This document shows positions 1-39,380 of a DNA stretch of 39,380 nt, one piece after another (position 1 is the first letter of the stretch; every line of letters starts with the position of its first letter). The notes below the pieces were generated by a model. That model was not told the DNA's origin, made no database searches, and saw only the letters and a list, made by a program, of their open reading frames with translations. A program made the position numbers and the translations under genes. The DNA is taken from the IMG/VR virus record IMGVR_UViG_3300045988_151958, positions 1 to 39,380 of that record. The stretch is one strand, 5' to 3'. The stretch comes from a virus.

Positions 1-55
1 AGCGGCGTCAGCCAGCGTCTGCTTACCGGACCGCCTCCATGCAACCGCCTGACGG
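1..55. repeat. 55-nt terminal overlap identical to 39326..39380 (circular closure of the contig or terminal redundancy)
   Basis: agcggcgtcagccagcgtctgcttaccggaccgcctccatgcaaccgcctgacgg occurs exactly at both window ends. Confidence 0.95.
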
Positions 56-2121
56 GCGCGCTTCGTGGCGTGCTCACGCATCAAACGCCCAGCCTCGCGG
101 GTCATTTGGATACGCTGGTAGGCCGGGTTCTCGCTGCCAGCCACACGGTTCTGCAGGTTGGCGATGCGGCGGATCGTGCTCAGCGTGGTTTCGGTCAGGG
201 TGCCGCCCGTACCTCGGATCGTCTGCATACCTTCGTACCAGTTGACCACGGTCAGGCGGGACAGCAGGCCGGAGCTAGATGCGTCGCTCGACAGCAGATG
301 CTCCAGGTAGGCCGGCTGTGTGTCAGCGATCATCGACAGGTAGTAGTGGCGCGGAATCTGGGCACCAGCTTGCGTCAGGGTCAACTCGGCGGGGCTGCCC
401 GGTGCGCGGTCGAACATCTGGATGACCTGCCGCAGCCCCACGGAGCCGACCTGGTCCGTGGCCAGGCGAGCCAGGTCCGTACCGATCTCTGACCAGTGGA
501 TCACACCGGCAGGAATCTGGCTCCGGAGCTTGGCTACAGCCGCGCGACCGCCAACCACAGAAGCTGCCACGGCGCACGCCGGGTTGGCGTCGCTGAACAG
601 GCCTGTGATCACGCTGGCGATGTTCTTGCCGGAGCCGGGAGGGGCGCACAGTACGACGTGGTTCGTGATACCGAACGAGTCGCCTGACGGGCTGCTGAAG
701 TTCCGTGCGGCCAGGCCGGACACGGCCGCCAGCAGGGCACCAGTAGCAAAGTCGACGGGCACGTCACCGCGGACGCTGTTTGCCAGGTCAGAGACTATCT
801 GGCCGGCCAGCCCTGGTGGCAGACCAGCGTTGCCGACCGCCTCCGTCTCGACCACGGCCACGGTGTCTTCAGCAGCCGGAACCTCCTCCGGGGCGTCATT
901 GTTCAGCACGTCCAGCTCGCCAGATTCAACCATCTCGGCGGCGCGGGCAAACATCCGATCCCAGTCGAAGGTCGCGGGCTCGCCGGCAGTCTCTTCAGCT
1001 TCCGTCTCAGTTTCGGCCTCGGTCAACTCATCGATGACGCCATCATCATCGACCGTGTAGCGTGTCGGTGCGGGCGGCTCAGGTTCCGGCTCAGGTTCCG
1101 GCTTCGGCATACGAGCCTCGGCCAGCTGCTTGGTCAGCTCGGCAACCTGGGTTGTGAGGGCCGTCACCCGCTCCAACAGGCGCTGAATCATCGCGTCACG
1201 GGGGTCAACCTTGGTCATCTCGGCTTCGACTTCCTGGACCTTGTCTGCGGCCTTGGCGGCCGGGGTGTCGCAGTATGCCACACCGACGAGGCTTTGCGCC
1301 ATATCCGTCCATTCGGAACCGATCTCGCGGCGCTTCCGCAGGCTGTTGATCGTCCGCTCGACGTAGTTCGTCTTGGCCTTGTCGCGCTGACCCAGGCCAG
1401 ACTTGCGGAACGTTGTAGCCACCACGGAATCGTCGTCGGTGGCCCAGCACAAGGCTTCGATCAAGGCCATGTCGGCCTCAGATTGCGACGGGTAGCCCAT
1501 AGACTGCCAGTCACCAGTCCACAGGCGGCGGACCTTGTCCTGCTTCCACACGCGCTTCAGCGCCTCACGGCAGGCGTCGTCGCTGGCGGAGTCCTGCATC
1601 GTGGCCGCCACCGGCTTCACCGTATTCTTCAGTTCGCCCAGACGGGTTATCAGGCGGTCGATCTTGGCTTGACGGGGCTCTACCACGTCCCAGCCGTTGA
1701 TCACGTTGCCGGTGACAATGATGAACCGCTCCTGGCCATAGACCTCGATGTCCTGCTTCGCGTCACGGACACCGCCAGACAGGTTGGCTTGCACGAAGAT
1801 GTGCGTGCCGCGGCCGCTGCTACTGATCTCGGCATAGGAGTCCAGCCACTCAACCATGGCCATCTGGTCGCCGGCGTAGTCCTCATCCATGTCGACCACG
1901 GTCACCCCACAGCCGGGCGTGAGCAGGGCGCCGACGCGGGCGGACGGACCAAGCGACTTGGCACGCTTCCATGCCTCGGTAGCGGACATCCAGCCGCGTG
2001 TGTCGGTCGTAGACAGAGGCATCCAGCCGCCAGAGGTCGGGGATATACCCCAGGGGCGCTTGTCGCCGTTCGCAGGATTGCGAGCGACACCCCAGTGCTT
2101 GATCAGTTGTGAAAGCTTCAT
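1..2121 (-). CDS. bifunctional DNA primase-polymerase (prim-pol) / P-loop helicase, N-terminal 707 codons; continues across the window end into 38831..39325
   Basis: Manual reverse translation from ATG at 2121: MKLSQLIKHWGVARNPANGDKRPWG... It has prim-pol-like VVDMDED and SSSGRGTHIFV motifs and a Walker A (VVLCAPPGSGKN) near 630. It is open to base 1 and in frame with 39325 downward. It is absent from the ORF track because it runs off the edge. Confidence 0.8.
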   Translation of the reverse strand, partial: MKLSQLIKHWGVARNPANGDKRPWGISPTSGGWMPLSTTDTRGWMSATEAWKRAKSLGPSARVGALLTPGCGVTVVDMDEDYAGDQMAMVEWLDSYAEISSSGRGTHIFVQANLSGGVRDAKQDIEVYGQERFIIVTGNVINGWDVVEPRQAKIDRLITRLGELKNTVKPVAATMQDSASDDACREALKRVWKQDKVRRLWTGDWQSMGYPSQSEADMALIEALCWATDDDSVVATTFRKSGLGQRDKAKTNYVERTINSLRKRREIGSEWTDMAQSLVGVAYCDTPAAKAADKVQEVEAEMTKVDPRDAMIQRLLERVTALTTQVAELTKQLAEARMPKPEPEPEPEPPAPTRYTVDDDGVIDELTEAETETEAEETAGEPATFDWDRMFARAAEMVESGELDVLNNDAPEEVPAAEDTVAVVETEAVGNAGLPPGLAGQIVSDLANSVRGDVPVDFATGALLAAVSGLAARNFSSPSGDSFGITNHVVLCAPPGSGKNIASVITGLFSDANPACAVAASVVGGRAAVAKLRSQIPAGVIHWSEIGTDLARLATDQVGSVGLRQVIQMFDRAPGSPAELTLTQAGAQIPRHYYLSMIADTQPAYLEHLLSSDASSSGLLSRLTVVNWYEGMQTIRGTGGTLTETTLSTIRRIANLQNRVAGSENPAYQRIQMTREAGRLMREHATKRARQAVAWRRSGKQTLADAA

Positions 2122-2868
2122 GTAAAACCCCAGAATGAATCCATGCGTGTATGGTACATGGATACTGACGCGCCGACAAGCTCCATTCGTCAGTCGAGAA
2201 AAGCAGGAACCCCGGGCCGCAGCGCTTTGCACGTCACCTCGGCCATTGGCGTGACCTCGGGCTCTGTGTGCCGCTCATTTGTCCCGGGGTATTACGGACG
2301 CAACCCGCCTCCGTTAGGCAACCACAGGTGCCCGGCCGGAACCACCTGTGACCGCCAATAGCCGCGCCAACGGCTACTGTCCGGAAAGCTCCGTGTGTAG
2401 TGCTACCCCAGCACACGGCCCGGTGTCGGTCTTTGGAGATCGTCGATTGTAACGGAACCCGGAGGGTACTTCGTTCCGGCTGATACGCGCTGACAGCTAG
2501 CTCGCTGCATCACCCTCAGCTGTCCCGGGTCAGCCAGAAGGCTGCCGGAGCTGCAGACACAGTGCCTGCCTATTTCCTACGTACTGCATCGGCGGATTTA
2601 GAGCCCCGGCCTTACCACCGGGGAGTTGTTCCTACCGCCACGTTCTGTGCTCGTTTGGTACTGCATTGCCGGAGTTAGGAGGCCTCGCGCTCTACCCTGA
2701 GACTCGCATCGCCTTGTACCCGACCGGCCGTCTTTACCTTTACCGTTTCAGCCCCGAGATTCCGTTTCTACCATCACCGCCTGGCTCGCAGGCGTCTAAG
2801 CAGTTGCATTCAGGGGCTTCGCATTCATCGCCAGCTACGCCGCCCGGCGGGCTGCCTCGCTGTCGATG
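2122..2868 (-). ncRNA. candidate long structured leader or ncRNA upstream of the primase gene
   Basis: Lies downstream of a consensus promoter. There is no credible ORF on either strand. Many perfect inverted repeats are present (2323-2350, 2359-2376, 2391-2418, 2453-2478, 2492-2524, nested 2591-2639), plus two modules 77 nt apart ending in GTACTGCAT. Confidence 0.35.
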
Positions 2869-2874
2869 GAGTGA

Positions 2875-2903
2875 ACTATACGCGCCTGGCGCAGCACTGT
2901 CAA
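2875..2903 (-). promoter_or_regulatory. sigma70-type promoter, TTGACA-17-TATAGT, firing leftward
   Basis: The reverse complement reads TTGACA (2903-2898), a 17-nt spacer, then TATAGT (2880-2875). The -10 plus downstream TCACTCCATCGAC is shared with the promoters at 22991 and 28766. Confidence 0.65.
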
Positions 2904-3049
2904 TACCATGCGATCACGCGCCGCTCATCCATCGACACACGGTCGCGTCACGCACGCGCGCACGAGGCAATCACAGGTCAATCACACGCCGCGGCAGCGG
3001 TCGGGCAGGAGCGATCCGCAACAGCTTGCGGACGGCTTCCCATTCGCAT

Positions 3050-3079
3050 TTGACAGTTTTTGACAATGCACTCTATAGG
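3050..3079 (+). promoter_or_regulatory. candidate rightward promoter, TTGACA-18-TATAGG, with a second TTGACA at 3060
   Basis: TTGACA at 3050-3055 and 3060-3065, TATAGG at 3074-3079. Located in the AT-rich divergent control region upstream of the structural arm. Confidence 0.4.
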
Positions 3080-3122
3080 AAGACCATATAAAAAAAAAGT
3101 ACTTTCCAAACATTAGACCCCA
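3074..3122. repeat. AT-rich conserved block, copy A (second copy at 25573..25619)
   Basis: TATAGGAAGACCATATAAAAAAAAAGTACTTTCCAAACATTAGACCCCA aligns with TATAGAAGGACATATAAAAAGTATGCATTTTCACACCTTTGACCTCA. Confidence 0.65.
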
Positions 3123-3182
3123 TGTTAAATGTAACGACACACTTTTTAAATCGCTCAGAATCAATGACTTAGACGAAAATCC

Positions 3183-3230
3183 TGTTACAATTTAAGTTGT
3201 AACAAATCGTAAGCATACACTTTGTTACAA
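3183..3230. repeat. three copies of the octamer TGTTACAA (one inverted pair plus one direct copy)
   Basis: TGTTACAA at 3183-3190, TTGTAACA at 3197-3204 (forming a palindrome with a 6-nt spacer), TGTTACAA at 3223-3230. Confidence 0.6.
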
Positions 3231-3328
3231 CTTGAGAAGGGTTCGCAATTGGATGACCATGCTGTACGCACATCCAGTAGCAAGCGATCGCCGGCGGGCG
3301 GCCGCCGCAACGGCTGTGTGTGGCGGAA

Positions 3329-3337
3329 TGGTAGAAT
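3329..3337 (+). promoter_or_regulatory. extended -10 element TGgTAGAAT upstream of terS
   Basis: TGGTAGAAT lies 30 nt upstream of the ATG at 3367. No clear -35. Confidence 0.35.
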
Positions 3338-3366
3338 CGTGGCCGGTACCGAACCCCTGATTTCCG

Positions 3367-3825
3367 ATGAAACCTCCGCACCTGCCGCCCATCAATGAGA
3401 TGGCTCTACGCGAGCACCCGTGGCCCGACATCTTTCAGGGCGTGACCCTGGGCGAGTTTGTGGCCAGCTACCTGATCGACTACAACGGTCGGAAGGCGCT
3501 GCGTCGACTGGGCGTGTGGAAGGGGTGCGAGGCTCATGTGGCCGAGCTCCTGTTGGAGCGTGACGACGTCCAGAACGAGCTGTCGCTCCGTCAGCTGGAG
3601 GTCACCGAGGCCAACATGGCTGCCATCCGTGCGCGAGCCATGCAGGGGCTGTATCAACTGGCCCTCGGGGCTGAGTCAGAGTCTGTCCGTCTGCAGGCCC
3701 TGGGGCGTCTGCTGGATGTGACTGGCGGGGCTACCGCGAAGGTGGAGCAGATGGACCTGTCCGACACCGAGTCCACCCAGATCAAGGAGGCTCTGGCCGC
3801 CATCGGCAGGGCACCCGTCCTGTGA
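3367..3825 (+). CDS. terS: terminase small subunit (putative)
   Basis: 152 aa. FVASYLIDYNGRKALRRLGV resembles the Terminase_2 N-terminal signature. Lies immediately upstream of and overlaps terL. Confidence 0.65.
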   Translation: MKPPHLPPINEMALREHPWPDIFQGVTLGEFVASYLIDYNGRKALRRLGVWKGCEAHVAELLLERDDVQNELSLRQLEVTEANMAAIRARAMQGLYQLALGAESESVRLQALGRLLDVTGGATAKVEQMDLSDTESTQIKEALAAIGRAPVL

Positions 3826-5249
3826 AAGCCGATGCGCTCGCAACCCAGCTGCTCCGGGAGTACGCCACGCGGTCGCTCCGAAGCTTCGTGGGTGTCTTCT
3901 GGCCCGTGCTGGAGAATGACCGCCCAATCGCCTGGGGCTGGGCCCTTGACGCCATGTGCGAGCATCTGGAGGCCGTGTCTCGCGGGGAGATCACGCGGCT
4001 GGTGATCAACGTTCCACCGGGCTCGATGAAGTCCCTGCTGGTGAGCGTGATGTGGCCGGCCTGGGAGTGGGCTTGCGGTCGTCCGAACCTGAAGTTCATC
4101 GGCGTCGCGCACAACACGCAGCTCAGCGCCCGCGACGCCCGCAAGATGCGACGGCTGGTGCAGTCGCCTGAGTATCGTCAGCTGTTCCCGCACGTGGAGC
4201 TGACGAAGGACCAGAACAGCAAGATCAACTTCGAGACGACAGCCTATGGCCAGCGCGTGTGCATGGCATTCCGGAACATGACGGGCGAGCGGGGAGACCG
4301 TGTGATCATCGATGACCCGATGACCGTGGAGGACGCTTTCTCCCGGGCTGCCATCGAGGAGGCCGGCCGCATCTTCAATGAGACGGTACCAAGCCGTGTC
4401 AACGACAGCAAGTCGGCCATCGTGATGATCATGCAGCGCATCCACGAGTCGGACCCGGCTGCCATCGCCCTGTCCGACCCGGCCTACGAGAAGCTGATCA
4501 TCCCGATGCGCTGGGACTCGAAGTTCGTCAACAACACCGCCCGCTTCACGGACCCCCGGACCGGCGGGCCGGAGGGTGCCCTGTTCTTCCCGGAGCGATT
4601 CGACGCCGCCGCAGTCGAGGCACTGGAGCGCCGCCTCGGCCCCTACGGCTCAGCCAGCCAGCTCCAGCAGCAGCCGGCCCCGCGGTCGGGCGGATACCTT
4701 GATCCGACGAACATCGTGGTGGTGCCCGATGGCTCGATCCTGCCGCAGCTCCGCCTGTGTCGGGGCTGGGACCTAGCTGCTACGGAGGGGGCAGGCGACT
4801 ACACGGTGGGGGCGCTCGTGGGTATCCACGATGAGACCGGCCGCGTGTACCTGATGGACGTAGTCCGGGGCCAGTGGGGCTCTGCCAAGGTGGATGCGAC
4901 AATCAAGCGTGTGGCTGCCATGGATGGCCCGCTGGTGGAGCAATCACTGCCGATCGACCCGGGTGCTGCCGGCAAGCGGGCGGCAGACCAGTACGCGATC
5001 GCCCTGACTGGGTACGCCGTTCATACGTCGCGGGAAACCGGCGACAAGATGACTCGCGCCCGGCCGCTGTCCAGCATCGTGCAGGATGGGCGCTTCCACG
5101 TCGTCTGCTCGCCAGAGATGGCCCGTCCGGTGTTGGACGAGTTTGCCGCAGCTCCTGTCGGCAAGCACGATGATACAATTGACGCCATCTCGCGCGCCCT
5201 GAACCGTCTGACGGAGACGGCCGCGTTTCAACTGACGGGGCTCCTGTGA
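3822..5249 (+). CDS. terL: terminase large subunit
   Basis: 475 aa. Walker-A-like PPGSMKS, Walker-B-like RVIIDDP, C-terminal nuclease-type HDDTIDA. Start overlaps the terS stop. Confidence 0.85.
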   Translation: MKADALATQLLREYATRSLRSFVGVFWPVLENDRPIAWGWALDAMCEHLEAVSRGEITRLVINVPPGSMKSLLVSVMWPAWEWACGRPNLKFIGVAHNTQLSARDARKMRRLVQSPEYRQLFPHVELTKDQNSKINFETTAYGQRVCMAFRNMTGERGDRVIIDDPMTVEDAFSRAAIEEAGRIFNETVPSRVNDSKSAIVMIMQRIHESDPAAIALSDPAYEKLIIPMRWDSKFVNNTARFTDPRTGGPEGALFFPERFDAAAVEALERRLGPYGSASQLQQQPAPRSGGYLDPTNIVVVPDGSILPQLRLCRGWDLAATEGAGDYTVGALVGIHDETGRVYLMDVVRGQWGSAKVDATIKRVAAMDGPLVEQSLPIDPGAAGKRAADQYAIALTGYAVHTSRETGDKMTRARPLSSIVQDGRFHVVCSPEMARPVLDEFAAAPVGKHDDTIDAISRALNRLTETAAFQLTGLL

Positions 5250-6232
5250 CCGACACGAAAGCAACCATCACCCAAGACGGCGCTTATGAGGACGTCTTCA
5301 CCAAGACCGGCCTACTGCCGCTTGACTGGGCGGACCGCAAGGAGCGCCTGAACCGTATCTGGGGCATCCTGCCCTGGGCGGCCGTGGGCGGCTGGCGTAC
5401 CGACCACAAGCTGCAGCCCAAGATTGCCAAGGCTGCCGCCCGTGCCATGGCGCGCGCCGAGCGCCTCGGAGAGGCGATTCTGCTGGAATCCGGCCGCGTG
5501 CTGGACCGCTCGACTTGTTCCGTCATCCGTTCAGCCACGGTAGGGGAGAACAAGGGTGACCCAGTGGAGATCGTAGTCGACAGCACCCTGTATACACAGG
5601 GGCAGTTCCTTGTCGTCAAGGGGGTGATGGACCGGGATGGCATCCGCGCCGCAGTGGATCGCTACCTGAAGGCCGTAGATATGGCTGTAGCTGGCCTCGA
5701 GCGGTCACAACAGCCCGTCCACAAAATCCCGGACCTGTCTCGCTACCTGCAGACGCCCAACGGCCGCCAGCTTGTTGAACAGCGCATCGCCCTTGTGGAT
5801 GCCGCCCGTGGCGTCCGCAACACGGTCGTAATCGACGGGGCCGAGGACTACACCATCCAGACGGCCCAAATGTCGGCCGCTCAGTCGACCATCGAGGCCG
5901 CTCGCGAAACCGTGTGTGCCGCCTCGGGCATTCCTGCCCGCATCCTGTTCGGCGATGCCACCTCCGGAGGTCTGAGTGCCAACAGCGGTGAGAGCCACAA
6001 TTGGCGTGCTCAGGTCCGCCAGTATCAGGAGACCCAAGCCGTCGCCATCCTGGAGTTCCTCTCCGGCGAGCCTGCCGAGTTTGAGGATTTGAGCCGCGAG
6101 AGCCAGCACGAGCGGGCACAGCGCCTCGAGCGGATTGCCTCCGCCCTGGACCGGCTGCTGTCACACGGGGTGCTGGACAACGAACAGGCTCGCAACCTGC
6201 TGAGCGCGGAGGGGTTCGATGTCTCGGCGTGA
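5246..6232 (+). CDS. portal protein (putative; short, GTG start)
   Basis: 328 aa, positioned between terL and the Mu-F-like gene. I recognise no diagnostic portal motif; DUF1073-type portals are my guess. The start is uncertain. Confidence 0.55.
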   Translation: MTDTKATITQDGAYEDVFTKTGLLPLDWADRKERLNRIWGILPWAAVGGWRTDHKLQPKIAKAAARAMARAERLGEAILLESGRVLDRSTCSVIRSATVGENKGDPVEIVVDSTLYTQGQFLVVKGVMDRDGIRAAVDRYLKAVDMAVAGLERSQQPVHKIPDLSRYLQTPNGRQLVEQRIALVDAARGVRNTVVIDGAEDYTIQTAQMSAAQSTIEAARETVCAASGIPARILFGDATSGGLSANSGESHNWRAQVRQYQETQAVAILEFLSGEPAEFEDLSRESQHERAQRLERIASALDRLLSHGVLDNEQARNLLSAEGFDVSA

Positions 6233-6914
6233 GCAGGGGAAGAAGTACACCGAATGGCCCTCGGCCGTCGACTACACGCGAGCCCTCAAGAAGACGGTCA
6301 CAGCCGTGTGGCCGTTTGTCGACCTGAAAGAGGTCGGCAACGTCCGCGGGAAGCTGGAATGGTTCCATATCTACCTGTCCCGCTTCAACGACCGCCAGTT
6401 CCGGATGCTGGTCAAGTCCCGCACAGGTGTTGATCTGCCGCCCTCGATGGACTTCAAGGGGCTGGACGGCAATCAGCGCGTGCGTGTTGAGCGCTGGCTG
6501 CAGGCTGAGCGTGACCGTTGGATCGCCGAGCAGGTCCGTCTCATCGGCTCGCTGACCGACCGCCACGCCGAGCGGGCCACCCAGATTCTGACCCAGTACG
6601 CCGGCCAGCCCGAGGCTATCAAGGAAGGGCTGATCCGTGTGCTTGGCATGGCCCACAACCGCGCCGAGCTGATCGCCGAGGATCAGTTCAACAAGGGCAC
6701 GGAGGTACTGAACCGCGCCCGGTATCAGGCCATGGGCTCCATCACCTACCGCTGGGTTACTGAGCACGATAGCCGCGTGCGCCCGACGCACCGTGCCCGT
6801 GACGGGCAGGTGTTCTCGTATAATGGAGCGACGAACCCCGGCTGGGATATCCGGTGCCGCTGTCACGCGGAGCCGATCTTCCCCCGGAACCTGAATCCCG
6901 TGGAGGTTGAATGA
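6219..6914 (+). CDS. head morphogenesis protein (Mu F / SPP1 gp7 family)
   Basis: 231 aa. RWVTEHDSRVRPTHRARDGQVF is the classic Phage_Mu_F motif. Confidence 0.8.
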   Translation: MSRREQGKKYTEWPSAVDYTRALKKTVTAVWPFVDLKEVGNVRGKLEWFHIYLSRFNDRQFRMLVKSRTGVDLPPSMDFKGLDGNQRVRVERWLQAERDRWIAEQVRLIGSLTDRHAERATQILTQYAGQPEAIKEGLIRVLGMAHNRAELIAEDQFNKGTEVLNRARYQAMGSITYRWVTEHDSRVRPTHRARDGQVFSYNGATNPGWDIRCRCHAEPIFPRNLNPVEVE

Positions 6915-7816
6915 AGATCGGCAAGACCCCGGAGGGCTACATCATCGACACCCCCATCATCGCCCGTACCGGCATCCAGTGGTACAAGCGCGATGGCAGG
7001 GATGTGGCCGAGTACCGCCCCGCCTCTGAGGTGTTCGCCCCTGAGTCGCTGGCCTCGTTCGTGGGGCGCCCGCTAACCATCGATCACCCGGCCTTCATGG
7101 TCCGCGCCGATAACGTGCGGTCCGTGGTGGTCGGTGCCATCCTTGGCGAGCCGTGGCGCGATGGCGAGAATCTGCGGGCCCGCGTGGTCGTTCATGACAA
7201 GCGGGCGGTGGACATGATCGAGCGCGGCTTGAAAGCCGAGCTTTCGGTGGGGTATACTGTCGAAACTGAACAGGTTGCCGGTACCACGCCGGAAGGCGCT
7301 CACTACGACGCCGTCCAGCGCAACATCCGCTGTAACCATCTGTCGATTGTCACCCGTGGCCGGGCCGGTAACGCCCGGTTTTCCAAGGAGTTTCCCAGAA
7401 TGGATGAAGCAAAGCCGGTCGAAGCCCCGACCATCGATCAGCTGCAGGCCCGTTGTGACGCCCTGCAAGCCGAGGTTGAACGCCTGCAGGCTGAGCCCAA
7501 GGCCGTCGAGCTGTCCGGCGACAAGCTGGCCGCACTGCGCGCCCAGATCGAAGCCGCCGTCCGCGCCGATGTGGCTGAAGAGTACGCTGCCGCCGACGTG
7601 GCCAAGCAGTTTGGCGTGAAGCCTGAAGCTTCCGCTATCGCCACGATGAAGGCTGTTCTGGCGCACGCCCAGCCCAGTGTTAAACTGGATGGCAAGTCGG
7701 ATGAGTACATCCGTGCCGCATTTGACGTTGTCCGCACCGTGCGCGCCGAGCCCGCCAAAGTCGAACAGAAGCCCGCGCAAACCGCGACCACCGCATTCAC
7801 TTTCCTGAAGGTCTGA
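6911..7816 (+). CDS. scaffold/prohead-protease-like protein (DUF2213-like)
   Basis: 301 aa. The N-terminus MKIGKTPEGYIIDTPIIARTGIQWY is followed by a coiled-coil, Ala/Glu-rich C-terminus. Position is before the decoration and capsid genes. Confidence 0.55.
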   Translation: MKIGKTPEGYIIDTPIIARTGIQWYKRDGRDVAEYRPASEVFAPESLASFVGRPLTIDHPAFMVRADNVRSVVVGAILGEPWRDGENLRARVVVHDKRAVDMIERGLKAELSVGYTVETEQVAGTTPEGAHYDAVQRNIRCNHLSIVTRGRAGNARFSKEFPRMDEAKPVEAPTIDQLQARCDALQAEVERLQAEPKAVELSGDKLAALRAQIEAAVRADVAEEYAAADVAKQFGVKPEASAIATMKAVLAHAQPSVKLDGKSDEYIRAAFDVVRTVRAEPAKVEQKPAQTATTAFTFLKV

Positions 7817-7819
7817 ACG

Positions 7820-8242
7820 ATGTACAACATTCCCAAATCCAGCCCGGGCATGATCCAGCACGGATACAGCCCCACCGCCATCGAGACGTTCCCCGCCGGC
7901 GCTGAAATCCCGTTCGGCGCTGCCGTGATGCTGGACACCAACGGCGCCGTGGTTGAAGCCACGAACGGCAACCTGGTCGGCTTCGCCATCGCCTCACACG
8001 TGTGTGTCGGTCAGGGCAAGTACCTGAAAGGTCAGCCCGTCGGCGTACTGACGCAAGGCACCATCACGGTTCGTGCTTCCGGCAAGGTTGACGCCAATGC
8101 CCGCCTGAACTACCACGGTTCCCAGAAAGCCGTGATGGCCAAGGCCACCGGCGGCAATGAGCCGGCGTTCCTGAACCTTGTTGCCAAGACCGCGACCGCT
8201 GCTGGCGGCGTGGTTGACGTGCAGGTTCTGACCGTTAAGTGA
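7820..8242 (+). CDS. head decoration-like protein (DUF2190-like)
   Basis: 140 aa, Gly/Val-rich beta protein directly upstream of the major capsid gene. Confidence 0.5.
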   Translation: MYNIPKSSPGMIQHGYSPTAIETFPAGAEIPFGAAVMLDTNGAVVEATNGNLVGFAIASHVCVGQGKYLKGQPVGVLTQGTITVRASGKVDANARLNYHGSQKAVMAKATGGNEPAFLNLVAKTATAAGGVVDVQVLTVK

Positions 8243-8249
8243 TGTCCGC

Positions 8250-8269
8250 GGGGCGCTATAATGCGCCCC
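8250..8269 (+). promoter_or_regulatory. 7-bp GC hairpin with a TATAAT loop just upstream of the capsid gene
   Basis: GGGGCGC-TATAAT-GCGCCCC followed by ATCCCCCTCTTTCTT. Could be a -10 element, an attenuator or an RNA stability element. Confidence 0.4.
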
Positions 8270-8295
8270 ATCCCCCTCTTTCTTGCGAGAACGCA

Positions 8296-9210
8296 ATGTC
8301 TGAACTGATCAAATCCCTGCTGAACCTGGACGAAGCTGGTAGCGCCCTGGTTTCGAGCAAACTGCAAGCCGTGTACGGCGGTCTGCTGCAGTCGCTGGCT
8401 GTCCAGCCCGAGTCCGTCCGCCTGTTCCCCGTGTTGGGCGAAGGTATGGGCGCTCACACGTCGGTCGAGTCGAGCGAGTACGACTCCTATGGACGTGCCC
8501 AGATCGTGCACAACAAGGCAACGGACATCCCCGCTGCCGACATCGGCAAGATCAACCGCAATGCCAACCTGTTCCAGATCGCCAACTACATCTGCTTCAG
8601 CACGATGGAGCTGGAAGTTGCTGCCCGCACCGGCTCACCGCTGGACGCTGGCAAGCACCAGGCCGCAATGATCGCCCAGGCCGCCGAGATCGATCGCATC
8701 TTCTGGCAGGGCGATGCCTCCTACGGTATCACGGGCTTCAACGGCTTCAACTTCGCTCAGGTTGACCTGAAAGCTGACGGCACTGGCAACAGCAAGACCT
8801 GGGAGTCGAAAGGTGCCGCCGAGATCGCCCGAGACATGCGTGCCCTGGTTCGTTCGATCGCCGTCAATACGAACAGCCTTGTGCGTGCCGATACGCTGTA
8901 CCTGTCTGGCGACGCGATGGAACTGGCTGCCACGAAGAACATCAACGGCAAAACGGCTCTGGCGATCTTTGCCGAGACGATGCCCGGCGTGAATGTGATC
9001 GAATCCGTGGCGATGAAGACCCTTGGTGGCAAGGACATCCTGGCCATGCAGAAGTCGGCTGCCGTGGGCGGTATCTGGCTGCCGATGTTCGGCTACCGCC
9101 ACCCTGAGCAGCGCGAAGGTCTGGGCATCAAGACGATCTTCGAAAGCCGCACCGCTGGCCTTGTGATCGGCAACAGCAAGGCCATCGTGACCGCCACCGG
9201 CATCGTGTAA
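8296..9210 (+). CDS. major capsid protein (DUF2184-like)
   Basis: 304 aa from the ATG at 8296 (MSELIKSLLN...). The track start at 8239 would cover the hairpin. Synteny with the DUF2213/DUF2190-like genes, and a terminator follows. Confidence 0.7.
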   Translation: MSELIKSLLNLDEAGSALVSSKLQAVYGGLLQSLAVQPESVRLFPVLGEGMGAHTSVESSEYDSYGRAQIVHNKATDIPAADIGKINRNANLFQIANYICFSTMELEVAARTGSPLDAGKHQAAMIAQAAEIDRIFWQGDASYGITGFNGFNFAQVDLKADGTGNSKTWESKGAAEIARDMRALVRSIAVNTNSLVRADTLYLSGDAMELAATKNINGKTALAIFAETMPGVNVIESVAMKTLGGKDILAMQKSAAVGGIWLPMFGYRHPEQREGLGIKTIFESRTAGLVIGNSKAIVTATGIV

Positions 9211-9230
9211 ACTACACGGTGAACCAGAAA

Positions 9231-9258
9231 GCCCTGCTTCGGCGGGGTTTTCTTTTTT
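9231..9258 (+). terminator. rho-independent terminator after the capsid gene
   Basis: GCCCTGC-TTCG-GCGGGGT stem-loop followed by TTTTCTTTTTT. Confidence 0.7.
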
Positions 9259-9270
9259 GGAGATGCCGCA

Positions 9271-9501
9271 ATGCTGAAGACCTACCGCAACCCCTACAGC
9301 TTCACGCTAGTCATTGGTTCCTATGCCGTCCGCGCGGGCGAAACGATCGAGCTGACCGGGTACAACGGCTCCATGCTGGTGCTCGCGTCTGATGAAGCGG
9401 TATCCACCCCTGCCGTGACCGAGTCCGTCGCCGAAGAGCCCGTGACCGAAGAGAAGTCCAAGCGCGCCCGCAAGGCCGCTGTCGAGCCTGAGGTGGAGTG
9501 A
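9271..9501 (+). CDS. hypothetical small head-associated protein
   Basis: 76 aa. GGAG-type RBS (ttggagatgccgcaATG). Acidic C-terminus. Confidence 0.5.
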   Translation: MLKTYRNPYSFTLVIGSYAVRAGETIELTGYNGSMLVLASDEAVSTPAVTESVAEEPVTEEKSKRARKAAVEPEVE

Positions 9502-9878
9502 TGACCGAACAGGAAGTGCTTGACCAGATCGCCGCCCTGGGCGAATCGTCGGCCGGCATGACGCTGTTCGTCAAGCTGGCGATGATGTGGGGTAAGCTGG
9601 CGAAGCTGCCACCCGAGAAGGTGGCCTTTGCTGCAGCTCTGTACGCCCTGCATCTGAAGGCCACGCGGTCACAGTCGGCTCAGGTGCTGACGGAGCGTGA
9701 GGGCGACCTGTCTCGCACATACGCCAACACGCAGGGGAAAGACCCCTTGGACTGGAGTTTCTGGGGGCGGATGCTGAAAGACCTACTGGAGGCCGAGGGG
9801 CAGACTACGGAGTACCACACCCCGGGGTTTCTGGTGAGTCCATACACGGAAGGCGACGGCTGTGGCTGTAATCGATAA
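9498..9878 (+). CDS. head-tail connector / adaptor (putative)
   Basis: 126 aa. ATGA-type overlap with the upstream gene. Assigned by position in the head-to-tail joining block. Confidence 0.45.
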   Translation: MMTEQEVLDQIAALGESSAGMTLFVKLAMMWGKLAKLPPEKVAFAAALYALHLKATRSQSAQVLTEREGDLSRTYANTQGKDPLDWSFWGRMLKDLLEAEGQTTEYHTPGFLVSPYTEGDGCGCNR

Positions 9879-10287
9879 GCGCGCCACGTGGGACAAGATC
9901 AAGGCATCCATCCTACGGATGCCTACGGTTGATGTCGGCGTGCTTGATCCGAACGTGGCCATCTACGCCGCCGTGCATGAGTACGGCAGCAGCGACGGCC
10001 ATACGCCCGCCCGCCGGTGGCTGACCAAGGGCATCGAGGACAACGGGATGGCGGTGCAGGCAGCAATGGCAGCCACGGCAACGGCAATCCTGGACCAGCG
10101 GGTCACCAAGGCCAAGGCTGTCGACAACCTCGGGGCCGACGTGGCCGACATCGTGCGGGCACACGTCAACTCCGCCAACTTCCCGCCGCCGCTGAAGACC
10201 GAGACCGTGCGTCGCAAGGGGCACGCAAAGGCGATGGTCGATAGCGGCAAGATGATGGAATCAATCACGCACAGGGTGAACAAATGA
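9862..10287 (+). CDS. HK97 gp10-like head-tail joining protein
   Basis: 141 aa. AIYAAVHEYGSSDGHTPARRWL resembles the gp10-family E-x-G...P-x-R-P/W motif. Confidence 0.55.
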   Translation: MAVIDKRATWDKIKASILRMPTVDVGVLDPNVAIYAAVHEYGSSDGHTPARRWLTKGIEDNGMAVQAAMAATATAILDQRVTKAKAVDNLGADVADIVRAHVNSANFPPPLKTETVRRKGHAKAMVDSGKMMESITHRVNK

Positions 10288-10631
10288 GTCAATTCCGAAA
10301 ACCAACGATGTTCTCGTGGAATCATCCCGGCCGCTACGAGCGCGGCCAGTGGGTTCCTGGCGCTCGCGTCGAGCGCGAGATTCAGGCGTCGGTGCAGCCG
10401 ATGTCGATGCAGGACATCGCCGACATGCCTGAGGGCGAGCGCCATGGCCAGATGATCAAGGCGTACTTCGACGACGACACGGTTCCGGTCCATCAGTTCA
10501 GCCAGGACCGCATCGAGCTGACGCATGCCGGCTTCCAGTGGGTTGTGATCAGCGATGAGTGGCACAACAGCGATGTGATCAGTCACCGCAAGGTCGTCGC
10601 ACGGCGCATTGTGACGGAGACCCACGAATGA
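10284..10631 (+). CDS. head closure / neck protein (putative)
   Basis: 115 aa. Overlapping start and stop with neighbours; assigned by synteny. Confidence 0.4.
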   Translation: MSQFRKPTMFSWNHPGRYERGQWVPGARVEREIQASVQPMSMQDIADMPEGERHGQMIKAYFDDDTVPVHQFSQDRIELTHAGFQWVVISDEWHNSDVISHRKVVARRIVTETHE

Positions 10632-11080
10632 CCCGTGACGAGCTGTACGACTACCTGAAGGCGGCCGGTGCCCCGGAGGTTGTGTGGGCCTACCAGAACG
10701 CGCCGAGACCTCGGCCGCCTTACGTGCTGGTCGAGGAGACTGGCGTCGGTGTCACGCGGGAGGAGTACTGCAGTCAAGACGCCCGGCGCTGGGCTGAGTA
10801 CGCGGTTACGTGCCGCATCCAGTACCACGGCCCTAGCGCCCTGCTGGCACTGTCGCTGATCCGATCCAAGGCCCCGCGGCTTCGTTGGAGTGGCGACGTA
10901 CAGCGAATCCCAGCCAGTCTGGAGGACGTCCGCTGGGAGGATCGGGCGACATGTGACGCTGCATTCCACCTGCTGCAGCCGCTTAACGAGCCTGGCGGCG
11001 ATGGTATCATTGACGCTGTTTCCACGGCGCCGACGATTGACGAGCGTGCGTGGCCTGCATTCATCACACGGAGGCCTTGA
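10628..11080 (+). CDS. tail completion / terminator-like protein (putative)
   Basis: 150 aa from the ATG at 10628 (ATGA overlap with the upstream stop). MTRDELYDYLKAAGAPEVVWAYQNAP resembles DUF3168-type proteins. Confidence 0.45.
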   Translation: MTRDELYDYLKAAGAPEVVWAYQNAPRPRPPYVLVEETGVGVTREEYCSQDARRWAEYAVTCRIQYHGPSALLALSLIRSKAPRLRWSGDVQRIPASLEDVRWEDRATCDAAFHLLQPLNEPGGDGIIDAVSTAPTIDERAWPAFITRRP

Positions 11081-12135
11081 TGGCAACTCTGGACGATATC
11101 GTCTCGGTGGACATCCACCTGAACACGACCGGCGTTGGCCGGGCGAACTTCGGGACCATCATGGTCTTCAGCCGCAACACGGACTACGTGTCCGGCAAAG
11201 CGCCCGCCCCCGACTCGGTCACAACCTACAACCGCCTGTCCGACACCACGGAAGCGATTGCCGCTGGAACACCGACGGCCAAGGTACTGGCCGCCATCTT
11301 CTCTCAGTTGCCGCGCCCGCGCCAGGTGAAGGTCTTCATGGCCGCGCTGGGTGCATCCGACCCGTGGAAGGCCGAGCATCTGGCCAAGACCATCCAGAAG
11401 GACGCGGACTGGTACTGCGCCGTGATCGCCGGTGAGTCGAACGACTTCATGTCGTTCGCCAAAGCGATCGAGGGCGAGCGCCGCCTGTTCGTGACCGATC
11501 AGATCACGCCGAAAGCCGCCAAGGACCAGAACCTGTACCGCACGGCCGTGATCGTTGGTGCCGAAGCTGGCGGTGTGACTGCTGGTGCTTGGGCTGCCAA
11601 GTGCCTTGGCTACGCCGCCGGCAGCGAGACCTGGGCACTGAAGCAGCTGGCTGGTGTGCAAGCAGCATCGCTGACCCCGCAGCAGGACCAGGAAGTGCTG
11701 AACAACAACGGCACCGTGTTCAGCCGGATGAGCGCGAACCTGAACCTGACCCGTGGCGGAAAGGTTGCTGGCGGCGAGTGGGTTGATGTGATCCGCTTCC
11801 GCGACTGGCTGCAGGACGTGATGCAAACCAATCTGGTGGCCACGCTGATCAATCGCCCGAAGCTGCCCTACACCGACGAAGGTCTGGCCGTCATCGAGTC
11901 CTCGATGATCAAGAGTCTGGAAGAGGGCGTGAAGGCCGGCGGCGTGATCGACTGGCGTGACAACGGCGAAGGGCAGCTGGTCCGCGGCTACACCGTGACC
12001 GTCCCGCAAGCCAAGGATGTGCCCTTCAACATCAAGGCATCCCGTACGGCTCACGTGTCGTTCTCGGCCTATCTGACCGGCGCGATCCACGCGATTGAAG
12101 TGACCGGCTCCTTCACCTACGACGGCGCTCTGTAA
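11080..12135 (+). CDS. tail sheath protein (DUF3383-like)
   Basis: 351 aa from the ATG at 11080. The size and its position directly before a 140-aa tube-like gene match the DUF3383/DUF3277 contractile-tail pair. Confidence 0.65.
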   Translation: MATLDDIVSVDIHLNTTGVGRANFGTIMVFSRNTDYVSGKAPAPDSVTTYNRLSDTTEAIAAGTPTAKVLAAIFSQLPRPRQVKVFMAALGASDPWKAEHLAKTIQKDADWYCAVIAGESNDFMSFAKAIEGERRLFVTDQITPKAAKDQNLYRTAVIVGAEAGGVTAGAWAAKCLGYAAGSETWALKQLAGVQAASLTPQQDQEVLNNNGTVFSRMSANLNLTRGGKVAGGEWVDVIRFRDWLQDVMQTNLVATLINRPKLPYTDEGLAVIESSMIKSLEEGVKAGGVIDWRDNGEGQLVRGYTVTVPQAKDVPFNIKASRTAHVSFSAYLTGAIHAIEVTGSFTYDGAL

Positions 12136-12144
12136 TGACACCCG

Positions 12145-12161
12145 CCCGGGCTTAGCCCGGG
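12145..12161 (+). promoter_or_regulatory. 7-bp hairpin between the sheath and tube genes
   Basis: CCCGGGC-TTA-GCCCGGG with no U-tract. Possibly an RNA stabiliser or processing site. Confidence 0.3.
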
Positions 12162-12182
12162 TTCACCCCAAAGGATTCTGCA

Positions 12183-12605
12183 ATGGCAATCACCCAAGCT
12201 TTCAACCCGGCTGACACCGTGGTGACCATCGGTCACGTGACGGTCAGCAACCTGTCGGAAGATGACGCCGTCGTCATCGAGCGCCGGTCGGACGGTATGC
12301 AGTTCGCCGTCGGCCTGGATGGCAAAGTGGCCCCCACGCTGTCGGCCGACCAGACCGCCACGATCAAGATCAGCGTACTGGCCACCTCGGACACGCACAA
12401 GGCCCTGCAGGCGCTTACCGGCTACGGCACCCCGGCGCTGTCCACGGCATCGATCCCCATCACCGTGATCGACAAGTGGTCTGGTACCCGGCTGGCGCTC
12501 GCGCCGGTCTGCTACCTGTCCAAGGGGCCCGGCCTGAACATCAGCAAGTCCCTCGGCTCGCGTACCTGGGAGTTCCTTGCTGAGAGCGTCATCACGTCGT
12601 TCTGA
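12183..12605 (+). CDS. tail tube protein (DUF3277-like)
   Basis: 140 aa. AAAGGA RBS. Follows the sheath gene and is followed by a terminator. Confidence 0.6.
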   Translation: MAITQAFNPADTVVTIGHVTVSNLSEDDAVVIERRSDGMQFAVGLDGKVAPTLSADQTATIKISVLATSDTHKALQALTGYGTPALSTASIPITVIDKWSGTRLALAPVCYLSKGPGLNISKSLGSRTWEFLAESVITSF

Positions 12606-12607
12606 GC

Positions 12608-12616
12608 TGCTATAAT
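12608..12616 (+). promoter_or_regulatory. extended -10 element TGcTATAAT
   Basis: TGCTATAAT sits just after the tube stop, in the loop of a weak GCTG/CAGC hairpin. Confidence 0.3.
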
Positions 12617-12630
12617 CAGCGGCAACACGG

Positions 12631-12672
12631 CCCGCCTCGCTGATACGTCGGCGCTGGCGGGTTCTTTTTTTT
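12631..12672 (+). terminator. rho-independent terminator after the tube gene
   Basis: CCCGCC...GGCGGG stem followed by TTCTTTTTTTT. Confidence 0.6.
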
Positions 12673-12683
12673 GAGGACAAGCA

Positions 12684-13061
12684 ATGCAGATCGAATCCAT
12701 CATCAACGGCCGCACCTACCGCTATATGCGGCTCAACGCATTCGACGCTCACAAGCTGGTGTTGCAACTGGTGAAGACCATCGGGCCGGCGCTGGGGTCT
12801 GTGTCGATGGAAGCAGATGTAGCCGCTCTCGTCGGGAAACTGGCCGAGATCGGCGACCCCGTACAGGACATCGCCCTCCCGATGTGGCAGAAAGCTGCCA
12901 TGACGTGTGATGGCAAACCCCTGCGCTCCGAGGCCGACGTGAACGCCCTGTTCACGGCCGAGGATATCGCCGACCTGTACGAACTGGCCGTGGTCAGCAT
13001 CAGGGGACAGGTCGGCCCAGCTTTCACGAAGGCGCTCACCCGGTTTGGCGCCCATTCGTGA
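12684..13061 (+). CDS. tail assembly chaperone (putative)
   Basis: 125 aa, between the tube and tape measure genes. Confidence 0.55.
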   Translation: MQIESIINGRTYRYMRLNAFDAHKLVLQLVKTIGPALGSVSMEADVAALVGKLAEIGDPVQDIALPMWQKAAMTCDGKPLRSEADVNALFTAEDIADLYELAVVSIRGQVGPAFTKALTRFGAHS

Positions 13062-13267
13062 GAGGGCATGAGGATGGGGCGCTACCCGGCCGGCTCCGGG
13101 CTGATGTTGAAGAGCAGTTTGTTGTCTGGCGCCCCATCCTTGAAGGCATGGTCTCCCTGGAGGCCGTGGAAACCGGGGCCGTCTCTCTGGAGCGGCTGAT
13201 GCAACTGAATGGCCTGCTGGACATGCGGGCTGCAATCCAACGCGAGGCAGCAGATGATCGTTCGTGA
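13058..13267 (+). CDS. -1 frame ORF overlapping the chaperone end; possible frameshift extension
   Basis: The -1 frame is open from 12911 to 13267 and ends inside the tape measure start. I found no canonical X XXY YYZ heptamer. Confidence 0.3.
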   Translation: MRGHEDGALPGRLRADVEEQFVVWRPILEGMVSLEAVETGAVSLERLMQLNGLLDMRAAIQREAADDRS

Positions 13268-14675
13268 ACTCGTGACCCGACTTGGGTTTCAGACCGACAC
13301 GGCGTCGCTTCAGAAATACGAAGGGGCCGTGGATCAGGCCAAGCGAACCACGGAGAAGGCCGCCTCGGCGATGAAGGCGGCGTTTGCGCTTGTTGGTGCG
13401 GCTGGCCTGGCCGCGTTTGGTCGCAAACTGGCCGAGGTGGGTGACCGCATTAACACGATGCGGGATCGCCTGAAGTCCCTGTCCCAAGGCGGCGATTTCG
13501 ACCAGCTAGCCGACCGTGCACGCAGCCTCGGCTCCAGCATGGATTCATACATCGACGGCTACATCATGCTGGCCAACGCAACCGACGGCGTGCTTTCCAA
13601 CCAGCAGGAAGTGACCGAGATTCTGGACACGCTCAACGCCGGCCTGAAGGCCAGTGGGGCGGATGCGGGCACGGCCGCCGGTGTGATGCGCCAGTTCGGC
13701 CAGGCACTGGGGTCCGGGGCCCTCCGCGGCGATGAGCTGAACTCGATGAACGAGGGTGCCGGCGTCCTGATGCGTGAGCTGGCACGGGCAATCCTCGGGC
13801 CGCAAGGCACCGTCGGTGCTCTGAAGAAGATGGCCGAACAGGGCAAGCTGACCACGGAGGTCGTACTGGCCGGCATGCGGAAGATTGGCCCGGGGCTCCG
13901 TGCACAGACCGAGGGCATGGGGCGTACCGTTGGTCAGGCCACGCAAGGTCTGAAGGACACCATCGACCGTGTGATTGCCAGATTCGACGCGGCAACTGGG
14001 TTCACCAAGCGGCTGGCCGATGGCCTGGACTGGATGTCTCGGTCAATCGAGCGAGGCATCGAGTATTTGGGCGGCATGGACGCCATCGTCACGACACTAG
14101 GCGTCACGCTGGGCGTGATGGCTACTGCGCACCTGCCTGCTGTAGTCGCCGGTCTGACAGCCGCCGCCAGGGCCGCCTGGGCATTCATGGCTCCGTTCCT
14201 CCCGATGCTGGCCGCTGTCGCTGCTGTATTCCTGGTGGTGCAGGACCTGTACACCTGGATCAATGGGCAGGACTCGGTGGCGGGTCGGTTGTTCGGGGAC
14301 TTCAATGAGGTAGCGGACCGGGTGCGGATGCGGATAATGCAGGTCAAGGATTGGATCGACGAGGTGACGGGCGCCGCGAAGCGGATGTGGCAGCAGGTCG
14401 CGACCGTGGACGGATGGAAGGAGATCGCCGGTAATGTCGGCAAAGGCGTCAGTGACGGCGCCAGTGCGATCGGAGGCGCTGTCGGCGGGTTCGTGTCTGA
14501 CACGGCGTCGTCCGCCTGGGCGAGTCTCAAAGAAACCTTCGGCTTCCGGCAGGAGGTCAACGCTACCACAACAATCAACATTCAGGGCAAGGCGGATCAG
14601 GCTACAATCAACGAGATCGGCCGCGTGACTGAACGATCGGTACGTGGGGCCGCCTCGGAGGCTGTGAAGCGATGA
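13254..14675 (+). CDS. tail tape measure protein
   Basis: 473 aa from the ATG at 13254 (GAGG RBS). GALRGDELNSMNEGAGVLMRELA is a tape-measure-domain-like motif. There is a central hydrophobic segment. Confidence 0.8.
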   Translation: MIVRELVTRLGFQTDTASLQKYEGAVDQAKRTTEKAASAMKAAFALVGAAGLAAFGRKLAEVGDRINTMRDRLKSLSQGGDFDQLADRARSLGSSMDSYIDGYIMLANATDGVLSNQQEVTEILDTLNAGLKASGADAGTAAGVMRQFGQALGSGALRGDELNSMNEGAGVLMRELARAILGPQGTVGALKKMAEQGKLTTEVVLAGMRKIGPGLRAQTEGMGRTVGQATQGLKDTIDRVIARFDAATGFTKRLADGLDWMSRSIERGIEYLGGMDAIVTTLGVTLGVMATAHLPAVVAGLTAAARAAWAFMAPFLPMLAAVAAVFLVVQDLYTWINGQDSVAGRLFGDFNEVADRVRMRIMQVKDWIDEVTGAAKRMWQQVATVDGWKEIAGNVGKGVSDGASAIGGAVGGFVSDTASSAWASLKETFGFRQEVNATTTINIQGKADQATINEIGRVTERSVRGAASEAVKR

Positions 14676-15286
14676 ACTACGTGATTGACGGGCGCTCGGG
14701 TGTCCTGAAGAGCTGGGGCACCCTGAATGCCGACATCCAGCTGACGGCCGTCACCTCGTTCGAGGTCAAGGATCAGCGGAAGCTCTCCACCTATGCTGGT
14801 GCCTGGGGTGGCTTCGACGTGATGACCGGCATCGGTCCAACGGAGCGTGTGCTGACGGTCAAGGGGCGGGTTAGCAACGACCTGTCGTCCCGAGACGCCA
14901 CAGCCCGCGTGCGTGCCACACTGGATCGCCTGATGGCATCACAGGAGCCGGTCGCCTACGTGAGCCCCGTGGCCAGCATCCCGCGTGGCGTGCTGACCGG
15001 CGTGACCATCACACAGTCCGGTGTTACGGCCATCGACGTGGAGCTGACCATTCGGGCCGTGCGGACCGTGGAGGCCGAATCCGTGGCAGGCGAGAAGGCG
15101 CCACCCCGGGCCAAGAAGGGCGCTGGCAAGGACGTGGCGGCGCCAACAGGCAAGGCCGCCGCCACGGCCAGCAAGGCCAGCCAGCCGGCCGCCGGCGAGC
15201 CGGCAAAGTCCAAAAGCCTGTTGCTGCGCCTGAAGGATGGCGGCAGTGATGCACTCTCGGAGCTTTCCAATTGGCTGAAAAAGTGA
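14672..15286 (+). CDS. tail/baseplate-proximal protein (function uncertain)
   Basis: 204 aa. ATGA overlap with the tape measure gene. Lys/Ala/Pro-rich low-complexity C-terminus. Confidence 0.4.
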   Translation: MNYVIDGRSGVLKSWGTLNADIQLTAVTSFEVKDQRKLSTYAGAWGGFDVMTGIGPTERVLTVKGRVSNDLSSRDATARVRATLDRLMASQEPVAYVSPVASIPRGVLTGVTITQSGVTAIDVELTIRAVRTVEAESVAGEKAPPRAKKGAGKDVAAPTGKAAATASKASQPAAGEPAKSKSLLLRLKDGGSDALSELSNWLKK

Positions 15287-15486
15287 CGTACACACAGGTC
15301 TCCGGACAGGCCTACTCATGGCGCCGTGATGGCGCTACGTTCGGCGTGCGCTGGAATCGGCTGCTGTGGCAGTGGGTTGTTGTGGTCGAGTTCAAGGGCT
15401 GGAGGGCGGTCGGTAACGGCCGGGCTGCCGTGGATGGCGCCAGTATCCGGCATGTGGGCGATGGAGTGTTTGAATGCAAGATGTGA
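15271..15486 (+). CDS. small tail protein, hypothetical
   Basis: 67-71 aa (TTG at 15271 or GTG at 15283, the latter overlapping the upstream stop). Confidence 0.35.
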   Translation: MAEKVTYTQVSGQAYSWRRDGATFGVRWNRLLWQWVVVVEFKGWRAVGNGRAAVDGASIRHVGDGVFECKM

Positions 15487-16223
15487 CCGTTACCCTGGTG
15501 GGCGAGGATGGCAGCTACCGCCTGGTAGGCGCCTGCAGTCAGATCACCGTGACCCGGGCCGAAGACGGTAAGGCATCGGACGTGGAAGTGACGCTACAGG
15601 ACGTGCCGCGAGCCATTGGCCAGCAAGCCACGGGCGGCGCCTACCACACGGTCCGGATCGAACATCCGGTTCTGCCGATCTCGGCCGACGTGGTACGGGT
15701 CAACTGGAATGCCGTTGACGGCACGCTGCTTATCACGGGGGGTGAGGATGCCGCCCGATGGAACACGAAGCGTGTAGCCCTGTCGTTCGCATCTGATGTG
15801 CCGCTGTCAACCGTGGCGCAGGCTGTGGCTGGTGCGATTGGCCTGCCCGTCATCGGGGCGGATTCGGCTATCCTGCCGACCTGCCCCCGGACATTCTCCT
15901 GCCTCTGGCGCGACGCCATGCGACAGGTCTTCGGCCGCAAGTGGGCGGTTACAGCCTCAGGCGTTGTGTGCGGCGGTCAGGCGGCGGCGGTCACGATCAA
16001 CGATCAGACCGCCTACGGCGTCACGGCTGTCAACCGCGAGCGCCTGGACGACGGCAGCGTCACGGTCAAGGCCACGATCGTGCTACCGCTCACGCCGTGC
16101 GACGTGGGGGCTCGTGTGGCCGGCCTTGTGGGCGAGATTGGCGTGGCGGGCCGCGTGACCCGCGTGACCCACGTGATAACATTCGATGAATCGTTGACAA
16201 CCATTGAGGTTGAGCGTGAGTGA
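15474..16223 (+). CDS. baseplate hub-like protein (putative)
   Basis: 249 aa, directly upstream of the spike gene. Assigned by synteny with Mu/P2-type baseplate modules. Confidence 0.4.
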   Translation: MQDVTVTLVGEDGSYRLVGACSQITVTRAEDGKASDVEVTLQDVPRAIGQQATGGAYHTVRIEHPVLPISADVVRVNWNAVDGTLLITGGEDAARWNTKRVALSFASDVPLSTVAQAVAGAIGLPVIGADSAILPTCPRTFSCLWRDAMRQVFGRKWAVTASGVVCGGQAAAVTINDQTAYGVTAVNRERLDDGSVTVKATIVLPLTPCDVGARVAGLVGEIGVAGRVTRVTHVITFDESLTTIEVERE

Positions 16224-16752
16224 CGTTCAGATCGTGACCGGTATCATCAAGACCGTGCGCGGGGCGCTGGCCGTGGTGACGCCGGATGGCACCGGAGACG
16301 ATGGTGCCCCATGGCCGGATGTACAGGACTGCCGCCTGCTGACGCTGACGGGCTCTGGCGGCTCCGCCGCCCTGGCCATGATGCCGCTGGTCGGCGATGC
16401 GTGCCTGCTGCTGTTCGTGGGTGAGGACAAGACAAGCCCTTACTGCCTGCCGTGCAGCGTGTCCGCCCCTCAGACCGTGCAGCTTCGGCACGCCAACAGT
16501 CACGTGACGGTCCACCAATCCAGTGTCGAGGTCTACACGGGGGGCAGCGCCATGATCACCGCCAACGACGCACGTGTGGAAGCTTCCAGCGCCACGATCC
16601 GGGCGGCATCCATCTCCCTGCAAGGCAATGTCACCGTGACCGGCAGCCTGTCCGTGGCTGGTGCGATGACCAACGGCGGCAAGAACATCGGTGCTGGCCA
16701 CCGGCACAGCAACGGTACGGCACAAGACGGCAACACTGGAGCGGTCATCTGA
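16216..16752 (+). CDS. baseplate central spike (gpV / Mu gp45-like)
   Basis: 178 aa from the GTG at 16216 (GAGG RBS; the track start is TTG at 16204). C-terminal GAGHRHSNG resembles the HxH spike-apex motif. Confidence 0.6.
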   Translation: MSDVQIVTGIIKTVRGALAVVTPDGTGDDGAPWPDVQDCRLLTLTGSGGSAALAMMPLVGDACLLLFVGEDKTSPYCLPCSVSAPQTVQLRHANSHVTVHQSSVEVYTGGSAMITANDARVEASSATIRAASISLQGNVTVTGSLSVAGAMTNGGKNIGAGHRHSNGTAQDGNTGAVI

Positions 16753-17075
16753 TGCGAGGCCTGAGACTCAATGCGGACGGCGACCTGCATACGGGCGAGC
16801 TGGCCGAGACCGACGAAACGATTGCCCAGTCATGCGCCATCGCCCTGCAGGCATGGAAGGGCGAGAGCCCGCTACAACCCGATCGCGGCACCGACTGGCA
16901 CCTGCTAGCCGCTCACGGCAAGGAGCAGGAAGTTGTGTCGGCCGTTGTGGCTGCCGTTAACCGTGTGCGCGGGGTCAGTACCTTCGGCATCACTGGTGTT
17001 AGAATTGACCCGACCACACGGGTAGTATCCGTGGACCTTCAGATCAACGGAACCGGAACCACGATCGATGTTTGA
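16752..17075 (+). CDS. baseplate wedge protein (gpW/gp25 or Mu gp46-like)
   Basis: 107 aa from the ATG at 16752 (TGATG overlap), between the spike and J-like genes. Confidence 0.5.
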   Translation: MRGLRLNADGDLHTGELAETDETIAQSCAIALQAWKGESPLQPDRGTDWHLLAAHGKEQEVVSAVVAAVNRVRGVSTFGITGVRIDPTTRVVSVDLQINGTGTTIDV

Positions 17076-18252
17076 CGTGACACAAGGGGCGCCGAACGTC
17101 GCGGACATCCGCACACGGCTTGCCGAGAAGATTAGGGCCTCCGTGCCCGACGCCGATACTGGGCGCGATTCGGCGCTGGGGCAGCTGCTGGACATCGTAG
17201 CCGAAGAGGCTGCCCTGTCCTATGAGTATGCGGAGCGCGCCTACCTGCAAAGCAAGCTGGCCACGGCCAGTGGTGCGGCGCTGGATGACATTGCTTCTAT
17301 CGTGAATGTCCAGCGTCGACGTGGCACGAAGCCGCTCTACGCCGCATTTGTGGTTGGCACTCCGCCGGATGAGGTGAAGTTCCAGGGTGGCACAAAGGCG
17401 ACCATCGTGCGCCGCGTGTCCGGGCGATTCGCCTACCTTCGGTCGTCGATCCGATACCCTGGTGCCGCAACCAATGAGTCGTCGCTGATGTCCTCCTACG
17501 GACTGGTGGCGCGTGGCGACATCCTGATTCATCGTGATACGCAATTCAGCGCCCCGATGGCGCTGAATGCCATTGGCGCAACAGACCTTTCCTACGTGGA
17601 AATGGACGTAGAGCCGCAAAGCACGTCCGGCGAGAGCTGGCAGATCGTTGCTCCTGTGCCTGCCATGCGGTCCTCGGCCAACCTGGACGACGAAGACGAC
17701 GACTCGCTGCGTGCCCGGATTCGCCCGCAAACCCAGCTGATCGGCGGCACGATCGCGGCCATCGAGGCGGCGCTGACTGCCGAGGGCATGCCCGCCACGG
17801 TAAGCGAGTGGCTAGCGCCCGCACTGTCGCCACAGGGGCAGCCTCCGGGTACCATTACGATTGCCTTCCACGGGCCGGTGGACGCGGCCCGGGCCGCTTC
17901 TGCCATCAAGCGCGCTCGCCCCGCCGGCATCCCGACCTGGGCCCCGGAGGCTGGAGGATACCGGGACGCGGGCACGGGTGAGCAGTGGCTTGTATCCGCC
18001 ACGCGCGCCGTGAACATCGTGATTCAGGGGGTGTCGCTGGTGCCCGGCCAGACACGGAACAACGCCGCAGCCGAGGCCATCATCCGCCGAGAAGTCGTCA
18101 AGCCTGGTGTCATCTACGGCCAGAAGGTTGCAGCCATCATGGCGAACGAACTGCCGTGGTTGCTGGATTGCACGATCCTGCTGAACAACTCCGGCACGCT
18201 GCCGGCCGATGCTCGCACAACGGAAGTGGGGACGATCACATGGAGCAGCTGA
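17068..18252 (+). CDS. baseplate J-like protein
   Basis: 394 aa. The N-terminal LGQLLDIVAEEAALSYEYAERAYLQSKLATASGAALDDIASIV matches the Baseplate_J pattern. Confidence 0.7.
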   Translation: MFDVTQGAPNVADIRTRLAEKIRASVPDADTGRDSALGQLLDIVAEEAALSYEYAERAYLQSKLATASGAALDDIASIVNVQRRRGTKPLYAAFVVGTPPDEVKFQGGTKATIVRRVSGRFAYLRSSIRYPGAATNESSLMSSYGLVARGDILIHRDTQFSAPMALNAIGATDLSYVEMDVEPQSTSGESWQIVAPVPAMRSSANLDDEDDDSLRARIRPQTQLIGGTIAAIEAALTAEGMPATVSEWLAPALSPQGQPPGTITIAFHGPVDAARAASAIKRARPAGIPTWAPEAGGYRDAGTGEQWLVSATRAVNIVIQGVSLVPGQTRNNAAAEAIIRREVVKPGVIYGQKVAAIMANELPWLLDCTILLNNSGTLPADARTTEVGTITWSS

Positions 18253-18851
18253 CCTGGCTGCAGCAGAGTCTGCAGAAGCCGCGGCTCTCAGCCGTGGCCC
18301 GTGTCCTGGCCGAGGTGTTCCCTCGGCAGGGCGTGCCGCCCGTTGTGATTGGTGAGTCCAGTACGCCCCGCAGCACCTACAACCGCGCGTCGGGACTGAA
18401 TGCCGGATACCTGGAATACCCTGGCCACATCCTTCGGTACCGGGAATTCAGCGCCGGCGGGAACTACATTAGCTATGGATGGGCGCGCCCTTATACCGAC
18501 CACATCGGCATTCTGGGCGGGCAGGTCACGGTTTCGAACGATGGCTTCTTCGTCGGGGTGACGCAGTCCACAGACCGGCAGTCGCTGATCTTGATCAGTA
18601 ACAACAATGCGAGTTCTTTGTGGACCGTATACAAGCCGCTGAACCCCGTCCAAAACCAATGGTCCGATCTTACCGTCAACTTCGCGTCACTGGTTCCGTC
18701 ACCGTCGGGCCTGCTGACAGATTCCAATGGCGGTCCGCTGCTCGATTCCGATGGTACAATCCTGCTGACCGACGCACTGACATTTGAGGAACCGCTCTCG
18801 CGCGGGTTCGACTCAATCCAGTGGCTGACCGAATCCGAAGTGAGGCGCTGA
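18240..18851 (+). CDS. baseplate / tail-fibre adaptor protein (putative)
   Basis: 203 aa from the ATG at 18240, overlapping the J-like stop. Assigned by position, as for Mu gp48 or P2 gpI. Confidence 0.35.
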   Translation: MEQLTWLQQSLQKPRLSAVARVLAEVFPRQGVPPVVIGESSTPRSTYNRASGLNAGYLEYPGHILRYREFSAGGNYISYGWARPYTDHIGILGGQVTVSNDGFFVGVTQSTDRQSLILISNNNASSLWTVYKPLNPVQNQWSDLTVNFASLVPSPSGLLTDSNGGPLLDSDGTILLTDALTFEEPLSRGFDSIQWLTESEVRR

Positions 18852-19324
18852 TGAAGCATTTTTCCCCCACCGATGAATCGCTGAACCCAGCGAACAGTCA
18901 ATACAACAACATGCGGCAGCCGCCGGAGAGTCTGATGGCAACCGGCTTCCTGGGGGCTCGCCCGGGACGCATCGGGTCCCCCGTGGCCGCCGAGTGGTTC
19001 AACTGGCTGTTCTCGCAGCTGACACTGGCGGCCCCGTTCTTCTTTGAGAAGCCGGCGTCGGGCACGGTCGTCATCCCCAACCTGTTCCGCTACCGCGCGA
19101 ACGGCGTGCAGTCGATCAAGGCCTTCGAGGTCCGCGGCTTCGCCGACGACGGCAGCCTGTCGAACCGGAAGCTGGTGGCCGTTCCGAGCTACGTTCCCGG
19201 CAGCGCCGTGACACCCATCAACGGCGTGACCGTGACCAGCAGCATCATCACCATCAACGTGAACACGACGTGCGGCAGCGCGTCGAAGTACGTGACCATT
19301 CAACCCATGACGGAGCATCCGTAA
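18851..19324 (+). CDS. tail fibre protein, proximal part
   Basis: 157 aa from the ATG at 18851. GARPGRIGSPVAAEWFNWLF resembles the conserved tail-fibre N-terminal motif (..P..xxFNW..). Confidence 0.55.
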   Translation: MKHFSPTDESLNPANSQYNNMRQPPESLMATGFLGARPGRIGSPVAAEWFNWLFSQLTLAAPFFFEKPASGTVVIPNLFRYRANGVQSIKAFEVRGFADDGSLSNRKLVAVPSYVPGSAVTPINGVTVTSSIITINVNTTCGSASKYVTIQPMTEHP

Positions 19325-20044
19325 ATGGCACTGACTTCTACCGAAGAGAACCAGCTGCGCGAGCTGCTGCGGCGCATGAATGCCACACAAACCGGGAAGA
19401 CCGTCGATCAGCTGCGACGCATTGAGTCCGGGAGTGGCGTCACGGACGTTGTGATCAGAATGACTGGAGGCGGCCTGGCGCGTGCGTCGCAAGGTGCGCT
19501 GATTGACAGCTTGCTTGACAATAGCGTGCCGTCAAACGGAGTCCGTAGAACAACGGCCGATCAGACCGTCAACCACCTGATGACCCGTGACGCCACGCGG
19601 TCCGAAATCGACCGCCTGACGCGCACCGATATTGACGCAGCCGCCCAACTGGGGCGTACTGCCCAGGCGTCGGCCAATGCCAACACGACGGCTATCAATG
19701 GGTTGCGGTCTGATCACGGCGGCCGAATTACTGGGCTTGAGAACTGGCGCACCAGCGTCGTGACGCCTCAGCTTGCAAACCGACTCAGCGTGGCGGGCAG
19801 TGTGTACGCATCCAACCCGATCATGCAGGTCGGTTCGATGAACCCGGTGGGCATCGATATTGCCAACCGGACACACCGCTTCCCCGTGCCGATGGCCCGT
19901 GACCCAATCATCCTCTTCTCGCTCCAGGGTGATGTGAACTACCCGCGCTACGAGTTCCTGATCGAGGCAGGGCGTGTGGTCGGCTTCGTGCTGTTCCATT
20001 CCCCAACAGGCGGGCGCTGGATGGCGGTTGGCACTCAGGCCTGA
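19325..20044 (+). CDS. tail fibre protein, distal / receptor-binding part (putative)
   Basis: 239 aa, immediately after the fibre N-terminal gene. The N-terminus is coiled-coil-like. Confidence 0.45.
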   Translation: MALTSTEENQLRELLRRMNATQTGKTVDQLRRIESGSGVTDVVIRMTGGGLARASQGALIDSLLDNSVPSNGVRRTTADQTVNHLMTRDATRSEIDRLTRTDIDAAAQLGRTAQASANANTTAINGLRSDHGGRITGLENWRTSVVTPQLANRLSVAGSVYASNPIMQVGSMNPVGIDIANRTHRFPVPMARDPIILFSLQGDVNYPRYEFLIEAGRVVGFVLFHSPTGGRWMAVGTQA

Positions 20045-20055
20045 TACAGGTGGTG

Positions 20056-20064
20056 TGCTAGAAT
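20056..20064 (+). promoter_or_regulatory. extended -10 element TGcTAGAAT upstream of the lysis cassette
   Basis: TGCTAGAAT lies 12 nt after the fibre stop. Confidence 0.3.
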
Positions 20065-20069
20065 CAATC

Positions 20070-20098
20070 GGGCCGGGACCTCCGGCCCGTGTCGTTTT
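20070..20098 (+). terminator. hairpin / terminator after the tail fibre genes
   Basis: GGGCCGG-GACCT-CCGGCCC followed by GTGTCGTTTTCG. Confidence 0.5.
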
Positions 20099-20112
20099 CG
20101 AGACAGATTCAG

Positions 20113-20394
20113 ATGGACCTCAACGATTTCCAGCGCCTGGCCACGATCATCACCCCCATCGCCCTTGCGTGGGTGGCTGCCATTCAGGCGCGCATCACAA
20201 AGCAATCCGACCAGCTGACTGATCTCGAGCGCCGTGTCATGCAGGCCCGTGTGGAGGCCCAGAAGGACACGGTCAGCCGCAGTGAGATTGAGCGTCTGTC
20301 GGCCCAGGTTGGGCAGCTGCTCGCCATGATGCGCCAGCAGACGGGGCAGCTCTCCCGCCTCGAGGACCGCATCGAGGGGAGCCGCCGTGGCTGA
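20113..20394 (+). CDS. membrane-anchored coiled-coil protein, possible holin or lysis regulator
   Basis: 93 aa from the ATG at 20113 (alternative GTG at 20089). It has a single N-terminal hydrophobic segment (ATIITPIALAWVAAI) followed by a coiled coil. Confidence 0.35.
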   Translation: MDLNDFQRLATIITPIALAWVAAIQARITKQSDQLTDLERRVMQARVEAQKDTVSRSEIERLSAQVGQLLAMMRQQTGQLSRLEDRIEGSRRG

Positions 20395-20800
20395 GCCGAA
20401 TGCCCGTGACCTGGAGCGACTGAAGGGCGTGGACACGCTACTGGCGGCAGTCACGCTGGCGGTCATCAAGCGCCACCCGGTGGAATGCCACGTGTCCGAA
20501 GGTCTGCGGACCAAGGAGCGGCAACGCGAGCTGGTGGCTGCCGGCAAGTCGAAGACGCTCGACAGCAAGCACCTGACTGGTCATGCGGTCGATCTGATCG
20601 TGATGCCAGGCGGCAAGCCGGACTGGAGTCCGAAGGTCTACACGGAACTGGCCCGGACCTTCGCACAGGTGGCTCTGGAGTTTGGTCTGCCGGTCCGCTG
20701 GGGCGGGTCCTGGAGGTGGATCAGTGGCCCGAAGTGCAGCGACTACCCGTTCCTGGCTGCCAAGTTCTTCGATGGACCTCACTTTGAGACGGAGCGATGA
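20387..20800 (+). CDS. endolysin, L-alanyl-D-glutamate peptidase (Peptidase_M15 / VanY-like)
   Basis: 137 aa. SEGLRTKERQRELVAAGKSKTLDSKHLTGHAVDL carries the H..D and later H zinc-ligand pattern of M15 peptidases. Confidence 0.8.
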   Translation: MAEPNARDLERLKGVDTLLAAVTLAVIKRHPVECHVSEGLRTKERQRELVAAGKSKTLDSKHLTGHAVDLIVMPGGKPDWSPKVYTELARTFAQVALEFGLPVRWGGSWRWISGPKCSDYPFLAAKFFDGPHFETER

Positions 20801-21063
20801 AACTGCTGATCGATGACTGGAAACGGGCATGGCGACTGCTGAGCGTGCAGGTGGCCGCCGTGCTGGTGGCGCTGGAACTGGCAGGTGACTACCTGCCTGA
20901 GATCAAGGAGTATCTGGGGGATGATTACGCCAAGTGGCTGGGCCTTGCTGTTATCGTCGCTCGCGTCGTCCGTCAGACGCCTACCCGTGTGGATGCTGAC
21001 GCACGGTCTGGCGGCCCTGGCCGGGATGTGGCTGCTGCATCAGTGGCACGAGGCGAGGAGTGA
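20797..21063 (+). CDS. holin (putative, two hydrophobic segments)
   Basis: 88 aa. Hydrophobic segments LLSVQVAAVLVALELAG and WLGLAVIVARVV. ATGA overlap with the endolysin. Confidence 0.5.
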   Translation: MKLLIDDWKRAWRLLSVQVAAVLVALELAGDYLPEIKEYLGDDYAKWLGLAVIVARVVRQTPTRVDADARSGGPGRDVAAASVARGEE

Positions 21064-21376
21064 TGCCCAGCATGTGCGAGCCCTCGAGCAGATTCGCCTC
21101 GCCGAACAGGCCGGCATCAGGCGCGCCCAATCGATCGACCGGAAGTACCAGGCTGAGCTGCGCCGTCTGCGGGCTGCTGCTGGCAAGCACACTGGCAGCC
21201 TGCGCGACCGCAACACCAGTGGCACCGGTCACACCATCGGCGCTCCAGGAGGCCCCGCCGGTTGGCGACTTTCGGATGAGGCTGGAGCATTTCTTCGATC
21301 CGAAGCCGACCGGGCCGACGAGCTGAAGGCCTGGGCCGATGCCTGCTGGGCCTACGTGCAGCAGACTCAGAAATGA
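20993..21376 (+). CDS. i-spanin (Rz-like)
   Basis: 127 aa from the ATG at 20993 (alternative start at 20921). N-terminal TM segment MLTHGLAALAGMWLL followed by a charged coiled coil. Confidence 0.55.
   Translation: MLTHGLAALAGMWLLHQWHEARSDAQHVRALEQIRLAEQAGIRRAQSIDRKYQAELRRLRAAAGKHTGSLRDRNTSGTGHTIGAPGGPAGWRLSDEAGAFLRSEADRADELKAWADACWAYVQQTQK
21060..21326 (+). CDS. o-spanin (Rz1-like lipoprotein) embedded in the +1 frame of the i-spanin gene
   Basis: Lipobox LLLASTLAAC followed by a Pro-rich mature part (ATATPVAPVTPSALQEAPPVG). Lies entirely inside 20993..21376. The true start is uncertain. Confidence 0.5.
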   Translation: MMPSMCEPSSRFASPNRPASGAPNRSTGSTRLSCAVCGLLLASTLAACATATPVAPVTPSALQEAPPVGDFRMRLEHFFDPKPTGPTS

Positions 21377-21377
21377 G

Positions 21378-21404
21378 AAAGGGGCTGAAAGGCCCCTTTT
21401 GCTT
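21378..21404. terminator. bidirectional terminator between the convergent arms
   Basis: AAAGGGGC-TGAAAG-GCCCCTTT followed by a further T and GCTTT on the + strand, with a T-rich flank on the - strand. Confidence 0.75.
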
Positions 21405-21419
21405 TACCGCCGATCCGGA

Positions 21420-21818
21420 TCAGTCACACTTCTGGCTGACCAGCTCGAACAGTCCCCGACCCAAGCGCCGTGTGCTGGGCACGGAGGCGTGGCGCATGGC
21501 CCGGGCCAGCTCCCGGGCTTCGTAGCAGGCCACCGGGTCGCCGGCGGTCACGGCGGCTTCCGTGTCAGTGATCTCCTTGGTGGCTTCGTAGCGGGTCACG
21601 CCGCCCAGCAGGCCGAGGTCAGTGACCGTCAGGAACTTGAACACCCACTGTGCCCGCACAGAGAGCCCGTAGGGCTTGCAGTCCGGCCCCAGGTAGTTGC
21701 ACCAGTTGGCGGCCACAGCGCCCCGGTAGGCGGCCTCGGTGGCGTGGACGTATGCGGCCTGAAGCAGGGTGGCAGCAGCGATGAAGAAGTAGGCGACGAA
21801 GACGAGGACGCGTCTCAT
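21420..21818 (-). CDS. secreted protein, hypothetical
   Basis: 132 aa from the ATG at 21818 (GGAG RBS). Signal-peptide-like MRRVLVFVAYFFIAAATLLQAAYVHA. Five Cys residues. Confidence 0.6.
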   Translation of the reverse strand: MRRVLVFVAYFFIAAATLLQAAYVHATEAAYRGAVAANWCNYLGPDCKPYGLSVRAQWVFKFLTVTDLGLLGGVTRYEATKEITDTEAAVTAGDPVACYEARELARAMRHASVPSTRRLGRGLFELVSQKCD

Positions 21819-21822
21819 GGGG

Positions 21823-22254
21823 TCACTCCGCGGCAGTGATGTCAACGACGAATTTGCCGCCCCGGAACCGTGCGCGGCACAAGGCGTTGCCAAGGGGCTC
21901 AGCGTATTCGAAGCAACCCTCTGCACCAATCTCGCCAGCCCGTTGGGCAAGCGCCTCGATGCCGATCAGGTTCTGCTGGTGCGGCAGAATCTTGTGGACG
22001 GCAATGGTCTCGCCGGACTCATCGGCCACGCCGACGACGTAGGGGCCAACCTGGAGCCAGCCGGGGATGAACTCGCCGTCATCGATCTCGGCTGCCAGCG
22101 CGTCGTAGGCACTTTCGCGGAGCGCCGGCCGTGCGATGGCTTGCAGTGCATTCCAGACACGGGTTTCGCGGCGCGTGCGGGCGTCGGCTCGCTCGTCCGA
22201 GGCTTGCATGCGTTCTTCTTCGGCCCGGAAGCCGTAGGTGGTGGTGGTCATCAT
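21823..22254 (-). CDS. hypothetical protein
   Basis: 143 aa with an AAGGAG RBS. Confidence 0.55.
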   Translation of the reverse strand: MMTTTTYGFRAEEERMQASDERADARTRRETRVWNALQAIARPALRESAYDALAAEIDDGEFIPGWLQVGPYVVGVADESGETIAVHKILPHQQNLIGIEALAQRAGEIGAEGCFEYAEPLGNALCRARFRGGKFVVDITAAE

Positions 22255-22315
22255 GGTTTACTCCTTGGATTGAGCCCGGCGTGATTGCCGGGCACTGCGT
22301 GGATGGTGGCCGAGG

Positions 22316-22648
22316 TCAGATGTCGATGTCAAGCGGCTCATTCAAACCGAGGGGGCACGCCACGGCGAACCATTCCCGGGGTGCGAGCGTGACAGGACCA
22401 GTGCCGCGGTTCAGGATGGCCACCTTGACCTCCTGGCCGGCCGTGAGGGCCGTGGTCAGCAGGACGCACATGCCGAACTTCTCTGCACCCCTCTGGAAGG
22501 ATATGGCCAGCGGCTCGTAGGTATAGAGGCCGGTGTGGATGATCTGCACCTGGCCGGGCTGGATCGTGACGGTCTCGGCGGATGCCAGCAGGAGGTGATT
22601 GGTTTCCATCCACTCGTATCGAGCATCGGGGACAAGCTTCTCAAACAT
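22316..22648 (-). CDS. dUTPase / dCTP-deaminase-fold protein (short)
   Basis: 110 aa from the ATG at 22648 (AAGGAG RBS). VKVAILNRGTGPVTLAPREWFA resembles the dUTPase motif III region. Confidence 0.45.
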   Translation of the reverse strand: MFEKLVPDARYEWMETNHLLLASAETVTIQPGQVQIIHTGLYTYEPLAISFQRGAEKFGMCVLLTTALTAGQEVKVAILNRGTGPVTLAPREWFAVACPLGLNEPLDIDI

Positions 22649-22665
22649 GGTTGCATACTCCTTGG

Positions 22666-22685
22666 AAAAGCCTCCGGGCGGAGGC
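22666..22685 (-). terminator. weak hairpin / attenuator
   Basis: On the - strand, GCCTCC-GCCC-GGAGGC followed by TTTTCC. Confidence 0.3.
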
Positions 22686-22694
22686 GGGTTGCGT

Positions 22695-22940
22695 TCAGTC
22701 GTCCAGTTCGCACTCGAAGATGACGGGCAGGACGATGCCCAGGAACTTGTGTGCCCGCAGGATGGCTTCGGCTTGCAGCCGGGCATCCAGGTTGCGGGGG
22801 TTGACAGCCACACCGCCGAGGCGGAACTGGGCGACAGCCTTGCGGCGGCCTTTGAAGTCACAGGCGTACAGGACACCGTGGTTATCAATCAGGGCAGACA
22901 GGGCATTGGAGGCGTGGGCGCGGATCAGGTGACGGTTCAT
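22695..22940 (-). CDS. hypothetical protein
   Basis: 81 aa with a GGAG RBS, downstream of the promoter at 22991. Confidence 0.55.
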   Translation of the reverse strand: MNRHLIRAHASNALSALIDNHGVLYACDFKGRRKAVAQFRLGGVAVNPRNLDARLQAEAILRAHKFLGIVLPVIFECELDD

Positions 22941-22990
22941 GGTGCTACTCCTTTCATATTTGCCGCATTGCGGCGGTGTCGATGGGGTGA

Positions 22991-23019
22991 ACTATACGCT
23001 CACCCCATCCCGGGGTCAA
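22991..23019 (-). promoter_or_regulatory. sigma70-type promoter, TTGACC-17-TATAGT
   Basis: The reverse complement reads TTGACC (23019-23014), a 17-nt spacer, then TATAGT (22996-22991). It is intergenic. Confidence 0.65.
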
Positions 23020-23033
23020 CTGCCGTTCGTCGG

Positions 23034-23849
23034 TCAGATCGTCTTCAGCAGGTGCTTGCGTTTCTCACGCACCAGGAAGCGGGATTGGGACCAGCCGCCG
23101 CAGTCGGAGCAGCGGTACCGCTGGTAGCGGCCAGCCACAGTGGTGGTGAAGCCGCGGGGAACTACGTTGGCAGAGCCGCAGCGCGGGCAGTGGTGAACTT
23201 CCTCTTCCCGACCTTCGGACTGCGGCACCAGCCCGGCAAACTGCGGGCCACGCGCCCAGGGCAGGACACGGTTCAGCAGCTCGCACATGGCTTCCACGTC
23301 CATGTTGTTATAGAGCCGCATTTCCCGTTCGGCAGCCGGGTTGCGGTTCAGCCACTCGATCCAGAGCTGAAGCCCCGGGAACTTGCTGTGTGACCGCTTG
23401 GACCGTGCCTGATCCTTTGTCAGCCACGCCAGTTTGTACGAGGCCTGTCCGCCGATCTGGCGAGCCATCAGCATCGTGTCCAGAATCTTGGGCTTGGGCA
23501 GGGGCTTCAGGCCGCGGCGGTAGAAGGCTCCGTTGATCATCGGCCAGTCGAAGCGGGCGCCGTTGTGAGCGACCACGTGGGTGGCGTCCTTCAGAATCTC
23601 CCACAGGAGCGTGACCAGCTGTTTGTCGTCCCGCTGGTTGGCCTGCTCGAAGGTGGACATGTACTTGGCCTTCTTGACCTTGCCGTACTCCCACTCGGCC
23701 CAGCTGAATGAGATCAGGGTGGATTCCTGCTGGATGTGGTCGATGGTCAGGACCTGCTTGCCGGTGCGCCAGACGTAGGCGATACACGGGGCGGTCTCGA
23801 TGTCAAGGGCGATGACCTTCGGGCCATCATGGGGTTTGCGTTGTTTCAC
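23034..23849 (-). CDS. DnaQ/RNase-H-fold 3'-5' exonuclease with a C-terminal zinc ribbon
   Basis: 271 aa. Exo I VIALDIETAP, Exo II VVAHNGARFDWPM, and C-terminal CPRCGS...CSDCGG. Confidence 0.65.
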   Translation of the reverse strand: MKQRKPHDGPKVIALDIETAPCIAYVWRTGKQVLTIDHIQQESTLISFSWAEWEYGKVKKAKYMSTFEQANQRDDKQLVTLLWEILKDATHVVAHNGARFDWPMINGAFYRRGLKPLPKPKILDTMLMARQIGGQASYKLAWLTKDQARSKRSHSKFPGLQLWIEWLNRNPAAEREMRLYNNMDVEAMCELLNRVLPWARGPQFAGLVPQSEGREEEVHHCPRCGSANVVPRGFTTTVAGRYQRYRCSDCGGWSQSRFLVREKRKHLLKTI

Positions 23850-24385
23850 TTGGCGTTGTCCAGAATGGAGGCTGCGAGCTGGGACATCTTCTCGATGCCC
23901 CGATCGTTGCGGAAGATGATATCGCCTTTCATGCGGGTGATACCAGCCTCGGACGCATGAGCGGGCACGGCCAGCATATTGGCGGTCGGCTTGCGCACCA
24001 CATGGACGACGATGCCGCCAAGCTCACGGATCAGCTCGGCCTCATTGTCAAACCGGACATCGGGTACACACACCGTGTGGACGGAGTCATCCAGCTCATG
24101 CCGCCAGACACGCAGCCACAGGTCAGGCAGCAGGGACCGACCCCACTCCGTGCCCAGGGTCTGCATCATGACTCGAGGGGTGATGCGGCCGTCCAGGAAG
24201 GGCACAGGGGCATTCTTGGACAGGTCTGATACATCCACCCCGATGGAGGCCAGCATGCGCTTCAGCGGCCCGGCAAAGGGCCGCTCGGCGTACTTCTGGC
24301 CGCGGAACTCGATGAGCCGGCGGAACTCGCCCGCCAGAGTGGACTTGCCCGATTGTGCCGGGCCGGCGATACCGATGAGGATCAT
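23846..24385 (-). CDS. deoxynucleoside monophosphate kinase
   Basis: 179 aa from the ATG at 24385. P-loop GIAGPAQSGKST, plus GTEWGR and PDVRFDNEAELIRELGG motifs. Confidence 0.7.
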   Translation of the reverse strand: MILIGIAGPAQSGKSTLAGEFRRLIEFRGQKYAERPFAGPLKRMLASIGVDVSDLSKNAPVPFLDGRITPRVMMQTLGTEWGRSLLPDLWLRVWRHELDDSVHTVCVPDVRFDNEAELIRELGGIVVHVVRKPTANMLAVPAHASEAGITRMKGDIIFRNDRGIEKMSQLAASILDNAK

Positions 24386-24392
24386 GGAACTA

Positions 24393-24518
24393 TCACTCCT
24401 GTGAATGTTTGATGGCTTGCTCGAAGCGCTTGATGATCGAGCGCGCATGAAGCTCCATCAGGCCGAATACGACCAGGATGAAGCCGAAGAAGCCGAGGAT
24501 GAAGAGAAGCGGGTGCAT
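24393..24518 (-). CDS. 41-aa single-pass membrane protein (below the ORF-track cutoff)
   Basis: MHPLLFILGFFGFILVVFGLMELHARSIIKRFEQAIKHSQE, with a GGAGG RBS 8 nt upstream. Confidence 0.5.
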   Translation of the reverse strand: MHPLLFILGFFGFILVVFGLMELHARSIIKRFEQAIKHSQE

Positions 24519-24660
24519 ATGAATGCCTCCAGAAGGCTCCAGAGCGGCCGTAGCGCGTTTCTGGCTTGCGGCCAGGGTGATTGCCTTGCCAAGGGTTAAA
24601 AACGTCGCCACGGGCTTTCTGGCAAGTCCAAGCCGCTTTCGCCGCAAGGTGTTGAAGCGA

Positions 24661-24689
24661 ATGATGAGCGATCGCGACCACGCCGTCAA
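24661..24689 (-). promoter_or_regulatory. candidate promoter, TTGACG-17-CATCAT
   Basis: The -35 contains the stop codon of 24686..25459. It is preceded by a CGACGAGCGGC motif at the same spacing as at 23019 and 36104. Confidence 0.4.
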
Positions 24690-25459
24690 CGGCCGCTCGT
24701 CGGGTTCCCGGCGGCGTTCTTGACCCAGGTCACGAAAGCCTCGATGGCCAGCCGCTGTGCAAGCAGTATGGACGGGTCGGCATCGTAGTCTGCCCGCACG
24801 CGAAGAATCTTCTTGACCGGGCTGCCGCGGGAGCCGTCTCCGTGCTCCGCGCCGCGCGTCAGGCGCCACCCCGGGGGTACGGGAGCCGTGCCCGACGACA
24901 TGGCCCTGCCGACCGCGCTGGCGGCCTTGTAGAGCACGCGATGACCCTTGTCTGTGGTGAGCGCCCAGTACAGGTCACGGCGGGGGCTGTGGGGCTTGTG
25001 TGGCTGTGGCTTGGCAGGTTGCTTGGGTTCGGCCGCCTTCTTGGCGGGTTCCTGGTACGCGGCCACAGGGTGGGACCAGCCGTCGGGACTGCCGGTGGCG
25101 AATGTGGATGCCTCGGCATACAGGCGAGCGCGCAGCTCGGCCACAGATGCCGCAACATCCCGTGGCATGCCTCGGCCATTTAGCCAGCCCTGTACACGGC
25201 GGCGGAGGGCACGGAGCAGGTCCCCATCGCTTCGTTTGGCCATCAGGCTCGGTCTGGGCTTGGCCAGGGTTGCAATCAGGGACTTGTTGCCATCCTCCAG
25301 GGCGTCCGGCCACAGGTTCAGCAAGACGACATGCCACCCGGTTGGTAGATCGCTTGATCTCGTTACGTACTTGCTTGCCGGCACACGGGATGCGTAAAGC
25401 ACGGATGTCGGAACAAGCACAGGGGTGGCAAGCAAGGGGGGTGTGGGGCTACGTGTCAT
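24686..25459 (-). CDS. hypothetical protein, first gene downstream of the origin-like region
   Basis: 257 aa with a strong AAGGAGG RBS. Basic, with a Pro/Lys/Ala linker. Confidence 0.6.
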   Translation of the reverse strand: MTRSPTPPLLATPVLVPTSVLYASRVPASKYVTRSSDLPTGWHVVLLNLWPDALEDGNKSLIATLAKPRPSLMAKRSDGDLLRALRRRVQGWLNGRGMPRDVAASVAELRARLYAEASTFATGSPDGWSHPVAAYQEPAKKAAEPKQPAKPQPHKPHSPRRDLYWALTTDKGHRVLYKAASAVGRAMSSGTAPVPPGWRLTRGAEHGDGSRGSPVKKILRVRADYDADPSILLAQRLAIEAFVTWVKNAAGNPTSGR

Positions 25460-25491
25460 GAGTGCCTCCTTGGGCGAGTTTTGACCCGGCC

Positions 25492-25520
25492 ATGGTACTA
25501 GCCCGGCGACGGGGTGTCAA
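25492..25520 (-). promoter_or_regulatory. sigma70-type promoter, TTGACA-17-TACCAT
   Basis: The reverse complement reads TTGACA (25520-25515), a 17-nt spacer, then TACCAT (25497-25492). The -35 abuts iteron 1. Confidence 0.5.
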
Positions 25521-25570
25521 CCAACTTAGTCATTACCCTCCCCAAAACCAACTTAGTCATTACCCTCCCC
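25519..25570. repeat. two direct 25-nt iterons, AACCAACTTAGTCATTACCCTCCCC
   Basis: Exact copies at 25519-25543 and 25546-25570 (27-nt period). Confidence 0.9.
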
Positions 25571-25572
25571 TT

Positions 25573-25619
25573 TATAGAAGGACATATAAAAAGTATGCAT
25601 TTTCACACCTTTGACCTCA
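25573..25619. repeat. AT-rich conserved block, copy B (see 3074..3122)
   Basis: Bracketed by iteron 2 and the inverted iteron 3. Confidence 0.65.
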
Positions 25620-25622
25620 CAA

Positions 25623-25643
25623 GGGAGGGTAATGACTAAGTTG
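25623..25643. repeat. inverted third iteron copy, GGGAGGGTAATGACTAAGTTG
   Basis: Exact reverse complement of the 21-nt iteron core CAACTTAGTCATTACCCTCCC. Confidence 0.9.
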
Positions 25644-25783
25644 TAGAATGGCTTGTAGAGCCAATCCCGGGTGTCGTACTTAGTGTTCACAAATTACTAT
25701 TCGACTCCCATCCCACAACTCTCAAAAATTAGTATTTACTTTGACCCTACTGCCAGTATGGGTAATTTCATGTTGGAACGGGC

Positions 25784-25807
25784 AAAAAAATAGCCCCCGA
25801 AGGGGCT
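25784..25807 (-). terminator. rho-independent terminator
   Basis: On the - strand, AGCCCC-TTCG-GGGGCT followed by ATTTTTTT. Confidence 0.8.
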
Positions 25808-25815
25808 CCGTAGCC

Positions 25816-25835
25816 TGTGGATAACCTGTGGATAA
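25816..25835. promoter_or_regulatory. two tandem perfect DnaA boxes
   Basis: TGTGGATAA at 25816-25824 and 25827-25835 is the reverse complement of the TTATCCACA consensus. Spacing is 11 bp. Confidence 0.7.
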
Positions 25836-25842
25836 CTCAGGT

Positions 25843-26325
25843 TCAGAAGGGCAGTTCTCCGGTCGAATCCGACCCATCTTCGGGCGGTGTGATCGCCCCT
25901 TTAGGCACTGTGATTGCATCCTCCGGGCGGGACTGGCCGGACCAGTCGGGGCTCCCCTCCGGGTTGTGTCGGGTCGGCCTCAGCGGGGCCGGATGGCCTG
26001 CCGGCCGGTCCTTGGATTGCGCCACCGTGTGCTCGCCATCAGAGGCCTGTGCCGCGCCCCGGATCAGCAGCATGGCACCCTTGGCTCCCAGCTCGCCGCC
26101 CATGTCCGCCTTCATGGCAGCCAGCAGCCGGCGGCAGTAGGCTGCCGACACGTGGATGCAGATCAGCTCTGCCTCATCGGGCGGTGTGGTCGATTCCTTC
26201 TCGATCCGGTACATCAGGGCGCCCGTGCCCGAATCGTGGTACTGGCACACCCGGCAGGCGCCAAAGTCCGGATCGCCTTCCTGGCCAGCCACAGGCGTGT
26301 CCGACGTCCAGTCGGTGGCGCTCAT
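25843..26325 (-). CDS. hypothetical protein with a disordered C-terminus ending in GELPF
   Basis: 160 aa. ATGA overlap with the upstream gene. The C-terminal third is Pro/Gly/Asp-rich. Confidence 0.55.
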   Translation of the reverse strand: MSATDWTSDTPVAGQEGDPDFGACRVCQYHDSGTGALMYRIEKESTTPPDEAELICIHVSAAYCRRLLAAMKADMGGELGAKGAMLLIRGAAQASDGEHTVAQSKDRPAGHPAPLRPTRHNPEGSPDWSGQSRPEDAITVPKGAITPPEDGSDSTGELPF

Positions 26326-26606
26326 GCCTTCACCCCCTGTGCACGGCCGCGCATGGCCAGGGAGGCCACGGCAAGGGCCTTGGCGGCTTCCCGGCCGTTC
26401 GGGTAGATGGCCTCCACAGAGACCACCAGATTGCCGTTCCTGCCCCGTGTGGCCGCGAATACCCGGCCCTTGGCCGTGAAGACGGAGACATGGCCTACAG
26501 CAGCTTCGATCAGCATCTGTCCGGCATCAGACCGGCTTTTGCCGCGCAGGTCGTATGCATTCAGGACGTCCAGCAGGCACTTGGCCGAGGTGTTCTCGTG
26601 GATCAT
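26322..26606 (-). CDS. hypothetical protein
   Basis: 94 aa with an AAGGAG RBS, downstream of the promoter at 26654. Confidence 0.55.
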   Translation of the reverse strand: MIHENTSAKCLLDVLNAYDLRGKSRSDAGQMLIEAAVGHVSVFTAKGRVFAATRGRNGNLVVSVEAIYPNGREAAKALAVASLAMRGRAQGVKA

Positions 26607-26653
26607 GGTTGACTCCTTGTCAGTCCTAGCGCCAATCGCCAGGCACGGGATGG

Positions 26654-26682
26654 ATGCTACAGGCCGGTCGGGGTGGCGTCAA
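26654..26682 (-). promoter_or_regulatory. candidate promoter, TTGACG-17-TAGCAT
   Basis: The reverse complement has an exact 17-nt spacer. It follows a terminator. Confidence 0.45.
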
Positions 26683-26700
26683 ATCGACCCGACGAACGGC

Positions 26701-26728
26701 AAAGAAAAAGCCCGGCGCATGGCCGGGC
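26701..26728 (-). terminator. rho-independent terminator
   Basis: On the - strand, GCCCGGC-CATGC-GCCGGGC followed by TTTTTCTTT. Confidence 0.75.
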
Positions 26729-26753
26729 CCTGATATTCACGCCGTGAATATGT

Positions 26754-27029
26754 TCAGCCGATGGCTTCGGGCGCGACGCCGTGGACTTCCTTCAGCAGCT
26801 CCAGCAGCCGCCGGGCCTCACCCTTGTCATCGGTCACGGACAGCCTGTGGTAGCCGCTGCCGTGGACGTAGGTCAGGTAGAGGCCGTCGCGAGACATGGC
26901 GAAGATCAGGCGCGCGCCCATCAGCGTGCCGTAGTCCTCCAGGGTCTTGGCCCCGACCGTGTGGGCCTCGATGATGGCCAGTTTCTCGGTGTAGCCGGTG
27001 TCGCCGGCGTAGGTGATGATGGTTTGCAT
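26754..27029 (-). CDS. hypothetical protein
   Basis: 91 aa with a GGAG RBS. Confidence 0.55.
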   Translation of the reverse strand: MQTIITYAGDTGYTEKLAIIEAHTVGAKTLEDYGTLMGARLIFAMSRDGLYLTYVHGSGYHRLSVTDDKGEARRLLELLKEVHGVAPEAIG

Positions 27030-27102
27030 GTTCGTTGCTCCGTGGGGTTGCCCGGGCCTGAGCCCGGTGTGATTGGATGATGAGGCCTGTGCGGCTGCCC
27101 TG

Positions 27103-27387
27103 TCAATACCCGACGACGTACGGCAGGTCAGCGGGGTCCACGCGGGCCGGGGTAAAGCCCTGACGGCACGTGACCGCCAGGCAGTGGAAGCCGTCCACGG
27201 TCATCAGGTCGCCGCCGATGGCCTCCTGCAGCTCACCCAGGAACTCCTGCCCCATCGCCTCAGTGCAGTCATCGAGGGCGGTCCAGGTGGCAGTCACACC
27301 GGGGATCGCCGGCGTGCCAGCCGGCTCCACGCGGTACAGGTCCAGGCCATCCGAAGAGTGGCGCACAACGTTGAATCCGTAGTCCAT
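27103..27387 (-). CDS. hypothetical protein
   Basis: 94 aa from the ATG at 27387 (AAGGAG RBS). The longer track ORF overlaps the upstream gene out of frame. Confidence 0.55.
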   Translation of the reverse strand: MDYGFNVVRHSSDGLDLYRVEPAGTPAIPGVTATWTALDDCTEAMGQEFLGELQEAIGGDLMTVDGFHCLAVTCRQGFTPARVDPADLPYVVGY

Positions 27388-27434
27388 GGTCTTCTCCTTG
27401 AGAGGCCCGAGGCCGAGGCCCCGGGCGCTGCCCA

Positions 27435-28286
27435 TCACTTCTGCACGTTGACCGTCAGGTTGACCTGGGGCCGCGAGCACACGTCGCAGACGGGCTTGGC
27501 TTTCGGCGCCACCGGCTTCCGCTTCGGCTGAGGCTTGACCTTGGGCAGCTCCGCCTGCTTCGGCACGATCTCGTAGGCCACGCACTCCTGCAGGCGGATC
27601 GTGGTCACCATCCGCTGCAGGGCCCCGCCGTGGCTGCCGCCGATGGAGCCGCCCTGCCCGCTGCCGCCATTGGCCCCAAAGGCCAGCGCCCCGGACGTGG
27701 AGACCGTCAGGACGGTAGTCGTCTCGTGCATCTTGTGGCCGATCAGCTGGGTCAGCTGGCCGGGGATTACTTCCACGCGGCGGTACGGTTCCTCGAAGTT
27801 CGGCGCCAGCCACTGGTTCTGCCCCAGGGTCACCTCCGAGTCCCAGAGGATGCCGATCACACGGCCCTGCACGTCATGGGACATCACCCGCTGGCGCGGG
27901 CCGCAGTAGGGGTCGGCCACGCGGCTAATCTCAGCCGAGGGGGCAACCATGGCGGCGGCAGGCACCGTGACCGGGTTGATATTGAGCGACTTGCCGTTGT
28001 ACGAGTACCCACCAGTGGTCAGGTTGGTCTGCGTGGTTGCGGCGAAGCTGCCCACGCTGCCCCCCGTGGCCGTCTGCCCCTGCTGCTGGCCTTGCTGCTG
28101 CTGTGCGTGGGCCTCCGGGTTGACGCCGTTGACCGAGGCCACCGGGGCGTTGGTTGTGTTGGTGGTCTTGTTGTCACTGTTGGTCTTGCAGGCGTTGACG
28201 CCCACGCAGTCAGCGCCCGGGGTATTGGTGGCCAGGGCCGGGGCGGCGATCAGGGCCAGGGACAGGGCGAGGATGGTCTTTTTCAT
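27435..28286 (-). CDS. exported protein with a Gln/Gly-rich segment, unknown function
   Basis: 283 aa from the ATG at 28286. Signal peptide MKKTILALSLALIAAPALA, a QQQQGQQQGQ tract, and a Lys/Pro-rich C-terminus. Confidence 0.6.
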   Translation of the reverse strand: MKKTILALSLALIAAPALATNTPGADCVGVNACKTNSDNKTTNTTNAPVASVNGVNPEAHAQQQQGQQQGQTATGGSVGSFAATTQTNLTTGGYSYNGKSLNINPVTVPAAAMVAPSAEISRVADPYCGPRQRVMSHDVQGRVIGILWDSEVTLGQNQWLAPNFEEPYRRVEVIPGQLTQLIGHKMHETTTVLTVSTSGALAFGANGGSGQGGSIGGSHGGALQRMVTTIRLQECVAYEIVPKQAELPKVKPQPKRKPVAPKAKPVCDVCSRPQVNLTVNVQK

Positions 28287-28381
28287 GGTTGCTTGCTCCG
28301 AAGATTGCCGCTTCGTTGCGGCGATGGGTGATTGTTTCCTTGTTTGCCACGTTGTTAAGCCCTGTGGCAAGGCTTGTTGTG

Positions 28382-28714
28382 TCATTTGATCAGATGCGGC
28401 AGAAGTCTTTGGAGTTGGTCGAGTTTGTTTGGGGATTTCTGAAGGAAGAACTCTGCTGCCGCCAGCGTCGTATTCCGGCCATACTTTGCATTTCGAATAA
28501 CCATTGTATAGCGGTCTTTGTAGTGGAAGAAAACCGAGTCTTCGTCCTTGTAAACCGCCAGTGTAGCCCTGTTACCAAATTCATCAACATTAACCACTTC
28601 TTCGGACACCTTCTCGCCGTTCCCGGTCGCGTGCTCAATGTGTATTTGCGCGTTCTTTTTGGTTTCCAGTGCGCTACTGGTGTAGACGTTGATCGTGAAT
28701 TCTTCCGTGAACAT
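28382..28714 (-). CDS. hypothetical protein encoded in an AT-richer segment (moron-like)
   Basis: 110 aa, Lys/Glu/Asn-rich. It has its own promoter at 28766. Confidence 0.55.
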   Translation of the reverse strand: MFTEEFTINVYTSSALETKKNAQIHIEHATGNGEKVSEEVVNVDEFGNRATLAVYKDEDSVFFHYKDRYTMVIRNAKYGRNTTLAAAEFFLQKSPNKLDQLQRLLPHLIK

Positions 28715-28765
28715 GATTTAATCCTCTTGGCCATCGGCCGGCATTATTGCCTGCCGATGGAGTGA

Positions 28766-28794
28766 ACTGTACTTCATTGGGTGTTGCTAATCAA
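28766..28794 (-). promoter_or_regulatory. sigma70-type promoter, TTGATT-17-TACAGT
   Basis: Exact 17-nt spacer. It shares the TCACTCCATCGGC downstream sequence with the promoters at 2875 and 22991. Confidence 0.55.
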
Positions 28795-28811
28795 GCGCAC
28801 CCGACGAACAG

Positions 28812-29057
28812 TCAGAGTTGCTTGATCAGATCCGGGCGGAAGCCGCACCAGGAATCCGTGCCTTCATCATGATCGACGAAGACAACAGGTAGCGACTTGT
28901 GACCTTCGCGCTGCAGGAAGGCAGTGATCCCGGGTCTGTTACTGATGTCAATCAGGTTGTACTCGATCCCCAAGCGGTCCATCAGTGTCTTGGTGGCCTG
29001 GCACTGCATGCATCCGGGCTTGGTGTAGACGGTCACTTCCATTTTTGCACTCTTCAT
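28812..29057 (-). CDS. nrdH: NrdH-type glutaredoxin-like redoxin
   Basis: 81 aa. CMQC active site and SWCGFRPD motif. The start may be the internal ATG at 29042. Confidence 0.8.
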   Translation of the reverse strand: MKSAKMEVTVYTKPGCMQCQATKTLMDRLGIEYNLIDISNRPGITAFLQREGHKSLPVVFVDHDEGTDSWCGFRPDLIKQL

Positions 29058-29120
29058 TGTTTGGGGTGGGGGCTACGTGATTGCGAGCCAATGGCTCCCT
29101 GCTTCGATGAGGGCAGGGCA

Positions 29121-29990
29121 TCACGTCAGGTTGTTCATCAGGAACTTTCCGATTGAGTGCGAGCAGACGTAGGACACGCCGTTGCCGATGATCTTGCACC
29201 TGTCGCGCTCAGTACCAGTCAGCTTGTAGTCGCCAGGCAGTCCCATGAGCTTGCGATAATCATCTGATTTCAGCCAGCGCCGTGCGCCGTGCTTGTGGAC
29301 GATTACCGACCGCGGAACGCACGTGATGGTTTTTGCTGCCGTCATTGGCGCGGCACTGGTTGGCGCCGAGTAATAGTTGTACAGGCAGTACGGCAAGTCA
29401 CCAAGTTTGTCCGTGATTTTGTCCGCATGAGACGTTTTCCGCCAGTCGCCGTCGCCGGCAACATCAATCACCTGGTCCCATGAGAGAAAGGGCGTCCGGC
29501 GCCAGACCGGGCCGGTCATCGGTGACCGGGACGCGATGACAAAGCAGCGCTTGCGATGGCTCGGGCTGCCGATGTCAGCGGCATCGATGACGTACTCCTG
29601 GATGTACCATCCATCGAGCATGGCCATGGCACGCTTGTACTGGGCTGCCTTGAGCATGAGCGGATGATTTTCGAGCACGATTACCCGCGGATTTGCGGTC
29701 AGTGCGAGACGCACAGCGTCAACCACGAGCTCCTTGATGTGCTCGCGCTTCTCGCGGTGATTACTACCGGACGAGTACTCGGTGCACGGCGGTGACGCCC
29801 ATACCACATCCGCATGCGGAATGGATTGCAGTGACGTGATATCAGCGATTTCAGCCCGCCAACCATTGGCGCACATATTGTCGATCGCAGGCCGCCAGTG
29901 ATCATAACCGACGACATGGACAAGGCCGGCATCAGTCATGCCTTTGGTGGCGGTGCCGCCGCCGCAGAAGAGGTCTACAAATCGTTTCAT
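29121..29990 (-). CDS. DNA (cytosine-5)-methyltransferase
   Basis: 289 aa from the ATG at 29990. Motif I DLFCGGG, motif IV SPPCTEYS, motif VI VLENHP, motif X IGNGVS. Confidence 0.85.
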   Translation of the reverse strand: MKRFVDLFCGGGTATKGMTDAGLVHVVGYDHWRPAIDNMCANGWRAEIADITSLQSIPHADVVWASPPCTEYSSGSNHREKREHIKELVVDAVRLALTANPRVIVLENHPLMLKAAQYKRAMAMLDGWYIQEYVIDAADIGSPSHRKRCFVIASRSPMTGPVWRRTPFLSWDQVIDVAGDGDWRKTSHADKITDKLGDLPYCLYNYYSAPTSAAPMTAAKTITCVPRSVIVHKHGARRWLKSDDYRKLMGLPGDYKLTGTERDRCKIIGNGVSYVCSHSIGKFLMNNLT

Positions 29991-30035
29991 GTTGCATTCT
30001 CCGTTTTGATGGTGAGTGGGTGTGCCATGCAGGGA

Positions 30036-30064
30036 ATTCTGAACCAAATCCGGCGTCGCGTCAA
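30036..30064 (-). promoter_or_regulatory. candidate promoter, TTGACG-17-CAGAAT
   Basis: Exact 17-nt spacer. Lies directly after the terminator at 30081. Confidence 0.45.
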
Positions 30065-30080
30065 CAGGCGCTACCTCCTC

Positions 30081-30108
30081 AGAAACGAAAAGGGCCAGAC
30101 GGCCCCTT
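30081..30108 (-). terminator. rho-independent terminator
   Basis: On the - strand, AAGGGGCC-GTCT-GGCCCTTT followed by TCGTTTCT. Confidence 0.7.
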
Positions 30109-30129
30109 TCGCCCGACGGACGGTCGGAA

Positions 30130-31536
30130 TCAGACCACGGTCAGGCCCGCGATCCGGCGCGGAGCGGCCCCGTTGATGGCGGCCTGGCATTCATCCGTCC
30201 ACAGGGTCAGCTTGCCCGTGGAGGCCGAGGCCCGCACGGTCAGCCCGCCTACGGCCCGGTTTCCGATCAGCTCCGTACCCAGCAGGTCGCTTGTCACGCC
30301 CAGCGGCTCATCCGGCGTGTACCGGGCCGAGTAGCCGGGCGTGACCTGGGGCGTCTTCTTCCAGGACTGGTCCACCTCGATGTGGGCGGCCCGGAACGGC
30401 CCGGACAGGATGTTGCCCCGCACCTCGGTCGACTGTGCGTCGTTGCCCACGTAGACGTGTGCCTGTGGCGTGCCTGCAGCCCCGATGGTGACCGTGTTGT
30501 TGCTAATCTCGATCTCACGAGTGCCGCAGTAGGCCTGCAGGGCGGCCTGACCCTCTGCGGCGCTGCTGACTGCGTGGTTGCCCGTCACAACGATGCCGCG
30601 GCTGCCGTAGGCCGTGTGGACGGCAGATGACTTGAAGTCAGCGATGACGTTGTGCGAGACCGTGACCCCTGTGGTGGTGTCCTGACAGGAAACACCCCGC
30701 ATCTGGCCCATCAGGGTGTTGCCCGACACGATGCCGCCTTCCACAGCCGACATCTCGATGCCGTAGTAGCCACCCTGGATCGTGCAACCCTGGATATCGA
30801 CCGGGCCGCAAGGCATCAGCACGCCCACCGGGGTCTTGTTGGCCGTCCACCATGCCCGCTGATTGCCCGCCAGCGTGCCGCGGAGGCTGATGGCCGGGAT
30901 GCCCTCCCCGCCCGTGGGCTGGTTGCGCTCATCATCCATCAGGAACCAGGAGTCACGAGCCACGAGGCCACCGGCCTTCACGTCCCTGGTCGATGTGATG
31001 CTGACGCACCGCCCGCGGCCGGCCGGGGTGCCGAAGTCGCCCGGACCTGCCCCGATGACGCGGGTCACGTTCTTCGGCTGCCCGGCAAAAATGCAGTTCT
31101 CCAGTACGATCAGCCCCTTGTTTGCGTGGCCGTGCAGGAGCGCCTCCTGTTGCTCCGTGGCCGTGCCCAACAGGATGAAGATGCAGTCCCGGAACACGAG
31201 ATCGTTCTCTCGATCCCGGGGCAGGATGGCGCACCGGGCCGCGGTCTGCGGCTCGATGACGAACACGCCGCCGCGGACCTCGGTCACGTTGTCATGGACG
31301 GTCAGCTGCTGACCGCGGAAGTGGAACAGCAGGCCGCTGCAGTCCATGATCGTGCCGGGCTGGCTGGCTTCCATCTGGTTACGGAGCACCGTGATGGATT
31401 GCGGGGCATCCACCTTCCACCCACCGTGGCCGCCCGTGGCCTTGCGGAGCCGGGGCGGGATGATGGGCTGAAGCGGCGGCAGTGCCGGAGTGAGGGAAAG
31501 CGCCATGCTTCCGTCAGGCGCTGTGGTCTGGAACAT
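30130..31536 (-). CDS. right-handed parallel beta-helix repeat protein
   Basis: 468 aa from the ATG at 31536 (GGAGG RBS). Repeated xxGNxh turns: VSGNTLMG, VSHNVIAD, VTGNHAVS, ISNNTVTI, VRGNILSG, LIGNRAVG. Confidence 0.65.
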   Translation of the reverse strand: MFQTTAPDGSMALSLTPALPPLQPIIPPRLRKATGGHGGWKVDAPQSITVLRNQMEASQPGTIMDCSGLLFHFRGQQLTVHDNVTEVRGGVFVIEPQTAARCAILPRDRENDLVFRDCIFILLGTATEQQEALLHGHANKGLIVLENCIFAGQPKNVTRVIGAGPGDFGTPAGRGRCVSITSTRDVKAGGLVARDSWFLMDDERNQPTGGEGIPAISLRGTLAGNQRAWWTANKTPVGVLMPCGPVDIQGCTIQGGYYGIEMSAVEGGIVSGNTLMGQMRGVSCQDTTTGVTVSHNVIADFKSSAVHTAYGSRGIVVTGNHAVSSAAEGQAALQAYCGTREIEISNNTVTIGAAGTPQAHVYVGNDAQSTEVRGNILSGPFRAAHIEVDQSWKKTPQVTPGYSARYTPDEPLGVTSDLLGTELIGNRAVGGLTVRASASTGKLTLWTDECQAAINGAAPRRIAGLTVV

Positions 31537-31549
31537 CGAGGAGCCTCCG

Positions 31550-33322
31550 TTAACGGTTTTGCAAAGAGACACACCACTGGTCAAACTGCTCAATTGTAAC
31601 CGCGTCGCCACCCAGTTTCCGCTTGAGCATGGCTACCACATTGGGCAACAGGTGGCCGTACTGGCAGCCCACGCCGGCGGCCGTGGCCGCCCGGGTCAGT
31701 GCTGCGGGTTCAACCGGGATGTTCAGCACCAGCCGCCGGACCATGCCGCGAAGCTGGGGTGTGCTGGTCACGGGCCACCACACGTCAGCCGTGGCTGGCT
31801 CAGTCTTCGGAATGCCGATCTTGGCGTAGTCGCCTGACGTGTCCAGCAGCACCGTGGTCGGCTTGGTGCCGTTGGCCATGATGGCGTCAACCATGGCCGA
31901 AGCTTGTCCCCACTGGATTCCCAGCCGGGCCGCCCATCGGTCGTTCATCAACAGGCTGATGCGGTCGGTCCAGGACACACGGCACCACTGCCGCCCTTCG
32001 CGATCCATGACGATTCGGGCCGCGCGTGTGGACGGCAGGATGCACGGTGCCTTGCCCTCCATCTTGCGGCCGGCGAAGACTGACATCGGCGGCTCGCCGT
32101 TGGCCACCACGTTCTCGCGCTTGGCCACCACGGGAAATTCGTAGCCACACACAGGGCATTGCCGCTGGCTGGCGCTGCACTCGTGCTCGCAGACGGGGCA
32201 ATGCTTCTTGACTGCCTCGCCGGCGCCCCTTTCCTTCGGCCTCGGGATGATCGGATTGTCGATCGGGCCGCAGCGCTCCGTGTTGCCGGTGAAGTCCAGT
32301 ACCAGACCGTCAACCTTGTCCGGGTGCACGCGAGTCAGGCGGCCAAGCATCTGCACCCACAGGGCCGAGGCCAGTGTGGGGCGGAAGCATACCAGGACGT
32401 CAATGTCCGGCACGTCAAAACCCGTGGTCAGGGCTGAGACGCTGACCATCCAGCGGAAGGCGTTCTTGTTCCGGAAGGCGTCGATGAGCCCCTTCCGCTC
32501 GCCCTTCGGGGTCTTGCCCGTGATGATCTCGGCTGTCTCGCCCATACTTCGCAGCATGCCGACGATCATCTCTGCCGTGTGGACGGTCGGGGTGAAGACA
32601 ATGCCCTTGCGGCGACCCATGGAGGCCTGCAGCATCTCCGGGATCAGGGACGGGAGCAGTGGCTCGATCTTGTGGGCAAATGACTCCTCGCTGTAGTCCC
32701 CGTTCGAGGCAATGGTGACGCCGCCCATGCTGACCACGGAGGTGGGGCCTGGCACGAGCTGGGACAGGTAGCCGTTGGACAGCAGCCGCGCAAACGCCTC
32801 GGGCGTGCCTGCCGAGTAGATTTCATCCTCGAACACACCGCGTCCGATCAGTGGGCCATCCATTCGCCAGGGTGTGGCAGACAGGCCGATCAACTGGCAC
32901 TCCGGGTTCACCTTCCGGATGCTGGCCAGAAGCTTGCCGTACATGGTGTCAGGCCTCTCGGACACCAGGTGGCACTCGTCGATGATCACCAGGTCAAACC
33001 GGCCCATGGCTTCGGCGTGACGAAAGGCCGTCCCCACGGAGCAGACAACGACGCGGGCGTCCCAGTCCTTCTTTCCAACCGAGGCGGACACGATGCCGAC
33101 GTGCTCGGACACTTCCCGGGCGATAGCTTGGCCGTTCTGACGCACCAGGTCGCCGCTGTGGATGGCATTCAGGACGCGGCCGCCCTGCTGCAGGACGTGG
33201 GCGGCGATTCTGGCGATGACGACACTCTTGCCCGCCCCGGTGGGCAGGTTGATGACCCCTGCCCTGCCCGTGTAGGCAATAGCCGCGTCCACGGCCTCCT
33301 GTTGGTACCAGCGTAGTTCCAT
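31550..33322 (-). CDS. SF2 DEAD/DEAH-box DNA helicase with a zinc ribbon and C-terminal extension
   Basis: 590 aa from the ATG at 33322 (AAGGAG RBS). LRWYQ, PTGAGKS, IIDECH, SATP, TTGFD and QMLGRLTR motifs, plus CPVCEHEC...CPVCG. Confidence 0.85.
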   Translation of the reverse strand: MELRWYQQEAVDAAIAYTGRAGVINLPTGAGKSVVIARIAAHVLQQGGRVLNAIHSGDLVRQNGQAIAREVSEHVGIVSASVGKKDWDARVVVCSVGTAFRHAEAMGRFDLVIIDECHLVSERPDTMYGKLLASIRKVNPECQLIGLSATPWRMDGPLIGRGVFEDEIYSAGTPEAFARLLSNGYLSQLVPGPTSVVSMGGVTIASNGDYSEESFAHKIEPLLPSLIPEMLQASMGRRKGIVFTPTVHTAEMIVGMLRSMGETAEIITGKTPKGERKGLIDAFRNKNAFRWMVSVSALTTGFDVPDIDVLVCFRPTLASALWVQMLGRLTRVHPDKVDGLVLDFTGNTERCGPIDNPIIPRPKERGAGEAVKKHCPVCEHECSASQRQCPVCGYEFPVVAKRENVVANGEPPMSVFAGRKMEGKAPCILPSTRAARIVMDREGRQWCRVSWTDRISLLMNDRWAARLGIQWGQASAMVDAIMANGTKPTTVLLDTSGDYAKIGIPKTEPATADVWWPVTSTPQLRGMVRRLVLNIPVEPAALTRAATAAGVGCQYGHLLPNVVAMLKRKLGGDAVTIEQFDQWCVSLQNR

Positions 33323-33335
33323 ATCTCGGGGCTCC

Positions 33336-34193
33336 TTACTTGATCGGAGCGTAATTGTCGCACAGGGTGTCACCCTTGCTAATGCCGCATGTCACCACGC
33401 CGTTGCCGTTGAACGACGCGTGCACACATGTCCGGCAGGAAGCGATGGGGGCAGCCTCGCCATGGCAGAACCCCTTGTGGTCGCAGAACTTACAGCGGAA
33501 GTCCGTATCTACCAGCTTCGGCGGGGTCAGGCCGTGGGTGACGTCCGTGGCCAGGTTCAGGAACTCGGTCGGCTCACCGTCGTAGTCCACGAGATAGACC
33601 TGGATGGCGTCCGTGTCCTTGCATGAGGCCAGGTACATAGCCCGCCTGAGGCCGAGACCGTGCATGCCACACTGCATCTGTGCGAGGTGCTCCGGTTTGA
33701 TCTGCCCATCCTTCTCCAGCTTCTCCCAGTTCTTCCGGTTCATGGTCTTGAACTCCAGTACGGCCAGGCTGCTGTCCTGCAGGCGGATGACGCCATCCAC
33801 AGAGCCCTGTAGGTCTCCGGTTTTGTAGCTGATCTGGCCGCCGTCCTTGGAGATGAGCTTCAGCTGGAAGCCAGCCACCTGCAGACAGGCCGCCAGCCGG
33901 GCCTCCTCCATGTGTCCCCGGTTGAAGAGTCGGACCATCCGACCGTCCACGGCCGCATCAGGCGAGGCCTTCCGGTAGGAGAGAGCCACAGCCCGTGGAC
34001 ACTCCTTGCCGATCACGCTGGCCCCCAGGTGTGTCCGCTCCTTGTTGGATTCTTCCTTCCAGTCGGTGCAGCGATCCAGCCACGCAGCCTGTACTCGCCT
34101 CCAGGCGGCAGGGTCTGCGGCTACGGCTTCGTCGATCCGCTTCTCGATGTCCTTGCAGCGGACAGGTAGGGGTTTCAGGAAATTGTCAAACAT
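33336..34193 (-). CDS. PD-(D/E)XK nuclease, Cas4/RecB-like, with a C-terminal Cys cluster
   Basis: 285 aa from the ATG at 34193 (the track start is TTG at 34244). DGVI...LEFKT core, with CKFCDHKGFC and C..C at the C-terminus. Confidence 0.6.
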   Translation of the reverse strand: MFDNFLKPLPVRCKDIEKRIDEAVAADPAAWRRVQAAWLDRCTDWKEESNKERTHLGASVIGKECPRAVALSYRKASPDAAVDGRMVRLFNRGHMEEARLAACLQVAGFQLKLISKDGGQISYKTGDLQGSVDGVIRLQDSSLAVLEFKTMNRKNWEKLEKDGQIKPEHLAQMQCGMHGLGLRRAMYLASCKDTDAIQVYLVDYDGEPTEFLNLATDVTHGLTPPKLVDTDFRCKFCDHKGFCHGEAAPIASCRTCVHASFNGNGVVTCGISKGDTLCDNYAPIK

Positions 34194-34240
34194 GTCGGTC
34201 GCCTTGAAATGGAAAGCCCCGGCGAGCCGAGGCAGGTGTG

Positions 34241-34465
34241 TCAAGCCTTCTTCAGGAACTCAGCCACGTGGATCAGGGCCGCTGGTTTCGTGTACCAGTA
34301 GTCCACGCCGACCGTTGCCTTGTGTCGGAGAACCGTCGGGAAGCCACCCTCCGGCGTCTCGTAGACAGCGAAGTAGCCGTCCGTGGTCTTGCCCTCCACG
34401 ATCAGCCGGGATCGGGACCTGATCTTGGCCGCCTCGATGGCGGCCAGAGCGTCATCATTGAACAT
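34241..34465 (-). CDS. hypothetical protein
   Basis: 74 aa from the ATG at 34465, after the SSB stop. Confidence 0.45.
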   Translation of the reverse strand: MFNDDALAAIEAAKIRSRSRLIVEGKTTDGYFAVYETPEGGFPTVLRHKATVGVDYWYTKPAALIHVAEFLKKA

Positions 34466-34481
34466 CTGGGCGCCCCCCTGA

Positions 34482-35018
34482 TCAGAACGGGATGTCGTCG
34501 TCATCCATGTCATTCGCGTCCGGCTGCGGCTGCGGCGCGGGCTTGGCAGCAGGTTTGGCAGCAGGAGCCGGGCGACTCACCGGGGCGGCTTGCCGGGCAC
34601 CGGATGCCACGCCAATCGGACGGAAGACAGGACGCTCGATGTCGTAATTGCCCTTCTCGATCTTGACCCATGCTTTCACGCGAAGCCCGATCAGAGCCGA
34701 CGGGTTTGCGGCCTTGGCACCGGAGTATTTCAGGATCATGGCCAGGTTTTGCTGGGCGATTTTGGCGGCTTTGCTGACGCCGCCGCCGTGGCCGACCAGC
34801 AGGTCCCAGAAGCCGGATTCGCCGCTGTCAGCCAGCACGCGAAGGGTCAGCTTGGGGGCGCCGGCCTTTGTCTGCCTCATCTCGGCGGCCTTGATCGTCA
34901 GATCGTACTCGCCGGGCTCCTCGAAGTTCTTGAAACAGCCGCCATGCGACTCATTCTCGACGGCGGCTTCGTTTTGAAATTCGGTGCTGTTGACAACGGA
35001 CCAGAAATCGAACGTCAT
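34482..35018 (-). CDS. ssb: single-stranded DNA-binding protein (non-canonical N-terminal domain, canonical acidic tip)
   Basis: 178 aa from the ATG at 35018 (AAGGAG RBS). A Pro/Ala/Lys linker and a C-terminal DMDDDDIPF, identical in type to the bacterial SSB tip. Confidence 0.7.
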   Translation of the reverse strand: MTFDFWSVVNSTEFQNEAAVENESHGGCFKNFEEPGEYDLTIKAAEMRQTKAGAPKLTLRVLADSGESGFWDLLVGHGGGVSKAAKIAQQNLAMILKYSGAKAANPSALIGLRVKAWVKIEKGNYDIERPVFRPIGVASGARQAAPVSRPAPAAKPAAKPAPQPQPDANDMDDDDIPF

Positions 35019-35088
35019 GGTAATGCTCCTTGAGATTTGGGGTATCGGCCTGGTATGATTGGCAACTAACCCCGGGTTGATGCTGAGT

Positions 35089-35117
35089 ATTCTGAGCCTG
35101 TACTGCTTTGGTGTCAA
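35089..35117 (-). promoter_or_regulatory. candidate promoter, TTGACA-17-CAGAAT
   Basis: Exact 17-nt spacer. Preceded by the GCCGTTCG...CGAACGGC hairpin and the junction motif. Confidence 0.5.
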
Positions 35118-35132
35118 GCGCCGTTCGTCGGT

Positions 35133-35264
35133 TCAGCGAACGGCCTTCAGGATTGCGTGGAAGAACTCCTTGGCGTCGTTCAGGGCGCCAAACTCGCCCA
35201 TGCCGAAGCAAATCACGGCAACGATGATCGCTACTGCCAGGATACCACCGGAACCTTGATTCAT
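35133..35264 (-). CDS. 43-aa membrane protein (below the ORF-track cutoff)
   Basis: MNQGSGGILAVAIIVAVICFGMGEFGALNDAKEFFHAILKAVR, with an AAGGAG RBS 8 nt upstream and its own promoter. Confidence 0.5.
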   Translation of the reverse strand: MNQGSGGILAVAIIVAVICFGMGEFGALNDAKEFFHAILKAVR

Positions 35265-35324
35265 GATTGCAACTCCTTGATTCGCTTGAGGTTTTAGACC
35301 GCGACCGTCGCTGCCATGGTTGAA

Positions 35325-35353
35325 ACTATACGCCGGTCACTCCTGGTTATCAA
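35325..35353 (-). promoter_or_regulatory. sigma70-type promoter, TTGATA-17-TATAGT
   Basis: Exact 17-nt spacer. It overlaps the stop codon of the lipoprotein gene. Confidence 0.5.
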
Positions 35354-36029
35354 GACCGTTTGTCAGGCCGAAGGGCAGATCAGTGGTCAGCGAGTACTGC
35401 CGGAACATGAAGCCGCAGTAGCCCTTCTCCAGGCACTGACGGGGCGTGCCCTCCGTGCCGGATGTGCCGTTGACCAGTGCCCAGTAGCCGTAGGCCTGGC
35501 CGGTGCACATGGCTTTGGCATCGGCGGCCTTCCAGTCGGCGTAGGAGCGGAAGGATTTGACCGTTTCGGCGTGGCAGCGATCGGCGTCCTTCTTGACCCA
35601 GGCGTCCACACCTTCGCCCATCTCAGCGGCCAACTCGGCTTTCAGGGATTCGCCAACCATCTGGTACTCAACGATGGCGCGAGCAACGCCCATGTTCAGG
35701 TACTTCAGGTCACGATCCAAGACCGGTTCTTCTTCGGCTTTCGGCGCCGTGAAGGGCAGCGGCTCAGTGTCGGCCACGGGGTCATTGAAACTGTGCGAGG
35801 CAGCCGGGTCGATCTTCGGAGCTTCGGGTTCCGGCAGAGGCTCGGGCTTCACTTCCGGGGCCTGCTCGACTGCGGCAGGCAGCGTGGTCGGGGGCAGGTC
35901 CGTGGAAGCGGGTTGCTGGGCTTCCGGGGTGGCTTGCTGAGCGACCTGGACTGGGGCTTGCGATTCGCCGGCGGAGCCACAGGCGGCCAGGATGGAGGTC
36001 AAGGCGAGGGCGAGGATGGTGCGTTTCAT
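35337..36029 (-). CDS. lipoprotein, unknown function
   Basis: 230 aa. MKRTILALALTSILAACGS has a signal peptide plus a lipobox (LAAC), followed by a Pro/Glu/Ala-rich linker and a Cys-containing globular C-terminus. Confidence 0.7.
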   Translation of the reverse strand: MKRTILALALTSILAACGSAGESQAPVQVAQQATPEAQQPASTDLPPTTLPAAVEQAPEVKPEPLPEPEAPKIDPAASHSFNDPVADTEPLPFTAPKAEEEPVLDRDLKYLNMGVARAIVEYQMVGESLKAELAAEMGEGVDAWVKKDADRCHAETVKSFRSYADWKAADAKAMCTGQAYGYWALVNGTSGTEGTPRQCLEKGYCGFMFRQYSLTTDLPFGLTNGLDNQE

Positions 36030-36075
36030 GATTGTTTCCTTGAGGTTGCTGGCTGTCGTTCAGCCCATGGACAGA

Positions 36076-36104
36076 ACTATACGCCTGCCCATGGTGTGGG
36101 TCAA
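36076..36104 (-). promoter_or_regulatory. sigma70-type promoter, TTGACC-17-TATAGT
   Basis: The reverse complement has an exact 17-nt spacer. It is intergenic, upstream of the lipoprotein gene. Confidence 0.65.
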
Positions 36105-36114
36105 ATGCCGTTCG

Positions 36115-36798
36115 TCACTCCGACGGACGGTTGATGCGCTCGATGATCTTGCAGATGTTGGCCGGGCACAGTTCGGGAAGCTTGCCGCTGCGGTCCTTGG
36201 CCGTGAACGTGCCGTCCGGAACGAAGCGGAGGGTCCGGCGATGCGAGACCGTGCCGTCTTCCTTCTGAACCGTGTCAACCACAAGGCGGCCCACCAGGTC
36301 GAGCAGGTACGGCAGCTTGTCGCTGAACTTCTGCCCCGGTACCAGTGGTGCGTAAGACTTGCGGCCAGCGTCATCGGTCACAGTGGTCTGCTTGGCAATC
36401 CAGATGACGGAGCACGGCAGCTCACGGAGCTGGCGAATCAGGCGTGTGACCGCCGATTCCATCTCGGGGTAGACTTTCCGCGGATCAGGGGTCTTCTGCA
36501 TCAGGTCGGCCAGCACGATCTCGGCAATCTCGGACAATGAGTCGAAGATGATCGTGCCGTACTCGGCAGCGTGCTGCGTGGCGTACTTGACCGCCTCGCG
36601 GGCCGTCTTGATGTCCGTGACCTCGATGTAGGGGACGTCAGCCCCTTGCAGGGACATCAGGCCGCCTTCAGCACTGATTACCAACGGGCGGTCACAGGTC
36701 AGCGCCAGACGGGTCTTGCCTGCACCGGATTCGCCGTAGATCAGGGCGTTGATCTTGCCGGAGTCGTATAGGGTGTTGGTATTCTTGATCATGGTCAT
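36115..36798 (-). CDS. AAA_24 / Sak4-like RecA-fold ATPase
   Basis: 227 aa with Walker A ALIYGESGAGKT. Typical size and position next to the SSB and nuclease genes. Confidence 0.7.
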   Translation of the reverse strand: MTMIKNTNTLYDSGKINALIYGESGAGKTRLALTCDRPLVISAEGGLMSLQGADVPYIEVTDIKTAREAVKYATQHAAEYGTIIFDSLSEIAEIVLADLMQKTPDPRKVYPEMESAVTRLIRQLRELPCSVIWIAKQTTVTDDAGRKSYAPLVPGQKFSDKLPYLLDLVGRLVVDTVQKEDGTVSHRRTLRFVPDGTFTAKDRSGKLPELCPANICKIIERINRPSE

Positions 36799-37139
36799 GC
36801 CTCATAGAACTTGATTGCGGCCGGAGCCGGCTTCGTGGTGATGAACTGCTTCTGAGCCTTTGTCGGCTCGTACCTGGCGGGAACGCTGTACGTAGTCGAC
36901 AGCCCGTCCAGAAGCGACGGGTCCTGCAATGATGCCTCGCGAAGGGCCTTGTTGTCAACGCTGACCCGTGTGACGGCCTTGATCGTGACACGCTGGCCAT
37001 CGACCTCATCGTCAAACTGATCGGCGTGCTGGCCCAGCCAGTCACGGATTCGGTCGGCCTTGGCTTGCAGTTCCTTGATCTCGGCCAGTAGGTCGCGATA
37101 GGCACGGACGCCCCGTGTGATGGTTTTCTTGTTGCTCAT
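36795..37139 (-). CDS. hypothetical coiled-coil protein
   Basis: 114 aa from the ATG at 37139 (GGAGG RBS). ATGA overlap with the downstream ATPase gene. Confidence 0.5.
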   Translation of the reverse strand: MSNKKTITRGVRAYRDLLAEIKELQAKADRIRDWLGQHADQFDDEVDGQRVTIKAVTRVSVDNKALREASLQDPSLLDGLSTTYSVPARYEPTKAQKQFITTKPAPAAIKFYEA

Positions 37140-37618
37140 TTTGCGCCTCCGACCGATGAATTCAGAACAGCAAGGCCGTGGATGTAGGCCAGGCAAGCTT
37201 GCTGCTCGACGGTATCGGTCTCAAAGTAGTAGTACCACTCGTTGCTGGCACGCTGGAGTCGGTAGTTGCCGCGGTAGCGCTCGATGGGTGTGGACGGCGG
37301 CCGCTTCTCCAGCTCCTCATCCTCGAACGGCAGGACGTGGCCGGTGGTGTTGACGATGCGGCCGTCCTTCATGCCGCACACGGGGCTCAGGGAGCGGAAG
37401 ACCTCGAGGTCGTCCTCGGTCTCCATAGCGCCTTCCAGACTCAGGATGCCGATCTTGCCGGCGATGCTGGGCGCCGAGGCGACGATGTAGGCTTGTGAGC
37501 CAAGGCGGCGAATGGAATGCGCCGTCTCGTAGGCGTGCGGCAGCAGGATGAGGGTCTCAGCCTTGCGGGAACGTGCCACCTGGATCAGGTTGGCGGGGCT
37601 TGCGATGATCTTGGCCAT
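37136..37618 (-). CDS. hypothetical protein
   Basis: 160 aa from the ATG at 37618 (AGGAG RBS). Confidence 0.55.
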   Translation of the reverse strand: MAKIIASPANLIQVARSRKAETLILLPHAYETAHSIRRLGSQAYIVASAPSIAGKIGILSLEGAMETEDDLEVFRSLSPVCGMKDGRIVNTTGHVLPFEDEELEKRPPSTPIERYRGNYRLQRASNEWYYYFETDTVEQQACLAYIHGLAVLNSSVGGAK

Positions 37619-37664
37619 GATTGACTCCTGGGTAGCGATGGCTTGTGGTTGAATCAGTGTCGTC

Positions 37665-37693
37665 AGTATTGGGCAGGGCCGCTTGTCTGTCAA
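37665..37693 (-). promoter_or_regulatory. candidate promoter, TTGACA-17-AATACT
   Basis: Located in the intergenic gap 37619-37711, preceded by a CCGACGGGCGG-type motif. Confidence 0.4.
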
Positions 37694-37711
37694 GCCCTGA
37701 CCGACGGGCGG

Positions 37712-38065
37712 TCACAGTGGTAGCGGGATGTTTCGGGCCAGCAGCTGACGCTCCGAACGAAATTCCATCAGGGCAGCCACGGGCGCCGGGTCCACCTGGT
37801 AGGTGACGCCGTCAAAGACGATCAGGATCGGCTTGTGGTTGCCGCCTTCCTGCTTCGGCGTGTAGTAGATAGCCCGGACGGTATCGCGATGCACGCCGCG
37901 GAACCGGCTCAGATCGTAGGCGGCGCCGCAGTGGCTGATCCAGACACGGCCAAAGCTGCGTTTGATGTTGGCCTCGGACCGCCAGTCCGCCAGCGTGCCG
38001 GACACCTCGGCGCGGGCCGCCATGGGCAGCTGATCGTAGGACTCGACGCGATTCCAGATTTTCAT
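37712..38065 (-). CDS. hypothetical protein
   Basis: 117 aa, overlapping the upstream stop. Confidence 0.55.
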   Translation of the reverse strand: MKIWNRVESYDQLPMAARAEVSGTLADWRSEANIKRSFGRVWISHCGAAYDLSRFRGVHRDTVRAIYYTPKQEGGNHKPILIVFDGVTYQVDPAPVAALMEFRSERQLLARNIPLPL

Positions 38066-38232
38066 TTCTTGAACTCAGTGATGACTTGATTGACCGCCAG
38101 GATGCTGCCGTCAGTTGCCTCCAGGGCTTGCTTGAGCTTCACAGCCGTCTGCGCATCCGTGCAGGACAGAATACGGGTTTGGCCGTTGATCGTGACCTTC
38201 AGGTCAGAGGCCGATGCGTAGCTGATTTTCAT
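38062..38232 (-). CDS. hypothetical small protein
   Basis: 56 aa from the ATG at 38232 (AGGAG RBS). Confidence 0.45.
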   Translation of the reverse strand: MKISYASASDLKVTINGQTRILSCTDAQTAVKLKQALEATDGSILAVNQVITEFKK

Positions 38233-38236
38233 TCGC

Positions 38237-38338
38237 TTACTCCTGATCGTCGTTGTCAACACTGGCAGCCAGAATCAGGGCAATGGCCAACAGGCCGGCG
38301 TAGCAGATGAGGAGGATGGCGGAAAGGATGGCGCTCAT
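38237..38338 (-). CDS. 33-aa membrane protein (below the ORF-track cutoff)
   Basis: MSAILSAILLICYAGLLAIALILAASVDNDDQE, with an AAGGA RBS. Confidence 0.45.
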   Translation of the reverse strand: MSAILSAILLICYAGLLAIALILAASVDNDDQE

Positions 38339-38400
38339 GACCGTTTCCTTGAAAGGATGGCCGGCATTCATCGGCTGCCGGCCCGGGCCGCTGACAGGTA

Positions 38401-38823
38401 TCAGCGCTGTCGATGGAGAGCATTCTGTCGCAGTTCCGCCAGGAAGTCAACCATGGGCTGCTCCCACACGCTGTTCGGATCGGTCTTGTCGGTCCAGCGG
38501 TTGACAACGATCGACTGGCGGTCGGCCTTGTAGATCAGAACGGGCTCATGCGGACCCGCTGCCTGAGCCAGAGCCTGTGCTCGCCACTTGGCCAGCAGGG
38601 CGGGTTGGACCTTGCTGTATCGCTTGCACTCGATGGCGTAGCCGGCCACGGCCGGGCCCTCCAGGTCGCCCGGGAGGCCGCCCTTCCGGTACTGCTCGAT
38701 CAGCCGTTTGCACTCAAGGCCGGTTGCGGCCTTGATTTCGTTGGCGATTTGCCGCTCAAAAGCGGCACCCTTGTTGCGGCCGTTCACGGCCTTCTTCTTG
38801 GTTTCCTTCGTTGCCTCCATCAC
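38401..38823 (-). CDS. PD-(D/E)XK-type endonuclease, Holliday-junction-resolvase-like (putative)
   Basis: 140 aa with an AAGGAGG RBS. NKGAAFERQIANEI ... GDLEG ... IECK is arranged like a D...ExK nuclease core. Confidence 0.45.
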   Translation of the reverse strand: MMEATKETKKKAVNGRNKGAAFERQIANEIKAATGLECKRLIEQYRKGGLPGDLEGPAVAGYAIECKRYSKVQPALLAKWRAQALAQAAGPHEPVLIYKADRQSIVVNRWTDKTDPNSVWEQPMVDFLAELRQNALHRQR

Positions 38824-38830
38824 GTCCTCC

Positions 38831-39380
38831 TTAGACGCTGTACATGCTGGGGTTGTAGGGGGTCATCAGCAGGTAGGCGAGGCCGCCGCCTTGCTTGCCG
38901 ATCTTGATCTTGCGGATCACGCCAAAGTCCCGCTCCATCACGGCCAGCACGCGGCTGATCATCAGACGGTCATCCTGGCCGGCCTTCTTGATGATGCGGC
39001 TCAGCTTCGGGTTGCGGGCCACGATGGTCTGAATCAGCGAGGCGGGCAGCATGTTCTCGGTCGGCAGGTCCTGTGGCTGCAGGCCGTGCAGCAGCTCGCT
39101 ACGAGGGTTCGTAGTGACATCGGTCATGCAGCGGTGCAGGGTCTCGCTGACGAGCGTGCTGGTCGACTTGTCGGCCTCGGCGATGTCCTGGCGCATCAGC
39201 TCCAGGTGCTTGGCCACGAACTGGATAGCCCAGGCTGCGATGTCCTCGGTTATCTGTGGTGCCATCGTGTTGTTGATGATCGCCACAGCCGTGGCCAGGC
39301 GCTCCACACGGGCGTGCACACGGGCAGCGGCGTCAGCCAGCGTCTGCTTACCGGACCGCCTCCATGCAACCGCCTGACGG
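38831..39380 (-). CDS. C-terminal part of the same prim-pol/helicase gene (total about 871 aa after removing the 55-nt overlap)
   Basis: The track ORF 38831..39319 begins at an internal GTG. Reading ...KQTLADAAARVHARVERLATAV is continuous across the junction and the frame is preserved (2121 is divisible by 3; 39325 and 39319 are in phase). Confidence 0.75.
   Translation of the reverse strand, partial: RQAVAWRRSGKQTLADAAARVHARVERLATAVAIINNTMAPQITEDIAAWAIQFVAKHLELMRQDIAEADKSTSTLVSETLHRCMTDVTTNPRSELLHGLQPQDLPTENMLPASLIQTIVARNPKLSRIIKKAGQDDRLMISRVLAVMERDFGVIRKIKIGKQGGGLAYLLMTPYNPSMYSV
39326..39380. repeat. second copy of the 55-nt terminal overlap
   Basis: Exact match to bases 1-55. Confidence 0.95.

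Follow-up and report, generated by a model that had tools for sequence, protein, structure and literature searches.

The window analysed here, i.e., the whole stretch of 39,380 nucleotides of IMG/VR virus record IMGVR_UViG_3300045988_151958, contains upstream of its primase gene a region that we read, with a probability of roughly 0.6, as the gene for a large, intricately folded non-coding RNA outside the described RNA families. Comparison with related phages makes it very probable that the RNA structure is real and under selection; that the RNA has a gene of its own and acts as a folded particle is a less secure step, which the same comparison moderately favours. An earlier note, made from the letters of the window, had proposed a large structured RNA or a leader at this place, and it is the large structured RNA, read from the minus strand, that compensatory pairing, the strand asymmetry of the G-U pairs and a conserved promoter now support. 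To our knowledge, apart from ribosomal RNA, RNase P and introns, very few large elaborate RNAs of bacteria and phages have been described. GOLLD, ROOL and OLE are each informative cases, which were found to form RNA-only assemblies.

Position and predicted ends of the proposed RNA gene

The phage genome in the window is circularly permuted, ~39 kb long and has 65% GC. The genes for structural proteins lie on the plus strand, as do those for the small and large terminase subunits (TerS and TerL); on the minus strand, the genes after the primase/helicase gene encode RusA, a Sak4-like protein, a Cas4-type exonuclease, a helicase, a methyltransferase, a dNMP kinase and a DNA polymerase exonuclease subunit. 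The structured region sits inside the 1245-nt gap separating the divergent primase and terS genes, untranslated, upstream of the replication genes and on the same strand. A tRNA and tmRNA scan found no tRNA genes in the window, and the 14 related loci contain one only, distant from the RNA. No integrase or repressor was found among 20 phage proteins scanned. The genes and signals that frame the region are as follows:

1..2121, continuing at the window end at 38831-39319 (C-terminal part), minus strand: primase/helicase gene, the first protein gene of the replication operon
2151..2179, minus strand: weak promoter-like site for the primase gene, TTGTCG-17-TACCAT, under the promoter-scan threshold
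2198..2309, minus strand: terminal domain and predicted terminator, a composite stem enclosing P8-P11 and then UUUU (2201..2198)
2198..2868 (~670 nt), minus strand: whole predicted non-coding RNA, both ends being predictions
2875..2903, minus strand: sigma-70 promoter, -35 TTGACA (2903..2898), 17-nt spacer, -10 TATAGT (2880..2875)
3367-3825, plus strand: terS
3822-5249, plus strand: terL

The near-perfect TTGACA-17-TATAGT promoter claimed in the earlier note is real: it matches the consensus at 11/12 positions and is the top sigma-70 match of the whole 39-kb window. The motif TTGAC-N17-19-GTA[TC]AGTTC is kept in 19/19 distinct related intergenic sequences, and relatives whose primases have diverged to 56-76% identity still carry it, even L013 and L014 (76% and 56%, respectively). 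The start predicted from this promoter, ~2868, coincides with the first base of the first hairpin of the RNA, P1. A 10-nt inverted repeat flanking the promoter (2861-2870/2928-2937) was considered as a functional element and set aside, as it is not conserved. Repeat motifs are also seen at 2969-2987, upstream of the promoter. A promoter scan of the RNA region found no antisense promoter.

At the other end, the composite stem is formed by GGCGGG (2309..2304) with CCUGCU (2207..2202) and by ACCCCGG (2290..2284) with CCGGGGU (2215..2209). This terminal stem is backed by covariation, and a U-rich run lies 3′ of the equivalent stem in all relatives. In the window, the stem is broken by a 68-nt insert and has only four U after it, and a simple terminator scan did not flag it; L013 and L014 carry compact canonical terminators at the RNA 3′ end. 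The site equivalent to the weak primase promoter is near-consensus in four relatives (L009, L012, L013 and L014). Because a terminator-like end is followed by a primase promoter, a separate RNA gene is the likelier reading of the region, ahead of a plain leader. The transcribed region reaching the primase ATG, as first proposed, thus holds at its promoter, from which a minus-strand RNA would run, but not at its far end, since the RNA is predicted to stop near 2198 at the terminator-like stem and U-run. The idea of a leader fares similarly: its plain version is weakened by the stem and U-run present everywhere and by the near-consensus primase promoters of the four relatives, whereas in the window the weakness of the primase promoter makes some read-through likely. 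By such read-through, the strong promoter further upstream may feed the primase, making the RNA partly a leader.

The statement that 2122-2868 holds no credible ORF was upheld. Between 2122 and ~3050, GC content is even across the codon phases, compared with ~0.84/0.40/0.65 in the flanking genes, and the longest non-periodic stretch of the genome is 1981-3450. Variable sites among the relatives fall on the three phases as 112/112/108 in the RNA region (p=0.95), in contrast to 92/64/243 in the first 1000 nt of the primase gene (p=5e-31). A 3-nt periodic conservation in homologues, which the earlier note regarded as contrary to its own reading, was thus looked for and is absent. The indels of the RNA region are not confined to multiples of three, their lengths modulo 3 leaving remainders of 1, 2 and 0 in 89, 53 and 15 cases, respectively. 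Gene callers put ORFs across the RNA, e.g., a 225-aa ORF in L119.

Comparative evidence for the fold

Primase searches yielded 14 viral contigs and 13 metagenome loci, to which protein look-ups added two more loci, and these relatives collapse to 19 different intergenic sequences. Scanning viral contigs with further DNA patterns brought up no contigs beyond those already found, and the RNA family is small (~21 contigs, one phage clade). The divergent terS/primase arrangement is kept in every locus reaching far enough, with a terS-primase gap of 1033-1371 nt across the relatives and a distance from promoter to primase ATG of 509 to 888 nt. Whole sub-domains of the RNA are inserted, deleted or swapped between relatives. 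Misalignment of the variable inserts led to a poor RNAalifold structure from the full-length MAFFT alignment, and the structure was then analysed domain by domain. Long-range pairings proposed by a strict helix finder, e.g., AACG/CGUU, were discarded as spurious products of misaligned type B sequences, i.e., those of L013 and L014, whose short RNAs align poorly to the rest. The elements of the predicted fold, from the 5′ end, are the following:

2827..2867, minus strand: P1, the 5′-terminal long hairpin, AUCG-CAGC-GGCAGCC ... GGC-GCUG-CGAU, starting at the predicted 5′ end
2750..2818, minus strand: P2 domain, AGCCCC (2818..2813) with GGGGCU (2755..2750), enclosing hairpin P2a (2794..2778)
2668..2728, minus strand: P3, GCCGG (2728..2724) with CCGGC (2672..2668), closing an inserted element
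2591..2639, minus strand: P4 with nested P4a, GGCGG/CCGCC and CCCCGG/CCGGGG, with a conserved UGGUAAGG loop
2389..2590, minus strand: central variable domain, of different sequence in other subgroups, with hairpins 2391-2418, 2453-2478 and 2492-2524
2310..2385, minus strand: three-way junction, in which P6 (2385..2382/2313..2310) closes H_a (2379..2356) and H_b (2355..2318)
2365..2370, minus strand: first arm of the kissing loop, the H_a loop UUGGCG, 100% paired with CGCCAA
2333..2338, minus strand: palindrome CGGCCG, the apical loop of H_b
2246..2251, minus strand: second arm of the kissing loop, the P10 loop CGCCAA, on the P10 stem 2256..2252/2245..2241

The 3′ domain (window 2386..2192) was tested with a hand-refined structure on a 13-sequence alignment. 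Its 59 pairs are formed in 93.2% of cells, compared with 35-44% when the partners are slid by 1-3 columns, and 27/59 pairs are altered on both sides, whereas shuffles give 9.9 ± 2.1 such pairs (0 of 500); shuffle-based tests of this kind are inflated by the relatedness of the family's sequences. The covariation that the earlier note proposed to look for is thus present, with compensatory changes far above controls (27 vs 9.9); in the P10 stem, 5/5 pairs change on both sides. The helix ACGGA (2314..2310)/UCCGU (2298..2294), taken from a single-sequence fold, is broken in L008 and L009 and was rejected; P6 and the GGCGGG/CCUGCU helix are supported instead.

The 6-bp kissing loop UUGGCG/CGCCAA is invariant in most relatives, and in L009 it reads UUGACG/CGUCAA, a compensatory change. 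The type B RNAs follow the same kissing principle: in L013 a loop UGGCGG stands opposite two loops CCGCCA, and in L014 a loop UGGCAC stands opposite two loops GUGCCA, one of the two partner loops being in both cases the apical loop of the terminator hairpin. The window has a single conserved partner loop, and its second UUGGCG copy (2358..2353) is not conserved. The H_b apical loop is CGGCCG in 14/17 type A sequences, GUGCAC in L009 and CUGCAG in L012, while its stem varies; in L037 it reads CGGCCA, which retains the GGCC core and is no longer a palindrome. Judged from these alignments, selection is maintaining both the kissing loop and the palindromic apical loop. An alternative account of the palindrome switching is that a closing pair could surround a palindromic tetraloop (GGCC or UGCA). 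Because the palindrome changes can be explained in this way too, we suggest only by analogy that the RNA may self-associate. A pairing of the H_b loop CCGGCCG with the 5′ motif CGGCCGG was also considered and dropped, as the 5′ motif of L037 covaries with its P3 partner and not with the loop.

The 5′ domain is more uniform. P1 comprises 15 pairs, mostly invariant, with 93% of cells paired; P2a is 100% paired, with one pair altered on both sides. P2 was read from the alignment, AGCCCC/GGGGCU in the window vs. GCACCCCG/CGGGGUGC in L001, and was left out of the formal pair count owing to a one-column shift in the alignment register. At P3, the CGGCCGGUC motif is nearly invariant, type B relatives included, and L037 shows the compensatory change GCUGG/CCAGC; the P3 insert is a large branched hairpin in the window, and the relatives have either that or a small tetraloop hairpin. 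For P4 and P4a, whose internal loops are conserved, 163/165 cells are paired over 15 sequences, and 5/11 pairs change on both sides. The tested 5′ helices taken together (P1, P2a, P3, P4 and P4a) are paired in 96.2% of cells vs. 24-43% for slid controls; they vary little, with only four pairs altered on both sides. The version of the central domain present in the window is common to close relatives only, with too little variation among them for structure testing.

Of the sequence features first reported from the single window, the listed inverted repeats are present, among them 2323-2330/2343-2350, 2359-2364/2371-2376 and the nested pair 2591-2595/2635-2639 around 2604-2609/2618-2623. The two modules 77 nt apart correspond to a 21-nt direct repeat (2581-2601 and 2658-2678) with 86% identity. 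However, the folding energy of the region equals that of shuffled sequence: z is +0.45 for the minus strand and +0.04 for the plus strand, neither of which is significant. The hairpins are thus no denser than chance would give in DNA of this composition, and a folding energy no better than shuffled controls is an observation that the earlier note had itself counted against its reading. Judged from the alignments, this null result is outweighed by the comparative evidence. Such RNA genes are overlooked, as folding-energy tests fail on GC-rich DNA and gene callers add false ORFs.

The folding energy and the called ORFs are also what a decayed, functionless gene or a GC-rich spacer with chance hairpins would lead one to expect. 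This explanation is the least probable of those considered: neither composition nor substitutions have codon periodicity, the compensatory changes lie far above controls, and the loops and promoter are invariant across diverged relatives.

The strand on which the structure forms was examined through its non-Watson-Crick cells. The tested 3′ structure contains 78 G-U cells vs. 10 A-C cells, which shows that the RNA is read from the minus strand, as first suggested from the three pairs flanking the 8-bp stem, which are indeed G-U on the minus strand. The U-G pair in the 2391-2418 hairpin, cited at first as an argument for the opposite strand, exists (2398/2411), but is merely a terminal pair, left unformed on the minus strand. 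The same excess bears on whether the hairpins might act in single-stranded DNA, as an origin or a priming signal for the primase-helicase. Such an element would suit a region that adjoins the primase-helicase gene and is co-inherited with it, and hairpin covariation alone fits DNA or RNA; however, an excess of G-U over A-C fits pairing in RNA of one strand, a conserved promoter stands exactly at the 5′ end and a stem with U-run at the 3′ end, and long-range helices and a kissing loop are foreign to known priming signals. The repeat motifs at 2969-2987 are better origin candidates. A DNA replication element is thus very improbable, and the cis replication element of the earlier note is unlikely for the RNA itself given the G-U bias, the promoter and the terminator-like end.

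Linkage to the primase module and possible action

Searched with a covariance model of the 3′ domain, the window yields a single copy (223.8 bits); all other matches fall in members of this clade, and ~65 loci around more distant TerL relatives yielded none. All loci with this primase and enough upstream sequence carry the RNA (L036 ends 34 bases upstream and was not judged). In contrast, L044, whose TerL and TerS are 96% and 80% identical, has coding sequence upstream of terS and lacks both the RNA and this primase. The absence of the RNA despite a near-identical TerL assigns it to the replication module rather than the packaging module; from this distribution, the RNA is apparently inherited together with the primase module. 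More distantly, the cultured phages Stenotrophomonas phage Bhz54 and Pseudomonas phage JG054, with primases ~30% identical, have no long gap upstream of the primase. Two primase-based scans of bacterial genomes found no prophage copy in 185,579 species genomes, and blastn against phage and plasmid records gave no match.

The Rfam scan proposed in the earlier note places the RNA outside all described families, GOLLD, ROOL and OLE included: no family was found in the window or 8 relatives at curated thresholds, and loose E-values (E up to 10) brought no GOLLD, ROOL or OLE match in the window and relatives. The sole result of the loose search was a sub-threshold match to CRISPR-DR9 in L009 (4307-4342, 31.4 bits, with GUAGC...GGAUUGAAAC ends), and in many relatives the corresponding position carries a hairpin with GAAAC after it. 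One could accordingly imagine a decoy or mini-array, whose repeat-like RNA would interfere with host CRISPR-Cas. However, 31.4 bits falls short of the 45 bits set as threshold for the family, the match is part of an insertion restricted to L009 and L012, with the motif lost in L012, and the window has neither such a match nor a second repeat copy, so a CRISPR-related role is highly improbable, even more so than a DNA element.

For the preferred reading, a separate RNA gene, the following course of events is proposed. Host RNA polymerase would start at the phage's strongest sigma-70 promoter (2903..2875), near 2868, and most transcripts would probably end at the long composite stem and U-run (2309..2198), so that the RNA would form a transcription unit of its own, the first in the replication operon, with read-through into the primase gene likely in this phage. 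The transcript is predicted to fold into three domains, of which the 5′ one (P1-P4) is conserved, the central one is lineage-specific and the 3′ one is built on a three-way junction, and would act as a folded particle, not as a message. Loop-loop contacts would hold the fold together, and probably also join molecules, or let one molecule act on another nascent copy. A further step, for which we have low confidence, is that the RNA belongs to a new class of self-assembling phage RNA, in which a symmetric palindromic loop and a hetero kissing loop would build an RNA-only particle that works with or controls the primase-helicase module. If true, self-assembly would be the first link of natural RNA quaternary structure to phage DNA replication.

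The loop-loop pairing could also serve in cis, in a leader or attenuator, where pairing within the transcript or with earlier copies in trans would set whether transcription stops at the terminal stem or reads through into the primase gene. The RNA region lies directly upstream of the primase on the same strand and is fed by the strongest promoter of the genome, while the primase promoter of the window is weak; the RNA always co-occurs with this primase. One kissing arm lies in the terminal domain and is the terminator apical loop in L013/L014, where one loop has two complementary partners, like seqA and seqC of phage P4, whose CI RNA provides a precedent for a stop before replication genes (PMC4825925). 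However, ~670 nt with a dozen or more conserved helices are far beyond the needs of known attenuators, and in the four relatives whose primase promoters lie downstream of the terminator, read-through is unneeded. The genes scanned include no integrase or repressor, which makes a P4-like role in lysogenic immunity unlikely, and no Rfam antisense or leader family matches. We therefore regard attenuation as the chief rival, unlikely, but a good deal more credible than a DNA element.

Comparison with known systems

Phage P4 produces a small RNA, cut from its leader, that pairs with two leader sites and thereby halts transcription before the primase gene, and the complementary elements seqA and seqC covary between related phages (PMC4825925). 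The likeness to the present RNA lies in an untranslated region upstream of primase genes, with short complementary elements within the transcript family; one element with two partners is seen in L013 and L014, whereas the window has one partner loop. The c4 antisense RNAs of P1/P7 are related to the P4 CI RNA and of the same leader-embedded kind. In contrast to the ~670-nt RNA with its many further conserved helices, the P4 CI and c4 RNAs are shorter than 100 nt and belong to temperate elements; lysogeny genes are absent from the 20 proteins scanned here, and Rfam gives no antisense family match.

RNA II of ColE1 is a structured transcript of ~550 nt beside replication functions and depends on loop-loop kissing; it ends as a primer hybrid at the origin and is controlled by the antisense RNA I. 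The present RNA differs in its predicted end, a stem and U-run, and in that no antisense promoter was found. The pRNA of phi29, of ~170 nt, forms rings through covarying intermolecular loop-loop pairing, and its gene lies near packaging genes. A pRNA-like packaging role was rejected because of L044, where the packaging genes (TerL 96%, TerS 80%) are present without this RNA, so that packaging does not depend on it; there is also no Rfam match.

OLE is an ornate RNA of ~600 nt that dimerizes through a palindromic kissing loop, which switches from one palindrome to another; in OLE and GOLLD, a switch of this kind is the mark of kissing loops that join molecules symmetrically (PMC12286853). The H_b loop alternates similarly between CGGCCG, GUGCAC and CUGCAG. 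However, OLE is a chromosomal RNA of Bacillota working with proteins, and the present RNA has no Rfam match. GOLLD and ROOL, phage-encoded non-coding RNAs of 500-800 nt with conserved kissing loops (PMC12286853), resemble the present RNA in a length above 500 nt, multiple domains, covariation-backed helices, conserved and variable parts, and conserved loop-loop contacts. Unlike them, it has no sequence or structure match to any Rfam model; GOLLD and ROOL sit near tRNA gene clusters, whereas no tRNA genes adjoin this RNA, which heads the replication operon of a high-GC phage with proteobacterial-type sigma-70 promoters. GOLLD and ROOL assemble from identical molecules, and here only the palindromic loop variants and the two-partner loops of L013/L014 point in that direction. 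The predicted ends of the RNA are clear, comparison supports it strongly, and its genetic partner, the primase module, is defined; its function should therefore be easier to approach than that of GOLLD or ROOL.

Sequence elements between the RNA promoter and terS

Immediately upstream of the promoter of the predicted structured RNA, the sequence CAATCACA occurs twice on the plus strand as a direct repeat with the copies 11 nt apart (2967-2989), the unit reading TGTGATTG on the minus strand. Similar motifs, e.g., CTGTGATTGCC and CTGTGCACGCC, are present in relatives in one to three copies. These repeats could be binding sites that serve an origin of replication or packaging. Closer to the small terminase gene, terS, an AT-rich block (3050-3240, 32-45% GC) is highly conserved among the relatives and contains inverted repeats (TGTTACAA/TTGTAACA) at 3183-3204, as well as 3194-3211 with 3216-3233. 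This block may act as an operator, or else it may be a packaging site or an origin. Two promoter-like sites were observed on this side, of which the tandem TTGACA site was not called as a sigma-70 promoter.

Promoter-like sites on the terS side
3051-3080, plus strand, toward terS: tandem TTGACA...TTGACA followed by TATAGG, conserved in relatives
3164-3191, plus strand: promoter-like site inside the AT-rich block 3050-3240

The primase/helicase gene and the early region

Because the primase/helicase gene lies in two pieces at the window ends (1-2121 and 38831-39319), the window is a circularly permuted form of the genome. When the two ends are joined, the frame of this gene does not run on exactly. 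The 5′ untranslated region of this gene carries a 7-bp hairpin, AUCCAUG...CAUGGAU (2140-2166), which overlaps a weak −10 element of a primase promoter-like site and is conserved in the closest relatives. Elsewhere, the minus-strand early region includes, at 24450-26320, several patches of weak codon periodicity and lower GC content (53-62%), and the ORFs called there have no PHROGs match.

The RNA and the terS junction in related loci

Among the related loci that carry the RNA, L009 and L012 alone share an insertion in it, within which a stretch of L009 (4307-4342, GUAGCACCCGGCAACGCGUCGUGUGUGGAUUGAAAC) matches the Rfam family CRISPR-DR9 with 31.4 bits, below the threshold of 45; the GGAUUGAAAC end of this match is not kept in L012. 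In L013, one of two loci with short, type B RNAs, the 5′ hairpin module (GGCGAGCGAAAAAUCUCGGCCUGC...) is a tandem duplicate relative to the other, L014. In L119, a 225-aa ORF was called automatically on the opposite strand within the RNA (1596-2273), and because of ORF calls of this kind a scan limited to intergenic sequence would miss the RNA.

A further relative, L044 (region 1-3500), is 96% identical to the window in TerL and 80% in TerS, but upstream of its terS lies an entirely different, co-directional coding region. In L044, a module has clearly been exchanged at this junction.

Follow-up and report, generated by a model that had tools for sequence, protein, structure and literature searches.

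A 383-bp gap at positions 25460–25842 of the viral record IMGVR_UViG_3300045988_151958 separates two open reading frames on the minus strand, p160 and p257, and contains DnaA boxes, iterons, and an AT-rich block that together form a candidate replication module. The window, which is the whole 39,380-nucleotide stretch of DNA that was analyzed, represents a complete circular genome of 39,325 bp, because bases 1–55 are identical to bases 39326–39380. The genome has a GC content of about 63%, and its carrier is apparently a virulent, myovirus-like phage. Structural genes, tail sheath among them, occupy the plus strand from about 3.4 to 22.9 kb. The minus strand, from about 2.1 kb backwards over the genome junction to 23.0 kb, encodes proteins of replication and nucleotide metabolism. 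According to Pfam and PHROG annotation, the module is neighbored by genes for a helicase, a Cas4 exonuclease, Sak4, a dNMP kinase, and an exonuclease. Both p160 and p257 are backed by codon-position GC. The p160 protein has no match in Pfam, PHROG, or NCBIfam, and is 51–92% identical among relatives. The features of the locus, from p257 to p160, are as follows:

24686–25459, minus strand: p257, a 257-aa orphan protein and proposed lineage-specific initiator (GC3 signal; AAGGAGG ribosome-binding site)
25465–25487, minus strand: 5′ leader containing the conserved GGGTCAAAACTCGCCC block and an AAGGAGG Shine-Dalgarno sequence
25492–25520, minus strand: sigma-70-like promoter of p257, TTGACA-17-TACCAT
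25519–25543 and 25546–25570, minus strand: pair of exact 25-nt direct iterons, GGGGAGGGTAATGACTAAGTTGGTT, 27 bp from start to start
25571–25622: AT-rich block of 52 bp, GC 0.35, a candidate unwinding element conserved across variants
25623–25643, plus strand: inverted iteron, an exact 21-nt copy, GGGAGGGTAATGACTAAGTTG, changing in step with the direct copies from one iteron class to another
25643–25671, minus strand: conserved 29-mer, CCCGGGATTGGCTCTACAAGCCATTCTAC, from the alignment of 15 window-type variants
25678–25741, minus strand: conserved blocks AAGTAAATACTAATTTTTGAGA and AATAGTAATTTGTGAACACTAAGT, from the alignment of 15 variants
25745–25762: short hairpin or palindrome, differing between relatives and still pairable, identified by eye in the alignment
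25784–25807, minus strand: intrinsic terminator AGCCCC-TTCG-GGGGCT followed by T7 (stem 25792–25807, T7 run 25784–25790)
25816–25824 and 25827–25835: two perfect DnaA boxes, TGTGGATAA on the plus strand, which is TTATCCACA on the minus (coding) strand
25843–26325, minus strand: p160, a 160-aa open reading frame from the ORF list with a GC3 frame signal (TGA stop 25843–25845)

DnaA boxes, iterons, and the AT-rich block

Along the coding strand, the gap is composed of the DnaA boxes, the terminator, a small hairpin, the blocks containing ACTAA, the 29-mer, the inverted iteron, the AT block, the direct iterons, the promoter, and the leader. The TGA codon of p160 is followed by 7 nt, two copies of GTTATCCACAG, and the terminator hairpin. 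The DnaA boxes are arranged head to tail as TTATCCACA-GG-TTATCCACA, with a period of 11 bp and a gap of 2 bp, and are oriented towards the iteron field. They lie where the first-pass annotation had placed them, 11 bp apart between the gene stop and its terminator, and its statement that there are no other perfect boxes is confirmed for the whole genome, in which 0.09 are expected and none of 100 shuffles contains two or more. The degenerate pattern TTWTNCACA, with 0.65 matches expected, occurs genome-wide at the same two sites only.

The terminator separates the DnaA boxes from the AT-rich DNA. The boxes face its GC-rich hairpin and then an A/T run, which is the terminator tail. The terminator stem varies among relatives with its pairing preserved (GAACCCC/GGGGTTC, GAGCCCG/CGGGCTC). 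The basal unwinding system of oriC-type origins consists of a DnaA box, a GC cluster, DnaA-trios at a fixed short distance, and AT-rich DNA. Reading the sequence by eye revealed neither 13-mer repeats nor a clear DnaA-trio array.

The two 25-nt direct iterons and the 21-nt inverted iteron are exact copies, in agreement with the earlier description of the locus, and are located 60–185 bp upstream of the p257 start codon. A 16-nt iteron core, searched with up to three mismatches, matches these three sites only in the whole genome, with 0.06 expected. The iteron is confined to one locus, and so whatever binds it is no global regulator. The AT-rich stretch reported previously is also present, but its AT-richness is relative, as the approximately 260-bp zone at 25520–25780 has a GC content of 0.33–0.45, compared to a genome-wide value of about 0.63. 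This zone contains two of the six most AT-rich 40-bp segments of the genome, and the third most AT-rich one is contained in the block at 25571–25622.

The conserved 29-mer includes 24 bases that were used as a search pattern and are invariant in all 15 window-type variants, whereas its 5′ CCCGG differs in two of them. The palindrome GATTGGCT-N5-AGCCATTC at 25646–25666 is located inside the 29-mer. In the more divergent relatives described below, the palindrome is perfect in L169 and retains a TGGCT-N5-AGCCA core in L167, with a reversed orientation in both. The plus-strand reading of the 29-mer contains TAGAAT, a possible −10 element of a divergent promoter, which has no usable −35 hexamer. 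The blocks AAGTAAATACTAATTTTTGAGA and AATAGTAATTTGTGAACACTAAGT may be degenerate additional iterons, because each of them has the ACTAA core of the iteron.

The promoter-proximal direct iteron overlaps the −35 hexamer of the p257 promoter by 2 nt. In the window-type variants, the promoter has conserved hexamers and a variable spacer; the −35 hexamer of one variant is shifted by one base. Tested over the whole window, Rfam models gave no match at gathering score. Rfam miRNA-hairpin matches at the locus are spurious and caused by the inverted repeat. No tRNAs were found.

Relatives of the locus and the p257 family

The locus was compared with 21 distinct relatives from oral metagenomes. Fifteen are window-type versions of the intergenic region, collected by pattern and protein searches. 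The other six, L164, L166, L167, L168, L169, and L172, are divergent genomes that were found by anchoring on the conserved exonuclease gene. A megablast search with the locus and a tblastn search with p257 against 50,697 phage records returned no match, and neither did a host and prophage search of 185,579 species genomes with the conserved 24-mer and the exonuclease.

In 20 of the 21 relatives, two or three perfect DnaA boxes are present with unchanged position and orientation, and they stay invariant while the sequence around them drifts. All 15 window-type versions have at least two perfect boxes. Three tandem boxes occur in five of these 15, and in six relatives among all 21. The shared layout comprises the stop codon, approximately 5–10 nt, the boxes, approximately 4–8 nt, the hairpin, and a run of 5–8 T. 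In L164 and L166–L169, the stop codon is followed by perfect boxes, a terminator, a repeat field, and a p257-family gene, which in most of them is preceded by a promoter. A pattern search recognized promoters of the TTGAC type in L166, L167, L169, and L172, and none in L164 and L168. The latter two have an extra inverted DnaA box within the iteron field.

The first-pass annotation had reckoned that an origin would be contradicted by relatives lacking the boxes and iterons. The boxes are missing from a single relative, L172, which also has no terminator, and even L172 has an iteron field and a p257-family gene.

The iterons of the window-type group form classes, and the direct and inverted copies change together in the alignment of the 15 versions. 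The divergent lineages have unrelated iteron families of four to at least ten copies, in both orientations, and with the three copies of the window the range is from three to at least ten. Their repeat fields span 300–450 bp. The iteron spacing of 26–28 bp and the mixed orientation are atypical of iteron-type theta origins. Distant lineages contain at least ten copies of AATTTGCTAAAAGT, six of AATCCTTAAGTGGG, or four of TATCCTTAAGTCA. Iterons of the sequence CATGTAACTTACCC are grouped around a 38-nt palindrome, and the palindrome of L164 and L168 has an AT-rich center.

The p257 gene lies directly downstream of the gap, with its promoter abutting the iterons with which it co-diversifies; it had been overlooked in the first-pass annotation. 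The 136 homologs of p257 all belong to this phage clade, and more than 100 of them are encoded on contigs of approximately 38–40 kb, all from human oral metagenomes. HMMER, run exhaustively on 1.84 billion representatives, found 18 clusters of p257. Ten representatives of p257 clusters that were scanned have no Pfam match near the cut-off, and p257 itself has no match passing the curated cut-off in Pfam, PHROG, or NCBIfam. A profile search of PDB sequences returned nothing. Two AF2 models, with pLDDT of 74 and 79, have no Foldseek match with E ≤ 0.001, the best values being 0.05 in BFVD and 0.3 in the PDB. We considered p257 as a Rep-like protein with winged-helix WH1-WH2 domains, and rejected this assignment after negative sequence, profile, and fold searches; p257 cannot be classed as a Rep protein because it has no detectable relative among them in sequence or fold. 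The contig of one more distant p257 relative ends 76 nt upstream of the gene.

Between iteron families, the p257-family proteins are 21–31% identical, compared to 82–93% for the exonuclease encoded two genes downstream, in every pair. The similarity of p257 tracks the similarity of the iterons and not that of the backbone, in which L172 is the outgroup. The proteins of L166 and L172 are 58% identical, and their iterons are TTGCTAAAAGT and CTGCTAAAAG. Those of L167 and L169 are 39% identical, with the iteron core CCTTAAGT common to both, and those of L164 and L168 are 81% identical, with the same iterons. The correspondence between p257 and the iterons is clear only once the more divergent lineages are included. 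Within the window-type group, the N-terminal and middle segments of p257 were considered as a specificity code, and rejected, as they form a mosaic without a clean correspondence to the iteron classes.

These comparisons support the view that the repeats behave like binding sites of a co-evolving protein, and p257 is clearly the best candidate for the iteron binder. The primase-helicase was rejected for this role: its C-terminal half is 53–100% identical per 40-residue block in the same genomes, and none of its segments falls to the 21–31% of p257. Covariation of p257 with the iterons is no proof of their interaction, because adjacency alone would give co-inheritance. Since p257 has no similarity to any DNA-binding fold, we infer its binding to DNA from linkage alone.

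Functions proposed for the module

We hypothesize, with a rough probability of 55%, that the module is an iteron-type origin of replication in which p257 is the lineage-specific initiator and DnaA is a common but dispensable helper. In the proposed mechanism, p257, expressed from its own promoter, would bind the lineage-specific iterons that flank the 52-bp AT block, and host DnaA would fill the two high-affinity boxes approximately 175–300 bp from the iterons. The terminator just downstream of the boxes would shield the origin from incoming transcription. Together, p257 and DnaA would open the AT-rich DNA, which would be followed by helicase loading and then by priming, and the helicase could be either the conserved prim-pol-helicase of the phage or host DnaB. 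By occupying the iteron that abuts the −35 hexamer, p257 might also regulate its own expression. The sequence and its comparison with relatives show the anatomy of the locus, the conserved boxes, the joint diversification of p257 and the iterons, the single iteron locus, and the signatures of promoter and terminator; we infer the binding events, the opening of the AT block, the acting helicase and polymerase, and replication itself.

An origin fits the locus better than a promoter-operator region because of the fixed boxes, the AT core bracketed by oppositely oriented sites, the many further iterons of relatives, the unique locus, the co-diversifying neighbor with a repeat at its promoter, and the placement in the replication cluster. 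What holds of the origin proposed in the first-pass annotation is a conserved, specialized cis-acting module organized like an iteron-type origin, but not one defined by DnaA. L172 keeps the iterons and the gene without the boxes, and DnaA would therefore be at most a helper and not the defining initiator. The box-less L172 can be accommodated, because DnaA is only stimulatory or host-dependent in some iteron plasmids (PMC4980987).

The earlier argument from the replication enzymes is less secure. The first-pass annotation had listed a primase-helicase, an SSB, and no DNA polymerase, and had reasoned that recruitment of host DnaA and Pol III to an origin would make sense. The primase-helicase is present, but it is a prim-pol-like protein of 871 aa encoded across the genome junction, with matches to the NrS-1 HBD and to phrog_8643, 'DNA polymerase/primase'. 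The absence of a polymerase is therefore not secure, and recruitment of Pol III follows from it only weakly, because the primase is prim-pol-like. Among the 50,697 phage records, the relatives of the primase belong to phages of Proteobacteria, and are approximately 30% identical over about one-third of the protein, at its N-terminus. The genome also encodes an exonuclease that belongs to the 'DNA polymerase exonuclease subunit' family. Behind the SSB call is a DUF669 match that scores 0.3 bits under the Pfam cut-off.

Several observations speak against an origin, namely that p257 has no fold match, that the iterons are spaced by 27 bp, that a terminator intervenes, and that L172 has no boxes. 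The GC skew, to which the first-pass annotation had pointed as a check, is uninformative, as its small local peak near 25.5 kb does not stand out and gene orientation is a confounder. AT-richness is highest elsewhere in the genome, in a stretch at 3050–3240 beside terS that also has repeats and could be the real origin.

It is also conceivable, although rather unlikely, that the module is a transcriptional control region, in which p257 would act on iteron operators as an autoregulator or operon regulator, and DnaA at the boxes would tune termination or read-through. The expression of p257, p99, the dNMP kinase, and the exonuclease would then be coupled to the DnaA status of the host. DnaA is also a transcription factor, including at lambda pR, and the boxes of the module are placed within a transcription unit, with a stop codon on one side and a terminator on the other. 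A conserved sigma-70-like promoter directly follows the iterons, one of which reaches 2 nt into the −35 hexamer, and an iteron-like copy in L164 seems, by eye, to overlap the promoter region; however, the iterons occur at no other promoter, and the iteron fields of L167 and L172 stop approximately 35–65 nt upstream of the −35 hexamer. The six to at least ten copies in L166, L167, and L172 are excessive for autoregulation, and fields of 300–450 bp are far beyond the need of an operator. A regulator fold, HTH or other, is lacking in p257. Furthermore, divergence of specificity between near-identical lytic genomes would be odd for a regulator of four housekeeping-type genes, and seems typical of initiator-origin pairs.

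More doubtful is a function of the boxes that would be independent of the iterons, as a sink that titrates host DnaA and so blocks re-initiation by the host, or as a tether that anchors incoming or replicating phage DNA to membrane-bound DnaA, a role proposed for the injection-stop region of T5-like phages. Paired boxes are conserved in a non-origin region of 25 T5-like phages (10.1101/866236), but the genome of this myovirus-like phage bears no sign of two-step injection. L172 indicates that the boxes and the iteron field are separable, and tandem perfect boxes are frequent in diverse viral contigs, often away from recognizable replication genes. However, with two or three copies the boxes would be a small sink, and in 20 variants they keep a constant place and direction with respect to the iteron field. 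The additional box inside the iteron field of two lineages argues for a joint action of boxes and iterons.

In centromeres of the parC/ParR type and in some pac sites, a small neighboring protein binds an array of direct and inverted repeats, and the boundaries of the cassette coincide with conserved sequence, but the least probable reading is that the iterons are such a p257-bound cis site (centromere-like, packaging, or recombination hotspot) with the boxes and terminator as a conserved cassette edge, since the perfect conservation of high-affinity boxes would be left unexplained, no ParA-/ParM-type ATPase or other partition family and no integrase is among the 25 PHROG families listed of 96 matched, the terminase genes (3367–5249) are approximately 17 kb from the module around the circular genome, and the AT-rich stretch with repeats at 3050–3240 beside terS is a better pac or cos candidate.

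Known replicons and tandem DnaA boxes in other viruses

In iteron plasmids, iterons bound by Rep occur together with DnaA boxes and an AT-rich unwinding element (PMC4980987). The module resembles P1 oriR/RepA, pSC101 ori/RepA, RK2 oriV/TrfA, and F ori2/RepE in its DnaA boxes at the edge, its AT-rich segment, and its repeated iterons. As in those origins, the gene of the putative initiator adjoins the iterons, one of which reaches into its promoter. The module differs from iteron plasmids in that the adjacent p257 lacks both a winged-helix Rep signature and a fold match. The 25-nt iterons have a 27-bp spacing, compared to approximately 22 bp typical of plasmid iterons, and one copy stands in inverted orientation on the other side of the AT block. 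In addition, a terminator is inserted between the boxes and the remaining elements, and the carrier is a myovirus-like phage that is apparently virulent, as the 25 PHROG families listed of 96 matched include no integrase or partition family.

The combination of a phage gene for a putative initiator with lineage-specific iterons beside an AT-rich region is reminiscent of the ori and O gene of lambdoid phages, in which specificity modules are swapped between otherwise similar phages. However, the iterons of lambda are inside the O gene, whereas those of the module are upstream of p257, and no homology to O was detected. Origins of the SaPI and P4 type have iterons that are bound by a Rep or primase-helicase and flank an AT-rich region, and their specificity differs between related elements. 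The oppositely oriented repeats of the module similarly bracket an AT-rich core, but the variable partner is the separate 257-aa protein and not the primase-helicase, of which the C-terminal half was checked.

Conserved pairs of consensus DnaA boxes are also found in T5-like phages, in the injection-stop region outside the origins (10.1101/866236). In T5 they are located in a long non-coding, repeat-rich region, where eight boxes form pairs 3 bp apart within inverted repeats of the terminal repeat (10.1101/866236). In contrast, the module has two to three head-to-tail boxes with gaps of 2–3 bp, positioned beside an iteron field in a replication cluster, and they are not inside inverted repeats.

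To our knowledge, the origins of most uncultured phages are unknown, and host DnaA is usually treated for plasmids, P1, and lambda, and not for lytic tailed phages. What appears to be new here is the architecture of an iteron-type origin with an orphan putative initiator in an apparently virulent phage. If the module is an origin, p257 would define a new family of initiators without a known fold. The initiator and iteron cassettes, swapped between genomes that are approximately 90% identical elsewhere, would constitute a natural specificity-swap series.

The exact tandem TTATCCACA-NN-TTATCCACA is present in at least 120 other IMG/VR contigs, whereas a scrambled control with identical composition matched three contigs. 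Tandem high-affinity DnaA boxes therefore recur among phages. Combined with an origin function of the module, these contigs would point to a widespread dependence of phages on host DnaA. Such a dependence could matter for host range, for the timing between phage and host, and for the engineering of phage replicons. We tentatively speculate that this clade of oral virulent phages may have structurally novel p257 initiators, of which the cassette is swapped as a unit between near-identical genomes and docked on a portable 'DnaA landing pad' of the R1/R4 type, TTATCCACA-NN-TTATCCACA, used by many unrelated lineages. Hijacking of DnaA by lytic phages would then be far more common than is now appreciated.

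The tandem-box contigs listed have GC contents between 0.32 and 0.67, and most of their tandems lie between genes, often within larger clusters of boxes. The open reading frames that flank the tandem boxes in other viruses include AAA_25, PriCT_2, Toprim_3, Prim-Pol, and HTH_36, as well as terminases and ParB-like proteins.

Tandem DnaA boxes in other viral contigs

The two perfect DnaA boxes of the origin-like gap, arranged head to tail with 2 nt between them, recur as the exact tandem TTATCCACA-NN-TTATCCACA in at least 120 IMG/VR viral contigs (L026-L145), whereas a scrambled control pattern of the same composition matched 3 contigs. Among the matches listed, the GC content of the tandem-bearing contigs spans 0.32 to 0.67. 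The tandem is mostly intergenic and frequently lies within clusters of 3-8 boxes. The open reading frames flanking it include members of primase and helicase families, as well as terminases and ParB-like proteins. One divergent related lineage, represented by the contig loci L164 and L168, carries the following elements:

L164:547-623 and the equivalent region of L168: iterons arranged as a 38-nt near-perfect palindrome with an AT-rich centre
L164:697 and L168:1687: third DnaA box, inverted, inside a second long inverted repeat, CTTGGGCGCTCTACTT ... AAGTAGAGCGCCCAAG

A small hairpin is located at 25745-25762, downstream of the intrinsic terminator. Its pairing is kept while its sequence varies at the aligned positions of the related viral contig loci L001-L025, and it is not followed by a T-run on either strand.

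Circular genome, primase gene and its leader

Positions 1-55 are identical to 39326-39380, and because of this 55-nt terminal overlap the window represents a complete, circularly assembled genome. The arbitrary start point splits the reading frame of the 871-aa primase, which runs from 2121 across the junction to 38831. The protein matches phrog_8643, annotated as 'DNA polymerase/primase', and has a weak match to the helix-bundle of the NrS-1 prim-pol. The gene is preceded by a strong promoter, and a conserved promoter cassette is present in up to four copies:

~2907-2879, - strand: promoter TTGACA-17-TATAGT ahead of the primase gene
2853-2883, 22969-23038, 28744-28774 and 36054-36123, - strand: cassette TTGAC(A/C)-17-TATAGT with the conserved downstream sequence GCGTATAGTTCACTCCATCGAC...

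Of these, 28744-28774 is the most divergent copy and did not receive a promoter call. The cassettes probably constitute the early promoter family of the phage.

The ~650-750 nt separating the promoter from the primase start (2121-2907, - strand) are GC-rich. Neither a convincing open reading frame nor an Rfam match was found in this stretch; a long structured leader or a non-coding RNA is a possible reading. Genome-wide, AT content is highest at 3050-3240, reaching up to 75% in 40 bp, in a segment that lies between the promoter of the primase gene and the gene for the small terminase. The palindromic motifs TGTTACAA / TTGTAACA recur within this segment, a possible pac site, cos site or alternative origin.

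Other genes on the - strand

27435-28385, - strand: 316-aa open reading frame starting with a lipoprotein-like signal peptide
35337-36029, - strand: 230-aa open reading frame starting with a lipoprotein-like signal peptide
30130-31611, - strand: beta-helix / NosD-like protein of 493 aa, tail-spike-like

The signal-peptide starts of the 316-aa and 230-aa frames are alike, with 77% identical DNA (repeat D7). These features hint at a secreted or lipoprotein gene duplicated within the early region, and the signal peptides hint at a Gram-negative host. The gene of the NosD-like protein sits midway through the replication gene cluster, with a helicase on one side and a C5-methyltransferase on the other, and the protein is kept in relatives.
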